Shown here piece after piece: positions 1 to 64,000 of a stretch of DNA of 64,000 nucleotides. The DNA is taken from the NCBI GenBank assembly GCA_948288625.1, contig CAOHYA010000001.1:486672-550671 (forward strand), read 5' to 3'. The position numbers and the translations under genes are program-made. The notes beneath the pieces were generated by a model that saw only the letters and a program-made list of their open reading frames with translations, was not told the origin of the DNA and did not search any database. Source of the stretch: an uncultured Candidatus Saccharibacteria bacterium (GTDB lineage: Bacteria > Patescibacteriota > Saccharimonadia > Saccharimonadales > Saccharimonadaceae). The first letter of the stretch is position 1, and each line of letters starts with the position of its first letter.

Positions 1-126
1 GAGGGCTGGATAGTATTGGAAGTCGGGCTTGTCGGTAATAAGGGTAATGTGGACATTCTTCTTTTTGGCTAACGTGAGCGCGGCCTTGACGCCGCCGAAG
101 CCGCCACCTACGATGGTAATCTGCAT
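1..126 (-). CDS. NAD(P)/FAD-dependent oxidoreductase (type II NADH dehydrogenase-like), N-terminal fragment running off the window
   Basis: Reverse translation from ATG at 126 gives MQITIVGGGFGGVKAALTLAKKKNVHITLITDKPDFQYYPAL, a GxGxxG Rossmann start typical of NDH-2 and pyridine nucleotide-disulfide oxidoreductases. It is truncated by the window edge, so it is not in the ORF track. Confidence 0.6.
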   Translation of the reverse strand, partial: MQITIVGGGFGGVKAALTLAKKKNVHITLITDKPDFQYYPAL

Positions 127-192
127 AATTGAATCCTGTTTATGTTTTGAACTATACCCGTATAATAGGGGTAAACGGGTGAATAATCAAGC

Positions 193-231
193 TAAAAAAT
201 ACCTCGCCCGATGATACGTTCAGGGGCGAGG
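193..231 (-). terminator. Intrinsic terminator downstream of the small basic ORF
   Basis: An 8-bp GC-rich stem (cctcgccc 202-209 with gggcgagg 224-231) is followed on the minus strand by a T-run (complement of aaaaaa 194-199). Confidence 0.5.
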
Positions 232-237
232 CATTCA

Positions 238-330
238 CTATGCTTTTTGTGATTTAAGCTTGAGTGATTTTGCTTTCTTTTTGAGCATACGCTTACGAGC
301 GGCGCCGTGCCAGTTCTTGTGTTTAGCCAT
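238..330 (-). CDS. Small basic protein (30 aa), possible bS22-like ribosomal protein
   Basis: Hand translation gives MAKHKNWHGAARKRMLKKKAKSLKLKSQKA. It has its own terminator. The RKRMxKKKxK core resembles the about 33-aa actinobacterial bS22 as I recall it. It is below the ORF-track size cutoff. Confidence 0.35.
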   Translation of the reverse strand: MAKHKNWHGAARKRMLKKKAKSLKLKSQKA

Positions 331-418
331 GGTTATCCAATTAGTTTATTAGTAATTGAAATCATTATAACAGATACCACTGGGTTTGGCTAACCCCGTT
401 TTGCTATACTAAGTGAAT

Positions 419-1198
419 ATGCCGCTGACTATTCTCCTTCATTCATCAAAAACAATGGTATTTACGCCACCTACTCGTGCGCTTACGACGCCTATATTCG
501 AGGCATCCTCTCAGGAGCTGACAGACTATCTGCAAGAGCTCACGATCGAGCAATATATAAAAAACATGCATATTTCTGAAAAGCTCGCTACGGAAGTTGA
601 AGAAACGTACCTGACTCGCCTCGATATGCCACTGTCGGCCGCAGCGGAGACCTTTCGTGGTGATATCTATAGCGGGTTGCGTGCCTTAGAATGGACCGAC
701 GAAGAAAAAGACTTCGCGCAAAAGTATCTGAAGATTTTATCCGGGTTATATGGCGTGTTACGGCCTTTTGACGGTATTCAACCGTACCGCCTCGAGCTGG
801 GCTACCGTTTGCCGGATGAACCATACAAAGATTTATACGGATACTGGGGTGATCGTATCGCCGAAACACTTCCTGTCGACGGCCCGATCATCAACGTGAC
901 TTCGGATGAATATGCCAAGGCAGTCCTGCCCTTTCTCGACCCTTCGCGGCTTATTACGCCAGTATTCTTGACGCAGAAAGAAGTCGGCGCAGAGCCCGTA
1001 TTTGTCGTGGTGCATGCCAAAATTGCCCGTGGAGCCTATGCCCGCTGGTTAATTCGGCGCGGCCAGCCGAACGTCGATGGCTTAGAGAAGTTCGACGACC
1101 TAGGGTATGCGTATGATGCTGAGCGAAGTAGCCCTGTGCAGCCGGTGTACGTATGTCGAGACTTCGGCGGCATCGGGTTGAGCCAACGCCTCCATTAA
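419..1198 (+). CDS. yaaA: Peroxide stress protein YaaA (UPF0246/DUF328)
   Basis: Family-typical blocks FRGDIYSGL, LSGLYGVLRPFDGIQPYRLE, YWGDRI, SDEY and AKIARG align along the full length with E. coli YaaA. ATG 419 lies 8 nt after TATACT (405-410). Confidence 0.85.
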   Translation: MPLTILLHSSKTMVFTPPTRALTTPIFEASSQELTDYLQELTIEQYIKNMHISEKLATEVEETYLTRLDMPLSAAAETFRGDIYSGLRALEWTDEEKDFAQKYLKILSGLYGVLRPFDGIQPYRLELGYRLPDEPYKDLYGYWGDRIAETLPVDGPIINVTSDEYAKAVLPFLDPSRLITPVFLTQKEVGAEPVFVVVHAKIARGAYARWLIRRGQPNVDGLEKFDDLGYAYDAERSSPVQPVYVCRDFGGIGLSQRLH

Positions 1199-1938
1199 TA
1201 CGTGGTTTGGTGGTTGAATAACTCAACCCACTGGTTGAGATCGAGTCGCGAAGGAGAGATGCCGGGCACGGCGTGTATTTTTTCAAGCGGCATCTTCGCA
1301 AGCTTCTTCGGGTCGGAGAAGCAGTCTTCGGTAAATTTCCGGTAGCCATTGAGCCGTTTCGGATCAACTAACGGGACTTCCCTCTTTACGAGTCCAATGA
1401 AGACCGTATCGACCGCCGGGTGAGGCCAGAAATCAGTTCGTTTCAAAGGTCTTAGTACTTTTACTTCATATTCCGCGCCGATAACCATACCTAACTGGCC
1501 GGTAAAGTGGGTGGTATCTGTCGCGACTAATTTCTTGCCGAATTGCTTTTGGGTTATCAAATAGGCCGCTTGCGGAGCGGTTGGTGAATTGACAAAGCGT
1601 TGAATGATCGGTGAACTCAAGTGAAACGGGATGTTCGCGAATATTTTATACGGCGTAGTCGGGAGGTCAACTTTCAACGCATCGCCTTTGACAACCGTTA
1701 CGTTGCCGTACTTTTCCATGTTGATCTTCAGTAACTCTACGGTTCGGGGCTCGTATTCGATCGCTACGACCGATTTTACTGTTTCTGCAAGTACTGAGCT
1801 GATGACACCACTGCCCGCTCCAAAATCATACACCGTATCGGTTGCCTTGAGGTTGGTAAACCGAAGAAGTTCGCGTACTAAATTAGGACGACGGATGAAA
1901 TTTTGCGAATAATGAGCCAGGCGTTTCATTGACTTCAT
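1195..1938 (-). CDS. Erm-family rRNA adenine N6-methyltransferase (23S rRNA methylase-like)
   Basis: At 247 aa it matches Erm size. It has HYSQNFI, the SAM motif DFGAGSG, YKIFANIPFHLSSPI and FWPHPAVDT, and the C-terminus LNQWVELFN is colinear with ErmC. Confidence 0.65.
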   Translation of the reverse strand: MKSMKRLAHYSQNFIRRPNLVRELLRFTNLKATDTVYDFGAGSGVISSVLAETVKSVVAIEYEPRTVELLKINMEKYGNVTVVKGDALKVDLPTTPYKIFANIPFHLSSPIIQRFVNSPTAPQAAYLITQKQFGKKLVATDTTHFTGQLGMVIGAEYEVKVLRPLKRTDFWPHPAVDTVFIGLVKREVPLVDPKRLNGYRKFTEDCFSDPKKLAKMPLEKIHAVPGISPSRLDLNQWVELFNHQTTY

Positions 1939-1980
1939 TATCTCATAGGGATGATTACAGCACTAGCTGGAATTTTTGCA

Positions 1981-2015
1981 AAGGAAAAGGGCGCCTAGTT
2001 TCAAACTAGACGCCC
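1981..2015 (-). terminator. Hairpin terminator after the LAxTG protein gene
   Basis: A near-perfect 12-13 bp hairpin gggcgcctagttt/aaactagacgccc (1989-2015) is followed on the minus strand by cttttcctt. Confidence 0.5.
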
Positions 2016-2056
2016 GTGTGTACACGCCACTATATGCGTGCACTTCCTTGACTCAC

Positions 2057-3607
2057 TTACTCGGTTGCGACGACCGGCTGCCGACGACGAGCGATGATCA
2101 TGCCGGCTGCGCCGAGCACGATCGCACCACCAGCGACCCACGCGATCGCGAGAGTACTCGGACCGGTGACGGCCAGGTCTTCATCCGGCTCGTCGGGGGT
2201 GTGAACCACCGGAGTGACCGTGGGCGCCTTGTAGCACAGAAGGTTTGGGTTCTCGGACTGGTAGCCCAGCGGGCCGGGAACCTCGTAGTTCACTTCGAGG
2301 GTCGTGAGACCTTCGGGGTGTTCTTCGCTGATGAACCGGTGCTGGTAGTCAGCCTCGAACACCGCGGTGTGCGAGCCCACTTCGGTAGCGGTCTTGCCCA
2401 CCTGAGTGGCGTTCTCGACGTGGAAGGTAACCACACCGGCGGTGAGGCAGTCCTCCGTCACTTCTCCGGTCACGGACGACTCGCCGCATACGAGCTCGTT
2501 CGCGTCCTTCGGTGCCCAGACGAACTGGAACGACTTGACGTCGAACAGGTCGTTCGGATCGGCATCGTTCAGTACGACGGTGATCTCCTCGTAACCGAAG
2601 TTCCGCGGAATGCCGCCGTCGTAGCCTTCACCGACCGGCACGAGCTCCTTTACGCTGCCACTGGCAGAATAGAAGCCCCACTGGCCGTTCTGAGCCGCTT
2701 CCAGCAACGCATGGTTCCGTGAGTCGGACTCACAGGTCACGGTCGTCGCCGACCCGCTAGCCGTCACCTCTACGGGTTCCTGAGCGGGGGGGTTGCAGCC
2801 TTCGCTCGGCGTGGTTGACCACGTCGGGTTGGGGCCCTTACCGGGCAGCGCTTCATGCAGGAAGGGCGGCTCGTCCGGTTTCTGAGGCTCGAGGAGCCTC
2901 TCCGGTACGGCCAGTGCGTCGAAACCTCCTTGGCTCGCGAATGCGGCGTAGGGTTCACCCTGACCGCACACGAGCTTCTTGGAAGGATCTCCGTACGTGA
3001 ACGTGCCGATGGCATTGACCATCGTGTCGATGGGAACTCCGTTGAGATCCTGAGGCCACGATGGGTTGCCTACGGCCGGCAAGACGTAACTGCGGATGAC
3101 CGTACGAACTGCGAGTGTGTCACAGAGCTTCTGACCCAGTTCTCCTCCCGAGACGATGATGATACCCGATACCGTGACCGGATCGAACGTGTATGCGAAC
3201 ACGGGGTTCTGCACACATGTCGGGTAGGACGGCGTCTCGGTTTCGGTGGTCGGCTGTTCGGCCTCTTCCGTCTCCTCCGAGCCAGCTTCGTTCGCGTCCT
3301 CGACGACCGGCTCCTCGGAAGGAGCGGTATCGGTGTACTCTTCGGATGCCGATGGATCGGCGGGTTCGGTCGATTCCTGCGGCGCGGGAGCGGGCTCCTC
3401 TGCTGCGGGTTCGTCGGTCGTGGCCGCGTCGGGATCGGAAGTTGCCTCCTGGTCCTCGACCACCACCACGACATCCGGTTCGGGCGTCGTGACGGTCGGT
3501 TCTTCGGCGGCGAACGCTACCGTCCCTCCGGCGCCGAGCACGAGCATGGTGGTCAGGCCGAAGCCTGCCAGCACCGCTCGCATCGGCTTGGTGCGATTCT
3601 GAGACAC
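2057..3607 (-). CDS. Cell-wall-anchored surface protein with LAxTG sortase signal (GC-rich ORF)
   Basis: N-terminal signal/TM (MRAVLAGFGLTTMLVLGAGGTVAFA), an acidic Pro/Glu/Thr-rich spacer, and a C-terminal LAVTG + hydrophobic helix + RRRQ tail. The start is GTG with a GAGGGG SD. GC is far above the neighbours. Confidence 0.7.
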   Translation of the reverse strand: MSQNRTKPMRAVLAGFGLTTMLVLGAGGTVAFAAEEPTVTTPEPDVVVVVEDQEATSDPDAATTDEPAAEEPAPAPQESTEPADPSASEEYTDTAPSEEPVVEDANEAGSEETEEAEQPTTETETPSYPTCVQNPVFAYTFDPVTVSGIIIVSGGELGQKLCDTLAVRTVIRSYVLPAVGNPSWPQDLNGVPIDTMVNAIGTFTYGDPSKKLVCGQGEPYAAFASQGGFDALAVPERLLEPQKPDEPPFLHEALPGKGPNPTWSTTPSEGCNPPAQEPVEVTASGSATTVTCESDSRNHALLEAAQNGQWGFYSASGSVKELVPVGEGYDGGIPRNFGYEEITVVLNDADPNDLFDVKSFQFVWAPKDANELVCGESSVTGEVTEDCLTAGVVTFHVENATQVGKTATEVGSHTAVFEADYQHRFISEEHPEGLTTLEVNYEVPGPLGYQSENPNLLCYKAPTVTPVVHTPDEPDEDLAVTGPSTLAIAWVAGGAIVLGAAGMIIARRRQPVVATE

Positions 3608-4115
3608 GAAGTCCCCTCTCTTCTTGGTGGTATATGCAAAAAGTGTAATGAGTCAAGTTTTTAAAGTGGCACAGGTGCCAATCTAAAGACCGGCTCACAA
3701 TGCATTGTTCAATTATAACATAAATGGATTAAAATGTAAATAAGCTCAAGAGGTATACAGAATCTGGTAGGTAAAATGCTTGACGCTTCAACTAATGCTC
3801 GATGTATACTAAATACAGTCATGTGAGTACTTCCGCTGATTGTGAATCAATCGGCAAAGGATTTTCACCCACAGGCTTATATATGAAGCCACCAATCGAT
3901 GCCATGCTCACCTTACCCGTTTGGTAAAAGCGCCCCTGGTAATCGTCACAATTCTAACGTGATATTTGGTAAAAAGGTCCTGCGGTATAAACGGTTCGCA
4001 CTACCCTCTCCAAATCACTCCTCCAAAATCCGTTGCTGATCGATTTCTTGTTCAGCTTTTTTGCGTTACACGTGCGAGATGTAAGGCAGTCAATCAAAAT
4101 CTTAACCTTTGGAGA

Positions 4116-4373
4116 ATGAATATGAATCGTGAAAATATCAATGAGCAAGTAGCAATTACGCAAATGGGCTTTAAGAAAAACTTATCCGCCTACCCGCGCC
4201 GTATGGAATTCCGGGGCACTATGTATGACTTCCTCGACGCCGGCCTTCGTTGCCTCGTGAAAACAGGTGGTCACATTGCGGAAATCGTCACGCTTACCGA
4301 CGGCCAATCTCAATTCCGTTTACGAACGGATAACCATGGTGGTAACTGGACTTTGTTGAGCATCGTTCAATAA
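4116..4373 (+). CDS. Hypothetical protein (85 aa)
   Basis: An in-frame ATG at 4116 is preceded by GGAGA. The longer track ORF (3966) crosses an AT-rich leader. The gene is followed by a perfect 11-bp terminator hairpin. I recognise no family. Confidence 0.4.
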   Translation: MNMNRENINEQVAITQMGFKKNLSAYPRRMEFRGTMYDFLDAGLRCLVKTGGHIAEIVTLTDGQSQFRLRTDNHGGNWTLLSIVQ

Positions 4374-4414
4374 CGGCCGTTCGCTATGGTGGACTTGGAA
4401 GTGCCTCATTCATA

Positions 4415-4440
4415 GAAAATCACGCTGGCGCGTGATTTTC
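4415..4440 (+). terminator. Intrinsic terminator
   Basis: A perfect 11-bp stem gaaaatcacgc/gcgtgattttc with a 4-nt loop is followed by a T-rich tract. Confidence 0.55.
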
Positions 4441-4464
4441 TATTGGTTTGGTATACTGTTAGCA

Positions 4465-4956
4465 ATGAAACAATTGAAAGTAATCGGAACTCGGGATGAA
4501 TCGCTGTCGTATGAGGATAGGCCTACGGTTAAGGTAGTCATACGGCGTGGCGATGAGGTGTTGGTATTAAACAAAGGTTTGTTACCTGGCGGTGGCGTTG
4601 AACCAGGAGAAACGAACGTACAAGCCATTGAACGTGAGTTACGAGAAGAACTCGGCGTCAGCGTTAAAAATATACAGGAAATAGGCGAAGTAGTTCAGTA
4701 CAGAGATTTCATACAGAAAAAATATAGTATCTACGGGTATGCAGCGGAGTTTGGCGCCTTTGTGTCCGACCCGACGCCTAAGGATAACGGTGAAGCCCAA
4801 TTCCAGCTACATTGGATGACAAAGGAAGCTGCTATTGCCTATGTCTCCGGATCTATTGCTATGGTAGAAAGCGTGGTAATGCTCGGCGATGCAATTCAAG
4901 GTAGATTGTATAACCTGATGACGTCACTTACGCTCGTAAAAGCGATGACGAAATAG
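4465..4956 (+). CDS. NUDIX hydrolase
   Basis: Nudix box GGGVEPGETNVQAIERELREELGV (GX5EX7REUXEEXGU). ATG 4465 lies 7 nt after an extended -10 TGgTATACT (4449-4457), so the gene looks leaderless. Confidence 0.8.
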   Translation: MKQLKVIGTRDESLSYEDRPTVKVVIRRGDEVLVLNKGLLPGGGVEPGETNVQAIERELREELGVSVKNIQEIGEVVQYRDFIQKKYSIYGYAAEFGAFVSDPTPKDNGEAQFQLHWMTKEAAIAYVSGSIAMVESVVMLGDAIQGRLYNLMTSLTLVKAMTK

Positions 4957-4981
4957 AATCGCTTGCTGACAAGGGAAAACG

Positions 4982-5094
4982 AAAAAGCCCCGCCGTACCA
5001 TTCGTAAACGGCTTCACTCCAGGTATTTTTTGGCGTATACGGCCTTAAAATACTTGGGTTGCAGATGTTTACTCGTAGTACGGCGGGGCTTTTT
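4982..5094. repeat. Long imperfect rod-like inverted repeat between convergent genes
   Basis: Perfect 17-bp arms aaaaagccccgccgtac (4982-4998) and gtacggcggggcttttt (5078-5094). Inner pairings are gtaaac/gtttac and ccaggtatttt/aaaatacttgg. Confidence 0.5.
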
Positions 5095-5105
5095 CGATTT
5101 TGTTA

Positions 5106-7640
5106 TTAAGCAAGTCGTTTAGCTAATACCAACCGTCGGCCAATGAACTTATGAACTTCAACTACGAGGATGATAGCCATAAAGGCTGAAACGGCAGCGA
5201 CGATCATGTCGATTGCAGGTATAGGTTTGATATTCAACAATCCTTGCAAAGGTCCGAATAATGCGAACCATTGCAGTGAAATAGATACCGCTAGGCCGAC
5301 CCAGAAAATACGATGCTTTACGAGTACGCGGGTAAATGCGGATTGATAGGTACTTCGAGCGTTGATCGCGTTCGCCCACTGGATCGCTACGAGTGATACG
5401 AAGACGATGGTGTGCGCGTAATCGACGCCACGAGTGGCAATGAAGTACGCGTACAGTCCAAGTGCGATTCCGGCCATGGCGAGCGCGACAAGTACGATAC
5501 GGCTGATCATATATTTGTCAAGGATCGGCGCGGTCGGTGAAACAGGTTTTTGCTTCATGGCGCTTTTGCCACCTGGTTCGAGCCCCAGAGGAATCACCAT
5601 GGTCGTATCTGTTACTAAGTTAATCCATAGAATTTGAGCTGGTTGCAAAGGTATCGGTAGGCCGACGGCCAAGGCACCAACTGACGTAATGACTTCGCCG
5701 ATGTTCGTCGACAACAGGTAGTACAGCATGCGACGAATGTTCGCGAAGACGATGCGACCTTCGCGCATGGCCCGTACGATACTGGCAAAGTTGTCGTTGA
5801 GAAGGATGATATCACCGGCGTCTTTGGCGATTTGCGAACCGCTCCCCATGGCTACGCCGACGTGCGCATTCGTAAGCGCCGGAACATCGTTGACGCCGTC
5901 CCCCGTCATGGCAGTCACTTCTTTAAGTTTCAATATCTGAAGAATGCGGAATTTATTCTCTGGTGTCACGCGCGAGAAAATACGGGCACGGTGCGCTTCG
6001 ATGGCAAGTTGCTTGTCACTCATATCGTTCATCAAGCGGCTATCGAACACTTCGTCGCGTGACGTGACCAGCCCCAGCTTCAGTCCGATGCTATAAGCTG
6101 TCTCAAAGTGGTCACCAGTGATCATACGTACCGATACGCCAGCTGCTTGGGCGGTCTTGATGGCTTTTCGGGCGGCCGGGCGAAGCGTATCTGCCACGGC
6201 AATCAGACCGGCGAACTGCAAGCTAAACTTAGGGTGCATTTCATGGAACGCTTCGAACGTTTTTTCGACTTGCGATGTGGCGACGGCAATCACGCGGTAC
6301 CCTTGGCTCGTAAGCTGCGTCAATGCGGCTTCTGCTTCGGTGCGCTGGGCTTTTGATAAGTTGCTACGGTCGATGATGTGTTCCGGCGCGCCTTTGACGA
6401 CGAGTTCGTGCTGGCCTTTATGATGCCAAATATTCCCACTCATGGCAAAGGCTTGGTCGAATGGTAACTTCACGACCGCTTCGCCTTTTAGGTTGACGGC
6501 CGCTTCGGCCGCGCTATAGCTGATAAACGCAACGTCGAGGGGGTCGCTGCTTTTTTGGTTATGCACGTTGATGGTTTTATGAATCACAGTTGGCAAATGA
6601 TGATCAACCCAACTTGGTTGCCATGTTTCTTGGACGGATAGTTTATTTTCAGTCAGCGTGCCGGTCTTGTCGGTAGCGATAGTCGTGATGACGCCGATGG
6701 TTTCGATGGCGCTCATGCTGCGCACCAATGCCTTTTTGGCGGCCATGCGGCGCATCCCAAGTACCAAAATGACCGAGATAGCGATCGGTAAACTTTCGGG
6801 AACGGCGGATACCGAGATGGCGATTACGAAACGAAGTGCTTCGGTGAGTTCGATACCACGGCTGAGCGCCAAGATGAACGCTACGACGGCTACTGCGGCG
6901 ACGACGGCGATGATATACGCGATCAATTTATCGATTTTCTTTTGAACCGGGCTCGAAATTTCATCCGGGGAGTTACCCGTGAGCGCGGCGATCCGCCCGA
7001 ATTCGGTCTGATTACCGGTAAGGATAACCAAGCCCACGGCTTGACCCGAGGTAACGAACGAACCTTGGAAGAGAATATTGCGTTGTTCGTACACTTCTTT
7101 CTCGCCCGTAAGTGTATCGGCGGATTTACTCATCGGTGCGGACTCACCCGTCAGCAAAGCTTCGTCGGTGCGTAACGAGTCGGCTACGATGACACGCAAA
7201 TCGGCAGGGACCTTATCTCCTTCGCCTAAGTGAACGATGTCACCAGGTACAAGTAAGCTACTATCGACAGAGACCATTTCGCCGCCGCGCGTCACGGAAA
7301 CTTTCTGAGCGGTGTGTTTTTGCAGTGACCTCAAAATACGGTCAGTCGAGAAACGCTGTACGTAGTATATACCGGCGCTGGTAAGCATGATGACCGCGAT
7401 GATGATCGCGTCAAAGTACGCATGGTGCCAAATACTGATGAGCACCGCGACGAATAGCACGGCCATGAAGACGTTGGCGAATGGTTCGACGATTTTACGC
7501 CAGAGCGGCTCGCCCTTCAGTTTGATTTCGTTCGGCCCAAACTGTTTCAGACGTTCGCCCGCCTCGTACTTGGAGATACCTTCGAGGCCCGACGACAATT
7601 CTTTGTATGTGTCTTCGATGGATTGTTGGTAAAAAAGCAT
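5106..7640 (-). CDS. Cation-transporting P-type ATPase (P2, Ca2+/Mg2+-type)
   Basis: DKTGTLT phosphorylation motif, TGES, MITGD, TGDGVNDVPAL and 10 predicted TM segments. I prefer the start at 7640 (MLFYQQ...) because the 7664 start lies inside the greA terminator hairpin. TGaTACAAT lies 7 nt upstream. Confidence 0.9.
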   Translation of the reverse strand: MLFYQQSIEDTYKELSSGLEGISKYEAGERLKQFGPNEIKLKGEPLWRKIVEPFANVFMAVLFVAVLISIWHHAYFDAIIIAVIMLTSAGIYYVQRFSTDRILRSLQKHTAQKVSVTRGGEMVSVDSSLLVPGDIVHLGEGDKVPADLRVIVADSLRTDEALLTGESAPMSKSADTLTGEKEVYEQRNILFQGSFVTSGQAVGLVILTGNQTEFGRIAALTGNSPDEISSPVQKKIDKLIAYIIAVVAAVAVVAFILALSRGIELTEALRFVIAISVSAVPESLPIAISVILVLGMRRMAAKKALVRSMSAIETIGVITTIATDKTGTLTENKLSVQETWQPSWVDHHLPTVIHKTINVHNQKSSDPLDVAFISYSAAEAAVNLKGEAVVKLPFDQAFAMSGNIWHHKGQHELVVKGAPEHIIDRSNLSKAQRTEAEAALTQLTSQGYRVIAVATSQVEKTFEAFHEMHPKFSLQFAGLIAVADTLRPAARKAIKTAQAAGVSVRMITGDHFETAYSIGLKLGLVTSRDEVFDSRLMNDMSDKQLAIEAHRARIFSRVTPENKFRILQILKLKEVTAMTGDGVNDVPALTNAHVGVAMGSGSQIAKDAGDIILLNDNFASIVRAMREGRIVFANIRRMLYYLLSTNIGEVITSVGALAVGLPIPLQPAQILWINLVTDTTMVIPLGLEPGGKSAMKQKPVSPTAPILDKYMISRIVLVALAMAGIALGLYAYFIATRGVDYAHTIVFVSLVAIQWANAINARSTYQSAFTRVLVKHRIFWVGLAVSISLQWFALFGPLQGLLNIKPIPAIDMIVAAVSAFMAIILVVEVHKFIGRRLVLAKRLA

Positions 7641-7655
7641 TAGCACTATTGTATC

Positions 7656-7685
7656 AAAAAACACCTCTTATGTGAGGTGTTTTTC
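7656..7685 (-). terminator. Intrinsic terminator after greA (bidirectional shape)
   Basis: The stem acacctc/gaggtgt is flanked by an A-run and a T-run. Confidence 0.6.
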
Positions 7686-7705
7686 AGATTACGTTGCTAT
7701 TTCGG

Positions 7706-8209
7706 CTAATTGATTCGAACTAGTTGCATCGTGCCACGGACGGTACCGTTTCCCCATTCGATAACGTCTTTGACTGTTTTACCAACCAAGCTGCTCCCAA
7801 GAGGGCTTTTTGCGGAGATGCGGCCATCGCTTGGGTTTGCTTCGATACTTTCGACTAAAGTATAACGGAACAGACGTCCTTGTTGGTCGATGAGGTCAAC
7901 GACTGAACCAACGGCAACCTTCATACGGGTACGTCGTGATGGCATGATGTGCGCCTGTAGTAAGGTTTGCTGCTTCTCATGGAGCTCCGCTTCAATTGCT
8001 TCAAGCCGAGCCAATCGTTCGTTTCGCTCGAATCGGTCATCATGACCAGTTGTTTTATCGCTTTCCTTCAAGCTTCGTATTACCGCCATACGGTCATGTT
8101 CTAATTGGGTGACGGACTTTCGGAGCTCTTTCATACCCTTTTTACTGAGTAAGATACTTGGTTTGGTGGTACTAATTTCTTTGCTGATGGTGGTGTTCAT
8201 AGAGTTCAC
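7706..8209 (-). CDS. greA: Transcription elongation factor GreA family
   Basis: N-terminal coiled coil, plus a C-terminal domain with GSVVDL...ISAKSPLGSSLVGKTVKD typical of GreA/GreB. Strong SD AAGGAGGGAG. Confidence 0.8.
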   Translation of the reverse strand: MNSMNTTISKEISTTKPSILLSKKGMKELRKSVTQLEHDRMAVIRSLKESDKTTGHDDRFERNERLARLEAIEAELHEKQQTLLQAHIMPSRRTRMKVAVGSVVDLIDQQGRLFRYTLVESIEANPSDGRISAKSPLGSSLVGKTVKDVIEWGNGTVRGTMQLVRIN

Positions 8210-8367
8210 TCCCTCCTTTTTAAAAACGATTACTCGTATTGTTTGTTGTAGCTAGGCTACTGGTTGTAGTATGTCATTCGAATCTGAGAAGACTCTTAAT
8301 TCTTATGGCTTATGTGTTGTAATTTTACATACTATTTAAAGCATGCGTAGATATATGTCGAAAGTAT

Positions 8368-9399
8368 TTACCCTTGGTTGAGTCGTAATAGTGGCAAATA
8401 AAACGTAAAGGTAGTCCCCTTTTCTCCACTACTTACTTGTAGGTCGCCATGATGGATATCAATGATTTTCTTGGCGATCGAGAGGCCGAGCCCGTACCCG
8501 TTCTGACTACTGTTTGTCCGTGAAGTATCGGCACGGTAAAAACGATCGAACAGCTTAGGGAGTATTTCTTCGGGTATCGGATCACCTAAATTATGAATTT
8601 CAAAACCAATCGTGCCAAGCTTTAAGAATACACGTACTGAAATTTTTGATTTCTTCGGACTGTATTTGAGGGCGTTATCGATAAGAATTCCAATGAGCTC
8701 GCTGATAGCCGGCTCATTAGCTTGGACGACTGCTTTCTTGCGAGCCGTTATGTCGAAGCGCTTCGCGTCGGTTTTGTACATTTTGATTTTTTCATTCAGC
8801 AGTTGCACGATATCGACTGCGCTTCGCTCTAACTTGTCATGGTCGAGGCGAGATAACTGAAGCAACATTTGCGATAACTGAATAAGTTTATTTACTTCTT
8901 CCAAGTTGCTTTCCAGTAACTCTCTGGATTCCTTCTCGCTTAAATGCGGGTCGCGCAAACTTACTTCAAGTTCGGCCTTCATCGCCGCCAAAGGCGTACG
9001 AAGCTCATGGCTGGCGTCGCTGGTAAAACGGCTTTGTGCCTCGTGTGACTCTTCGATTGGCCGAAGCGTGCGTCGTGCCAAGAAGTAACTTCCGAGGCCG
9101 CCGGCTACCAAAATAACAAGATTAATGTAAATGAGCGAAGAGATCATTTGTCCGGCTGCCTGGCTCGACTGAACTGACAACGGGCTATTAGGGCCGAAGA
9201 TCAATGTATACGCATCGTTAGAGTTCGGTGTCACGTACGTCGTGTCATCAAGCAGGCTATGCTGTAAATTTTCTAATCGGAAGCTAATTTCCCGAAAATT
9301 AAGTTGATAAATAACGACGCTAAAAATAATACTGATCGTCATCAATATCGCTAAGTACCACACGGTTAATTTTAGCGTGGCCGATTGAAACATCTGCAT
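8368..9399 (-). CDS. Sensor histidine kinase (HisKA + HATPase_c)
   Basis: Two TM segments, H-box SHELRTPL, N-box DNALKY and G-boxes GYGLGLSI. It is adjacent to an OmpR-type regulator. Confidence 0.85.
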   Translation of the reverse strand: MQMFQSATLKLTVWYLAILMTISIIFSVVIYQLNFREISFRLENLQHSLLDDTTYVTPNSNDAYTLIFGPNSPLSVQSSQAAGQMISSLIYINLVILVAGGLGSYFLARRTLRPIEESHEAQSRFTSDASHELRTPLAAMKAELEVSLRDPHLSEKESRELLESNLEEVNKLIQLSQMLLQLSRLDHDKLERSAVDIVQLLNEKIKMYKTDAKRFDITARKKAVVQANEPAISELIGILIDNALKYSPKKSKISVRVFLKLGTIGFEIHNLGDPIPEEILPKLFDRFYRADTSRTNSSQNGYGLGLSIAKKIIDIHHGDLQVSSGEKGTTFTFYLPLLRLNQG

Positions 9400-9404
9400 A
9401 GTAT

Positions 9405-10076
9405 TTAGGCCTCGAGTTTGTAGCCGAATCCGCGAACGGTATGAATCAACGGTTTTTTAAATGGTACGTCCACTTTGGCACGTAAGTATTTTACGTACAC
9501 TTCAACGGTATTTGGCAGTACGTCGGCATCATAGTCCCATACGTGGCTGATAATCACTTCTTTGCTGATCGGTCGGTTTTGGTTTCGAAGCAAATATTCA
9601 AGCAATGCGAATTCTTTGCTGGTCAGTTGGATTGTTTTTCCGGCACGTTGAACCGAATACGTCACGGTATCAAGCGTTAAATCACCGGCGCTCAACACAT
9701 CGGATTGTTGCTCAGTTGGCCGGCGCAACAAAGCGCGCACCCGAGCCAGTAGTTCTTCCAACGCAAAAGGTTTTACTAGGTAATCGTCGGCACCGGCGTC
9801 AAGCCCGGCGGTACGCTCATGGACGCTATCGAGGGCGCTTAAAAATAATACCGGCGTATGTACTTTTGCCTGTCGCATAGCTTTCACGATGGCGATACCG
9901 TCATATTCACCAGGGAGCATGCGATCGATAATCGCGATGTCGTACGGTTCGGTTGTGGCCATGGCATGACCTTCATCGCCGTCGTACGCAACATCTACCG
10001 CGTAGGTTTCTTGCTCTAACGCCTTTGCGAGCGCACGGGCGATTTTATGTTCATCTTCGACAATCAAAACTCTCAT
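9405..10076 (-). CDS. Response regulator, OmpR/PhoB family
   Basis: Receiver domain (MRVLIVEDE...DVAIIDRMLPG...KPF) plus a winged-helix C-terminus (LTSKEFALLEYL...VRGFGYKL). Confidence 0.9.
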   Translation of the reverse strand: MRVLIVEDEHKIARALAKALEQETYAVDVAYDGDEGHAMATTEPYDIAIIDRMLPGEYDGIAIVKAMRQAKVHTPVLFLSALDSVHERTAGLDAGADDYLVKPFALEELLARVRALLRRPTEQQSDVLSAGDLTLDTVTYSVQRAGKTIQLTSKEFALLEYLLRNQNRPISKEVIISHVWDYDADVLPNTVEVYVKYLRAKVDVPFKKPLIHTVRGFGYKLEA

Positions 10077-10132
10077 ATGAACTAGTATACAGTGATTTTG
10101 CTTAAAGAAATCTTAATAAGAAAATGCGAGGA

Positions 10133-10441
10133 CTAAGCGAATCGCTCGCTCCAGCTTTGCATGTCGCGTAAAATCGGCGTCAGTTCTTTGCCTTTTTGGG
10201 TAAGGCGATATTCGCAGCGGCTTTTTTCAGGGGCGGTTACTTTTTCTATGATGCCTTCTTGTTCAAGCGAATCAAGACGAGCCGAAAGTGTGCGCGGGTT
10301 GATACCCTCGACTAAATCCTGGATCTGACAGAAACGAACAGATTCTTCGTTAATGAAAAAACGAAGTAATTGTGGAGTCCATTTGTCTCCGAGAATCTTA
10401 GTGGCCGCCTTTACGCAGCCGATAGTTTCAGTCGCTTGCAT
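10133..10441 (-). CDS. HxlR-family winged-helix transcriptional regulator
   Basis: GDKWTPQLLRFF...RFCQIQ...INPRTLSARLDSLEQEGII...YRLTQKG matches the HxlR pattern. I prefer ATG 10441 over TTG 10459, because TATAGT lies 9 nt upstream. Confidence 0.7.
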   Translation of the reverse strand: MQATETIGCVKAATKILGDKWTPQLLRFFINEESVRFCQIQDLVEGINPRTLSARLDSLEQEGIIEKVTAPEKSRCEYRLTQKGKELTPILRDMQSWSERFA

Positions 10442-10476
10442 AGTACCTCTACTATACAATATCTAGTGAAAAATTG

Positions 10477-12141
10477 CTACTTAATTAATTCGTTATCGTT
10501 CTTGCTACGGATATGACTCATACTATATTCCCAAGAGGCGTCGGTCTTTTTGTGCGGGTTGAAAATATACAGCGGGTCGAAGATTTCTTTCGTTTCTTTG
10601 AATAATTCGTACATGTCTTGGCCGAATACCGCCGGAAGCCAAGGCCCACGTACCATACCGTCGTTGTGCTCGCCCGCCATGGTGCCGCCGTATTTCAATA
10701 CGATAGGAATCAACTCGCGCATAACGGGTTCAAGTTTGGCCTGATCTTTCGCGCCGGCGATGTCCATGAGGGGTATGACATGGAAATTACCATCTCCGAA
10801 GTGGCCCTGAATCGTTGCCGGAAGTTTATACTTACGAATAACTTTACGAAGCTTCGGAACGAATTCGGGCAAGTAACGAGGCGGCACGGCCATATCGTCG
10901 ATGAAAGGCGATGCGTAACGACCATGTACCTGATTTTGCAAAAGAGACAAGGCAGCCCGGCGGATCTTCCAAAAAGGTGCGCTGGAAGCTTCGTCGGCCT
11001 CGATGTCCATTTTGATTTTGTACGATTTCAAATCGTCGTGAAGAATGGAGATCTTATCCAGAACTTCGCCTTTCGTCTGGCCGTCGAACTCGATCATGAG
11101 GAACATTTCAGGAATGTGACCTTTGAACTTGGCGACTGACTTTAAGAGAATACTTTGTTGGCGCAGCCATTCTTTGGTGCCGAGTTGCTTTCGGAATGTA
11201 TTGAAGTATTTCAAGCCGAGGTTGAAAGTAATATTGTCGAACCCTTCGAAGGTAGCCGGCTCGTGATGCATGACGGTCGCGATTACATCACCCAGGTTCT
11301 TGATGGAAGGAAGATACGCCAACAACAGTCCGGAATGCGGTGCTTTCGGTACGGCTTCGATAGTGATGTCGGTAATGACGCCCAACGTTCCTTGGCTGCC
11401 GGTAAACAGTCGAGTCATATCAAAGATACCGGTGTCGCGATCCCAGACGCTCCATAAGTTGTAGCCCATCGAGTTCTTATTTACATGCGGTCGGGCATTC
11501 TTAACAAGGTCGTAATTACTTTCGATGAGTTCATACGTCTTTCGGTACAAATCCGCTTCGTAAGTTGTTTCCTTTAGTTTTTGTTGCAGCTGCTTGCGGT
11601 TGAGGGGCTTGATGGTGTATTCGTTGCCGTCGGCCAAAACGACGTTCAGCTCACGCACCCAGCGTTCAGTGTTACCGTATTGTAATGAACGCTCGCCGCC
11701 TGAATTATTTCCTATCATGCCACCGATCGTGTTGATGGCGCGACTGGCGGGGACGCAGCCTAAATGGAGCTGCTGGTCATACAGCAACGGGTCGATATCG
11801 CGCATGTACACGCCAGGCTGGGTATTCAACAAAGTACCTTGAAGCGACTTGATCGTATTGAAGTGCGTCGTCATGTCGAGAACGAGCGAGCTGCCTAAAG
11901 GGCCTCCGGACATATCGGTCCCCGCGCTCCGAGGCGTAATGGCTAGTTTCGGATGACTGCTTTTATTTTTGACGACGAATTTCACGAGCTTCTGTATGTC
12001 AATGCTATCGACTGGGCTAATCACGGCGTCGGGAAGAATTTCATATACGCTGGCGTCGTGGCTTGCCCGATGGAGAACATCGGTATCGATACTGATCTCA
12101 CCTTTAATAAGTTTCCGGAGCTTCGGAATAACATCATCCAT
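10477..12141 (-). CDS. FAD-binding oxidase (FAD-linked oxidase/GlcD-like), paralog 1
   Basis: FAD_binding_4-type N-terminus (PRSAGTDMSGG, GGMIGNNSGGERS) and C-terminal HFGDGNFH...GEHNDG. It is 554 aa, the same length as, and colinear with, 36586..38250. Confidence 0.8.
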   Translation of the reverse strand: MDDVIPKLRKLIKGEISIDTDVLHRASHDASVYEILPDAVISPVDSIDIQKLVKFVVKNKSSHPKLAITPRSAGTDMSGGPLGSSLVLDMTTHFNTIKSLQGTLLNTQPGVYMRDIDPLLYDQQLHLGCVPASRAINTIGGMIGNNSGGERSLQYGNTERWVRELNVVLADGNEYTIKPLNRKQLQQKLKETTYEADLYRKTYELIESNYDLVKNARPHVNKNSMGYNLWSVWDRDTGIFDMTRLFTGSQGTLGVITDITIEAVPKAPHSGLLLAYLPSIKNLGDVIATVMHHEPATFEGFDNITFNLGLKYFNTFRKQLGTKEWLRQQSILLKSVAKFKGHIPEMFLMIEFDGQTKGEVLDKISILHDDLKSYKIKMDIEADEASSAPFWKIRRAALSLLQNQVHGRYASPFIDDMAVPPRYLPEFVPKLRKVIRKYKLPATIQGHFGDGNFHVIPLMDIAGAKDQAKLEPVMRELIPIVLKYGGTMAGEHNDGMVRGPWLPAVFGQDMYELFKETKEIFDPLYIFNPHKKTDASWEYSMSHIRSKNDNELIK

Positions 12142-12223
12142 ATGCTTCTACTATACGTGAGCCATAAGCAGAATGCCATAACCTCTTCGCTTACTTCGGT
12201 AAAAGTGGTGTATAATACGCCAC

Positions 12224-13363
12224 ATGAGAACTCAAATTGAAATAGATACACGTACATTCGTTCGTTTTTGGCTCGTCGTCATCGGCATGGGCTTGGCAAT
12301 CCTATTAATATATAACGCGCGCGTCGCGCTGATGATCCTTGGCGTTGCCTTGTTCTTGGCACTTGCCTTGAACGGCCCTGTGTCAAAGATATCTCGCCGA
12401 CTCCCGGGCAAAAGCCGTGTTGGTGCGACCGCAATCGCGTACGTCATCGTCGTCGCCTTGCTCGGTGCCTTCGTCTTCCTGCTGATTCCGCCGGTCGTTC
12501 AGCAGACTGCTGGCTTCATTCAAACAGCACCATCATTGCTTGATTCAGCCTCGACCCCTCTTAAGGGGTTGAACGACTTTGTCGATCAATACGAACTTCG
12601 ACCACAGGTTGATAGCGCGATCGCTTCTGCCAAAGAAAATGCCGCGGGCTGGGCAAGTAACGTCGGTAAAGGCTTGATTACTGGTATCGGTTCGATCTTC
12701 AGCTTCTTTGCTGCCGCCTTACTCGTATTGGTGCTCACCTTCCTGATGCTCATCGAAGGCCCAATGTGGATGAAGCGCATCTGGGGCGTTTATAAAGACA
12801 AGAAAAAGATGGAAAAGCACCGTCGTGTCGCTGGTAAAATGTACACGGTCGTTACCGGATACATCACTGGCCAGTTGACCGTATCGACTATCGGTGCCGT
12901 CACTGCCGGGTTCGCCGTTTTCGTTCTTAGCCTTATCTTCCCTCAAGTCGAAGCTGGCTTGGCGATGCCGACAGCCGCCATTACCTTCTTGCTCTCGCTC
13001 ATTCCTATGTTCGGTGCGACGATTGGTGGTACGATTATCACCCTGCTCTTGGCTCTCAACAGTCTACCGGCAGCGATTATCTACGCCATCTTCTTCATCG
13101 TGTACCAACAAATTGAAAATAACTTTATCTCACCGCACATTCAATCGAAGCGCATCAACCTATCGGCGCTGATGATCTTAAGTGCCGTGACGATTGGTTT
13201 GTACATGTTCGGTATCGTCGGTGGTATTATCGCTATCCCTATCGCCGGAAGCATCCGTATCCTCGTAGAGGAATTCCTCGAGAACCGCGATTCTATCGAG
13301 AATCACGAAAGCAAGCCAAAGGCGTTGCTGGCGAAAATTACCGGCACTAAAGCTAAGAAGTAA
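12224..13363 (+). CDS. AI-2E family transporter (PerM/UPF0118)
   Basis: About 8 TM segments and the conserved C-terminal block IENNFISPHIQSKRINLSAL. ATG lies 7 nt after TATAAT (12211-12216). Confidence 0.8.
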   Translation: MRTQIEIDTRTFVRFWLVVIGMGLAILLIYNARVALMILGVALFLALALNGPVSKISRRLPGKSRVGATAIAYVIVVALLGAFVFLLIPPVVQQTAGFIQTAPSLLDSASTPLKGLNDFVDQYELRPQVDSAIASAKENAAGWASNVGKGLITGIGSIFSFFAAALLVLVLTFLMLIEGPMWMKRIWGVYKDKKKMEKHRRVAGKMYTVVTGYITGQLTVSTIGAVTAGFAVFVLSLIFPQVEAGLAMPTAAITFLLSLIPMFGATIGGTIITLLLALNSLPAAIIYAIFFIVYQQIENNFISPHIQSKRINLSALMILSAVTIGLYMFGIVGGIIAIPIAGSIRILVEEFLENRDSIENHESKPKALLAKITGTKAKK

Positions 13364-14816
13364 TATATTCCCAAATCGGGCCAGAAGCGGTGTCGCGCAC
13401 AGTGACGCCGCTTTTTTCGAGCTCGACACGTAGTGCGTCGGACTTTCCGTAGTCCTTTTGCTCGCGGGAACGAGTACGTTCGATAATGATTCGCTTTTGA
13501 TCGTCGGTAATATCTTTGGTTGTTTCAAGCAGGTTAAGACCGAGGAGTTCGTCGATGGTTTCTATGAAGCTCACGAGGGCGTGCTGGTGCAAGTCGCCAA
13601 GCTTACTTGAAACAATGGTGTCGAAAGCATCATCGATGAGGGCGAGAGCTTCTGGTGTGTTAAGGTCGTCGGAAATTGCTTCTATTACTTTTTGAGAAGC
13701 GGCATACAATGAAACGGTCTTACTGTCGTCTTCGGTATCACCATCTTCCTTGATCGTATCGTGGATTTGGTGACGGAGTACGGCTACGTTTCGCCAGTTA
13801 CGACGACGGTTAGCCGCCGCCGTGAGGTTTTCAAACGTAAAGTTACCTTCGGTACGATAATGGCTTTGCAGCACGAACATACGCAAATCAAGCGGGTCAT
13901 AGCCTTTTTCTTCGAGGTCGCTTAACGTATAGCCATTGCCAAGTGACTTGCTGATTTTTGTGCCGTCAACCTTAAGGTGGTTGTTATGAAGCCAGAATTT
14001 GCTGAATACGTTGCCGCTGGCCGCTTCGGACTGAGCGATCTCGTTGGTATGATGTACGGGTATATGATCGATACCACCGGTATGGATGTCGATGGTTTCA
14101 CCTAGTAGGCTCATGGCCATAGCCGAACATTCGAGGTGCCAGCCTGGGAAGCCCATTTTAATCCCACTTTCATCAGTAAGATCGGCGGGTGTCTCCCATT
14201 CCATGTCACGTTTTTCGCCGGTTGGGGTGAATTTCCAGAGAGCAAAGTCGCTTGGGTGGTGTTTTTCCGGGTTGAACTCGACACGAGCGCCGGCCTTTTG
14301 GGCTTCAAGGTCGAGGTCGGCAAAGCTCGCGTACGTAGGAAATTTTAATGTATCAAAATAGATACCATCATCAATTTGGTAAGTGTAGCCTTTTTCTTTC
14401 AAGATGCGTACAAGCTCAAGTTGCTGCTGGATGTATTCGGTTGCCTTTGGCATGTGGGTTGGCGCAATCAGATTAAGCGCCCTCATACCAGCGATGAAGT
14501 CATCGGTATAAAACTGGGCGACTTCCCAAGCAGTCTTACCTTCCCGCTTAGCGCCTTTTTCCAGCTTGTCTTCTCCGTCATCGGCGTCGCTTACAAGGTG
14601 GCCAACGTCAGTGATGTTCATGACACGAGTCACTTGATTGCCGTGGGCCTGCAAAATACGTACGAGGGTATCCCAGTAAATGTAGGCAGTCCAGTTACCG
14701 ACGGTCAAATAGTTATAAACTGTCGGGCCACAGGTATAGAGATGTACGTACCCTTCCTCGAGTGGCGTAAACGGTTCAACTGACTTTGTTAACTGGTTAT
14801 GAAATTGCAGACTCAT
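13353..14816 (-). CDS. cysS: Cysteine--tRNA ligase
   Basis: YTCGPTVYNYLTVGN (the HIGH region is degenerate), GWHLECSAM and KISKSLGN (KMSKS). Length is full. Confidence 0.95.
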   Translation of the reverse strand: MSLQFHNQLTKSVEPFTPLEEGYVHLYTCGPTVYNYLTVGNWTAYIYWDTLVRILQAHGNQVTRVMNITDVGHLVSDADDGEDKLEKGAKREGKTAWEVAQFYTDDFIAGMRALNLIAPTHMPKATEYIQQQLELVRILKEKGYTYQIDDGIYFDTLKFPTYASFADLDLEAQKAGARVEFNPEKHHPSDFALWKFTPTGEKRDMEWETPADLTDESGIKMGFPGWHLECSAMAMSLLGETIDIHTGGIDHIPVHHTNEIAQSEAASGNVFSKFWLHNNHLKVDGTKISKSLGNGYTLSDLEEKGYDPLDLRMFVLQSHYRTEGNFTFENLTAAANRRRNWRNVAVLRHQIHDTIKEDGDTEDDSKTVSLYAASQKVIEAISDDLNTPEALALIDDAFDTIVSSKLGDLHQHALVSFIETIDELLGLNLLETTKDITDDQKRIIIERTRSREQKDYGKSDALRVELEKSGVTVRDTASGPIWEYITS

Positions 14817-15795
14817 AGTCGGTAAGCGCCTTATCTACTGCATTAACTAATTCTGAAATAAGTGTGTCATATTTTTCATATATTTTGAAGCCGGAAGCGT
14901 ATTCGTGGCCGCCTCCGCCAAAGAAACCAGCGACGGTCGTACCGACAGGTATATTCGCACGCACCTTACCGGTTAATTTGCCGTCGGGGTATGTCTTTAT
15001 GGCGACCGCTACTTGAACGGTGTCTACCAGGCGCATTTCATCAAGTACTAACACGCTTGGGTTGTAGCGGTCGCTAAATTCTTCGATTTCACTCCAGGGA
15101 ATATGGACGGTCGCGAGTTTGCCGTCTAAGAAATACTCGACTCGCTCGATAAGTCGGCCCTTGTAAGCAAGAATGTCGGCCGGCTTCTTCATATATTCAC
15201 GGCGACGCGCCTCAATTTCAGCCGGTACGGCACCAAGAGCCACGAGCTCGGCGGCCGTGGTATAGCTTTTGGCCGTGGTAGTTTGAGTGGTGAGCCCGAG
15301 ACTGTCGGCTTGAATGGAAATAAACAAGCTTTCGGCGGCTTGCGGATTGATGGCCCACTGTGCTTGTTGAGCAAGCTCGAAGATAATTTCACTGGTCGCG
15401 ACGGCATCGCTTTCGATGAGGTTTGTCGTTTCGAACGGTAAATCGCCGACTTCTGTTTGGTGGTGGTCGATGACCAGTACCGGGTGCGATTCGAAAAAGT
15501 GGCGGACGCCTGGTTGCTCTAAAGCTTGAACCATCAATGCTTGGCTCGAAGTATCAACTATAATGGCCGCATCACGATCGGTCGGCCAGTCTTTTACTAC
15601 CCTATCCCAGCCGTTGATATAGCGGAGGTACTTTGGAATGTCGATAGCGCAGTACATCACGACATCCTTGCCGGCATCGGAAAGAATTTCTTCTAGGGCA
15701 ATGGAACTTCCAAGGCTATCGCCGTCGGGATTTTCGGCTTGGATGACGACAATTTTTTGGACTTCGGAAATAAGTTGTATGGAATCTTTAAACAT
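14797..15795 (-). CDS. nrnA: DHH-family phosphoesterase (NrnA-type oligoribonuclease/pAp phosphatase)
   Basis: The DGDSLGS, DHH and GGGH motifs appear in canonical order (DHH + DHHA1). Confidence 0.8.
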   Translation of the reverse strand: MFKDSIQLISEVQKIVVIQAENPDGDSLGSSIALEEILSDAGKDVVMYCAIDIPKYLRYINGWDRVVKDWPTDRDAAIIVDTSSQALMVQALEQPGVRHFFESHPVLVIDHHQTEVGDLPFETTNLIESDAVATSEIIFELAQQAQWAINPQAAESLFISIQADSLGLTTQTTTAKSYTTAAELVALGAVPAEIEARRREYMKKPADILAYKGRLIERVEYFLDGKLATVHIPWSEIEEFSDRYNPSVLVLDEMRLVDTVQVAVAIKTYPDGKLTGKVRANIPVGTTVAGFFGGGGHEYASGFKIYEKYDTLISELVNAVDKALTDYESAIS

Positions 15796-15816
15796 TGCTA
15801 CTTATTGTAGCAGAAG

Positions 15817-16434
15817 TTAAAGAAGCGTACGTCGGCCTTCCAGCGCATGCCCCAAAGTAATCTGATCGGCATACTCCAAATCGACGCCGACTGGTATACC
15901 CCGGGCCAATCGGCTCATCTTTACGTCAAGTCCGGCATCCTTGATGTGCTTTTGTAAGAATAACGCCGTCGATTCACCCTCGACGCTCGCGTTAGTGGCA
16001 ATGATTAGTTCTTCAACCTCGTCATCAGCCAATCGTTTTAAAAGCTCAGGTATATGCAACTGCTCGGGGCCTATGCCGTCGATCGGGCTCATGGCACCAC
16101 CAAGAACATGATACGTGCCTTTGAATTGGCCGGTTCGTTCGAGCGCCACTATATCAAGCGGTTCTTCGACGACGGCAACCAGTTTACGGTTACGGTCGCT
16201 ATCGGAATAAAGTGCCGAAACCTCTTCGTCGGCATCGATCAACGCGAAAGTAACCGGACATGTCTTAACAAGCGTGTGTATGTCATGCACGGCGGTCGCA
16301 AGGCTGTCGTTTATACGTTGGTCGGCACGCAACAAATAATACGCGTAGCGTTCGGCGGTGCGCTGCCCTACTCCCGGCAGCCGACCTAATTCTTCGATCA
16401 GCTTTTCAAGTGCTGCTGGCAGCAATCGAGGCAC
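15817..16434 (-). CDS. recR: Recombination protein RecR (zinc-finger cysteines degenerate)
   Basis: HhH LPGVGQRTAERYAYYLL, a Toprim region and GIPVGVDLEYAD. Only one of the four canonical Zn-finger Cys residues is present (KTCPVTFALIDADEEVSALYSDS). Confidence 0.9.
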   Translation of the reverse strand: MPRLLPAALEKLIEELGRLPGVGQRTAERYAYYLLRADQRINDSLATAVHDIHTLVKTCPVTFALIDADEEVSALYSDSDRNRKLVAVVEEPLDIVALERTGQFKGTYHVLGGAMSPIDGIGPEQLHIPELLKRLADDEVEELIIATNASVEGESTALFLQKHIKDAGLDVKMSRLARGIPVGVDLEYADQITLGHALEGRRTLL

Positions 16435-16437
16435 GAG

Positions 16438-16728
16438 CTATAGTCCTAGGTTGCCAAGGCCACCCATGAGAGGCTTCATCTTTTCAGCGGCGACTTCTTG
16501 TGCCTTAGCGAGGCCGTCACGAACGGCAATTTCGATCCAGTGTTCAAGCTCGGCGATATCGTCGAGGTCGACCTGAGCCGGGTCGATGTTAATTTTCTTG
16601 ATCTTAAGTTCACCGGTAATTTGTACGACGACTGCGCCGTCGCCGGCTTCCACTTCGATGATTTCTTTTTTCAAATCACTTTGTGCTTTACGCAATTTGT
16701 TCAACATTTTTACTTGGTCAAAAGCCAT
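16438..16728 (-). CDS. ybaB: Nucleoid-associated protein YbaB/EbfC
   Basis: 96 aa, with the conserved dnaX-ybaB-recR neighbourhood and the pattern QSDLKKE...VEAGDGAVVVQITGE. Confidence 0.85.
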   Translation of the reverse strand: MAFDQVKMLNKLRKAQSDLKKEIIEVEAGDGAVVVQITGELKIKKINIDPAQVDLDDIAELEHWIEIAVRDGLAKAQEVAAEKMKPLMGGLGNLGL

Positions 16729-16779
16729 GGTCTATTTCTCCGTCAAAACTCTATTAATAAACTTCTTCTTAATTATACG

Positions 16780-18210
16780 TTACACGTCAGCTTTTTTGTA
16801 GCTGTACAGGCGGTCGGACTGTTCGGAGTGGCCATTCGTAATGATCTTTTCGACTACATATCCTTCGAATGACTTACGAGCATCTCGCGTAACGGTGAAC
16901 CGTTCACTTGTTGGGTTTGTGACGACCGATAATCCGTCACGGTATTGAGCGACTGCTTCGTAAAAGTCTCGTTCATCTTCAGAGACAACTAGTTCTTTGG
17001 TGTCTTTCGGAAGCAGCGCCAGGTCTTTATTGAATAATGTAGCTTGAGCGGTGCTGTAATGATAGCCGTAAATATAACGAGCTAAGCCTGACACGCTCAG
17101 GGCGAATACCAAAATAACAATTGGGATAAGGCCTACCACACGGGCATACGGGTTCAGTGGGAACAGACGATACCAGTACCCGATCAAACTGGTCAAACCG
17201 GCTGCGAGCAATAGCATCGAGGGTACGAATGTCACGCTGGTGAAGATAGGGTTCAAAAGAAGTACCGGTATCAAACACACGATCCAGATGATAATCAGGT
17301 AACTTCGAGTGGTATCACGGGTACGGAGTATTCGATACAGTCCAAGCAGGATCAGAATAACCGATCCAAGGCCGAATACCGGTGTCATCAAGGCGGTCGT
17401 TCCCGGATCCCAGAACAAGAAGTACTGCTTCAGGACGGTAATGACGTTCGCGGTGATATCCGGCGGCCATATCGCCGGAATACCAAGCAGAGTTAAGCCA
17501 AGTTGTGGGTTTATAGTGATACCGTACACCAACGGCGCAAGGAGTGCCAAGAAAATCATGCTTACAACTGTCAGTCGAATTTTAGACAGCTTGCGTATGG
17601 CATTTCGTAGATGAGGGTGCAGTACCGTCGCCAAACCAATTGCTATCAATGGATAGATACTGAGTGGAGTATATAAGCTCAACGCAGCGGCGATCGCGAA
17701 TAGTATTTTCCATAGCAAGCGAAATTTTTTACCACGAGTAATTTGGGTTCCGAGCAGCAAAAGAACGACCGGCCAAAAAACATATAAAATCCCAGGCGTT
17801 CCTTGTTGAGCGATAAACAAGAACTGGCCGGTAGTAATCGCGATAAGTGATGCAAGCACCGCAATATTGGGCTTGAACCAGCGACGGAGCAGCAAAATGA
17901 AGCCTACGGCTGACAGTAACGCGAGAATAAGAGACGGTAACTTCAGAGTAAAGATAGATATACCAAATACGGACAGAACACCCGCTTGGAGCGCGTAGTA
18001 CGGCAAGCTGGTAATCGCGAGGGTCGACGGATCGTCGATCGATAGCGACGCACTTCGAACGGCTGATACCATTTCCTGTGCCGATAATGCTCCCGGCAAG
18101 AAGAAGCCGACGAACACAAGCATTCCCGTTAAAAGGAGGCCGATAAGGCTATATCCGATGATATAACGCCAGCGATACAAAGAGTATTTTGAAAAATCAA
18201 GCTTAGCCAT
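16780..18210 (-). CDS. Polytopic membrane protein, possible GT-C (ArnT/PMT-like) glycosyltransferase
   Basis: About 12 TM helices with a soluble C-terminal domain. The architecture resembles family 39 glycosyltransferases, but I could not verify a catalytic motif. Confidence 0.4.
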   Translation of the reverse strand: MAKLDFSKYSLYRWRYIIGYSLIGLLLTGMLVFVGFFLPGALSAQEMVSAVRSASLSIDDPSTLAITSLPYYALQAGVLSVFGISIFTLKLPSLILALLSAVGFILLLRRWFKPNIAVLASLIAITTGQFLFIAQQGTPGILYVFWPVVLLLLGTQITRGKKFRLLWKILFAIAAALSLYTPLSIYPLIAIGLATVLHPHLRNAIRKLSKIRLTVVSMIFLALLAPLVYGITINPQLGLTLLGIPAIWPPDITANVITVLKQYFLFWDPGTTALMTPVFGLGSVILILLGLYRILRTRDTTRSYLIIIWIVCLIPVLLLNPIFTSVTFVPSMLLLAAGLTSLIGYWYRLFPLNPYARVVGLIPIVILVFALSVSGLARYIYGYHYSTAQATLFNKDLALLPKDTKELVVSEDERDFYEAVAQYRDGLSVVTNPTSERFTVTRDARKSFEGYVVEKIITNGHSEQSDRLYSYKKADV

Positions 18211-18254
18211 GGTGTTCCTTTAAGTATATCACGAGGCGTTCGCTGAAATGAGTG

Positions 18255-28518: not shown

Positions 28519-28558
28519 CCTGCGGAGGAATGAGTAGTTACTACTCTTCCTCCGCAGG
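28519..28558 (+). other. Very stable compound hairpin (12 bp + 6 bp) directly 5' of the hammerhead
   Basis: cctgcggaggaa (28519-30) pairs perfectly with ttcctccgcagg (28547-58). An inner gagtag/ctactc stem carries a tta loop. No T-run follows. Confidence 0.65.
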
Positions 28559-28559
28559 A

Positions 28560-28616
28560 TGCGTATCCGGAAATATATTTAGTTCCGCTGATGAGTCGTT
28601 AACGACGAAATATGCA
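28560..28616 (+). ncRNA. Hammerhead self-cleaving ribozyme, type III topology
   Basis: 5'-UGCGUAU-C^CGGAA[auauauuuag]UUCCG-CUGAUGA-GUCG[uuaa]CGAC-GAA-AUAUGCA-3'. The full C3-A9 core, G12A13A14 and U16.1-C17 are present. Helix I is 5 bp, helix II is 4 bp (G10.1-C11.1), and helix III is 7 bp (one G-U). Confidence 0.8.
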
Positions 28617-28714
28617 CTGTTATCCACATAATCAACAGATACGGCTACCGAACTGTTGTCAAAAATGTTTATGTTGCCGAAGTAGATAGCAACTTAATAT
28701 TTTAACTACTAAAC

Positions 28715-28745
28715 AAAAATACCTCTCGTGACGAGAGGTATTTTG
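28715..28745 (-). terminator. Intrinsic terminator after rplL (bidirectional shape)
   Basis: The stem tacctctcg/cgagaggta is flanked by an A-run and a T-run. Confidence 0.65.
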
Positions 28746-28770
28746 CACTTACGAAACGACCGAATAAAAA

Positions 28771-29148
28771 TTAGTTAAGCTCGACTGAAGCGCCAGCTTC
28801 TTCGAGGGTTTTCTTTGCAGCTTCAGCTTCTTCCGTAGGAACTTTTTCCTTGACAGTTGAAGGCACGCCGTCAACGATAGCTTTTGCTTCACCAAGGCCA
28901 AGACCAGTGATGTCTTTAACAGCCTTAATAACAGCAACTTTTTGCGCACCAGCATCCTTAAGGGTGATGGTCCAGTCAGACTTAGCGTCTTCTGCGGGCG
29001 CAGCTTCAGCGGCAGGTCCGGCAACAGCTACGGCAGCAGCTGCTGGTTCGATGTTGTATTCATCTTTTAGGATTGTCTTGAGTTCGTTCACTTCAAGAAC
29101 AGTAAGACCAACGAGGGTCTCAGCGAATTTCTTTAAATCAGTAGCCAT
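28771..29148 (-). CDS. rplL: 50S ribosomal protein L7/L12
   Basis: 125 aa with an Ala-rich hinge and a C-terminal [22 protein letters not shown]...[14 protein letters not shown]. Confidence 0.95.
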
Positions 29149-29210
29149 AATGGACTCCTATCAAATTTAGTGTAGTAATGGGTGGGGTTTGACGCCCGTT
29201 TTTTCAAAAA

Positions 29211-29735
29211 TTAACTGGTTGCCTTAGCTTCAACACCATCCAGTAACGCGTGCAAGTTGCCCGAAAGCGCGTTGGTAACGTCGTGAACAGGAGAAAGCAG
29301 TTGAGCAATAACTTCTGCGATGAGCTGACTCTTGCTTGGAAGTGACGCGAGGGCTTTTACTTCGTCAGCGCTTAACAAAGCACCTTCGCCAGAAAAACCA
29401 CCGGCAATCGCCAAAGCGTTGTGTGTCTTAGCAAAGTCGTTCAAAACTTTAGCAGGGGCAACTTCGTCTTCGGCACTTGTAGCATAGAGTAACTGACCGG
29501 TAAGGCCGGACGTATCGACATCTTTGTACGTAGGGTTGTCAGCCAAAGCGACGCGAACCAAACGGTTCTTGATAACTCGGATAACGACACCATTCTCGCG
29601 TGCGTTCGCACGGAGTACTTGAATGTCAGCAACGCTTAAGCCTTGGTAGGCAGCAAAGACAGTCGTCTTTGAGTCTGCCAGCAGTTGGCTCATATCAGCA
29701 ACCAATTCGTTCTTTTTATCGCGACTAATTGCCAT
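29211..29735 (-). CDS. rplJ: 50S ribosomal protein L10
   Basis: 174 aa with an L10 pattern (YQGLSVADIQVLRANARENGV...KN) and the rplJ-rplL order. Confidence 0.95.
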   Translation of the reverse strand: MAISRDKKNELVADMSQLLADSKTTVFAAYQGLSVADIQVLRANARENGVVIRVIKNRLVRVALADNPTYKDVDTSGLTGQLLYATSAEDEVAPAKVLNDFAKTHNALAIAGGFSGEGALLSADEVKALASLPSKSQLIAEVIAQLLSPVHDVTNALSGNLHALLDGVEAKATS

Positions 29736-29934
29736 AAAAATCTCCTTGGTTAATATATTCGGTCGAATTGTTAAGTAACGACAATTGGCGACTAAGGCTT
29801 AGAAACTAAAAAGTCTTTGGACCTCGCATCGCCAAAGACTGAATAGAAAATGTATGTTTTACATTGTCCTCGGTAGCAAATTAAGCGTTAGATTCAGTAT
29901 AGAAGCTGTGGCGGCTACTGTCTTTGGTATGTCG
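29736..29934 (-). promoter_or_regulatory. rplJ leader with attenuator-like terminator hairpin (candidate L10 leader)
   Basis: An approximately 200-nt 5' UTR sits between the promoter and the GGAG SD. It contains agtctttgg/ccaaagact (29812-29840) followed by TTTTT on the minus strand, as in attenuation-type L10 leaders. Confidence 0.45.
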
Positions 29935-29940
29935 AGAGTA

Positions 29941-29969
29941 AGTATATATAACTGGGGTGGATTTGTCAA
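29941..29969 (-). promoter_or_regulatory. Sigma-70-type promoter of rplJL
   Basis: On the minus strand: TTGACA, a 17-bp spacer, and TATACT. Confidence 0.55.
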
Positions 29970-29997
29970 CACTCTTGTGCTCAAGCTCAATCGTAAC

Positions 29998-30026
29998 TTG
30001 CTTGAAGTAGGCATATACTGTATAAT
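29998..30026 (+). promoter_or_regulatory. Sigma-70-type promoter driving the GC-rich element
   Basis: TTGCTT (29998-30003), a 17-bp spacer, and TATAAT (30021-26). It is divergent from the rplJ promoter. Confidence 0.55.
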
Positions 30027-30033
30027 ATATATT

Positions 30034-30380
30034 TGTTGTTAGCAACACCGCTAGCACTGACTTGAGGAGTAGACATGGCAGATTCTCAGCCCGCCAGCGA
30101 ACAGGACGCGTCGAGGACGACACGTTCGGCTGCAGCGAGTGAAGGCCGACGCGGCTTCGAACCCGACCCGCTACGCGGAGGACGGCAGAACCCGAACCGT
30201 CCGGAGGGCCACTGGACGAACCTGCCAACCGACCCCTTGCGTGGGAGCGTGTAGGTAGTTCAGTAATACGAGCTGCTTAGTGCCGTGGGGCGATCATTTT
30301 CATGTTATTGGAATGTGATCGCCCCAAGGGCACGATCTAGCGTTGGCTCCTCGTCACCTACCCCGCCTCGTGCGGGGTTT
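30034..30380 (+). other. GC-rich promoter-to-terminator transcription unit of unknown nature (structured RNA and/or small ORF)
   Basis: An approximately 345-nt unit with a strongly GC-rich core (30060-30340). It contains the hairpin ggacgg/ccgtcc and a 17-bp interrupted stem (30281-30333). It matches none of the RNase P, tmRNA or SRP signatures I checked. Confidence 0.4.
30075..30254 (+). CDS. Candidate 59-aa protein inside the GC-rich element
   Basis: A GAGGAG SD lies 5 nt before the ATG. The product is MADSQPASEQDASRTTRSAAASEGRRGFEPDPLRGGRQNPNRPEGHWTNLPTDPLRGSV, which looks disordered and low-complexity. It is below the ORF-track cutoff. Confidence 0.3.
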   Translation: MADSQPASEQDASRTTRSAAASEGRRGFEPDPLRGGRQNPNRPEGHWTNLPTDPLRGSV

Positions 30381-30383
30381 AAC
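30361..30383 (+). terminator. Intrinsic terminator ending the GC-rich element
   Basis: The stem ccccgc/gcgggg with a 5-nt loop is followed by tttaacttt. Confidence 0.5.
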
Positions 30384-30429
30384 TTTAGACAAAACATTTA
30401 ATCAGTGGTATAATATTTTACGATTAGCT

Positions 30430-31485
30430 ATGGAAGAAAAGATAGAGTTACTTGGTGGGAACCAAGATACACGTAAAAGTGTTGAATCGTTCGATTTCAA
30501 CGCTTTTTTCTTGAGAATCAAAGAACTTCCGTCTGGAGAGCCGATGACATACGGGGCTACTCCGCTCGACCGTATGACAACGCTTCAACAGCAACTTGAG
30601 TTGGCGGTGAACTTACAAGAACTTACCTACCGTGATATTCCTGACGACGTTCCTTTGGAAATTATCGATTACGTTCATAGTACCTTTCTTGCTCGTTTCC
30701 ATAGTCGAGGTGAGGCGAACGAAGAAAATTATATCACCGCCTTATATACCGGTGAAGAATATGACGCGCGAGTACAAGAGATGTTCGTTCGTGGTGAGCA
30801 AGCGCTTGCTTCTCCTGGTGAGTTGCTGTTGATTCGTCACTTGAAAGGTATTCGTAGTATCGAACTTGCCTGCCTCACTCACCCTTACGGTGAAAGAATC
30901 GATCCGCTACTTCCACAAATGCGCCATACCGTGCGTCAACACGTCGAGAGTCTTGAGGGTGATTACTACGATGACCCGCCTACCCGTTATCGTGTAAAAG
31001 AAATTGTCGGCTATGCGCCAGGCGAAGAGCGATTTGACAAGGCGTTGCTCATGACTCGTAAGCGTATCCTGGGCAGCATGCCTGACGGTACTATAATCCG
31101 TGAACGGTCCTCATTCGTGCTTCGTCTTGATGAGGCTTCTCCTTTTACCGAACATGAAAGGCTGATGCTTTCGAGCGTTGATTTAACGAAGCCCGGTTGG
31201 CAAGACGACTTGGTAAAAGCGGCAAGTCTCGACCAAGTAGCGGCGACATTGCTGGAAATGGACGAATACTCACTTGCCATTCCTATTTCGACGACTATAT
31301 ATGCCTACAACCCTGAGACGGCCGCCCTTGTCGAGGAGCGCGACGTACTTAAACGCAAGAAAAAACGAATTGATTTCGCTACCCACTATCCCTATTTTGG
31401 GGCAACTTTTCCCGAATTCAAAGACAAAGTCGTGAGAGACCAAGACGGGATGTATTATGTGGGGCCAATCGAACAGGATGATTAA
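30430..31485 (+). CDS. Hypothetical protein (351 aa)
   Basis: I prefer ATG 30430. The track start at 30343 reads through the terminator and the TGgTATAAT promoter (30405-13). I recognise no motifs. Confidence 0.55.
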   Translation: MEEKIELLGGNQDTRKSVESFDFNAFFLRIKELPSGEPMTYGATPLDRMTTLQQQLELAVNLQELTYRDIPDDVPLEIIDYVHSTFLARFHSRGEANEENYITALYTGEEYDARVQEMFVRGEQALASPGELLLIRHLKGIRSIELACLTHPYGERIDPLLPQMRHTVRQHVESLEGDYYDDPPTRYRVKEIVGYAPGEERFDKALLMTRKRILGSMPDGTIIRERSSFVLRLDEASPFTEHERLMLSSVDLTKPGWQDDLVKAASLDQVAATLLEMDEYSLAIPISTTIYAYNPETAALVEERDVLKRKKKRIDFATHYPYFGATFPEFKDKVVRDQDGMYYVGPIEQDD

Positions 31486-32165
31486 GCATCAATCTCAGTA
31501 ATTAATGGTTCGGCTTTGCGCAGCACTCTTCCAAATACGGTAGTTTTAGAACCTTGAGCATTGATAAGTTGGACACCGCTTTCTTTAGCAAATTGTACAT
31601 ACCCTGATTGCATTGATGATTGGAACTCGGCCGGTTTAGATTCGAATGTATCCTTTTCGACATTCGTATCGAGTCGGCCAATCAATCGCTTTCTTCGCTC
31701 GCGTTCTTTTTTGATGGCGAATATTGCTACGAAATTTGGTGTCATGTAGGCGTCGCCTAAGTTTTGTCGCGTGTAATCTTCGATGACATCAATCGGAATA
31801 CCTTCTCCGTAGCCTTGATAAGCAACACTCGAAAACCAGTTTCGTGCGCAGATCACATGGATTCCATTATCGAGCGCAGGCTGTATAAGTTCCTCATTCA
31901 AAGAAACACGTGCTTCCGTAAACCACTCAAGATTTTCCCACGCTGTCCGGGCGATAGTTCTATCTTTAATTTTTCTTCTTAATTCATTGGCTCGCGGTGT
32001 GCCGCCTGGTTCTTGCAACGGTTCATCTCGACCGGTTTCCTCATTAAAAACATGCAAGGTATCGTGGCCGAGTGAACGAATGTAGCTATCGAGCATCATG
32101 GCCTGAGTCGTTTTGCCAGTTCCGTCTCCACCTTCCAGTACGATATATTTTCCACGCTCTGCCAT
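31482..32165 (-). CDS. tmk: Thymidylate (dTMP) kinase
   Basis: The P-loop IVLEGGDGTGKTTQ and a DR(Y/W)-type region (ICARNWFSSVAYQG). Length is typical. Confidence 0.8.
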   Translation of the reverse strand: MAERGKYIVLEGGDGTGKTTQAMMLDSYIRSLGHDTLHVFNEETGRDEPLQEPGGTPRANELRRKIKDRTIARTAWENLEWFTEARVSLNEELIQPALDNGIHVICARNWFSSVAYQGYGEGIPIDVIEDYTRQNLGDAYMTPNFVAIFAIKKERERRKRLIGRLDTNVEKDTFESKPAEFQSSMQSGYVQFAKESGVQLINAQGSKTTVFGRVLRKAEPLITEIDA

Positions 32166-32166
32166 G

Positions 32167-33129
32167 TTATGCCGCCAACATATCTAATTGTTGTTTTCTG
32201 TATGCGTTCAAATCGGCTACATCCTTAAATGCTTGCGGCTTCATACTATCTTCTCGCCAGTCAGCTTCAAGTTGTGCGAAGTGGTCCGAACTAACCGTCT
32301 GATACTTGCCCGTCGCTTTGGCGTATTCGGTCGCAACTGAACCGGTCGCCGAAAATACGATCTGTGCAATACGGTAATAAAGTGGTAACGGCACATACTC
32401 GCGCTCATTCAGGTTATTCACTTCCATCGTCCAGCGATTAATATATCCCGGATCGCCCCAACCAGCACAAAAACAACTGGCTACACCCATACGTCCTGTA
32501 GTGCTGCGTGATTGCATGCTGGTTGTTCCGGGTGGCCGTATCCCGATAAATTCATGCGTATGAGCCAAGATACGTTCGTTCGGCCGAAGAAGGATAAGTG
32601 GGTGTTCATCATCAATGTTTTGCAAATTCTCATGGTTTTCAAAAAGTTCAAGTTGTCGCTTTTGTTCACGCGAAGTTAAATCTTCATTGGCCATAATTTC
32701 GCTAAACACTTTTTCGATGACATATCTAAAGGGCTTGGCTTTCAGGGGCTCTCCGAAATATCGGTTCACATCTTCTTGATCGAAGGGATTGAATATGCCC
32801 GATACATTCCGAGCGTCTCCGGCAAGGTAGAAGTTTTCTCCAAGCCGTACGTCGATGCTTGAGCCATTCACTTTGGTCGGACGCGGTTCACAAACGACAT
32901 GGCCGAGCTCAAGGGCAACTTCTAGCTCACGATCGCTATAAATACCGCTCCCCATGACGCGGTCTTTATATACTTTGACTGGTGCATCGTTTAGGTCAAG
33001 GTCAGAAGCGACAAGAAAATCGTCAAAAGATTTGCCAAAGTTATTTTCAATGCGAAATACGTCGTTCCCCGCAACTGTATCTATCTTTACGCTCTGCGCA
33101 TACCCTTCGAACTTACTGAGTGAATCCAT
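32167..33129 (-). CDS. dcd: dCTP deaminase/dUTPase-superfamily protein, enlarged (320 aa)
   Basis: IYSDRELEVAL, SIDVRLG, the S-rich SRSTTGRMG and GWGDPGY...MEVNN are colinear with Dcd. It also carries an N-terminal extension of about 60 aa, an internal insertion and a C-terminal tail. Confidence 0.65.
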   Translation of the reverse strand: MDSLSKFEGYAQSVKIDTVAGNDVFRIENNFGKSFDDFLVASDLDLNDAPVKVYKDRVMGSGIYSDRELEVALELGHVVCEPRPTKVNGSSIDVRLGENFYLAGDARNVSGIFNPFDQEDVNRYFGEPLKAKPFRYVIEKVFSEIMANEDLTSREQKRQLELFENHENLQNIDDEHPLILLRPNERILAHTHEFIGIRPPGTTSMQSRSTTGRMGVASCFCAGWGDPGYINRWTMEVNNLNEREYVPLPLYYRIAQIVFSATGSVATEYAKATGKYQTVSSDHFAQLEADWREDSMKPQAFKDVADLNAYRKQQLDMLAA

Positions 33130-33227
33130 ATACCTCTACCCTTAAATGATTGTGCCCACCCAATTTCTTTACTGAAATAATAATGACACACTTTTTTTAC
33201 GGAAACAAATAAAAAGAGACCCGATGC

Positions 33228-33265
33228 GGCCGACCTCGGAACTCGTACGTTCCAATAGGTCGGCC
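33228..33265 (-). terminator. Compound hairpin downstream of the thyX-like gene
   Basis: Outer stem ggccgacct/aggtcggcc and inner stem ggaac/gttcc. The T-run is about 12 nt away on the minus strand, so it is weak as a canonical terminator. Confidence 0.4.
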
Positions 33266-33276
33266 ACATCTGAGTC

Positions 33277-34329
33277 TTACGCAGCCTGGGCGACGAACAC
33301 GCGTTGGTTTGGCTGGTCGCGCCGCGCTTGAGCGAAGCCTCGGACATTGCCCGAGAATTCCATCCTGTCGACCAGCTGCTCGACCACGTGCGCCGGCAGA
33401 TGGGTCGCCTGCTTGGCCACCTTTGCCATCTTCATGCGCGTCTTCCACTCATCCTTGGGGATGGGCTTCAATGCGTGCTCGAAGGGTGACATGTGCCCGT
33501 TACGGCTCAGGCGATCAGCCGTCCTGAAGTCAGCTTCCAGGTCGATGATGCTCCTGTCGTGAGTGAGGTAACTCACGCGGGCGCAACGAGCGGTTACCGC
33601 CTTGACGGCCAGTTCGGGGTGCTTCTTCGCCCACTTTCGCTCTTCCTTCTGGATGAACGGCAGGTGCAACTCCCCTTCCTTGAGCAGCTTCGGCGTCGAC
33701 GCGTCGTAGGACTCCTTCATCATCTTGGCGATGGTTCGGATCTCACCTTGGGCGTTCTCGTCGGTACGCAGGTTGAAGAAGTTGTCCCACTCCGTCGCCG
33801 TGACGATGATCGTGTGCCACATGAACGGTTCGAGCAGACGGTTCGTCAACCCCTTCGTCGTCTTCAGGGTCGTCTTCAGCTTGTGAATCGAATCCTTCGG
33901 ATTGTCGAGGCGGTTCACGAGGTGAAGAACGAACTCGTTGAAGTCGTCATTCACTTCATCTTGCCACTTCTCCCAGTGTCGAAGCACGAAGTCCGGCGAA
34001 AGCGTCAGGCTGAGCGCGTACCACACCTGTGAGGTAGCGGCATCACCCCATGTCTGAATCGCCTTTTCCAGCTTCTTTCCTTCCAGCGGCGCACCGGCAT
34101 TCATTCCAGCGACCGCCGTTCCGAATTCCTCCGGTACGAAAGTGTCTTCGACGAGTGCCTTCAGCTGCTTCTTGGCCGGGATAGCTCGAGAACTCGCCGA
34201 GTTGCGCGAGAAGTCTCGGTGCGTGTTGAATTCTGCCAGCACGATGCGTGGCAGCGTGATAACCATCGTCGTTGCGCGATGGCCTCTCTTCGTGACCGAA
34301 TCGGCCTCGATGGTGCATGAATAGGCCAT
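33277..34329 (-). CDS. thyX: ThyX-like flavin-dependent thymidylate synthase (divergent, GC-rich ORF)
   Basis: FNTHRDFSRNSASSRAIP (a variant of the RHRxxSxxxxSxR motif) and NRLLEPFMWHTIIVTATEWDNFFNLRTDENAQGEIR (the ThyX C-terminal block). I prefer ATG 34329, which has an SD. Confidence 0.6.
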   Translation of the reverse strand: MAYSCTIEADSVTKRGHRATTMVITLPRIVLAEFNTHRDFSRNSASSRAIPAKKQLKALVEDTFVPEEFGTAVAGMNAGAPLEGKKLEKAIQTWGDAATSQVWYALSLTLSPDFVLRHWEKWQDEVNDDFNEFVLHLVNRLDNPKDSIHKLKTTLKTTKGLTNRLLEPFMWHTIIVTATEWDNFFNLRTDENAQGEIRTIAKMMKESYDASTPKLLKEGELHLPFIQKEERKWAKKHPELAVKAVTARCARVSYLTHDRSIIDLEADFRTADRLSRNGHMSPFEHALKPIPKDEWKTRMKMAKVAKQATHLPAHVVEQLVDRMEFSGNVRGFAQARRDQPNQRVFVAQAA

Positions 34330-34532
34330 GTGGCCCTCTTTTCTCTCGAGATTGTTTGGGTACGACCCACCTCCGTATACTATACCTAATTTAAACGTAC
34401 TTTTCCACAATTATTGAAACTACATTTATAATGCTTGCTATTTAACAATACTTATGATATATTCATGCGCAGAAGACGCTATAACACCAAAACGCCCTCT
34501 CAATAAAAGTTTTACTCAATCCGTGAAGGGAT

Positions 34533-35366
34533 ATGAAAACCATGACAAACCATGCAGAAGCACAGCCAACTATCAACAATAGTGGTGAAAATTCTGCTGT
34601 AGGGCCGATGGTTGAGTCTAAAGGTGTTCCGCGACGAGAGATAAGTATTAACGCCGATTTTCTTTCTCAGAAGGAACAAGAGTTACTTGCTGAATTAAGG
34701 CAACTCGCTGACGAACGAGAAGCTCGTGCTTTATCGATGGCCGAGCCGCTTTTAGATAACGCGGCCGTCGACCTTATTCAAGGAACTGCTGTTGCAGGCC
34801 ATCAAAATGAAAGCAAAGCGCTCGTAAGTAACTTTATTCAAATTACTGAAGTACATGCCGGAAGCCTGTCACCCGTTGAAAGAGAAAAGCTTGCAGGAGC
34901 AATATTGAATCGTGTCAAGAAAATTGGCCGTAGTGGAATCCGTAGAGTTGCCCGAAACAAGATCGAGTTTATGACTCAACAACTTTCCGATAAGAAAGCT
35001 GAACACACACAGTTACAATTAGAGCATGCGAAGCTCAAAATCGAGTCGGCAGGCTTAGTTAGTACGACGAAAGAATCGGTAGATACATTACGCAAGAATT
35101 ATCAAGGGGATATCGATATTCTCGAAGAAGTGGATATTCTTGAAGCAAATGTTGATGCCGCAATCACTCCGCGATTACAGTTTGGCAAAAATGAACTCAT
35201 TGAGCTTCACGTTGAAACAGCTGAATTAGAAGCTATGGTGGCTCATGTTGGTAACGATACGCTCAGTCCTGCGCGCGGTACCGAAATTGCCGCGATTAAA
35301 GCTACGCGTTTTGGTGAAAAAGCGATACAGCAAGTAAGAAGTACTTATTCCGCAATCACGAAATAA
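34533..35366 (+). CDS. Hypothetical coiled-coil protein (277 aa)
   Basis: A clean ORF with an AAGGGA SD and long Glu/Leu/Lys-rich helices. I recognise no family. Confidence 0.5.
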   Translation: MKTMTNHAEAQPTINNSGENSAVGPMVESKGVPRREISINADFLSQKEQELLAELRQLADEREARALSMAEPLLDNAAVDLIQGTAVAGHQNESKALVSNFIQITEVHAGSLSPVEREKLAGAILNRVKKIGRSGIRRVARNKIEFMTQQLSDKKAEHTQLQLEHAKLKIESAGLVSTTKESVDTLRKNYQGDIDILEEVDILEANVDAAITPRLQFGKNELIELHVETAELEAMVAHVGNDTLSPARGTEIAAIKATRFGEKAIQQVRSTYSAITK

Positions 35367-35369
35367 AAA

Positions 35370-35406
35370 AATAAAAATCCGCCTCTCACGAAGCGGATTT
35401 TTATTT
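35370..35406. terminator. Bidirectional intrinsic terminator (shared with rplA)
   Basis: The stem aaaatccgc/gcggatttt is flanked by A- and T-runs between convergent genes. Confidence 0.6.
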
Positions 35407-35421
35407 TAGGCGGATTCGCTA

Positions 35422-36426
35422 TTAGTTAACGAAGTTTTCAACCTTAATAGCTGGGCCCATAGTCGAGCTGACGCTAATAGATTTTACGTAGCTTCCCTTG
35501 ATGCTGGTAGGCTTTTGAGCGATAAGGCTGTCGAAGAAGCTTTTGGCGTTCTCTGAGAGCTTGTCGGTACCAAAGCTCACTTTGCCGATACCAAGGTGAA
35601 CAATAGCTTGCTTGTCGACACGGTATTCAACTTTACCAGCTTTAGCTTCGGTAACGGCCTTGGCGACATCAGTAGCGACTGAACCGCTCTTAGGGTTTGG
35701 CATAAGGCCGCGTGGACCGAGCAAACGAGCGTACTTACCGAGACGTGGCATGTATTGTGGAGTCGCGATAAGGATATCGAAGTCGATTGTTTCTTTATCG
35801 AGTTGCGCCAAGAAGGTTTCGTCACCAACAACGTCAGCCCCAGCTGCTTGAGCGGCTTTGTGGTCGGCTTCAGGAGCAAATACGGCTACCTTGATAGTCT
35901 TACCGGTTCCGTGAGGAAGGCTCACGGTCGTACGGATGTTTTGGTCAGCTTGACGAGGGTCAACGCCGAGACGCACGTGGAACTCTACGGTTGCATCGAA
36001 TTTCGACGGGCTTGTTTCGGCCGCGAGTGTGATTGCTTCGGCGAGCGGGTAAAGCTTACCAGCTTCAACTTTTTCAGCTGCTTTACGGTAGTTCTTACCA
36101 CGACGTTCGATAAGAGGTCGAGTAACAGGCTTAGGGCCCTTTGAGACAGACGCTTCTTCGTCACCTGACGCAGAAGTAGTATCACCAGCTTCTTTACGAG
36201 CTTCTTTTTCAGCTTTCGCTTCAGCTTCGGCGATAGCTTTCGCACTTCGCTTACCGGCTTTCGCTGTTTTTTCTTCTGTTGGTTCAACGGCAATCGCTTC
36301 GGTGACGACAACTTCTGGCGCGCTCGCACTAGCAATAGCTGCTTCGATTTCAGCGATAGTGTTCTTGTCGCTCACTTCGAGCTTTAATTCAGCTGCTTTT
36401 TCAAGCAATTCGGCTTTTTTGGCCAT
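35422..36426 (-). CDS. rplA: 50S ribosomal protein L1 with an approximately 108-aa N-terminal extension
   Basis: The L1 core begins near RRGKNYRKAAEKVE...VSLPHGTGKTIKVAVF. The preceding extension starts with an HeH/SAP-like KKAELLEKAAELKLEVSDKNTIAEIEAAI, followed by an Ala/Glu/Lys-rich linker. Confidence 0.9.
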   Translation of the reverse strand: MAKKAELLEKAAELKLEVSDKNTIAEIEAAIASASAPEVVVTEAIAVEPTEEKTAKAGKRSAKAIAEAEAKAEKEARKEAGDTTSASGDEEASVSKGPKPVTRPLIERRGKNYRKAAEKVEAGKLYPLAEAITLAAETSPSKFDATVEFHVRLGVDPRQADQNIRTTVSLPHGTGKTIKVAVFAPEADHKAAQAAGADVVGDETFLAQLDKETIDFDILIATPQYMPRLGKYARLLGPRGLMPNPKSGSVATDVAKAVTEAKAGKVEYRVDKQAIVHLGIGKVSFGTDKLSENAKSFFDSLIAQKPTSIKGSYVKSISVSSTMGPAIKVENFVN

Positions 36427-36450
36427 AGGTATAACCCTTTCTGTGGTGCA

Positions 36451-36473
36451 AACGGCTTTCAAGGCCTCCCAGC
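36451..36473 (-). promoter_or_regulatory. Candidate L1-binding site in the rplA leader (23S rRNA L1-stalk mimic)
   Basis: The minus-strand leader reads GCUGGGAGGCCUUGAAAGCCGUU. This is close to the 23S rRNA L1-stalk sequence GGGAGGCUUUGAAG as I recall it. A TATAAT box lies about 20 nt upstream of it. Confidence 0.4.
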
Positions 36474-36585
36474 ATTGATTTGTATCTCCTTATTATAGCA
36501 CGAATAGCCAAGTTTTGCTAGAGGCAAAGCTCTGACTCCAAGAAAGTATTGCGCTCTACCTCCATTAAGCTTATGATAAACACAT

Positions 36586-38250
36586 ATGATTGACTTGAAA
36601 GATAAGCTCCAGCAGACCTCTTTTAGTGGTGAGCTGGACGACAGTGCAGAGACCAAGGAATTTTACTCACACGATGCTTCGATGTTCGAGATTGCACCAG
36701 AGCTGGTTGCGTCTCCGAAGACGGCCGAAGACGTAGTGACGTTAGTTAAGTTCGTTGCAGCTAATAAACAAAATAATCCTGAGCTTTCGCTGACTGCCCG
36801 CAGTGCCGGTACCGATATGTCGGGTGCGGCAATCAACGACTCGATCATCGTCGACTTCAACAAGCACTTGAACCAGCTTATTTCTATGGACGCCACTCAA
36901 GCTGTCGTGCAACCAGGTATGTTCTTCCGTGACTTTGACCTTGAAACGATTAAGTTCGATGCGCTTCTGCCCTCTTATCCGGCGAGCCGCGACCTATGTT
37001 CCGTCGGAGGCATGGTAAATAACAACTCTGGAGGTGAAAAGTCACTTGAGTTCGGTAAGACAGATCAATACGTTCCTGAACTTAAATTCGTTTTCGCCGA
37101 TGGCGTCGAACGTGTCGTAAAGCCTCTCACGAAAACCCAACTTATCGCTAAAATGGGCCAAAATGATTTTGAAGGTCGAGTATATAAAGACCTATTCGAG
37201 CTCATCGAAGCCAATTACGACCTTATCAAAGCCTCAAAGCCTAACGTCAGCAAAGACTCGACCGGGTATCATTTGTGGAATGTATGGGATCGTGAAACCG
37301 GTATCTTTGATCTAACGCAGGCTATCATTGGTGCGCAAGGTACCCTTGGGTTCGTGACCGAGTCAACCTTCAGGCTCGTGCCGCGTCCTAAGCACTCCGG
37401 TCTGTTGGTCCTTTTCTTACGTGATATCGACGACCTTGGTGAGCTTATCGCGACTGTCGTGAAGCACAAGCCGGCATCGTTCGAAGGCTTTGACGACCAA
37501 ACGCTGCTGTTGGCCATGAAATTCATGCCAAGCTTTCTTACCTTCCTTGGCCCGGTAAAGTTCATTCACTTGCTCTTTACGCTCATCCCAGAGGCCTTTC
37601 AAATGCTCAAGGGGATTCCGAAGCTCGTACTGATGATCGAATTTACCGCCGAAACTGAAGATGAAGTTCGTAAAAAAGTACATGCCCTGCACGGTGAGCT
37701 AAAACCCTTCCGGGCTCGATACGAAATTAACGGCTTCGAAGAAGACCCGAGCGAAGGTTCCAGTGAAAAGTTCTGGATCTTGCGCCGCCGTAGCTTCCAG
37801 TTACTCAGAAGCAAGGTGAAAGACAAGCATACCGCACCCTTCATTGACGACTTCGTGGTAAACCCTGAATACCTGCCTGAATTCTTCCCTAAAATCCGTG
37901 AAATCATTAAAAAGTATAAGTTGTTCGCGACGATTGCCGGGCACATGGGTGACGGTAACTTCCATATCATTCCACTTATGAAGCTGGAAGATCCGACTGA
38001 CCGTGCCAAGCTTGAACCGGCCATGCGTGAAGTAAATAACCTAGTGCTAAGCTACAAAGGCTCGCTCAGCGGTGAGCATAACGATGGTTTAGTCCGCGGC
38101 CCATGGTTGAAAGATATGTACGGCGAAGAAGTACTCGAGCTCTTCAAAAAGACGAAGGATATCTTTGACCCAGATCACATTTTCAATCCTCGCAAGAAAG
38201 CCAATGCCACCTGGGAATACACCTTCTCTCATATTCGCGATCACTTCTAG
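36586..38250 (+). CDS. FAD-binding oxidase (FAD-linked oxidase/GlcD-like), paralog 2
   Basis: It is colinear with 10477..12141, also 554 aa, and shares ARSAGTDMSG, GGMVNNNSGGEKS, HMGDGNFH, GEHNDG and the C-terminus DIFDPDHIFNPRKK. It sits between rplA and rplK. Confidence 0.8.
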   Translation: MIDLKDKLQQTSFSGELDDSAETKEFYSHDASMFEIAPELVASPKTAEDVVTLVKFVAANKQNNPELSLTARSAGTDMSGAAINDSIIVDFNKHLNQLISMDATQAVVQPGMFFRDFDLETIKFDALLPSYPASRDLCSVGGMVNNNSGGEKSLEFGKTDQYVPELKFVFADGVERVVKPLTKTQLIAKMGQNDFEGRVYKDLFELIEANYDLIKASKPNVSKDSTGYHLWNVWDRETGIFDLTQAIIGAQGTLGFVTESTFRLVPRPKHSGLLVLFLRDIDDLGELIATVVKHKPASFEGFDDQTLLLAMKFMPSFLTFLGPVKFIHLLFTLIPEAFQMLKGIPKLVLMIEFTAETEDEVRKKVHALHGELKPFRARYEINGFEEDPSEGSSEKFWILRRRSFQLLRSKVKDKHTAPFIDDFVVNPEYLPEFFPKIREIIKKYKLFATIAGHMGDGNFHIIPLMKLEDPTDRAKLEPAMREVNNLVLSYKGSLSGEHNDGLVRGPWLKDMYGEEVLELFKKTKDIFDPDHIFNPRKKANATWEYTFSHIRDHF

Positions 38251-38265
38251 ATAAGGATTGAACCA

Positions 38266-38300
38266 ATAAAAATACCCGCCATGACGACGGGTATTTTATT
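38266..38300. terminator. Intrinsic terminator between convergent genes
   Basis: The stem atacccg/cgggtat is flanked by aataaaa and ttttatttt. Confidence 0.5.
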
Positions 38301-38313
38301 TTGCCACAATCTT

Positions 38314-38610
38314 TTACGCGATAATATGAACGCCGTCAGGCGAGACAGTAAAGAATCCATGACGGAGACCATAATTAAGGCCGTATGAAAGCGAGGTTGA
38401 ATCGAGCGTACCCATCTTCCTCGAAAGGCTCTTGTCTATTTTGTCCATTACATCACTCACGTGCATTGGTTTGGACTGACCTGCCACGGCAAATGCTATT
38501 TCTTGGGCAATTGTTTTCATGTGTTCGATGCGTGCAATTGTCGGGAGTGTCTCGACCAGTGGTGGGGCTGCGGCAAAACGTTCATAACGATCTTCGGTAC
38601 TTTGTGCCAT
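38314..38610 (-). CDS. Hypothetical protein (98 aa)
   Basis: I prefer the start MAQSTEDRY, because the longer track ORF begins in AT-rich sequence. It lies immediately downstream of rplK. I recognise no family. Confidence 0.4.
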   Translation of the reverse strand: MAQSTEDRYERFAAAPPLVETLPTIARIEHMKTIAQEIAFAVAGQSKPMHVSDVMDKIDKSLSRKMGTLDSTSLSYGLNYGLRHGFFTVSPDGVHIIA

Positions 38611-38686
38611 ATATTGTTCCGTTCTTAGAATGATAATAAATAGAATAGTACCATACGATACTATTCTATTAGAAAAAATCAATTAT

Positions 38687-39112
38687 TTATTCGGTAACTT
38701 CAACGCCCATTGAACGAGCAGTACCAGCAATAACCTTGACGCGGCCATCAACGTCGATTGCGTTGAGTTGGTTCTTCTTGATTTCAGCGATTTCTTCAAG
38801 CTGAGCACGAGAGATTTTACCAACCTTGTCGGTGTGTGGCTTAGCGCTTCCCTTTTGAATACCCGCTTTTTCGCGGATAAGGTCGTCAACTGGTTGGCCG
38901 AGGCTGTTCCATGTGAACGTGCGGTCTTCGAACACTTGGATGTGTACGATGACGTCTTTACCCATGAGGTCTTTCGTCGCGTCGTTGAACGGGTTGATGA
39001 AGTCCATCATGTTAAGACCCCATTGACCGAGCGTAGAACCGACAGGAGGACCTGCAGTCGCACGACCGGCTGGGATACGTAGTTTCAAATTACCAATAAT
39101 TTTCTTTGCCAT
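38687..39112 (-). CDS. rplK: 50S ribosomal protein L11
   Basis: 141 aa with KLRIPAGRATAGPPVGSTLGQWGLNMMDF and a canonical L11 C-terminal domain. Confidence 0.95.
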   Translation of the reverse strand: MAKKIIGNLKLRIPAGRATAGPPVGSTLGQWGLNMMDFINPFNDATKDLMGKDVIVHIQVFEDRTFTWNSLGQPVDDLIREKAGIQKGSAKPHTDKVGKISRAQLEEIAEIKKNQLNAIDVDGRVKVIAGTARSMGVEVTE

Positions 39113-39170
39113 AAATTTCCTTAATTTGTACTAAATATAATTGAAGCGATATTTAGTGCGTAACTATACG

Positions 39171-39199
39171 ATTATAGCAGTTCTGAGGCTGCTTGTCCA
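39171..39199 (-). promoter_or_regulatory. Sigma-70-type promoter of rplK
   Basis: On the minus strand: TGGACA, a 17-bp spacer, and TATAAT. It is followed by an approximately 55-nt leader and an AAGGAA SD. Confidence 0.45.
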
Positions 39200-39210
39200 G
39201 AGGTGGAGTG

Positions 39211-39579
39211 CTAGCGATGGATTATTGACATAGCCAGTTCGAACAGTTTGCGGTCAGTTTCGGTAATAAGGGGATGAGATCTGAGTGCATCTTCTATCTT
39301 CGCTTGGCTAATGAAGAATTCGCTTTTATCAAGTTTTGATCTGCGAGGTTGAGCTAAATATGTCATGGTCGGGGCACCTTCGATGCCTAAGGTAGGCAAT
39401 GCGTAGTCGATGTGTACAAGCATGTTATGTTTATTACCGATTCTATAAGCGGTACTTTCATACTTTTCCTTTTCATCGCGGCGAGCTTCTCGGAGCAACC
39501 CCTCTGGTGGAATATAAAGAGCGCTTTCTTTGTGAAGAATAACAGACACGTCGCCATAAAGTGATTCTGGTGAAGGCAT
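39211..39579 (-). CDS. Hypothetical protein (122 aa) inserted between nusG and rplK
   Basis: A clean ORF. TATAGT lies 8 nt upstream of the ATG, overlapping the T-run of the nusG terminator. I recognise no family. Confidence 0.45.
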   Translation of the reverse strand: MPSPESLYGDVSVILHKESALYIPPEGLLREARRDEKEKYESTAYRIGNKHNMLVHIDYALPTLGIEGAPTMTYLAQPRRSKLDKSEFFISQAKIEDALRSHPLITETDRKLFELAMSIIHR

Positions 39580-39641
39580 TTCATGTCACTATAAAAGAAG
39601 GCTTCACATAAGTAAAGCCTTCTTTTTAATGTACTGGTAAA

Positions 39642-40187
39642 CTACACTTTCTTAACTTGTAGCGCGTCGAGCTCGACTGAAGTGTCACGGCCGAACATGC
39701 TGACCATAACTTTGACCTTACCTTTTTGGTTGTCGATTTCAGAGATTGAGCCATCGAAGCCTTTGAAAGGACCGTCGGTAATGCTGACAACTTCGCCTTC
39801 CTGGAAGTCGATGAAGTGCTTAGGGTCTTCGACACCCATACGCTTCTTGATCTTACGGATCTCGTCGTCAGACACGGGAGTTGGCTGAGTACTTGTACCT
39901 ACGAAGCCAGTAACACCAGGAGTGTTTCGTACGATGTACCAGGTTTCATCGGTTAGTTTCATTTCAACCAGGGCATACCCTTGGAAAATTTTCTTTTCTA
40001 CTACCTTACGTTTACCGTTTTTGATTTCAATTTGCTTTTCCTTTGGCACCATGACGTCGAAAATTTTGTCAGCCATGTCGACGGCATTAATACGTTGACG
40101 AATACTGTCGGCTACTTTTTCCTCGTACCCACTGTAAGTGTGGATGGCGTACCATTGGCGAGATGAGTCATATCGATTATTAGACAT
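39642..40187 (-). CDS. nusG: Transcription termination/antitermination factor NusG
   Basis: The NGN domain (WYAIHTYSGYEEKV) and the KOW motif (GEVVSITDGPFKGFDGSISEID). A terminator hairpin lies at about 39596-39630. Confidence 0.95.
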   Translation of the reverse strand: MSNNRYDSSRQWYAIHTYSGYEEKVADSIRQRINAVDMADKIFDVMVPKEKQIEIKNGKRKVVEKKIFQGYALVEMKLTDETWYIVRNTPGVTGFVGTSTQPTPVSDDEIRKIKKRMGVEDPKHFIDFQEGEVVSITDGPFKGFDGSISEIDNQKGKVKVMVSMFGRDTSVELDALQVKKV

Positions 40188-40199
40188 TATAATTCCTTA

Positions 40200-40532
40200 T
40201 TAATTAATCATTAATTCAAAAATAAATTTAAAGAAGGCATCGAGTAGCAAAATAACCACGACGAAGAAGATGCTAAACAGAATAACTGCCAGCGTAAGAC
40301 CCCAGGTTGCTTTGCGTGTCGGCCAGCGAACTTGCTTTAGCTCAAGCCAGGCACCTTTGAAATACCCACCAATGCCGTAAAGTGCTTTCGTGAACCAATT
40401 TTTTGGTTCTTTGGCTTGCTTTACTTTTTTGGTTGCTTTGACCGCTTTCGTGCCGGCACTTTTTTTAGCAGCGCTTTTGGCGGGTGCCGAATCAGTTGCC
40501 TTGATGCGAGTGACGTTTTTAGACTCTGCCAC
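40200..40532 (-). CDS. secE: Preprotein translocase subunit SecE with a Lys/Ala-rich N-terminal extension
   Basis: The C-terminal LKQVRWPTRKATWGLTLAVILFSIFFVVVILLLD matches the SecE TM signature, and the secE-nusG order is conserved. Confidence 0.8.
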   Translation of the reverse strand: MAESKNVTRIKATDSAPAKSAAKKSAGTKAVKATKKVKQAKEPKNWFTKALYGIGGYFKGAWLELKQVRWPTRKATWGLTLAVILFSIFFVVVILLLDAFFKFIFELMIN

Positions 40533-40543
40533 TTTTTCCTCCC

Positions 40544-40570
40544 AAAATAAAAAGTCTGCTTCTGCAGACT
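40544..40570 (-). terminator. Intrinsic terminator after the PAS histidine kinase gene
   Basis: The stem agtctgc/gcagact with a 4-nt loop is followed on the minus strand by ttttatttt. Confidence 0.55.
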
Positions 40571-40610
40571 GTCAAGTCAACTATACACCATCAGTAGTAA
40601 AACGTCAATG

Positions 40611-42236
40611 TTAGTGCGTTGGTAACTCGAAGCTGAATGATGAGCCGTGGTTAAGCCGACTCTTTAGTTCGATGGTGGTGCGAAGCTTGTGCGCAAGCTT
40701 GCTGGATACATACAAGCCAAGCCCGGTTCCGTTCGTTTCGCGAATACGATAATCTTCGCTTCGATAGAACTTATTGAATACTTTCACTTGGTCGCCACGG
40801 CTCATCCCGATGCCGGTATCCTTGATCGAAAAGCGTACGGTATCTTTAACGCGTTTCGCTTGGAGCGTGACGCTTCCCTCTTTCGTATATTTCAGCGCGT
40901 TGGTTATGAAGTTTTGTAATAATTCTTCTAGGTAAAGACGGCTGGCGGTGACGGTACCGAGCTTCGTGCCTAAATCGATGTCCAGGTGAAGTTTACGGAT
41001 TTCGGCTTCATCCTGATACTTATGGTGAAGCGTATGAAGCAATTCGGCCACGTCGATGTCTTCGGTCGCGTCGCCTACGCCACGTTCGGCACGCGATAAG
41101 GTACTCAAGTCGTTTACCATTTTTGCCAAGTACATCACTTGGTCGTGGGCGGTCGTAATCGAACTCACGAGCGTGTCGGGGTCAGCTGTTTTCGAGCGTT
41201 TGATCAATACATCTAAGTTCGAGAGCGTCCCTTCGACGATCGTGATAGGCGTTCGAAGCTCATGGCTCACGACGCTAATGAATTCATCACGCTCTTCTTC
41301 AAGGCTTTTTTGCTTCGTAATATCGCGGATAATGACGATATAGCCACCTTGCTCCTCGCCTTTTTTGTGAGAACTGTACGAACTTCTGATAGGAGCGGAC
41401 GTAATTTCTAAGCGAACAGTTTCTCCGTCGCTGTATGTGTGGATGAGGTCGTCACGTCTAGTCGTCTTTTTGGATTCTTTCAAGAACGTAAAGAGGTCGG
41501 CCGGCTTCTGGTTAGCGTCGGTCAAGCTGAATAACGAACCGATATTTTTGCCTTTGATGCTGTCATTCGTATCCAATAAGTCGAGCGAAGCGGCGTTATA
41601 CATAAGAATCTTTCCCTTTTCGTTGGTGCTGAATGCGGCATCGGTCAAATTATTTATGATCGTGAGAATTCGATCGTATTGCAAGCGTTCACGAGCCTGG
41701 CTATGGAGCAGTGTTTTGCGACGAGTTTCTTGGGCGGTGATCAACCCGACCGTAGTGATGCCGAGGAAGACGATCGCAGCCACGCTTACCAAAGTTTCGT
41801 ATTGCATCGTAGGGTTATCGCCGAAACGAACGAATGCGTCCAAAAGCGCCACGACGATCAGCGAGCCTAGGCTGGCGATAAAAGCTTTTCGCCCGAAGCT
41901 TAAGTTCGTAGCGATGAATAGTAGTACGAATAGCATCGCGAAGGGCTGGGCAAAACCAATGATAAACACCAGCGTCGCAAGGGCGATAAGGTGAAAATTG
42001 ATCAACCGGCATATTCGAGCCGTTCGAGTATGTGTCGGTACGAAAAAATAATAGGTACTGACAGCGATCCAGGTCAGCGAAAGAACGATCGTGATGAATG
42101 GGCCGGCATAATGATCACTGGTAATGACGCCGAATGCGATCAAAAAGCTATAAAGCGCAATAACGATCGTCGAAAGAAGACCGACGTAGCGCATAGCCCT
42201 GTCGGATGCTTGAGTGAATGTAAGACCCTCTTCCAT
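40611..42236 (-). CDS. Membrane sensor histidine kinase with PAS domain (no adjacent regulator)
   Basis: About 6 N-terminal TM segments, a PAS-like segment, H-box SHELRTPI, N-box NALKYT and G-box GTGLGLYVS. Confidence 0.85.
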   Translation of the reverse strand: MEEGLTFTQASDRAMRYVGLLSTIVIALYSFLIAFGVITSDHYAGPFITIVLSLTWIAVSTYYFFVPTHTRTARICRLINFHLIALATLVFIIGFAQPFAMLFVLLFIATNLSFGRKAFIASLGSLIVVALLDAFVRFGDNPTMQYETLVSVAAIVFLGITTVGLITAQETRRKTLLHSQARERLQYDRILTIINNLTDAAFSTNEKGKILMYNAASLDLLDTNDSIKGKNIGSLFSLTDANQKPADLFTFLKESKKTTRRDDLIHTYSDGETVRLEITSAPIRSSYSSHKKGEEQGGYIVIIRDITKQKSLEEERDEFISVVSHELRTPITIVEGTLSNLDVLIKRSKTADPDTLVSSITTAHDQVMYLAKMVNDLSTLSRAERGVGDATEDIDVAELLHTLHHKYQDEAEIRKLHLDIDLGTKLGTVTASRLYLEELLQNFITNALKYTKEGSVTLQAKRVKDTVRFSIKDTGIGMSRGDQVKVFNKFYRSEDYRIRETNGTGLGLYVSSKLAHKLRTTIELKSRLNHGSSFSFELPTH

Positions 42237-42285
42237 AAGTGCTTATGATTATAGCGGCTTCGTTGTAATTTGTATATCGTGCTGT

Positions 42286-42975
42286 TTAAATCGAGGGCGC
42301 TTCTGCTTTAAGTAACTTACGGTGTTGCTTATAGCGTGGATCACCTTGCTGCACAAGGTTCCAAAAATCTTGGCTATGGTTCATTTGGCGCGTATGAGCA
42401 AGCTCGTGAACGAGCACGTAGTCGATAAGTTCGAACGGTAATTTCATAAGGGCGATGTTGAGGCTTATGGTACCAGTGCTGCTGCAGCTTCCCCACCGGC
42501 CACTGGCATGAGAAAAGCGAACCCTTTCGTACGAAAAACCTAGTTGATTGGCGAGAAAAGCCAGCCGTTTCGGCAAATAGCTTTTTGCTTCGACACGCAA
42601 AGCAGCGATGACAGCATCTCTTACGATACAAATGACATCCGAATCGGTAAGGGCTTTCGTAGCTGGCAACTCGACAATAATATGTTGACCTCTTGCTTTG
42701 GCAGATAACCGTGACGAAGGCTTGACGATTATCGTATGGCTCTTGCCGATTTGCTGGCCGTCCTTGAATTCGGTATTTGGTTGAGATTGTTCGAGCAACT
42801 CCCGAAGCTCTTGCCGCGACGTTTTCAGTAATCGTTTGAGTAAGAAGAGTGGCGCATACATCGGCATCGAAGCACGTAACGTGCCGTCAGGTGCTACGCG
42901 GAGTCGTACTTGTGTCGCTTTGGCACTTCTCCGAACTGTTATTTTGCCAAATTCTTGATCCTCGATGATTGGCAT
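42286..42975 (-). CDS. M48-family/DUF45 (YgjP-like) metal-dependent hydrolase
   Basis: The C-terminal HELAHTRQMNHSQDFW contains the HExxH zinc motif typical of DUF45. Confidence 0.75.
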   Translation of the reverse strand: MPIIEDQEFGKITVRRSAKATQVRLRVAPDGTLRASMPMYAPLFLLKRLLKTSRQELRELLEQSQPNTEFKDGQQIGKSHTIIVKPSSRLSAKARGQHIIVELPATKALTDSDVICIVRDAVIAALRVEAKSYLPKRLAFLANQLGFSYERVRFSHASGRWGSCSSTGTISLNIALMKLPFELIDYVLVHELAHTRQMNHSQDFWNLVQQGDPRYKQHRKLLKAEAPSI

Positions 42976-42983
42976 AGCAGTAG

Positions 42984-43550
42984 CTACCGAACCACGATGT
43001 TGCCAGGCTGGCGTGGACTTGGAGGAGTTATATGAGTTTCCGGACGACTCCCGGCAAGTTGCTTAAGCACGACCTTCAGCTGCGTCGCGTAAGTGTGCTT
43101 ACCACTAATCACAACCGCCTTTTCCTGTGCCGTCGGCGCGTTGAAGTGTTTGTACACTTTATCGAATTCAGGGTCGCTTAAACCTGAGCCGTTAGGGAGC
43201 GGTTTCATAGCTCGGCGCTTGGCTTCGTAAGGGTCGGTTTGCACCCACACGATCAATGGCCGATAACCGGCTTTCGTGACGGTCGCAACTAATTGAGTTC
43301 TCTTTGTTTTCGTAAGCTTGACCGCTTCGATCAAGAATGTTTTGTCGATTTTAAGAATTTCACCTAATAAAACCGCCGATACGGCTTCGGTTTGCTCGTC
43401 GGAAAGATTGGCTTCGTAAGCTATCCTCGATTCATTGATGATAGGCGCTTTAAATGTGTCGGCGAAATGCTCGGCGAAAGTGCTTTTTCCGGAACCAGGG
43501 ATACCCACCATAATGATTGCATGCGGACTCGCAGGGGTGATCGGCTTCAT
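42984..43550 (-). CDS. P-loop kinase-like ATPase (AAA_33/polynucleotide kinase-like)
   Basis: The Walker A motif MVGIPGSGKSTFAEHF lies at the N-terminus, and the 188-aa size is typical of small nucleotide or polynucleotide kinases. Confidence 0.55.
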   Translation of the reverse strand: MKPITPASPHAIIMVGIPGSGKSTFAEHFADTFKAPIINESRIAYEANLSDEQTEAVSAVLLGEILKIDKTFLIEAVKLTKTKRTQLVATVTKAGYRPLIVWVQTDPYEAKRRAMKPLPNGSGLSDPEFDKVYKHFNAPTAQEKAVVISGKHTYATQLKVVLKQLAGSRPETHITPPSPRQPGNIVVR

Positions 43551-43598
43551 ATAAGATAGTATACCAAAATTTCGTAAGGTGTTGTACTGGCGAGGCGC

Positions 43599-44144
43599 TT
43601 ATTGGGGCTTTGAGTTGTCCTGAACGGTCGTTTGTACGTTGACGGTATTTGTCTTGCCGTTTCCGCCGGGTAGGTCGTCGCTCCTTAGGTCGGTGTATTT
43701 CGTTTGCGCTTCACCAGGCTCATGAGATCGTACCTTCAGGTACCCTATCGTGCCGGCACCAATAAGCAGAAATAGAAGAAAACTTATGAGAATAGGTTTT
43801 TTATATGATCGCTTTTGCCTTACGATAGGTACGCTTGTCAGAGGCGCCGGTTCGGCGCTTAGCACGTCGGCGACACCAGGCTCGGCCTCTACGTCTCTGT
43901 CGTTCGATGCTTCAAGTTGTCGTTGGCGAACGGCTTCGAACCCTTGAGGAGCAATCGTTTCATCTTCAACCGTTTCGGACTGTATTTCGTCGATGGTAGG
44001 TACGGCAGCGAAATCGGGTTCACCCTCGATGGTTTTCGACAAGCTGACGGTGCTCCCTTCGGCTTCGATCGCCTCGATGACCTTCAAGGCGTCTTCGTCT
44101 TCCTTTGAGGACGCATCCTCTATTTGATTTTTGTTCGGGTTCAT
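43599..44144 (-). CDS. Hypothetical acidic protein with a single TM helix
   Basis: An acidic N-terminal half, the TM PILISFLLFLLIGAGTIGYL and a short C-terminal tail. Confidence 0.5.
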   Translation of the reverse strand: MNPNKNQIEDASSKEDEDALKVIEAIEAEGSTVSLSKTIEGEPDFAAVPTIDEIQSETVEDETIAPQGFEAVRQRQLEASNDRDVEAEPGVADVLSAEPAPLTSVPIVRQKRSYKKPILISFLLFLLIGAGTIGYLKVRSHEPGEAQTKYTDLRSDDLPGGNGKTNTVNVQTTVQDNSKPQ

Positions 44145-44149
44145 TAAAA

Positions 44150-44656
44150 CTATAGGTTAGATTTTTTTTCGAGTAACTTGTCGTGGAGTTCTTTGAACTG
44201 CGCCTGCATAATATCAAGTTCAGTATCGGTCAAATCTTCAATGTCGACGAATTCGGTACGAGCGCCACGGCTGCCCTTGATAAGTTCGTTGAGCTTGAGC
44301 TGCATTGCCCGTGCATCGCGATTCTGTGTGTTCTGAATAGCGAATACCATCAAGAAAGTGACGATGGTGGTCGTAGTGTTGATAACGAGCTGCCAGGTGT
44401 CGGAGAAGTTAAACAGCGGCCCGGTCAAAACCCAGACGACAATGAGAAGTACTGCGAGCAAAAAAGCAATCGGTGAGCCAAGCTTGCTTGAAACGAGCAT
44501 TGAAATACGGTGGAACCTGTCTTTTGAAGGCTTGACGACCGGTTCGGTTTCATCTGGAACGATATGACGGACGATTTTTACGTGTGGGTGACGTGGCGTT
44601 AGTTTCTCGGTAGGAGTATTCATAGACGATAGTATAGCATATTCGGTATACCGCAA
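44150..44656 (-). CDS. Low-affinity iron permease family protein
   Basis: GSPIAFLLAVLLIVVWVLTGPLFNFSDTWQLVINTTTTIVTFLMVFAIQNTQNRD matches the family signature. Confidence 0.7.
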   Translation of the reverse strand: MRYTEYAILSSMNTPTEKLTPRHPHVKIVRHIVPDETEPVVKPSKDRFHRISMLVSSKLGSPIAFLLAVLLIVVWVLTGPLFNFSDTWQLVINTTTTIVTFLMVFAIQNTQNRDARAMQLKLNELIKGSRGARTEFVDIEDLTDTELDIMQAQFKELHDKLLEKKSNL

Positions 44657-44707
44657 GGATCATCTAATACCAGGGGTTCGAACCAATAAAAGCGTATACT
44701 AATAATA

Positions 44708-44911
44708 ATGAAACATCCTCACCGCTCCCCTGCCAACCCTCTTCAGCCAAACCCTGCTGAATATTGCTTCGCGGGTAATAAAAAGAAACGTAAATACAGT
44801 ACTGAGCTTGACGCAGAGCTCAATTCGCCGGCAAGAAGCCTTCAGCAGTATGTGTGTGAATACTGCGGATTTTGGCACAATGGCAAAAGCAGTCTACCGA
44901 GAAAAGATTAA
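44708..44911 (+). CDS. Hypothetical small Cys-containing protein (67 aa)
   Basis: ATG lies exactly 7 nt after TATACT (44695-44700), the same leaderless layout as other genes here. It has a CEYCGFWH motif. I recognise no family. Confidence 0.4.
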   Translation: MKHPHRSPANPLQPNPAEYCFAGNKKKRKYSTELDAELNSPARSLQQYVCEYCGFWHNGKSSLPRKD

Positions 44912-45834
44912 TTACTTTTATGAGCGCGCACGGCTCGCTTGAACTTTTTGTCGGCGACCGGATCGGCATACCGAGCGATCGGTTCGTATACGAAAACGCG
45001 ATTCATCTTATTACGTACCGTTGAGTCTATTTCCTTGATAGCATTGACGAAAAAGTTCTCAATCAACCACTCTCGGCCCGGAGCAGTTTGACCAGTTATG
45101 GTAATTCGCCACAATGAATTACCCCATTCTTCTGGTTTTCCGATCTGCAGTGGCTTCGCGAGCATAGTCGACCCTACCGGAACGGCATTCTTTAATTCCT
45201 TCAAAGTCTTGAGACCCTTTTCCTTGTCTCGGACGAATACGTCGACGGCAAGCGTACGAACACCGCGCGGCGTTACGTGCGCCGCTTGTATTTGCTGGTT
45301 GTGTACCCAAACAATTTCACCACTCAGGCTTCGCAATTTAGTCGAACGTAAGGTCAGGCGCTCAACGACACCTGACACGTCGATGAATGGTTCGATTTTA
45401 ACGAAATCACCGACATTGAACCATTGTTCGATTATCATGATGGCACCCGCGGTGATATCACGTAGAATCATTCCTAAGGTCTGACCAGCGAACACGATGA
45501 AGAACGCACTGGCACCAATTGCCGCCGCACCACTGCTGGCCATCGGGCTAATCATGCGCCAGACGACATAGGCCACTACCGCTACGACAGTTGCTCGAAT
45601 AATCGCGATCGTCACGCTGAGATATGTTTCAACTTGCCGTAATCGAATGAAACGATCCTCGTTCGACTCATTATCGGAACGTACCGACACGGCTTGGGCT
45701 ATCTTCACGATCCCAGCGGCTAAAAACTTACTGAGAAAGTAAGTGATGATAATTGAGCCTATCAAAATAAGTACCGAACGATAAGCGTTCGGTTCTAAGA
45801 AAAAGGTAGTGATGTCATTTAACACTTGATCCAT
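44908..45834 (-). CDS. Mechanosensitive ion channel (MscS family)
   Basis: Three TM segments and then an MscS beta-domain (GDFVKIEPFIDVSGVVERLTLRSTKLRSLSGEIVWVHN). Confidence 0.8.
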   Translation of the reverse strand: MDQVLNDITTFFLEPNAYRSVLILIGSIIITYFLSKFLAAGIVKIAQAVSVRSDNESNEDRFIRLRQVETYLSVTIAIIRATVVAVVAYVVWRMISPMASSGAAAIGASAFFIVFAGQTLGMILRDITAGAIMIIEQWFNVGDFVKIEPFIDVSGVVERLTLRSTKLRSLSGEIVWVHNQQIQAAHVTPRGVRTLAVDVFVRDKEKGLKTLKELKNAVPVGSTMLAKPLQIGKPEEWGNSLWRITITGQTAPGREWLIENFFVNAIKEIDSTVRNKMNRVFVYEPIARYADPVADKKFKRAVRAHKSN

Positions 45835-45893
45835 TACTTTCTATAAGTATAGCAGTTTCAAGGGGTCATTGAAAGGAATGAGGGCTTTGAATG

Positions 45894-46532
45894 CTACGTT
45901 TTTGCAATCATGCCCTTCAGCTCTTCAGCGTTGACATGAGCACCAAATACAGGGCTGCCAGGCTGAAGTTTTTTTCCATCGTGTAACGAACCAATGTATA
46001 CTGGATCAAAGCCGAACTTGTCGACTATCTCTGTCACGACTTCGATATCCGAAGGGTTGTCACCGGCAATAGCGACAGCCTTTCGACCAGGTGTACCGGC
46101 TGGTCGTGTTTCGTCATATAAATCGTGATAGCCGATATGATTGAACGCTTTAACGACGCGTGATTCTTTCAAGAAGCTTTGCACGCTTTCGCTGGTAGAT
46201 ATCGAGGAGTCAGTCAGGTCAGGTCGTTCGCCATCTACTTCCCACCAGTAATTCATGGCATCAATGGCTATCTTGCCGCTCAATGAGTTTTTCGGGAGCT
46301 CTTTATACGTGCCCAAAGGAATTGCGAGTATAACGACATCGGCTTTTCGAACAACTTCTTCGCTACTCAATGCGACTGCACCGGGCACTAAGACCGAGAT
46401 GGTCAGAGCAATCTTTCTTGCATCTCCCGATCCGGCTATGTATACCTCATACCCAGCTTTCAATGCTAATTGCGCCAAAACTATACCTACCTTGCCGGCA
46501 CCGATTATGCCGATGCTTTTTGGACGCAGCAC
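45894..46532 (-). CDS. NADP oxidoreductase, coenzyme F420-dependent family (NpdG/ProC-like Rossmann)
   Basis: IGIIGAGKVGIVLA Rossmann start and about 210 aa. It abuts the upstream LLM gene with no intergenic gap: the LLM stop is at 46533 and this gene starts at 46532. Confidence 0.6.
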   Translation of the reverse strand: MLRPKSIGIIGAGKVGIVLAQLALKAGYEVYIAGSGDARKIALTISVLVPGAVALSSEEVVRKADVVILAIPLGTYKELPKNSLSGKIAIDAMNYWWEVDGERPDLTDSSISTSESVQSFLKESRVVKAFNHIGYHDLYDETRPAGTPGRKAVAIAGDNPSDIEVVTEIVDKFGFDPVYIGSLHDGKKLQPGSPVFGAHVNAEELKGMIAKT

Positions 46533-47594
46533 TTACTTGCCGTCCTCAGCTAAAATTTCCCGAACCCGAGGAATGACCTTTTCACCATATAGCTGGATCA
46601 TCTTAAGCCGCGCGCTGGCCGGCATCGGGCCACCCCCGTACACCATGTCGAACCGTTCGACGCCCAATGTTTTAATCGAACGTGCAATTTTCTGCGCGAC
46701 TGTTTCGACGGAACCGATATACAGTGACCCGTGTTCGACCTCCTGTATGAAGTGGTCGCGAGTGATCGGCGCCCAGCCACGTGTTTTACCGATCCTATCA
46801 AAATTCTTTTTGTGGGCCGGCCAGGCTATCGCCCGAGCTTCTTTGTCGGTTTCGGCGATAAAGCCTGGCGAGTGCATACCTATCGGATGAACTGGTGTGC
46901 CAAATTCTTTGGCTGCTCGCTTATAGAGGTCGACATATGGTACGAATCGCTCTGGTGAGCCGCCGATAATCGCCAACATCAAAGGGAATCCGTAATGAGC
47001 GGCCCGTACGACTGATTGCGGCGACCCACCAACCCCGACCATCGTTTGGAGATGACCGGATTCGGTTTTCGGGTAAACATCCGCCTCTTCCAATGAGGCA
47101 CGGGTTGTACCCGACCAGGTGACTGGCTTTTCCTTCAATAACTGTGAGAAAAGTTCGATTTTCTCTTCGAATAATGTTTCGTAATCACTCATCTCAAAAC
47201 CAAATAACGGGAATGATTCGGTAAACGAGCCCCTTCCGAGAATGACTTGTGCGCGCCCGTTTGAAAGTGCATCTAGGGTAGCGAACCGTTCGAATACTCG
47301 TACCGGGTCATCTGAACTCAATACGGTTACACCTGAGGCCAGCTTGATATTTTTAGTTTGGGTGGCAATACCGGCCAGTACCGTTTCAGGGCTCGATATC
47401 GAAAAGTCAGGCCGGTGGTGTTCACCGAGGGCTATGACATCTATACCTAACGAATCAGCCAAAACGGCTTCTTTCACGACCTGTCGAATCGCCTCGGCGT
47501 GGGTAAATACCTTACCGTCGTCTACCGGTAAGTCTCCGAACGAATCGAGCCCGAACTGTATTTTTGCTATATCTTTGTCAGTCATACGTATCAC
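46533..47594 (-). CDS. LLM-class flavin-dependent oxidoreductase (luciferase-like monooxygenase)
   Basis: LGIDVIALGEHH, KLASGVTVLSSDDPVRVFERFATLDALSNGRAQVILGRGSF. TIM-barrel LLM pattern. Confidence 0.8.
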   Translation of the reverse strand: MIRMTDKDIAKIQFGLDSFGDLPVDDGKVFTHAEAIRQVVKEAVLADSLGIDVIALGEHHRPDFSISSPETVLAGIATQTKNIKLASGVTVLSSDDPVRVFERFATLDALSNGRAQVILGRGSFTESFPLFGFEMSDYETLFEEKIELFSQLLKEKPVTWSGTTRASLEEADVYPKTESGHLQTMVGVGGSPQSVVRAAHYGFPLMLAIIGGSPERFVPYVDLYKRAAKEFGTPVHPIGMHSPGFIAETDKEARAIAWPAHKKNFDRIGKTRGWAPITRDHFIQEVEHGSLYIGSVETVAQKIARSIKTLGVERFDMVYGGGPMPASARLKMIQLYGEKVIPRVREILAEDGK

Positions 47595-47636
47595 TTTGCT
47601 ATATTTTTTATAGTAATTTACTTAAAGTATAACAAA

Positions 47637-48167
47637 TTATAATTGAATCCGTATAGGTTCAACCGGTAATTCAGATAGTATGCGCTTTAGGCGTGTTTCA
47701 AGTCGTTCGATCCGTTGCTCGTTCGTAAGGTCTTCTCGCAATTGAGCACGAGACGTATGTGCCGCTAGTGTTTTGGTGCGAACGTGCATGCTGCACTTTA
47801 AGTCGGCGCAACATAAGTAACTGACGTTGGTGGTGCGGCTTTTCGTAAAACTGATACTTCCAGCTTTATCACCGTACTGCCATGTTTGGCAAAAGTTACA
47901 TATGATCGATTGCGAACGTCCCGTTGACGAGCTCGTTATACCACTCTTGAATTCATAAGGTAGGACGTAAAGCAAATCATCCTGTGATACCAGCAATACT
48001 CCTTTGTTTCCGTTTCGATCCGATATGGCAAGTAATTCCCTATCCGCCCATTCTTCGTCTGATATACTTTCCGTGCTTGCAACAAAGCGTAACTCGCTTT
48101 TTAGGCGAGGCTTGAGGGATTGCGTTTCGATAAGGCTGCTAAATTCAGCTAAAGAAAGTTTGTTCAT
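47637..48167 (-). CDS. FBP/FusB-family EF-G-binding protein candidate
   Basis: The C-terminal four-Cys treble-clef-like pattern CNFC...(26 aa)...CCADLKC is as in the FBP_C/FusB-type zinc domain. The N-terminal part is less diagnostic. Confidence 0.45.
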   Translation of the reverse strand: MNKLSLAEFSSLIETQSLKPRLKSELRFVASTESISDEEWADRELLAISDRNGNKGVLLVSQDDLLYVLPYEFKSGITSSSTGRSQSIICNFCQTWQYGDKAGSISFTKSRTTNVSYLCCADLKCSMHVRTKTLAAHTSRAQLREDLTNEQRIERLETRLKRILSELPVEPIRIQL

Positions 48168-48196
48168 AAATCTATTATGAACTAATTACGTGTATT

Positions 48197-48553
48197 TCAG
48201 TCGTGTTTCTTGTCATTCAGCGCTAACGCAAGCGTCGTAAGAAAAATAGGCATATCTCGCGCTCCTTCTTTCCAGCTATGCAAGCCGCACAAAATCATAA
48301 CGTTAAGCCACCAGCCCGACACGATCCATTGAACCGCTTTGTTTCCATTAAACAGAATATAGGCAAGCCCAAGTAGAAAATTACCACTGCCATGTGCTTT
48401 GATGATCACTTCGGGTTCGACCGGTGATACTACAGTGAGCGGTTTCGGTATGTATCCTGTCCATTTTTTCGAATGAATAAGTTGATTGATACCAAATCCG
48501 ACCATGATGAGCCCGATTGCTACGGGAGTAAGGTGAGAGCTTGAATGAGCCAT
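48197..48553 (-). CDS. Small membrane protein (118 aa, about 4 TM)
   Basis: A hydrophobic ORF whose start codon directly abuts the stop of the upstream 41-codon ORF. Confidence 0.5.
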   Translation of the reverse strand: MAHSSSHLTPVAIGLIMVGFGINQLIHSKKWTGYIPKPLTVVSPVEPEVIIKAHGSGNFLLGLAYILFNGNKAVQWIVSGWWLNVMILCGLHSWKEGARDMPIFLTTLALALNDKKHD

Positions 48554-48679
48554 CTAAACGTCTAAATCATCTTCAGAAATTTGATCATCTGGTTCGACAA
48601 TTTCACCTGCTACTGGTAAATGCTCGTCGGCTGTCGGGTCGCTGGATACGTCAGTAAATTCTTGTTCGTCTTCTTGCAT
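48554..48679 (-). CDS. Candidate small acidic protein (41 aa)
   Basis: An AGGAGA SD lies 4 nt before the ATG. The product is MQEDEQEFTDVSSDPTADEHLPVAGEIVEPDDQISEDDLDV. The TAG stop is immediately followed by the ATG of the next gene. Confidence 0.3.
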   Translation of the reverse strand: MQEDEQEFTDVSSDPTADEHLPVAGEIVEPDDQISEDDLDV

Positions 48680-48742
48680 GATATCTCCTATTAATACGTC
48701 GATTATAGGATAGGTGAAAAATGAATACTGTAAGAATATTTA

Positions 48743-49576
48743 CTATTTATGAATACGCCACGTCGTTCGATAGAGCTTGATGAACCGCCGCGAGGCAATG
48801 ATATACAACGACGGTGAAAGACGATAAAAGGCCCAGCCTAATTTCGTGCTCATGGAAGTATGTATGACGGCTTTATTTTTGGCCGTACTTTTAATGATTC
48901 GGCTGGCAGCTTTTTGTGGCTGCTGTACCTTCGCGTGATTCTTTAAATAATTCAAGGCGCTTGATTTATTTACCCCGTCGTATAGGGCGGTGTCGTACAA
49001 AGGTGTTTCGACGACCGTAGGGCAGACTACGCTTACATTTATATTCAGCGTTTTCGCTTCGATGCGGAGCCCCAATGTCAAACCGACTACCATGTGTTTC
49101 GTAGCGCCATAAATGCTCATTACCGGTATTGGCATCAACCCGGCGGCGGAGGCGACGTTGATAATATGGCCGTGGCCGTTTTTTTGCATGATTTCATAGA
49201 TTGCCGTGGTGCCATTGATGATGGGGTGAACATTACTTTCCGTTATGGTGTACCAGTCCTCCACCGGCGTGTCGCGCATTTCACCGGCTAAAAAACTACC
49301 GGCGCTGTTGAAGAAATAATCTATAGGACCATATGCCTTATTGATATGACGTAGTACCTTTTTGACCGCTTTGGTATCGGTCATTTCGACATATTCGAAA
49401 ACTACCTCACCAGCTAAAATATTCACTAATTCTTTGCTAGCTTTTTTATTTCGATCAAGAATGATAACCGTTTTGGCAAACACTGAAAGTTGACGTACCA
49501 AATGTTCGCCCATGCCGGACGCTCCACCGGCGACGACGATTATTTTATCTTTATAGGCAGTATAAATTGAGCTCAT
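48743..49576 (-). CDS. SDR-family oxidoreductase
   Basis: VAGGASGMGEHL (TGxxxGxG-like), NSAG and YGATKH (YxxxK). I prefer the start MSSIYTAY. Confidence 0.8.
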   Translation of the reverse strand: MSSIYTAYKDKIIVVAGGASGMGEHLVRQLSVFAKTVIILDRNKKASKELVNILAGEVVFEYVEMTDTKAVKKVLRHINKAYGPIDYFFNSAGSFLAGEMRDTPVEDWYTITESNVHPIINGTTAIYEIMQKNGHGHIINVASAAGLMPIPVMSIYGATKHMVVGLTLGLRIEAKTLNINVSVVCPTVVETPLYDTALYDGVNKSSALNYLKNHAKVQQPQKAASRIIKSTAKNKAVIHTSMSTKLGWAFYRLSPSLYIIASRRFIKLYRTTWRIHK

Positions 49577-49616
49577 GTACTTATGATAACAAACATAGTT
49601 GTATATACTATTAAGA

Positions 49617-51407
49617 ATGATGATTAACAATTTTACTTCGATGAAACAGACGCTCGCCCTGTACTGGGGAGAGGTGCGTCAAAATAAAAAACTGCTTATA
49701 CCAACGCTTATTTTCATTCCGTTGGCCATATTCTTAAATACGTACGCAACCGCTTGGATTGTGTCGCATGTTATTAATGAGCTCACGACAAACTCGTATG
49801 ACACAGCGAATTTATTCCCGACCTTTATGCCATGGATCATCGCCTACATCGCTTCGACGGCTTTAGGAGAGTTGGTACTGTGGCGTGCAGTGCTGTTTTT
49901 CGGGTGGAAATTGGAAACGAAAGTTGTCTACGGGCTTAACCGCAAAAGCTTCGACACATTAGCGACGCAGTCGCTCGACTTTCATAACGCCCGTTTCGGA
50001 GGGTCGCTGGTATCGCAGGTGAACAAGTTTTCATCCTCGTTCGTCGTTCTTTCGAACATGGTGATGTTCAACTTGCTCCCGTTGTTGTTCTCATTTATAT
50101 TCACCTTCCTGATTCTTGGCCCGCAACTGCCGTTGTTCACGGTTGGTATCGCCGTCTTCGCGGTACTCTTCATGCTCATCGCGACATTGAGTTTTAGGCA
50201 AGTGCAAAAACTAACTATCGCTGAAGCTGAAACCAAAACAAAGCTCAGCGGCCAGTTGGCGGATAGCATCACGAACATTATGGCCGTCAAGGGTAACGCC
50301 CATGAAGAACTGGAACGGTCTCGTTACGATATACTTAACAAGAAATCCCTCACCGCGACCAATAACTTGATGATCGCTTCGACGAAACGGGATATTGGTT
50401 TCGGTATCGTGATCGTCGCTTTAAGCGGCTTGGCCTTTATCGTATTGGTCGGTGGCCAACAATGGTTCGCCGTCCAAATCGGTACGCTTGTATTGGCGAT
50501 TACTTACAGCACACAGATATTAGGCCAACTCTGGGGGTTCAATAATATTCTGCGGGCGACTTCACGTGCGTTCGGTGATGCCTACGAAATGACGAACATT
50601 CTCCAGGAAGCTCATTCGGTAGTGGATGTGCCGAGGGCCAAGAAACTGAAGTTGAACAAAGGTAAGATCGAATTTAAAGGCGTCGCGTTCCGTCACGCCG
50701 ATGCTTTACCGGAAGATATGCTCTTCAAGAACCTGTCGTTTACCATCAAAGCGGGTGAACAAGTGGGATTCGTCGGGCCTTCAGGTTCCGGCAAAACAAC
50801 CTTGACCCGGCTGCTACTGCGCTTTACCGACATCCAATCAGGTGAAATACTTTTCGATGGCCAAAGTATCGCAAAGGTCACGCAGCAAAGTCTGCGTAGT
50901 TCGGTAGCCTACGTTCCGCAAGAACCATTGCTCTTCCATCGCACGATTCGTGAAAATATTGCCTATGGTAAACCTAAGGCAAGCGACGATGAAATCGTCA
51001 AAGCTGCCAAACAGGCTCATGCCTGGGAGTTCATTAAGAAAATGCCACAAGGCTTAGATACGGTCGTGGGCGAACGAGGCGTCAAACTATCCGGCGGTCA
51101 ACGTCAGCGTATTGCTATCGCCCGGGCAATCATAAAGGATGCGCCTATCTTGGTGCTTGATGAAGCTACGTCGGCACTTGATAGTGAAAGCGAGACGCTC
51201 ATTCAAGACGCCTTAGCGAAGCTTATGAAAGGCCGTACGAGTATCGTCATTGCTCACCGTCTGTCTACGATTGCCAAGCTTGACCGAATTGTCGTACTCA
51301 GCGATGGTGAGATCGTCGAACAAGGTACCCATGACGAACTCGTGCAAGCGAAGGGTTCGTATTCAAAGTTATGGAAGCACCAGTCCGGTGGCTTTATCGA
51401 GGAATAA
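49617..51407 (+). CDS. ABC transporter, fused permease/ATP-binding exporter (MsbA-like)
   Basis: Six TM segments, Walker A GPSGSGKTT, signature LSGGQRQR and Walker B ILVLDEATSALD. ATG 49617 lies 7 nt after TATACT (49604-09). Confidence 0.9.
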   Translation: MMINNFTSMKQTLALYWGEVRQNKKLLIPTLIFIPLAIFLNTYATAWIVSHVINELTTNSYDTANLFPTFMPWIIAYIASTALGELVLWRAVLFFGWKLETKVVYGLNRKSFDTLATQSLDFHNARFGGSLVSQVNKFSSSFVVLSNMVMFNLLPLLFSFIFTFLILGPQLPLFTVGIAVFAVLFMLIATLSFRQVQKLTIAEAETKTKLSGQLADSITNIMAVKGNAHEELERSRYDILNKKSLTATNNLMIASTKRDIGFGIVIVALSGLAFIVLVGGQQWFAVQIGTLVLAITYSTQILGQLWGFNNILRATSRAFGDAYEMTNILQEAHSVVDVPRAKKLKLNKGKIEFKGVAFRHADALPEDMLFKNLSFTIKAGEQVGFVGPSGSGKTTLTRLLLRFTDIQSGEILFDGQSIAKVTQQSLRSSVAYVPQEPLLFHRTIRENIAYGKPKASDDEIVKAAKQAHAWEFIKKMPQGLDTVVGERGVKLSGGQRQRIAIARAIIKDAPILVLDEATSALDSESETLIQDALAKLMKGRTSIVIAHRLSTIAKLDRIVVLSDGEIVEQGTHDELVQAKGSYSKLWKHQSGGFIEE

Positions 51408-51413
51408 AGAACA

Positions 51414-51446
51414 TAAAAAAAGAGGCATATGACTGCCTCTTTTTTA
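51414..51446. terminator. Bidirectional intrinsic terminator
   Basis: The stem agaggca/tgcctct is flanked by A7 and T6 runs between convergent genes. Confidence 0.65.
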
Positions 51447-51457
51447 TTTGATACGAA

Positions 51458-51808
51458 TTATCGAGCTGTGTCGTTTACGTCGTCAGCAGTACGTTGAGTC
51501 TTTTCCTTTACGGAATCGGCTCGGCGAGTCGCTTCGTTCTTCAAACGGGCTGCGGTACGTTTCGCGTCTCCGGTCGCATCTTTCGCGATACCTTTAACGT
51601 TTTCGATGCCATCAGCAATTTCATCTTTAACTGACGCTGCGCCATTCTTTACTTCTTTGAAACCTTCGGTGGCTTTGTCTTTGAAGTCGTTAGTCTTATC
51701 CATGATATCCTGACGTGTTTCTTTGCCGCTTTTAGGTGCTAACAGAACTCCGGCAATAAAACTACCGATTGCTACTAGAAGTACGCTACTTGCTTTTCCC
51801 ATGTTCAT
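51458..51808 (-). CDS. YtxH domain-containing protein
   Basis: N-terminal TM plus LAPKSGKETRQD, then Lys/Asp/Ala-rich helices typical of YtxH. Confidence 0.7.
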   Translation of the reverse strand: MNMGKASSVLLVAIGSFIAGVLLAPKSGKETRQDIMDKTNDFKDKATEGFKEVKNGAASVKDEIADGIENVKGIAKDATGDAKRTAARLKNEATRRADSVKEKTQRTADDVNDTAR

Positions 51809-51819
51809 TCTCCCTTTGT

Positions 51820-52047
51820 TTATCGATTCTTAAATTTACTTATAGCCTTGGCCAGTTCGCCGAATACTTTCATCGGTGAAAACCACTCGCTAATGTGTGC
51901 GACATTGGCGGTAGTTTGCTGAACATTCTTAGCTACTTTGTTTAGCTTCACAATCAGTACGATCGTCACAACAATGATTGAAATAATAACAATCGAGAGG
52001 ACTATGAGATTGATTGTAAGCAATGTAATTGCTGTAGATACGTCCAT
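51820..52047 (-). CDS. DUF948-like small membrane protein
   Basis: 75 aa with one long TM followed by a short helix. This is the usual partner upstream of ytxH in Gram-positive genomes. Confidence 0.55.
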   Translation of the reverse strand: MDVSTAITLLTINLIVLSIVIISIIVVTIVLIVKLNKVAKNVQQTTANVAHISEWFSPMKVFGELAKAISKFKNR

Positions 52048-52147
52048 CTTACCCCTTAATTTTAATGCGGTTTGTCGAGCGAAACGCTCTAGGCATACTA
52101 TATACCTTAGATTTTAATGAGACTGTAAAATATCTTACAAGTATCAA

Positions 52148-53455
52148 TTAGTTATAAATGTAAACTGCGATACTTTGTCGGGGCGTTCCACCGGTACAGG
52201 CTACCATGGCAGCGTCACAGGTGCCGCCATATTTCGTAAACGCACCAAGGAGATATACTCGTTTCAACGAAGTGTTAATTGCCATAGCTTGGATGCCGTT
52301 ATTACCACCGTCTTCGTTCGACTGGAAACCGCTGAGCTTAGGGTTCCAGTAGGATTGGATCGCTCCGTTGCTGGCTGCGAACGAGGTACCGAAGAACGGG
52401 TATGGGCAGCCGATATTATTACCATGGCTACGGTGGTAACCGGCGATATAAGTCGTACCGGCGATGCCAACAGCTTGCGCATCACCCTCGACGGCGTGGT
52501 TCCAATAACCAGAGCCGTTCGCGGCGTTAATTGATGCGACGCCGTTATTTTTTGCACCCCCGTATCCAAGAATTAAGCGCTGAGGGCTATAGCTACCGTC
52601 CCACGCAAGAGCGAGGCCTTCTTCACCATCCCAGTCACCTTTTTCACCTACGCCGCTATCGGCACGTAAGGTAGGCGTAAAAGTGGTGATTGGCTTGCCG
52701 GTTGCAGCTGTCAATTCCATCAATCCGTGACGCTTGTATCCAGCGACTGATTCGAACAGCCCGGCAACATATAGACCGGTTTGACCTGGCGAAAGCAGCA
52801 GTGCACGTACAGGGCCACCCGCTACAGTAGCGGTATAGACACTTTTTCCGGCTGTATCGACGGCACGAATATGGCCTCCCGCGTAATATACGGTTTTAGT
52901 ACCGGCCGCAATTGCCACGACCTTAGATGCTGCGCCAGGGTTCCATGAAGTCAGAGAACCGGTAGTCGCGTTGACGGCGGCGATATACTTACGCGCTACG
53001 CCGTTGAAGTTCGTAAAACCACCACCAGCGTAGACAGTGTTATCACGTTGTGAAATCGAATAGACGAATGAGTTTATATTTTTGCCGGCATAGACGACCG
53101 CACCACTTGTGCCGTCAAGAATCGCGAAGTTTTGCGCAGGGATTTTTTTACCAGATGACAATATGATATTGTCGAAGTTACCACCGATAGCGAGGTACGA
53201 TTTACTCGAAATATTGTATGCAGCACCCGCTAAAATATCTCCGTCAGTCGTGGAGTATGAAGCGATCGGAACGGACGCCACCGGCGTAGTCGACGCCTGC
53301 CTACTTGTATGTACAGGATATTTACAGGTAGTTGCCGCACTCGCTTGCGGTGCAACAGGGTTCAGGATAGCTGCAGCTGGAGCGACCAGCGACAGAGCCA
53401 TGACAGTTGATATGATGAAACGACGAACTGAGGTGAGGCTAAGAGTATATTTCAT
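52148..53455 (-). CDS. Secreted beta-propeller-like repeat protein
   Basis: A signal peptide ending AAILNPVAPQASA and repeated YAGG.F...G..R..IAAV...TG...WNP-type units. The family is not firmly recognised. Confidence 0.5.
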   Translation of the reverse strand: MKYTLSLTSVRRFIISTVMALSLVAPAAAILNPVAPQASAATTCKYPVHTSRQASTTPVASVPIASYSTTDGDILAGAAYNISSKSYLAIGGNFDNIILSSGKKIPAQNFAILDGTSGAVVYAGKNINSFVYSISQRDNTVYAGGGFTNFNGVARKYIAAVNATTGSLTSWNPGAASKVVAIAAGTKTVYYAGGHIRAVDTAGKSVYTATVAGGPVRALLLSPGQTGLYVAGLFESVAGYKRHGLMELTAATGKPITTFTPTLRADSGVGEKGDWDGEEGLALAWDGSYSPQRLILGYGGAKNNGVASINAANGSGYWNHAVEGDAQAVGIAGTTYIAGYHRSHGNNIGCPYPFFGTSFAASNGAIQSYWNPKLSGFQSNEDGGNNGIQAMAINTSLKRVYLLGAFTKYGGTCDAAMVACTGGTPRQSIAVYIYN

Positions 53456-53531
53456 ACCTTCATATTACCATATTTTGTCAAATAAGTCAATTTCAAGAAG
53501 TTTTATGAATCTATACTGTAGAATAAGCACA

Positions 53532-54215
53532 ATGCTTCAATCATTTACTTCGCGCGTTACCATTCCCCTATTACTTAGATTAGTAGCTGCTTTCGCTGTC
53601 TTTGCCGCATGCGCCGTTTTATTCGTCGCCTTAGCCGATGAAGTACTAGAAGGAGATACTTTGTGGTTTGACGAAGCCATCTTACTTCATATTTACGGTG
53701 GTGCAACGCCTTTTTGGGATCACTTTTTCTTAACCGTAACTCACTTAGGTGATTTCATCGGTATCATTGGATTTGGTGGAATACTGTTGGCACTCTTGGG
53801 TTTAAGGCATAAGTATCGAGATATGATTCTCCTAGGCTCCGGCGTGGCCGGTGCGGCACTGATCAATGTCATATTGAAGTCGATATTCGAACGTACTCGA
53901 CCGGATTTGTGGGAACAGCTGATCAACGAAGCAAGCTTTTCGTTCCCAAGTGGTCACGCCATGGCAAGCAGCGCGTTCGCTTTCAGCGTCATCGCCGTTT
54001 TTTGGTACACACGTTACCGTTACCTCGCTTTAGTTCTCGGGGTACTATTCATGTTCGTTATTGGCTTTTCACGACTATATCTTGGAGTGCATTACCCTAC
54101 CGATATTCTTGGTGGTTGGCTCGTGAGCGCCGTATGGGTCGGTTGTGTCGTTTTGATCGTACGAGGAATTAAATCAAAAAAACTTCTAAAGAATAACGTT
54201 CAAAACGACGTTTAA
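53532..54215 (+). CDS. PAP2-family phosphatase (undecaprenyl-diphosphatase/phosphatidate phosphatase type)
   Basis: The KxxxxxxRP-like FERTRPD, PSGHA and SRLYLGVHYPTD motifs. The track ORF start at 53109 is an antisense artefact over the neighbouring gene. Confidence 0.85.
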   Translation: MLQSFTSRVTIPLLLRLVAAFAVFAACAVLFVALADEVLEGDTLWFDEAILLHIYGGATPFWDHFFLTVTHLGDFIGIIGFGGILLALLGLRHKYRDMILLGSGVAGAALINVILKSIFERTRPDLWEQLINEASFSFPSGHAMASSAFAFSVIAVFWYTRYRYLALVLGVLFMFVIGFSRLYLGVHYPTDILGGWLVSAVWVGCVVLIVRGIKSKKLLKNNVQNDV

Positions 54216-54361
54216 CACTATCGTAAGTATAACGCTGATAATAATACTGGCGAGCCAGAAAAACTTAACCCGTATTTTTCCTTCGGAGGTGCGCATGTGA
54301 TTTTTGATACGTTTCATCTCTATATGATATCAAAAAAGCCTTTAAGAAACCTTTTTGAGCA

Positions 54362-55123
54362 TCACTCTTCAATCGGCCGCCAACTCGAACCGTTATAGTA
54401 GTGCAGTTGAACAGGTGCCCATACGGTTCCCGTCCATGTATACATTACCTTAGACGTGATTAACTGATCTTGCCCAAGAAGAGTTGTCGTCGTATCGTCG
54501 GCCCTGAGGCCGTCGAGATATATGGTATACGGTGATGACGAGTTTCCGACAGGCTTACCGAATTGAATATTATCGATTGGGTTCGTGCCTGTATTGCGAG
54601 CCGAGTTATCGTAAGAGGCAATGGCGGTCGTCGATGCCTGAGGATACACTGCTACGCGTATGATTCCATTACCCGACCCAACGCCGATCGCATATTCCAA
54701 CCTATACCACGTATCCGCCGTTAACCCTGTGGTCAATGTCGACACGATGCCTCCTGCCGCCTCCATGATCCCTACGTTACCATTCGCAAGTATCGTTACG
54801 CGACCAATGATCGAAGCATTATTGTCGTATACCACCGAAATTTCCGACGTTACGCTGGGTAAATCAGTCAAGTAGAAATCGAATGATGCAGACAGCATAG
54901 TACTGGCATAACCTGACCACACTAAGATCGTAGAGTTACCTGTAACAGTCGTCAGCTTGTACGAATAGCTACCGCTCGTTCGTTGCTCAGTACTAAAAAC
55001 ACGACTTCCCCCGGCTCCGGCCGAACCACTGAAACCATCACCGGCAGTTGCCGATAAGGCCGCTGTAACGACAGTTCCGTTTGATATTTCCGACGAATCA
55101 GCTCGGTTGACACGTAAAGCCAC
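54362..55123 (-). CDS. Hypothetical protein, ConA/LamG-like beta-sandwich candidate, phage receptor-binding-like
   Basis: It is the last gene of a 3-gene minus-strand operon. It is beta-rich and its C-terminal YTWTGTVWAPVQLHYYNGSSWRPI motif is shared with the N-terminus of 56333..58114. Confidence 0.45.
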   Translation of the reverse strand: MALRVNRADSSEISNGTVVTAALSATAGDGFSGSAGAGGSRVFSTEQRTSGSYSYKLTTVTGNSTILVWSGYASTMLSASFDFYLTDLPSVTSEISVVYDNNASIIGRVTILANGNVGIMEAAGGIVSTLTTGLTADTWYRLEYAIGVGSGNGIIRVAVYPQASTTAIASYDNSARNTGTNPIDNIQFGKPVGNSSSPYTIYLDGLRADDTTTTLLGQDQLITSKVMYTWTGTVWAPVQLHYYNGSSWRPIEE

Positions 55124-55127
55124 TGAA

Positions 55128-56252
55128 TTAAACTCCAGTTATGTGAGGGAATAAGTCACCAGCTACCATACCGGACGTCGGAAATGCGGTCGAAGCAGGC
55201 CACATACGAAGCGCACCAGTTCCAGCCCGGTTCATCTTAACGTTCAAAGCCGCTTGGGTAGCCGTCGATACCGGCTTCGCTAAATCCGAAGTGTTATCGA
55301 CATTTGCGAGACCGACATCAGCTTTTGTATGCGTATGGTTTCCGGCTGCAGCTGTCGTACTTGACGTACCAATTTCTAAGTTGGATGTTCCAGCTCCTAT
55401 GGCAGTACGTGCCGCGGATATATCCGTTGCAGTCAGTACACTACGACCGGTCGTAGTCGCATCGGTAATATCGGCGACTGTCACCGTACCTGAGCCGCCA
55501 TCTACGGTTGCCCATGTACCATCACCGCGCAGATACGTTGTATTATTCGCCGTACCGCTCCCTAACTGAGCCGCAGGAACATGCGAATTACCATCAAGGC
55601 TGGCAACACCGTTTACCGCAGCCTTTTGACTTGCATCAAGTTTTGTCGCCAAACTTGAAGTAACGGATGATGTTGTCGCATAGCTGCCAGCCGCCTGTTT
55701 GGCGTCAAGAGCCGCTTGAAGGTCAGATTGGTCGGAAAGAGTGCCGGAAATGGTTCCCCATCCGGCCGAACCAGTGCTGCCCGAAGGTAATACGACGGTA
55801 TTGCCATTCGCTCCTGAGATAGTAAGGTTTGCGCCGCTGATACTAAGTGTTTGATCGCCCATGTTATTACCGGTAAGCGTAGGTCGATTAATGAGGTCTG
55901 TATAGTTACCGGTCGTAGCGACAGTCGATAAGCTTGAAGTATTTACTTTGGCATCAAGGGCAACTTGAGTAGCGTTTGAGATAGGCTTGTTCGCGTCACT
56001 GGTGTTGTCGACATTCGCAAGGCCAACGTCGGATTTAACGTGCGTGTGCGCGGTAGGTGTAGCGTTAAGTTTAGTTCGTACGTCATCCGCCAGGTCTGAT
56101 TCGGGAATACCCGAACCTGGTTTAGCGTACTTCGTACCAAGTGAGGCGCCAGCTTTTAACGAGCCGTCCGGATTGTGCTCGACACTAAGAAAGTCGTTGA
56201 GGATTTCTCCCCATTTCCCTTGGTCTGATCCCGGTGAGGGTAATCGTGCCAT
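55128..56252 (-). CDS. Phage tail-fibre-like protein
   Basis: The N-terminus GKWGEILNDFL...DGSLK and two copies of DVGLANVDNTSD(A/L)xKP(I/V)SxATQxAL flank Gly/Ser/Thr-rich repeats, as in actinophage minor tail and fibre proteins. Confidence 0.5.
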   Translation of the reverse strand: MARLPSPGSDQGKWGEILNDFLSVEHNPDGSLKAGASLGTKYAKPGSGIPESDLADDVRTKLNATPTAHTHVKSDVGLANVDNTSDANKPISNATQVALDAKVNTSSLSTVATTGNYTDLINRPTLTGNNMGDQTLSISGANLTISGANGNTVVLPSGSTGSAGWGTISGTLSDQSDLQAALDAKQAAGSYATTSSVTSSLATKLDASQKAAVNGVASLDGNSHVPAAQLGSGTANNTTYLRGDGTWATVDGGSGTVTVADITDATTTGRSVLTATDISAARTAIGAGTSNLEIGTSSTTAAAGNHTHTKADVGLANVDNTSDLAKPVSTATQAALNVKMNRAGTGALRMWPASTAFPTSGMVAGDLFPHITGV

Positions 56253-56332
56253 TATGTATTCTCCCTATCTACCTTATGCTTATCGCTTTGTAATAAAAAT
56301 ATCATGGTTTGTGGTCAACGTAAAGTTCAGGA

Positions 56333-58114
56333 CTAAATATATGAATTTATGTAAGTAAATGCTAATGGGTTACCATTTGCGTCGTATACGTCTGGGCGTC
56401 GACGTTGTTGCTGGCCGCTTACCGTCCATGTCTCTATGCATAGCTGGCCGCCGCCTATGGCGGTCGCATCCCACGTCGGGTTGTAGACCGTAAGTACGCA
56501 GTCGGGTACGACACCGGCAGTGCCTACGGAGTTCAAGCTCATATGTAAAGTACCCCCGACGGTATTCCGATCACATATCATTACCGGGTTGATATATGTA
56601 ATTCGCGTCGATTGTTCATGATTGAAGGAATATCCCTGTAATTGACCCGGGCCGGAACCAATATATTCCGAGCGTGTATTAACGCAGAGTGAGTCATCAG
56701 TGTAATACCATGCGATACCGCCTCCGCCCGTAAGCGTATGGTGGAAATAACAGTTTTCGAATATGAGCCCGCGCGAACTATTCGGCATGACCGTTGAAGA
56801 TGACACTCTCGTTGCGCCACGACGACCATCAACTTCGGTGTTGCGCACCACGCCACTTGCCTTCGAGTCAGCAGTACCATTCAAGTAATCCGTGCGCGTA
56901 ATCGCTTGGCCACCGGTTGATTTCCAAATGCTAATACCACCCGTTTCACCTGGAGGCATCTTATCGGAGCCCTTCGTTCCAGTAATAAGGACGTTTTCGA
57001 TTTTAAATTTCGGCCCGCTTATACGTAAGCCGCCATGGTCGTGAGCGACGGTGGAATCAAGTTGGAAATTACGGAATTCTACAAATACCGAGGTGTTTTC
57101 TCCTACCGGACTGGCGTTGATGGAATAACAAGTATTTACGCCGTTTGAGTTTATCACTGAACGATTCGATGATTCGATACGCAAAATCGTTCGTGCTCCT
57201 ACGGCTTTTTGCGAACCGGAACCGATACCGTTTTGTACAGGTTTATTCAAGCCGCCCGCACCTCCGATACCTCGACACCCGGCCCCCCAGTCTTGGTGTG
57301 CGATGCGTATTCCATCCATATATCCGTTCGCAAAATTTGGCGGAATGATAAAAGTACCGGCTGGAAGAGAAAGCTTACGGTTAGCAGTTACTCTATTGAC
57401 TACTTGTTGAAGGTCGGTACCGCTTGCGGCAATATCTTCATAGCGAACCCATTCTGGGCCAGCTGGTCGAATAGTGTCGTCTAAAAAGTATGCGACCCTT
57501 TCCGCCAAAAGGGTATTGATAAGCCCGTAGCCGTTATCGCCCGACTGCATATGGACGTTATCGGTGTACCATGCTATTGTCCGTCCATTCGCTTCTCGGT
57601 CGCGCATCATCGCATATTGATCGATGAGCTGTGCACCTTTCGTAGCGATATACGGCTCAAACCATGCATTGAATGGTGCACCATCGCTACTATCGGCATA
57701 TGCCAAGTTCATGCAAAATATTTGTCGAGAGCCATTTGAGATGTAATCAAGTAAGGCATTAAACTGGAATTCCCAGGTGGATTGTTGGCTGGTACGTATA
57801 TTACCCCCAAGAATAGTAATCACTATGTCAGGGTTGAAGCCTGATGAGATCATGTCGTCCCATGAAGTTTGCACTGTCGGAGTCACGGCTCCACCCCACG
57901 CAGCTCGGCTGGTAACCCCAGAAACATATACGTCAGCGTTACTTATGCCTACATTATTCAACGCTTGCTTGATCGCGTCTTCGCCCGTACCGCCCTGATA
58001 TGCCTTAGAGTCACCAAGTACGGCGACTTTCTTATTTCCACTTGGCGCAGATCCGCTGCTGCCATCGCCAAGACGTTTCCAACTGCTTCCATCCCATCTA
58101 TATAATGGTGCCAT
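56333..58114 (-). CDS. SGNH/GDSL hydrolase domain fused to a right-handed beta-helix (tailspike/depolymerase-like)
   Basis: The N-terminus LYRWDGSSWKRL, the GDSL block VAVLGDSKA and a later DNVH. The C-terminal half is rich in short beta-helix-like repeats with Asn/Gly ladders. Confidence 0.5.
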   Translation of the reverse strand: MAPLYRWDGSSWKRLGDGSSGSAPSGNKKVAVLGDSKAYQGGTGEDAIKQALNNVGISNADVYVSGVTSRAAWGGAVTPTVQTSWDDMISSGFNPDIVITILGGNIRTSQQSTWEFQFNALLDYISNGSRQIFCMNLAYADSSDGAPFNAWFEPYIATKGAQLIDQYAMMRDREANGRTIAWYTDNVHMQSGDNGYGLINTLLAERVAYFLDDTIRPAGPEWVRYEDIAASGTDLQQVVNRVTANRKLSLPAGTFIIPPNFANGYMDGIRIAHQDWGAGCRGIGGAGGLNKPVQNGIGSGSQKAVGARTILRIESSNRSVINSNGVNTCYSINASPVGENTSVFVEFRNFQLDSTVAHDHGGLRISGPKFKIENVLITGTKGSDKMPPGETGGISIWKSTGGQAITRTDYLNGTADSKASGVVRNTEVDGRRGATRVSSSTVMPNSSRGLIFENCYFHHTLTGGGGIAWYYTDDSLCVNTRSEYIGSGPGQLQGYSFNHEQSTRITYINPVMICDRNTVGGTLHMSLNSVGTAGVVPDCVLTVYNPTWDATAIGGGQLCIETWTVSGQQQRRRPDVYDANGNPLAFTYINSYI

Positions 58115-58200
58115 CTATTTTCCCTACCGATTTCTACAAGTTATCTATGTTAAGTAAACAATATGCAGTGTAAAAACACAACCGCTATACTAAGGGGTGT

Positions 58201-58839
58201 TTAATAGCCTAGGAATGAATCTGTTTTGATATTAGCTTTAACGACACCATTCTCATTAAGCAATTCCTTTGTCGCGGAAACGAATCGAGGGCTACCGGAT
58301 AGATAATAGGCTTGGCTCTTATCTAGTTTCTTTACTATTTCACGAAACTCATCCGGAGTAGTTGGGTAAAATGCACCAGTAGCGTATGTCGTCGTAAGTT
58401 CCATGAAAGTATGGCCTTTACTATCGACATGAACTAGCGTCGTGGTAACGGGCAACTGCTTCGAATGCGCATAGGTAAGCATAGAGCGAAAAGGCGTAAT
58501 GCCGACGCCTTGAGCAAGAAATACGTATCGGGTGATATTCTTTTGGAAAGTGAAGTTTAGTATTGGTCCCGAAAGAATCATCGTATCGCCAGCGGTAAGG
58601 TGCATAAGCCGGTTTTTGAAGCGGCTGCCAGTGCCCGTATGGGTAGTAAATGTGACATGTTCTTCCGTGGGAGACGAAGACAGCGTGAACGGGTGTGGCC
58701 GATAAAGCCCTGGGAGTATAAATAACCCGTGCTGACCGGCCTTGTGGCTGATCGGCTTAGCAGGCTTGAAAAAGAAGGTGTAAACATCGTCGTTTTCAAG
58801 CTGCTTTTTAACGTAAGTCAGCTTAGTAACAAAACTCAT
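58201..58839 (-). CDS. Ferredoxin-reductase-type FAD/NAD(P)-binding oxidoreductase
   Basis: RPHPFTLSSSP (RxYS-type FAD motif) and LAQGVGITPF (NAD-binding GxGxxP). Confidence 0.7.
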   Translation of the reverse strand: MSFVTKLTYVKKQLENDDVYTFFFKPAKPISHKAGQHGLFILPGLYRPHPFTLSSSPTEEHVTFTTHTGTGSRFKNRLMHLTAGDTMILSGPILNFTFQKNITRYVFLAQGVGITPFRSMLTYAHSKQLPVTTTLVHVDSKGHTFMELTTTYATGAFYPTTPDEFREIVKKLDKSQAYYLSGSPRFVSATKELLNENGVVKANIKTDSFLGY

Positions 58840-59057
58840 TTGGTATCCTTGTCTGTTTTTTGTATTTCACTTGCTAACTTCAATACATCGTTACCTGACT
58901 TATGTTTGATGACTATCGCCGGATTATCGGCGGTACCATTACGTTTTACGGTTTTGCCTTTGCTCGTTATGGTAGTCGGCTCGTGGTGAACCGATTTAAT
59001 AATTCCTTGGGCAAGCCCGTTTCCCCATTGCCATGCGACGTGATCACCTGTTTTCAT
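58836..59057 (-). CDS. DUF2945 (HVA-Tudor-like) small protein
   Basis: GDHVAWQWGNGLAQGIIKSV...TSKGKTVKRNG is the family pattern. Its stop overlaps the start of the next gene by 4 nt. Confidence 0.6.
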   Translation of the reverse strand: MKTGDHVAWQWGNGLAQGIIKSVHHEPTTITSKGKTVKRNGTADNPAIVIKHKSGNDVLKLASEIQKTDKDTK

Positions 59058-59073
59058 AGATTCATCTTACAGG

Positions 59074-59826
59074 TTACGGACGTATCTTCCAAGGTGCTTG
59101 TTCCGGCCAGTGCAAGAATATACTTTTGAAGCCTGCTTTGTAACGAGCTCCCATCTTACTGACCGACTTGAAGGGTCGTGCTGAGATCGGCATACGTAAA
59201 GTACGTTCATACTCAATTAATCCTTCCATAGGTAGATGGTAGCTAATATCGATATCATCATGGATGTCTTGATAGTCCGAAAGATGGGTTCGAGACGAAA
59301 CTTCACTCCACGTACTTGATCGGATAGCAAAATTCGAACCAAAGAGCGGCTTTCGTTTTAACGCTAATCCCACAAAAAAGAAATAGGGTTTCATATAAAA
59401 CCAATCAAACAACACTCTTCCTGTGGCCGGCGCATCGTAGACTATACCAGGCCCCGTCACAGCGACGGTGTTTTTTCGCTTAGCAAAGGCCACCACTACC
59501 TTTTCAATCCAGTCTTTTTCCGGCCGACAATCAGCATCACAGCGGAGTAGTAGGTCGAACTTCATCGCTGCCCTATCGAGACCGTGCTTCGTCGCTGCAC
59601 ATATCCCCTGATGAGGTTCTCGTACTACATTTACGAAGCGGTATTCACTGGCGATACTTACGGAAGTGTCAGTTGAGTTATTATCGACGATAAAAACAAT
59701 ATCCGGCAGTAGCGTTTGCCGGCTTAACGCATCGAGACAAGCCTTTAAATACTTTTCTTCATTAAAAACGGGTATAACGACAGCAACGGAAAGTTTTTCC
59801 ATGAGAGCTTTATCTATTCGTGACAT
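59074..59826 (-). CDS. Family 2 glycosyltransferase
   Basis: The VVIPVFNEEKYL start, a DNNSTD (DxD-like) motif and a GT-A fold pattern. Confidence 0.8.
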   Translation of the reverse strand: MSRIDKALMEKLSVAVVIPVFNEEKYLKACLDALSRQTLLPDIVFIVDNNSTDTSVSIASEYRFVNVVREPHQGICAATKHGLDRAAMKFDLLLRCDADCRPEKDWIEKVVVAFAKRKNTVAVTGPGIVYDAPATGRVLFDWFYMKPYFFFVGLALKRKPLFGSNFAIRSSTWSEVSSRTHLSDYQDIHDDIDISYHLPMEGLIEYERTLRMPISARPFKSVSKMGARYKAGFKSIFLHWPEQAPWKIRP

Positions 59827-59838
59827 AACGCCGTTCTG

Positions 59839-60072
59839 TTAATAATCGTTGCCGCTTTCTTCGTCCAGTTTGAAAATAAAGCGTTCGATATCTTCTATGA
59901 TCGCAGTCAGCGTCGCTCCGTCGGCATGATCTGCGATCGACTGCAATAACAAGGCATCTACATTGAAGCCACCTGTCTTAATTTGCATTATTTCTTTTAA
60001 TTGTTCAATTCGATCAACAAGCTGATCGATGAGATCTACCGTATCCATTTTTTCTCCCTTTTTAGCTATCAT
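59839..60072 (-). CDS. Hypothetical small protein
   Basis: A clean ORF of 69-77 aa, helical and acidic. I recognise no family. Confidence 0.35.
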   Translation of the reverse strand: MIAKKGEKMDTVDLIDQLVDRIEQLKEIMQIKTGGFNVDALLLQSIADHADGATLTAIIEDIERFIFKLDEESGNDY

Positions 60073-60129
60073 ACGGGGATAAGATACTTTTTTCTGTATA
60101 TTTTTTTACTGAAATGGCTACGTTCTAGT

Positions 60130-61542
60130 TTATACTGACCGATACCGTTCGAGGGCAGCGGCACGAGCTTCTTTATGATCCACGATTGGAGCTGGGTAAT
60201 CTTTCCCGATGATACATCTGTAGGTATGCTGGTCTTCGATCGACATTTTCCATGGTTCACTTAAGTATTTATCGGGAACCAATTTGAGTTCAGGAATGTA
60301 GGTACGTACATACACCCCTTCAGGGTCATACCTGTCACGTTGAGATGACGGGTTGTACAATCGCCTGAACAACGGCGCCGGGTCAACGCCAACGCTCGCG
60401 ATCCATTGCCAGTTACCGTTATTGTTTGCCGTATCGCCATCAAGCAACCACTTCATGAAGTAGCGTTCACCTTCACGCCAATCTATGCCCAAGTCTTTCG
60501 TAAGAAACGACCCGACAATAAGACGGCCACGGTTGTGCATCCACCCTTCTTTCTTTAGCTGACGCATAGCCGCATCGACCGCGGGGTATCCAGTTTGACC
60601 TTCTTTCCAAGCATTCAGCAGCTGCGGACGTTTCGACCATTGATAATTGCGATAGCGTTCTTGGAACTCTCGCTCGGGGTGAGGAAAGTGAAATAATATA
60701 TAGTGATAAAAGTCACGCCATGCTAACTGGCGATGCCACGAACGAGCGCCTTCCGAATCCGGAAGTAACGTTTCGATTTCTCGTACGCTGACGCATCCGA
60801 AATGAAGGTACGGACTAAGCTTTGACGTTCCTTCTTTTCCCATGTCATTGTTATCGGCGCGGTAGTCGTCAATCGGGCCATCAAGGAAGGCATGGAGATG
60901 GGACCGTGCTTCCATTTCACCACCCCGAACGACATCAGCTGAGAGTTCGTCCTTGTTTGAAATAGTTTTAAGATTTGGAAGCGTACCTAAGTCAACTTTC
61001 GGAATGCGCATCACCTTAGGAGCTGGTACTACGTCCCGCCGTACCACTTCGGACCATGTTTTCCAAAATGGCGTGAATACTTTATATTCAGTGCCGGTTT
61101 TCGTCAGCAACTTCTGCAAGGAGCTCACGGCCAAGTAACCGCCGAATGAACGAGCTTCGATACCATTGCTGCTTAACGCTTCTTCGATGTTCTTATCCCG
61201 CTTCAATGATGATGGCGAATACTCTGCGGTATAGTACACCGACTTAGCCCCGGTCTCGTCCGCTAGTTCGACTAACGCTTTTTTGGCATCGCCATGACGT
61301 ATGACTAAATCACCTCCAGCTTTCTTCAATGACTCTTTCAAATCTGTCAGACTTTCTAACAAGAACCTATTACGGTTTGAGCTTGATGTCGGCCCGGATA
61401 TCTCATCTTCATCAAATATATATACGGGAATAATTTCGTCAGACTCTTGTATAGCCGTATGTAACGCCGGGTGATCATGCGTGCGAAGGTCGAGACGGAA
61501 CCATACGATGATAGGCGTATCTTTTTTATCGTCATTAGTCAT
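60130..61542 (-). CDS. phr: Deoxyribodipyrimidine photolyase/cryptochrome family
   Basis: IVWFRLDLRTHDHPAL, a FAD-binding C-terminus (WREFYHY-like WRDFYHYILF, GWMHNRGR, DGDTANNNGNWQW). ATG 61542 lies 6 nt after TGgTATTAT. Confidence 0.9.
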   Translation of the reverse strand: MTNDDKKDTPIIVWFRLDLRTHDHPALHTAIQESDEIIPVYIFDEDEISGPTSSSNRNRFLLESLTDLKESLKKAGGDLVIRHGDAKKALVELADETGAKSVYYTAEYSPSSLKRDKNIEEALSSNGIEARSFGGYLAVSSLQKLLTKTGTEYKVFTPFWKTWSEVVRRDVVPAPKVMRIPKVDLGTLPNLKTISNKDELSADVVRGGEMEARSHLHAFLDGPIDDYRADNNDMGKEGTSKLSPYLHFGCVSVREIETLLPDSEGARSWHRQLAWRDFYHYILFHFPHPEREFQERYRNYQWSKRPQLLNAWKEGQTGYPAVDAAMRQLKKEGWMHNRGRLIVGSFLTKDLGIDWREGERYFMKWLLDGDTANNNGNWQWIASVGVDPAPLFRRLYNPSSQRDRYDPEGVYVRTYIPELKLVPDKYLSEPWKMSIEDQHTYRCIIGKDYPAPIVDHKEARAAALERYRSV

Positions 61543-61927
61543 CACTTTATAATACCAAAATCTTTCATTTACTTCGAAAAGGTGAACCGTCGAACGCGGC
61601 GGGCGCGTAAGAACGCTTTCATCCGTGCTTCGAGAATAGCGTCGATTTTTATTGGTCCACTTGAGCGTCGTGGTAGCTCGATGTAACCTTGTTCTTCAAA
61701 ATGAGTCATAGTCTTCATACATATCTCCATGGTCTTAATAAACAAAAAACAACTAAAACGAACTGCTTAGCTGTAACGGGTTTTATTGTATGGAGCTATC
61801 CGGTGGCATACGCAGACCGTTATCTGATATACGCGACGGGGAGCTTGTAATCGTATGAAGGTGACCAGGGACGCTTTGATAATTCCAGTGTGTATAGTAC
61901 CTGCGCTTATTATAGCAATTCGAAATG

Positions 61928-61953
61928 AAAAAAGCACCTCAAAATGAGGTGCT
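61928..61953 (-). terminator. Intrinsic terminator ending the transcript of the GC-rich PG-hydrolase operon
   Basis: The stem agcacctc/gaggtgct is followed on the minus strand by TTTTTT. Confidence 0.55.
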
Positions 61954-62087
61954 TGCTCGCGGAGGCGGATCACTCGTAATGGAGCGATCCGCCTCAACGC
62001 GAAGCAGTTCGTAGGTACGGCCTACGCCGTTTCAAGTAACAGACTTGAGACTGGCTCTTTTTTGTAAAGACTGAGCTCGTCTTTTGC

Positions 62088-63170
62088 TCAAGGTGATATG
62101 TCGGCGCCATTCTTCTCCATGAAGGGATCCGGGTTGATGAACTGCCCGTTTTCCTTGATCTCAAAGTGAAGATGCGCACCAGTAGAACCACCTGTCGAAC
62201 CGACGTATCCGATCACCTGACCAGCTCGAACCTTCTCGCCATTGCTGACGATTCGTTTGCTGAGATGGCCATAACCGGATCCGATGCCGTCACCATGGTC
62301 GATCCTGATAAGGTTTCCGTACCCGGAACCACCACCGTTCGGACCGCCCAAAGAGCCGCTTACTCCCGAAAAGGTAACGGTACCGTCATGAACGGCATAG
62401 ATAGGCGTGCCAGAGGCGATCGCCATATCGACACCATCGTGATTCTTCGCTCGTCCCGTGTAGGGATTGATTCGGAATCCGAAGGGACTTGAAATCCTGT
62501 ATCCAGGATCCAGCGGCACGCGCCAACCCGCTTCGTTCGATGTTTCGGCGGTACACTTACTCGTTCCTACTTCCGTCGTTTTCCCTGCGTACAGTTCATC
62601 GACGATAGCAGTTGCGATGTCATCCCACGCCCACCGATTGCGATAGGCGCTCGGACTCGCTCGCTGAATTTGCAGAGCAACTTCCATCATGGGTCGCGAA
62701 TCACGATCCGGGATGGTCTGGAGAACGTCGTAGAACTTGTTCGACGCATAGACGGGATCCAACAGCTGAGCCGGAGTTCCCCATCCTTGTGAAGGCCGTT
62801 GCTGAAACAGCCCGATGCTATCGTAGTCGTTGTACCCGCCCTTGTTGTACGGGCGATTTTCAAGATTGGTTTCCTGAATCGACGTAGCGACGGCAATGGC
62901 GAGAGAACGCTTCGAGAAGCCTCGGTCCTCCCCGACCTTCACGATGACAGCAGCATTTGCTTTACGCTGCTTGGCATCCGCAGGTGCGAAAAGATCAAAA
63001 AACGCATCTTGAGCACCTTTGGTCACTTTGTCGGCGATATCGCTTCCGATAGCGACCGGCGAAAGTGTAGTTATTCCACAATTGACCGCACTGGCAACTG
63101 TTACGACGCCTCCGAAAAGGATGACGACGACAGTGACGATGCTAATGACGATCTTCGTTAGGGTCGACAC
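62088..63170 (-). CDS. Membrane-anchored bifunctional peptidoglycan hydrolase (SLT-like domain + M23 peptidase)
   Basis: N-terminal TM. The QETNL...SIGLFQQRPS block resembles a lytic transglycosylase. The C-terminal M23 motifs are HDGVD and GSTGGSTGAHLHFE. GC-rich. Confidence 0.8.
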   Translation of the reverse strand: MSTLTKIVISIVTVVVILFGGVVTVASAVNCGITTLSPVAIGSDIADKVTKGAQDAFFDLFAPADAKQRKANAAVIVKVGEDRGFSKRSLAIAVATSIQETNLENRPYNKGGYNDYDSIGLFQQRPSQGWGTPAQLLDPVYASNKFYDVLQTIPDRDSRPMMEVALQIQRASPSAYRNRWAWDDIATAIVDELYAGKTTEVGTSKCTAETSNEAGWRVPLDPGYRISSPFGFRINPYTGRAKNHDGVDMAIASGTPIYAVHDGTVTFSGVSGSLGGPNGGGSGYGNLIRIDHGDGIGSGYGHLSKRIVSNGEKVRAGQVIGYVGSTGGSTGAHLHFEIKENGQFINPDPFMEKNGADISP

Positions 63171-63185
63171 CTTATGTCACCACCT

Positions 63186-63824
63186 TTACTGTTCTTGGTC
63201 GACTTTCCACGTCTCACCGTCCTGAATCCAGGTCGAAGCGTGAGCATTGGGAAGTGTTTGTTTGTCGAGCACCGTTACCGATTGCCCGTCCTCATCCACG
63301 TAGGACGTCGTGACAACCGACAATACCGAGACGTTCCTCGTGAGACCGTCTTGGCTTGGCGTGCAACTCACCGCCGTCTCCGCACGTTCGAGGGTAAGCG
63401 TCAGGTCGGAACCTTCCACTTCTCCTCCTTCGTGATCATCCTGGTACTTGCTCGTCGTCAAACCAGCAAGTCCCTCTGTTCTGGCGGGAGTGTTACTCGG
63501 TGACAGGAAGAGTTCTTCGTAATCCATGACTCTCGTCACGAACGCTTCGTACGCCTCCGGAGTCATGCCGTCTTCGCAGGTCGTTGTTTCGCCCTGGAAA
63601 GCAGACTCGTCGTCCTCACCTTCTTCGTTCTCCGTGGACGGAGCCGTGCTTGAAGTACCTTGACCACCACCAGCGTCTTCGAGCACCTTCGATTGTTCCT
63701 CGATGGTGTAGATGACACGAATAGCAATGGCGACCAAGATGCACACCGCAAGTAGCACGAACCAAATCCTGCTCCACGGAAAGCGGCTAACAAACTTCTT
63801 AAAGCTGGTCGTCAGCTTCTTCAT
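63186..63824 (-). CDS. Hypothetical membrane-anchored protein (GC-rich)
   Basis: N-terminal TM (IWFVLLAVCILVAIAI), an acidic linker and a C-terminal globular part. It overlaps the upstream ORF by 26 nt. Confidence 0.5.
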   Translation of the reverse strand: MKKLTTSFKKFVSRFPWSRIWFVLLAVCILVAIAIRVIYTIEEQSKVLEDAGGGQGTSSTAPSTENEEGEDDESAFQGETTTCEDGMTPEAYEAFVTRVMDYEELFLSPSNTPARTEGLAGLTTSKYQDDHEGGEVEGSDLTLTLERAETAVSCTPSQDGLTRNVSVLSVVTTSYVDEDGQSVTVLDKQTLPNAHASTWIQDGETWKVDQEQ

Positions 63825-64000
63825 TTCGCCATTCCTCTCTCAGTTCATCTTCGGTCAATTGTACGAACTCGTCTTCGACGATCCGGTCACGCTCCATCAG
63901 GTTATCCACCGCTCCGTTGGAGCGCGAGAATTTTTCCTTGATGGGAGTGAACGTGGATCTCGTCTCGATGAAAACCATCGGCTCCGTGCCGATTTTCATC
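63799..64000 (-). CDS. Hypothetical protein, C-terminal part (ORF continues beyond the window)
   Basis: An open frame reaches the window edge. The composition is acidic. It belongs to the same GC-rich operon. Confidence 0.35.
   Translation of the reverse strand, partial: MKIGTEPMVFIETRSTFTPIKEKFSRSNGAVDNLMERDRIVEDEFVQLTEDELREEWRNEEADDQL

Follow-up and report, generated by a model that had tools for sequence, protein, structure and literature searches.

The window analysed here, a stretch of 64,000 nucleotides from an uncultured Candidatus Saccharibacteria bacterium, carries on its plus strand a cassette of two membrane-protein genes (26211-28472). Behind the cassette lies a conserved, structured 3'-UTR made up of a box, two hairpins (P1 and P2) and, as its last element, a hammerhead. 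The neighbouring genes in the window are dnaX, a gene for an RCC1/ricin protein, pseudopilin-like genes and rplL/rplJ, to which the scaffold adds tmk and dcd beyond rplJ. The features of the cassette and its surroundings are:

26024-26052, plus strand: putative cassette promoter, with -35 TTGAAA (26024-26029), a 17-nt spacer and an extended -10 TGCTATAAT (26044-26052)
26101-26112, plus strand: 5'-UTR segment GCUGUAUGUGAA (5' arm), with complementarity to the box after the gene-2 stop
26119-26173, plus strand: 5'-UTR hairpin with a 17-bp stem, GUAGUGCUGAGGCAUUU / AAAUGCCUCAGUACUAC
26211-27794, plus strand: gene 1, 527-aa membrane protein
27807-28472, plus strand: gene 2, 221-aa single-pass membrane protein, helical, with its TAA stop at 28470-28472
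28473-28485, plus strand: 3' box (3' arm) UUCACACACAGCG, consensus UCACAUACAGCG, directly 3' of the stop codon, pairing with the 5' arm
28488-28515, plus strand: hairpin P1, from predicted folds
28519-28558, plus strand: hairpin P2, a long GC-rich stem CUGCGGAGGAAUGAGUAG / CUACUCUUCCUCCGCAG that ends 1 nt before the hammerhead
28716-28744, no single strand assigned: terminator hairpin of the convergent rplL, detected by the terminator scan on the minus strand and by a crude scan on the plus strand too

Gene 1 was paired with gene 2 in every case. Searches of Pfam, NCBIfam, PADLOC and PDB sequences were uninformative for naming the cassette proteins: gene 1 had no match in Pfam, NCBIfam or PADLOC, and LemA came up only at E = 1.8. 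Gene 1 matches phrog_2087 (E 2e-6) and gene 2 matches phrog_1383 (E 3.6e-22). Gene 2 has 69 homologs, whose names, where given, are all of the Saccharibacteria lineage, and its AF2 model (pLDDT 83) had no significant fold match in the PDB with Foldseek. The promoter is proposed from its consensus, and the block TTGAnn-N17-TGnGCTATAAT is kept in 14 of the 14 aligned cassette loci. The 5'-UTR hairpin is likewise kept in most cassette loci and is deleted in L039, L047, L054, L055 and L068.

Protein-profile scans of genomes and metagenomes were used to gather related loci, so that the comparison covers ribozyme copies at this cassette. Fourteen distinct sequences (clade A) have the same arrangement behind a homolog of the 221-aa gene; they lie in differing genomic neighbourhoods, with the element 94-108 nt past the stop codon. 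P1 is found in all clade-A sequences, with variable length. P2 adjoins the ribozyme in every case and shows compensatory changes in 8 of its 13 pairs; for P2 and the hammerhead structure, the observed covariation was reached by none of 500 shuffles. P2 was rejected as an intrinsic terminator, as it has no U-tract (GAUGCGUAUCC follows) and the terminator scan does not call it. The 95-nt UTR that would remain on the 5' cleavage product is nonetheless predicted to be very stable (-55.6 kcal/mol, z = -8.5).

A type III hammerhead and its relatives

The hammerhead is composed of the following parts:

28560-28566, plus strand: helix III 5' strand UGCGUAU (U16.1 = 28566)
28567-28568, plus strand: predicted cleavage site between C17 (28567) and C1.1 (28568), from the hammerhead consensus
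28568-28572 / 28583-28587, plus strand: helix I CGGAA / UUCCG, with a 10-nt loop 1 at 28573-28582
28588-28594, plus strand: catalytic core C3 U4 G5 A6 U7 G8 A9 (CUGAUGA)
28595-28606, plus strand: helix II GUCG / CGAC with loop 2 UUAA (G10.1-C11.1 = 28595-28606)
28607-28609, plus strand: core G12 A13 A14 (GAA)
28610-28616, plus strand: helix III 3' strand AUAUGCA (A15.1 = 28610)

The original prediction was of a complete, intergenic type III hammerhead in a bacterium, and on re-reading the sequence its coordinates and bases are right base for base. All the sequence rules of the family hold. The order is III(5')-H17-I-core-II-GAA-III(3'), with helices I and II closed by loops and helix III (7 bp, including one G-U) open, which is the type III topology. 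Defective pairs at N10.1-N11.1 (usually G-C) or N1.1-N2.1 have served as a ground for rejection (PMC3088659). In the window these core-adjacent pairs, G28595-C28606 and C28568-G28587, are intact; at the cleavage site A28610 pairs with U28566, and H17 is C28567 rather than G. A descriptor scan for types I, II and III on both strands returned this single site, typed III, with helices of 5 bp (I), 4 bp (II) and 7 bp (III). The CTGATGA heptamer occurs 15 times in the window, 11 times on the plus strand (including the hammerhead's own copy) and 4 times on the minus strand; the earlier count of five other plus-strand copies was thus too low, the number being 10. None of the other copies, on either strand, forms a hammerhead. 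Other ribozymes were absent from a permissive Rfam scan of the whole window and 15 loci, and a model built from clade A found no further hammerhead copies, leaving one ribozyme per locus.

A plus-strand match to Rfam RF00008 (Hammerhead_3) had been foreseen and was obtained at exactly 28560-28616, covering model positions 1-54 of 54 (E-value 2.7e-8 in a local scan, 4.3e-6 for the whole window against all families), but its 43.2 bits fall short of the curated gathering threshold of 48.5 bits, an annotation cut-off and not a biochemical criterion. A default Rfam scan is silent for this reason. Eleven relatives score 31.9-46.9 bits (E 1e-8 to 4e-3), and the clade-A sequences all match the family, at 32.8-46.9 bits; every member is below the gathering threshold. 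Because the whole clade scores about 32-47 bits, the threshold appears too strict for it, and this entire CPR type III clade is consequently missing from standard annotation.

The sub-threshold score could also be read as a chance resemblance or as a decaying, inactive relic, and the isolated element does fold unremarkably: in its 57 nt the three-way junction is both the MFE and the centroid structure, at -12.4 kcal/mol, with a z-score of only -1.0. Chance, however, yields a type III motif at least as good (helix I at least 5 bp, II at least 4 bp, III at least 6 bp) in only 3 of 6000 simulated first-order-Markov windows of 64 kb, or p ~5e-4 per window. The comparative data weigh more heavily. 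A variant hammerhead occupies the same place in L064 and L068, where the model built from clade A alone finds it with 28.9 and 32.4 bits; its helices I, II and III are all different and its core is intact. Across the resulting 16 distinct sequences, whose flanks are unalignable, the core is strictly conserved, with changes confined to N7 (U to C) and H17 (C in 15 sequences, A in L034). G12 A13 A14, the A15.1-U16.1 pair and the G-C at G10.1-C11.1 are invariant in 16 of 16, and N1.1-N2.1 is C-G in 14 and U-A in 2. Sequence conservation between loci stops exactly at the 3' end of the hammerhead (28616).

Compensatory changes on both sides affect 11 of the 17 pairs in the 16 sequences, with all three helices represented. 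The covariation score is 0.285 against 0.096 for shuffled alignments, with 0 of 500 shuffles reaching the observed value and slid-partner controls at 0.059 or below, in an alignment that was fitted to the model. Most of this signal is the contrast between clade A and the variant, which amounts to only one or two evolutionary events; clade A alone has just 2 compensatory hammerhead pairs and an invariant helix II stem. Pairs of helix I covary (G-C / G-U / A-U) and its sequence is wholly different in the variant, and at the fourth pair of helix II clade A has G-C, the variant C-G. Taken together, these comparisons effectively refute the reading as accident or relic, to which we give next to no credence.

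Loop interiors, including the middle of loop 2, and the outer pairs of helix III are variable, while clade A keeps the ends of both loops unchanged (loop 1 AU...AG, loop 2 U..A). A tertiary contact between loops 1 and 2 gives hammerheads fast cleavage at low Mg2+ (PMC6155905), and the observed pattern is compatible with such contacts. With the type III members of RF00008, such as sTRSV and the viroid ribozymes, the element shares an identical core, the helix order, the open helix III, A15.1-U16.1, G10.1-C11.1, a 4-bp helix II with a tetraloop and a 5-bp helix I with a medium loop. It differs from them in belonging to a Saccharibacteria clade below the curated threshold and in being a single chromosomal copy in a CPR bacterium, with no circular RNA replicon, tandem repeat or nearby integrase or phage genes. 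Bacterial type III examples have reportedly been described by Perreault et al. in 2011 and by de la Pena and Garcia-Robles in 2010. The Saccharibacteria hammerheads are an unannotated clade within a known ribozyme class; in the literature searched, no paper combined the hammerhead ribozyme with Saccharibacteria, and a wider search that took in Patescibacteria, CPR and TM7 showed none among the 12 matches listed.

The terminator slot and the downstream sequence

The slot that the hammerhead occupies behind the gene pair is filled by a hairpin terminator in all outgroup homologs and also in L036, L062 and L063, which fall within the same clade but have no hammerhead. Homologous loci without the ribozyme have a hairpin plus U-tract. 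A conserved block, TTATCCACA..., adjoins the terminator U-tract in L062 and L063 and the 3' end of the hammerhead in the window and in L031. Hammerhead and terminator are thus positional equivalents. A link to rplL, in whose context the hammerhead had been placed, did not survive the comparison: the element goes with the two-gene cassette upstream of it and turns up in loci that have no rplL (L034, L039, L064 and others), and L003 and L004 encode an identical rplL protein but have no hammerhead. In the window, the rplL terminator hairpin at 28716-28744 is the probable stop for plus-strand transcripts that run past the hammerhead.

We propose that transcription from the cassette promoter (~26024-26052) would proceed through both genes and then P1 and P2, neither of them with a U-tract, into the ribozyme, which is predicted to fold and to cut between C28567 and C28568. 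The mRNA would keep a 2',3'-cyclic-phosphate 3' end a few nucleotides past the very stable P1/P2, and the RNA downstream would be detached, namely ~180 nt up to the rplL terminator in the window and a terminator fragment or the next gene in other genomes. With cleavage falling behind P1/P2, the module would therefore do the job of an intrinsic terminator hairpin, as a stand-in that gives a defined, protected and context-independent 3' end and does not stop the polymerase. Cleavage, co-transcription with the operon and a purpose in 3'-end formation or insulation are what we infer from this arrangement. [quoted passage not shown]

Compared with intrinsic terminators, the module occupies the same slot in homologous loci and likewise lets the mRNA end in a stable GC-rich hairpin; the difference is that P2 has no U-tract and that the 3' end is predicted to arise by self-cleavage, with a 2',3'-cyclic phosphate, rather than by release of the polymerase. 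The synthetic ribozyme insulator RiboJ, which derives from the type III hammerhead of sTRSV, works at the 5' end of mRNA. There too a type III hammerhead stands beside a hairpin and makes an mRNA end independent of its flanks, but RiboJ is engineered, whereas the Saccharibacteria element is natural and predicted to act on the 3' end. In mammals, CLEC2 genes have a discontinuous hammerhead in the 3'-UTR, its parts hundreds of nucleotides apart, which reduces expression because cleavage takes away the poly(A) signal (PMC6765202). Like it, the element described here lies between a stop codon and the normal 3'-end signal, and its cleavage would remove the canonical 3' end; unlike it, the Saccharibacteria element is compact and stands behind conserved protective hairpins, which suggests that the cleaved form is the intended product.

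What follows the hammerhead varies between loci, and the genes downstream are unrelated from one locus to the next. In 6 of 15 loci (L031, L039, L050, L051, L053, L056) a co-directional gene begins within ~90 nt, with no terminator between, and one might suppose that the ribozyme serves to cut a shared transcript between the cassette and the gene downstream, so that the two parts differ in stability or translation, a role that has been suggested for bacterial hammerheads (PMC3088659; PMC6765202). We find this improbable as the main purpose: in the window and 8 other loci a terminator or a convergent gene end comes after the hammerhead and there is nothing to separate, no downstream gene is shared between loci, and each locus has a single ribozyme instead of a flanking pair. 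The preferred reading, formation of the 3' end, has its own exception, as in L034, L045, L047 and L055 the ribozyme sits 1-25 nt before a good terminator, which simple 3'-end formation does not explain.

Complementarity of the transcript ends and the question of mobility

The 5' arm and the 3' box of the cassette could pair to form a stalk that joins the ends of the mRNA. Of 12 positions in the window, 11 pair; the exception is an A26106.C28479 mismatch, and this complementarity is not significant alone. In the relatives the stalk is an uninterrupted helix of 9-16 bp that beats nearly all shuffles in 15 of 17 loci, as judged by tests on local windows and on uninterrupted helices; the statistics of unrestricted RNAduplex were meaningless for long UTRs. 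Complementarity is kept across at least five sequence versions, with G-C to A-U and G.U changes, and by this comparison of sequences the stalk is family-wide and covarying. The start codon is 24-105 nt downstream of its 5' arm, which leaves the ribosome-binding site uncovered.

Base pairing between 5'- and 3'-UTRs is known from icaR of Staphylococcus aureus and hbs of Bacillus subtilis, and stalks of this kind are known from rRNA processing. As in the icaR and hbs type, a segment after the stop codon pairs with the 5'-UTR of the same transcript, here with complementarity held by covariation; the cassette helix differs in being short (9-16 bp) and in not covering the ribosome-binding site. To our knowledge, there is no precedent for such a stalk coupled with a ribozyme.

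The same complementarity can be read at the level of DNA, with the arm and the box as terminal inverted repeats of a mobile or invertible cassette, maybe phage-derived, and the hammerhead as its baggage. The two genes are indeed flanked by inverted repeats, the cassette sits at varied genomic positions and is missing from the rplL site in L003 and L004, and both proteins have matches among PHROG families. The original prediction described the cassette as acquired-looking; its composition is not aberrant, but its site is variable. Against mobility, neither the promoter nor the hammerhead is enclosed by the repeats, an inverted copy was seen in none of ~25 loci, the sequence of the repeats is not conserved between clades while their complementarity is, and the G.U positions in L031, L063 and L066 fit only sense-strand RNA pairing. 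No recombinase, integrase or phage genes were present among the open reading frames examined with Pfam on both sides of the cassette.

The association with phage that bacterial hammerheads usually have was also looked for directly and was not found. IMG/VR contained 0 matches to the family pattern of the ribozyme and 0 relatives of the cassette gene by protein profile; a generic helix II pattern hit 26 viral contigs there, all with unrelated type I hammerheads. GenBank phages gave only matches of 25-28% identity, in jumbo phages of Proteobacteria. A phage or mobile origin was accordingly rejected, and we regard the reading as inverted repeats of a mobile cassette as very improbable.

Prophage-associated bacterial hammerheads usually occur as several copies, often of type I or II, flanking variable small genes (PMC3088659). 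They resemble the Saccharibacteria element in being intergenic, on the sense strand of a coding transcription unit and with a proposed part in mRNA processing, but here there is one type III hammerhead, fixed behind one gene pair and alternating with terminators. Although hammerheads are abundant in bacteria, glmS is the only bacterial self-cleaving ribozyme whose function is well understood (PMC6765202). Most bacterial hammerheads lack the advantages of this clade, namely a fixed synteny behind one operon on the chromosome, with no phage link, close relatives with a terminator in the same slot as natural controls, and a protective hairpin and a covarying stalk that yield specific, testable predictions. 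Together these open a concrete way to the function of such ribozymes in bacteria.

Possible gating of the ribozyme by the box

The box is near-invariant in the 14 clade-A sequences, begins 0-2 nt past the stop codon in every clade-A locus and includes AUAC, identical in sequence to the helix III 3' strand. It is possible, though we think it rather unlikely, that the ribozyme is gated, with a free box holding the hammerhead inactive by pairing with the tail or helix III 5' strand, with the region of the helix III 3' strand, or with the core. Activation would follow when the box is sequestered, either by the 5'-UTR arm (26101-26112) or by a ribosome terminating at the adjacent TAA, and cleavage would then signal an mRNA that is complete and closed, or under translation. 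Such gating would refine formation of the 3' end by cleavage and does not exclude it. One might go on to speculate about a device for managing both transcript ends, in which the stalk ties them together, sequesters the box and licenses the hammerhead, so that only full-length closed (or translated) mRNAs would receive a mature, hairpin-capped cyclic-phosphate 3' end. We hold this device, too, to be doubtful; if real, it would be the first natural conformationally gated bacterial hammerhead and a ribozyme-based functional replacement of an intrinsic terminator.

The evidence on gating is divided and comes from thermodynamic prediction, which ignores tertiary structure and kinetics. RNAalifold favours pairing of the box with the core over helix III, and the hammerhead and the alternative fold lie within ~3 kcal/mol of each other in most sequences. 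As a general role, however, pairing of the box with the catalytic core was rejected, the duplex being no better than 5-50% of dinucleotide shuffles, L064 included. The stalk, moreover, is equally present in terminator-type loci without a ribozyme, and gating of the hammerhead is therefore not what it evolved for.

The box and the tail pair in a helix, P0, that closes the UTR of the 5' product in the MFE of 12 of the 14 clade-A sequences. P0 is no better than chance in the window and six relatives (L034, L046, L049-51 and L055), the variant L064 lacks it, and as a universal feature it was rejected. It is strong in L047 and L054 (-17.3 kcal/mol; 10-13 of 3000 shuffles), and on these predictions it is a lineage-specific candidate only.

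Nearest-neighbour folding of the whole 3'-UTR in the window does not favour helix III, with P = 0.03 in the absence of the 5' arm. When the 3'-UTR was cofolded with the real rather than a scrambled 5' arm, there was no effect on P(helix III) in L031, L045, L053 and L068, but it rose by at least 0.2 in 8 of 12 loci. In silico, the stalk would thus favour folding of the hammerhead, and it may possibly gate the ribozyme. With the arm, P(helix III) went from 0.03 to 0.28 in the window, from 0.02 to 0.87 in L039 and from 0.00 to 0.91 in L047.

A type III hammerhead behind a membrane-protein operon

A complete type III hammerhead lies on the plus strand at 28560-28616, and its sequence, UGCGUAU-C-CGGAA-(AUAUAUUUAG)-UUCCG-CUGAUGA-GUCG-(UUAA)-CGAC-GAA-AUAUGCA, reads back exactly as the original prediction had described it, which confirms that observation. 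The Rfam Hammerhead_3 (RF00008) match that had been expected there was indeed found by a permissive scan, spanning model positions 1-54 of 54, with E-values of 2.7e-8 (local search) and 4.3e-6 (whole window against all 4227 families), but its 43.2 bits fall short of the gathering score of 48.5. At default settings, Rfam reported no hammerhead in the window, only an L10 leader (29798-29945, minus strand). The three-way junction is both the MFE and the centroid fold of the 57-mer. A descriptor scan covering all three hammerhead topologies on both strands of the window gave no other site, and of 6000 Markov-simulated windows 3 produced a type III motif whose helices equalled or exceeded these in length. 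Five further plus-strand copies of CTGATGA had been spotted by eye and dismissed. There are more than that, 15 in the window with 11 on the plus strand, and it holds for the full set that none other has the remaining motif: one copy in 15 is the hammerhead. This number exceeds the 6.55 expected and is reached by none of 100 shuffles; most of the copies probably lie inside coding sequence. The window element has all the sequence and secondary-structure features of a type III hammerhead, save a score above the curated Rfam bit threshold, and is very probably a real, selected hammerhead.

Genes and leader around the hammerhead
Upstream, same strand: RCC1/ricin-domain protein
Upstream, same strand: two pseudopilin-like genes
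26211-27794, plus: 527-aa membrane-protein gene (cassette gene 1), no Pfam/NCBIfam family, PHROG matches only
27807-28472, plus: 221-aa membrane-protein gene (cassette gene 2), no Pfam/NCBIfam family, PHROG matches only
Downstream, convergent: rplL and rplJ with terminator and leader
29798-29945, minus: ribosomal protein L10 leader (RF00557) upstream of rplJ, 52.4 bits, above threshold

Two contigs from other genomes, L003 and L004, encode an RplL protein identical to that of the window, yet they have neither the gene pair nor the hammerhead, so the element does not belong to the rplL region. The L10 leader is found too in L003 and in the comparison loci L031 and L062. Set against L003, L004 and L031, the dnaX-rplL interval (21806-28472) is a variable hotspot of surface and membrane genes, containing here the RCC1/ricin protein, the pseudopilin-like genes and the cassette; its gene sets differ among genomes sharing an identical RplL protein.

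The names given to homologs of the 221-aa protein are only Candidatus Saccharibacteria, Microsaccharimonas or Saccharimonadaceae, and its phage homologs are remote only. Bacterial type I, II and III hammerheads are well documented, chiefly near prophage genes (PMC3088659, PMC6155905). Neither the window ribozyme nor its gene was found in IMG/VR; the viral contigs with the same helix II stem have hammerheads too, in each case of type I and not of type III as in the window. A literature search gave no paper pairing the phrase 'hammerhead ribozyme' with Saccharibacteria, and a wider one on Patescibacteria, CPR and TM7 gave none among the matches listed.

Elsewhere in the window, a near-perfect hairpin of 115 nt (4981-5095, plus strand; -64.9 kcal/mol, z = -10.6) is flanked by convergent ORFs at 4432-4956 (plus) and 5106-7664 (minus). 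It scores 43.8 bits, below the gathering score of 89, against mir-2513, an Rfam family of eukaryotic miRNAs, and probably represents a long bidirectional terminator or a palindromic element. Three weaker matches are probably due to chance.

Other sub-threshold Rfam matches in the window
35342-35407, plus: Thr_leader, 34 bits
51374-51445, plus: STnc40, 31 bits
58979-59032, minus: sR44, 26 bits

Conservation of the hammerhead behind the gene pair

The comparison loci were those fetched for homologs of the 221-aa protein chosen over a graded range. In 14 distinct sequences (clade A) a type III hammerhead stands 94-108 nt past the gene-2 stop codon, in unrelated neighbourhoods (L034 has glycosyltransferases there, L039 an HD-domain gene, the window and L031 rplL, among others), and sequence similarity between loci extends to the last 3' nucleotide of helix III and no further. 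All 10 clade-A relatives scanned gave a full-model RF00008 match, at 32.8-46.9 bits and each below threshold. As judged from sequence, the variation within clade A obeys hammerhead rules: core substitutions are limited to N7 (U to C, L053) and H17 (C to A, L034), helix I changes at its third pair from G-C through G-U (L039) to A-U (L054), the outer pairs of helix III alternate between A-U and G-C, and the loops have variable interiors and fixed ends (loop 1 AU...AG, loop 2 U..A).

A different type III hammerhead with an intact core occupies the same position in L064 and L068-70 (helix I UAUAUUU/RAAUAUA; helix II GUCC/GGAC; helix III GUCU/AGAC or UAACCU/AGGUUA). A covariance model built from clade A alone finds these variants at 28.9 and 32.4 bits, and over 230 kb (window and loci) it found no further convincing hammerhead copy. 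In the alignment of 16 sequences, which was fitted to the model, 87.9% of cells are paired. Compensatory changes occur in 11 of 17 pairs, against only 2 hammerhead pairs inside clade A; what separates clade A from the variant amounts to one or two evolutionary events only. The covariation of 0.285 was reached by none of 500 shuffles, slid-partner controls staying at or below 0.059; A15.1-U16.1 and G10.1-C11.1 do not vary across the 16 sequences. The clade is an unannotated group within the known type III hammerheads.

Ribozyme and terminator at the 3' end of the operon

By neighbour joining on the 221-aa protein, the clade-A loci all group together as an inner clade to which the variant is sister; the hammerhead-less loci L036, L062 and L063 are nested inside the inner clade, and the outgroup is without ribozyme. 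Every hammerhead-less locus has a hairpin at the hammerhead position, with a clear U-tract after it in L044, L062 and L063. The L062 cassette adjoins rplL, as in the window. In L062 and L063 the terminator U-tract is directly followed by a conserved block, TTATCCACA...CAGATAC...TGTTGTCAAAAAT, which in the window and L031 comes after the hammerhead 3' end; because the same block succeeds either, the hammerhead module and the terminator are positional equivalents. The element is unsurprising in kind, and its genomic context is unusually informative: it is useful as a test case, since bacterial hammerhead function becomes directly testable with natural terminator controls.

The block itself (about 50 nt, TTATCCACA..AACAGATAC..N..TGTTGTCAAAAAT, window 28620-28675) contains the inverted repeat CAACAG/CTGTTG in the window, occurs independently of the presence of cassette or hammerhead, and is possibly an operator or a promoter region.

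The block in other loci
L004: about 500-570, minus
L031: about 5825-5880
L062: about 3775-3830
L063: about 3770-3830

A long GC-rich hairpin directly precedes the hammerhead in every ribozyme locus. That of the window (P2, 28519-28558) has no U-tract and shows compensatory change in 8 of 13 pairs; the UTR that would stay on the 5' product (28473-28567) has a folding energy of -55.6 kcal/mol (z = -8.5). Beyond the ribozyme, a terminator follows within 1-25 nt in L034, L045, L047 and L055, and the rplL terminator some 100 nt away in the window; L046, L054 and L064 have a convergent gene end there, and six loci a co-directional gene with no intervening terminator. The most economical reading of this anatomy is that the transcript of the cassette operon would pass through the 3'-UTR hairpins P1 and P2 and the ribozyme, that the latter would cut itself after C28567, and that the mRNA would be left with a cyclic-phosphate end just behind very stable hairpins, regardless of the downstream sequence. 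Such a course of events agrees with the role in processing of mRNAs and polycistrons, and in 3'-UTR effects, that has been put forward tentatively for hammerheads and twisters of bacteria (PMC3088659, PMC6765202). On balance, we lean towards the hammerhead giving the operon mRNA a terminator-independent 3' end.

Pairing between the two ends of the operon

The 11-12 nt right behind the gene-2 stop codon (the box; window 28473-28485, consensus UCACAUACAGCG) are near-invariant in clade A. The stop that it directly follows (window 28470-28472) is TAA in 14 of 14 clade-A loci, TAG in the terminator-type loci except L044 (TAA), and, with the variant hammerhead, TAG in L064 and TAA in L068. A pairing of the box with the hammerhead core, suggested by RNAalifold, was not better than in shuffled sequence. 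The box holds AUAC, the same sequence as the 3' strand of helix III, and its pairing with the tail ending at H17 (helix P0) is strong in some lineages and at chance level in the window and several others.

The real partner of the box is, on comparative evidence, an arm in the 5'-UTR, at the operon's opposite end. Past the conserved cassette promoter (TTGAAA-N17-TGCTATAAT, 26024-26052), the arm GCUGUAUGUGAA at 26101-26112 is the reverse complement of the box; in the window 11 of 12 positions pair, with one C.A mismatch, which alone is not significant. This stalk covaries within clade A, L045 and L055 having a box ...CAGUG with a 5' arm ACUG..., and the complementarity is held by wholly different sequences in L064, L068, L036, L065 and L066 (16 bp). 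Its longest uninterrupted helix measures 9-16 bp, a length that in 15 of 17 loci hardly any shuffle attains. One might also take arm and box for DNA-level repeats of an invertible or mobile cassette. This is unlikely: no recombinase was seen among the ORFs examined by Pfam on the two flanks of the cassette, no inverted copies were seen, the sequence of the repeats is not conserved whereas their complementarity is, and G.U positions are present, those in L031, L063 and L066 being compatible solely with pairing of the sense-strand RNA.

The RNA stalk would span a bicistronic mRNA of 2.4 kb, and its covariation is family-wide (arms in L031-L068), ribozyme-less loci included. Since terminator-type loci have it too, the stalk belongs to the operon mRNA rather than to the ribozyme. 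P0 draws on some of its strands, and so, indirectly, does helix III. In cofolds of 12 loci, helix III is predicted to be more probable with the real 5' arm than with a scrambled one, by 0.2 or more, in 8 of them. One might speculate from this thermodynamic prediction, in which the authentic arm favours helix III, that the 5'-3' stalk, or else translation, acts as a gate on the ribozyme, which we regard as rather improbable. The cassette 5'-UTR also contains a hairpin with a 17-bp stem (26119-26173, plus strand), which lies past the 5' arm and ahead of the ribosome-binding site and is kept in most loci and cleanly deleted in L039, L047, L054, L055 and L068.
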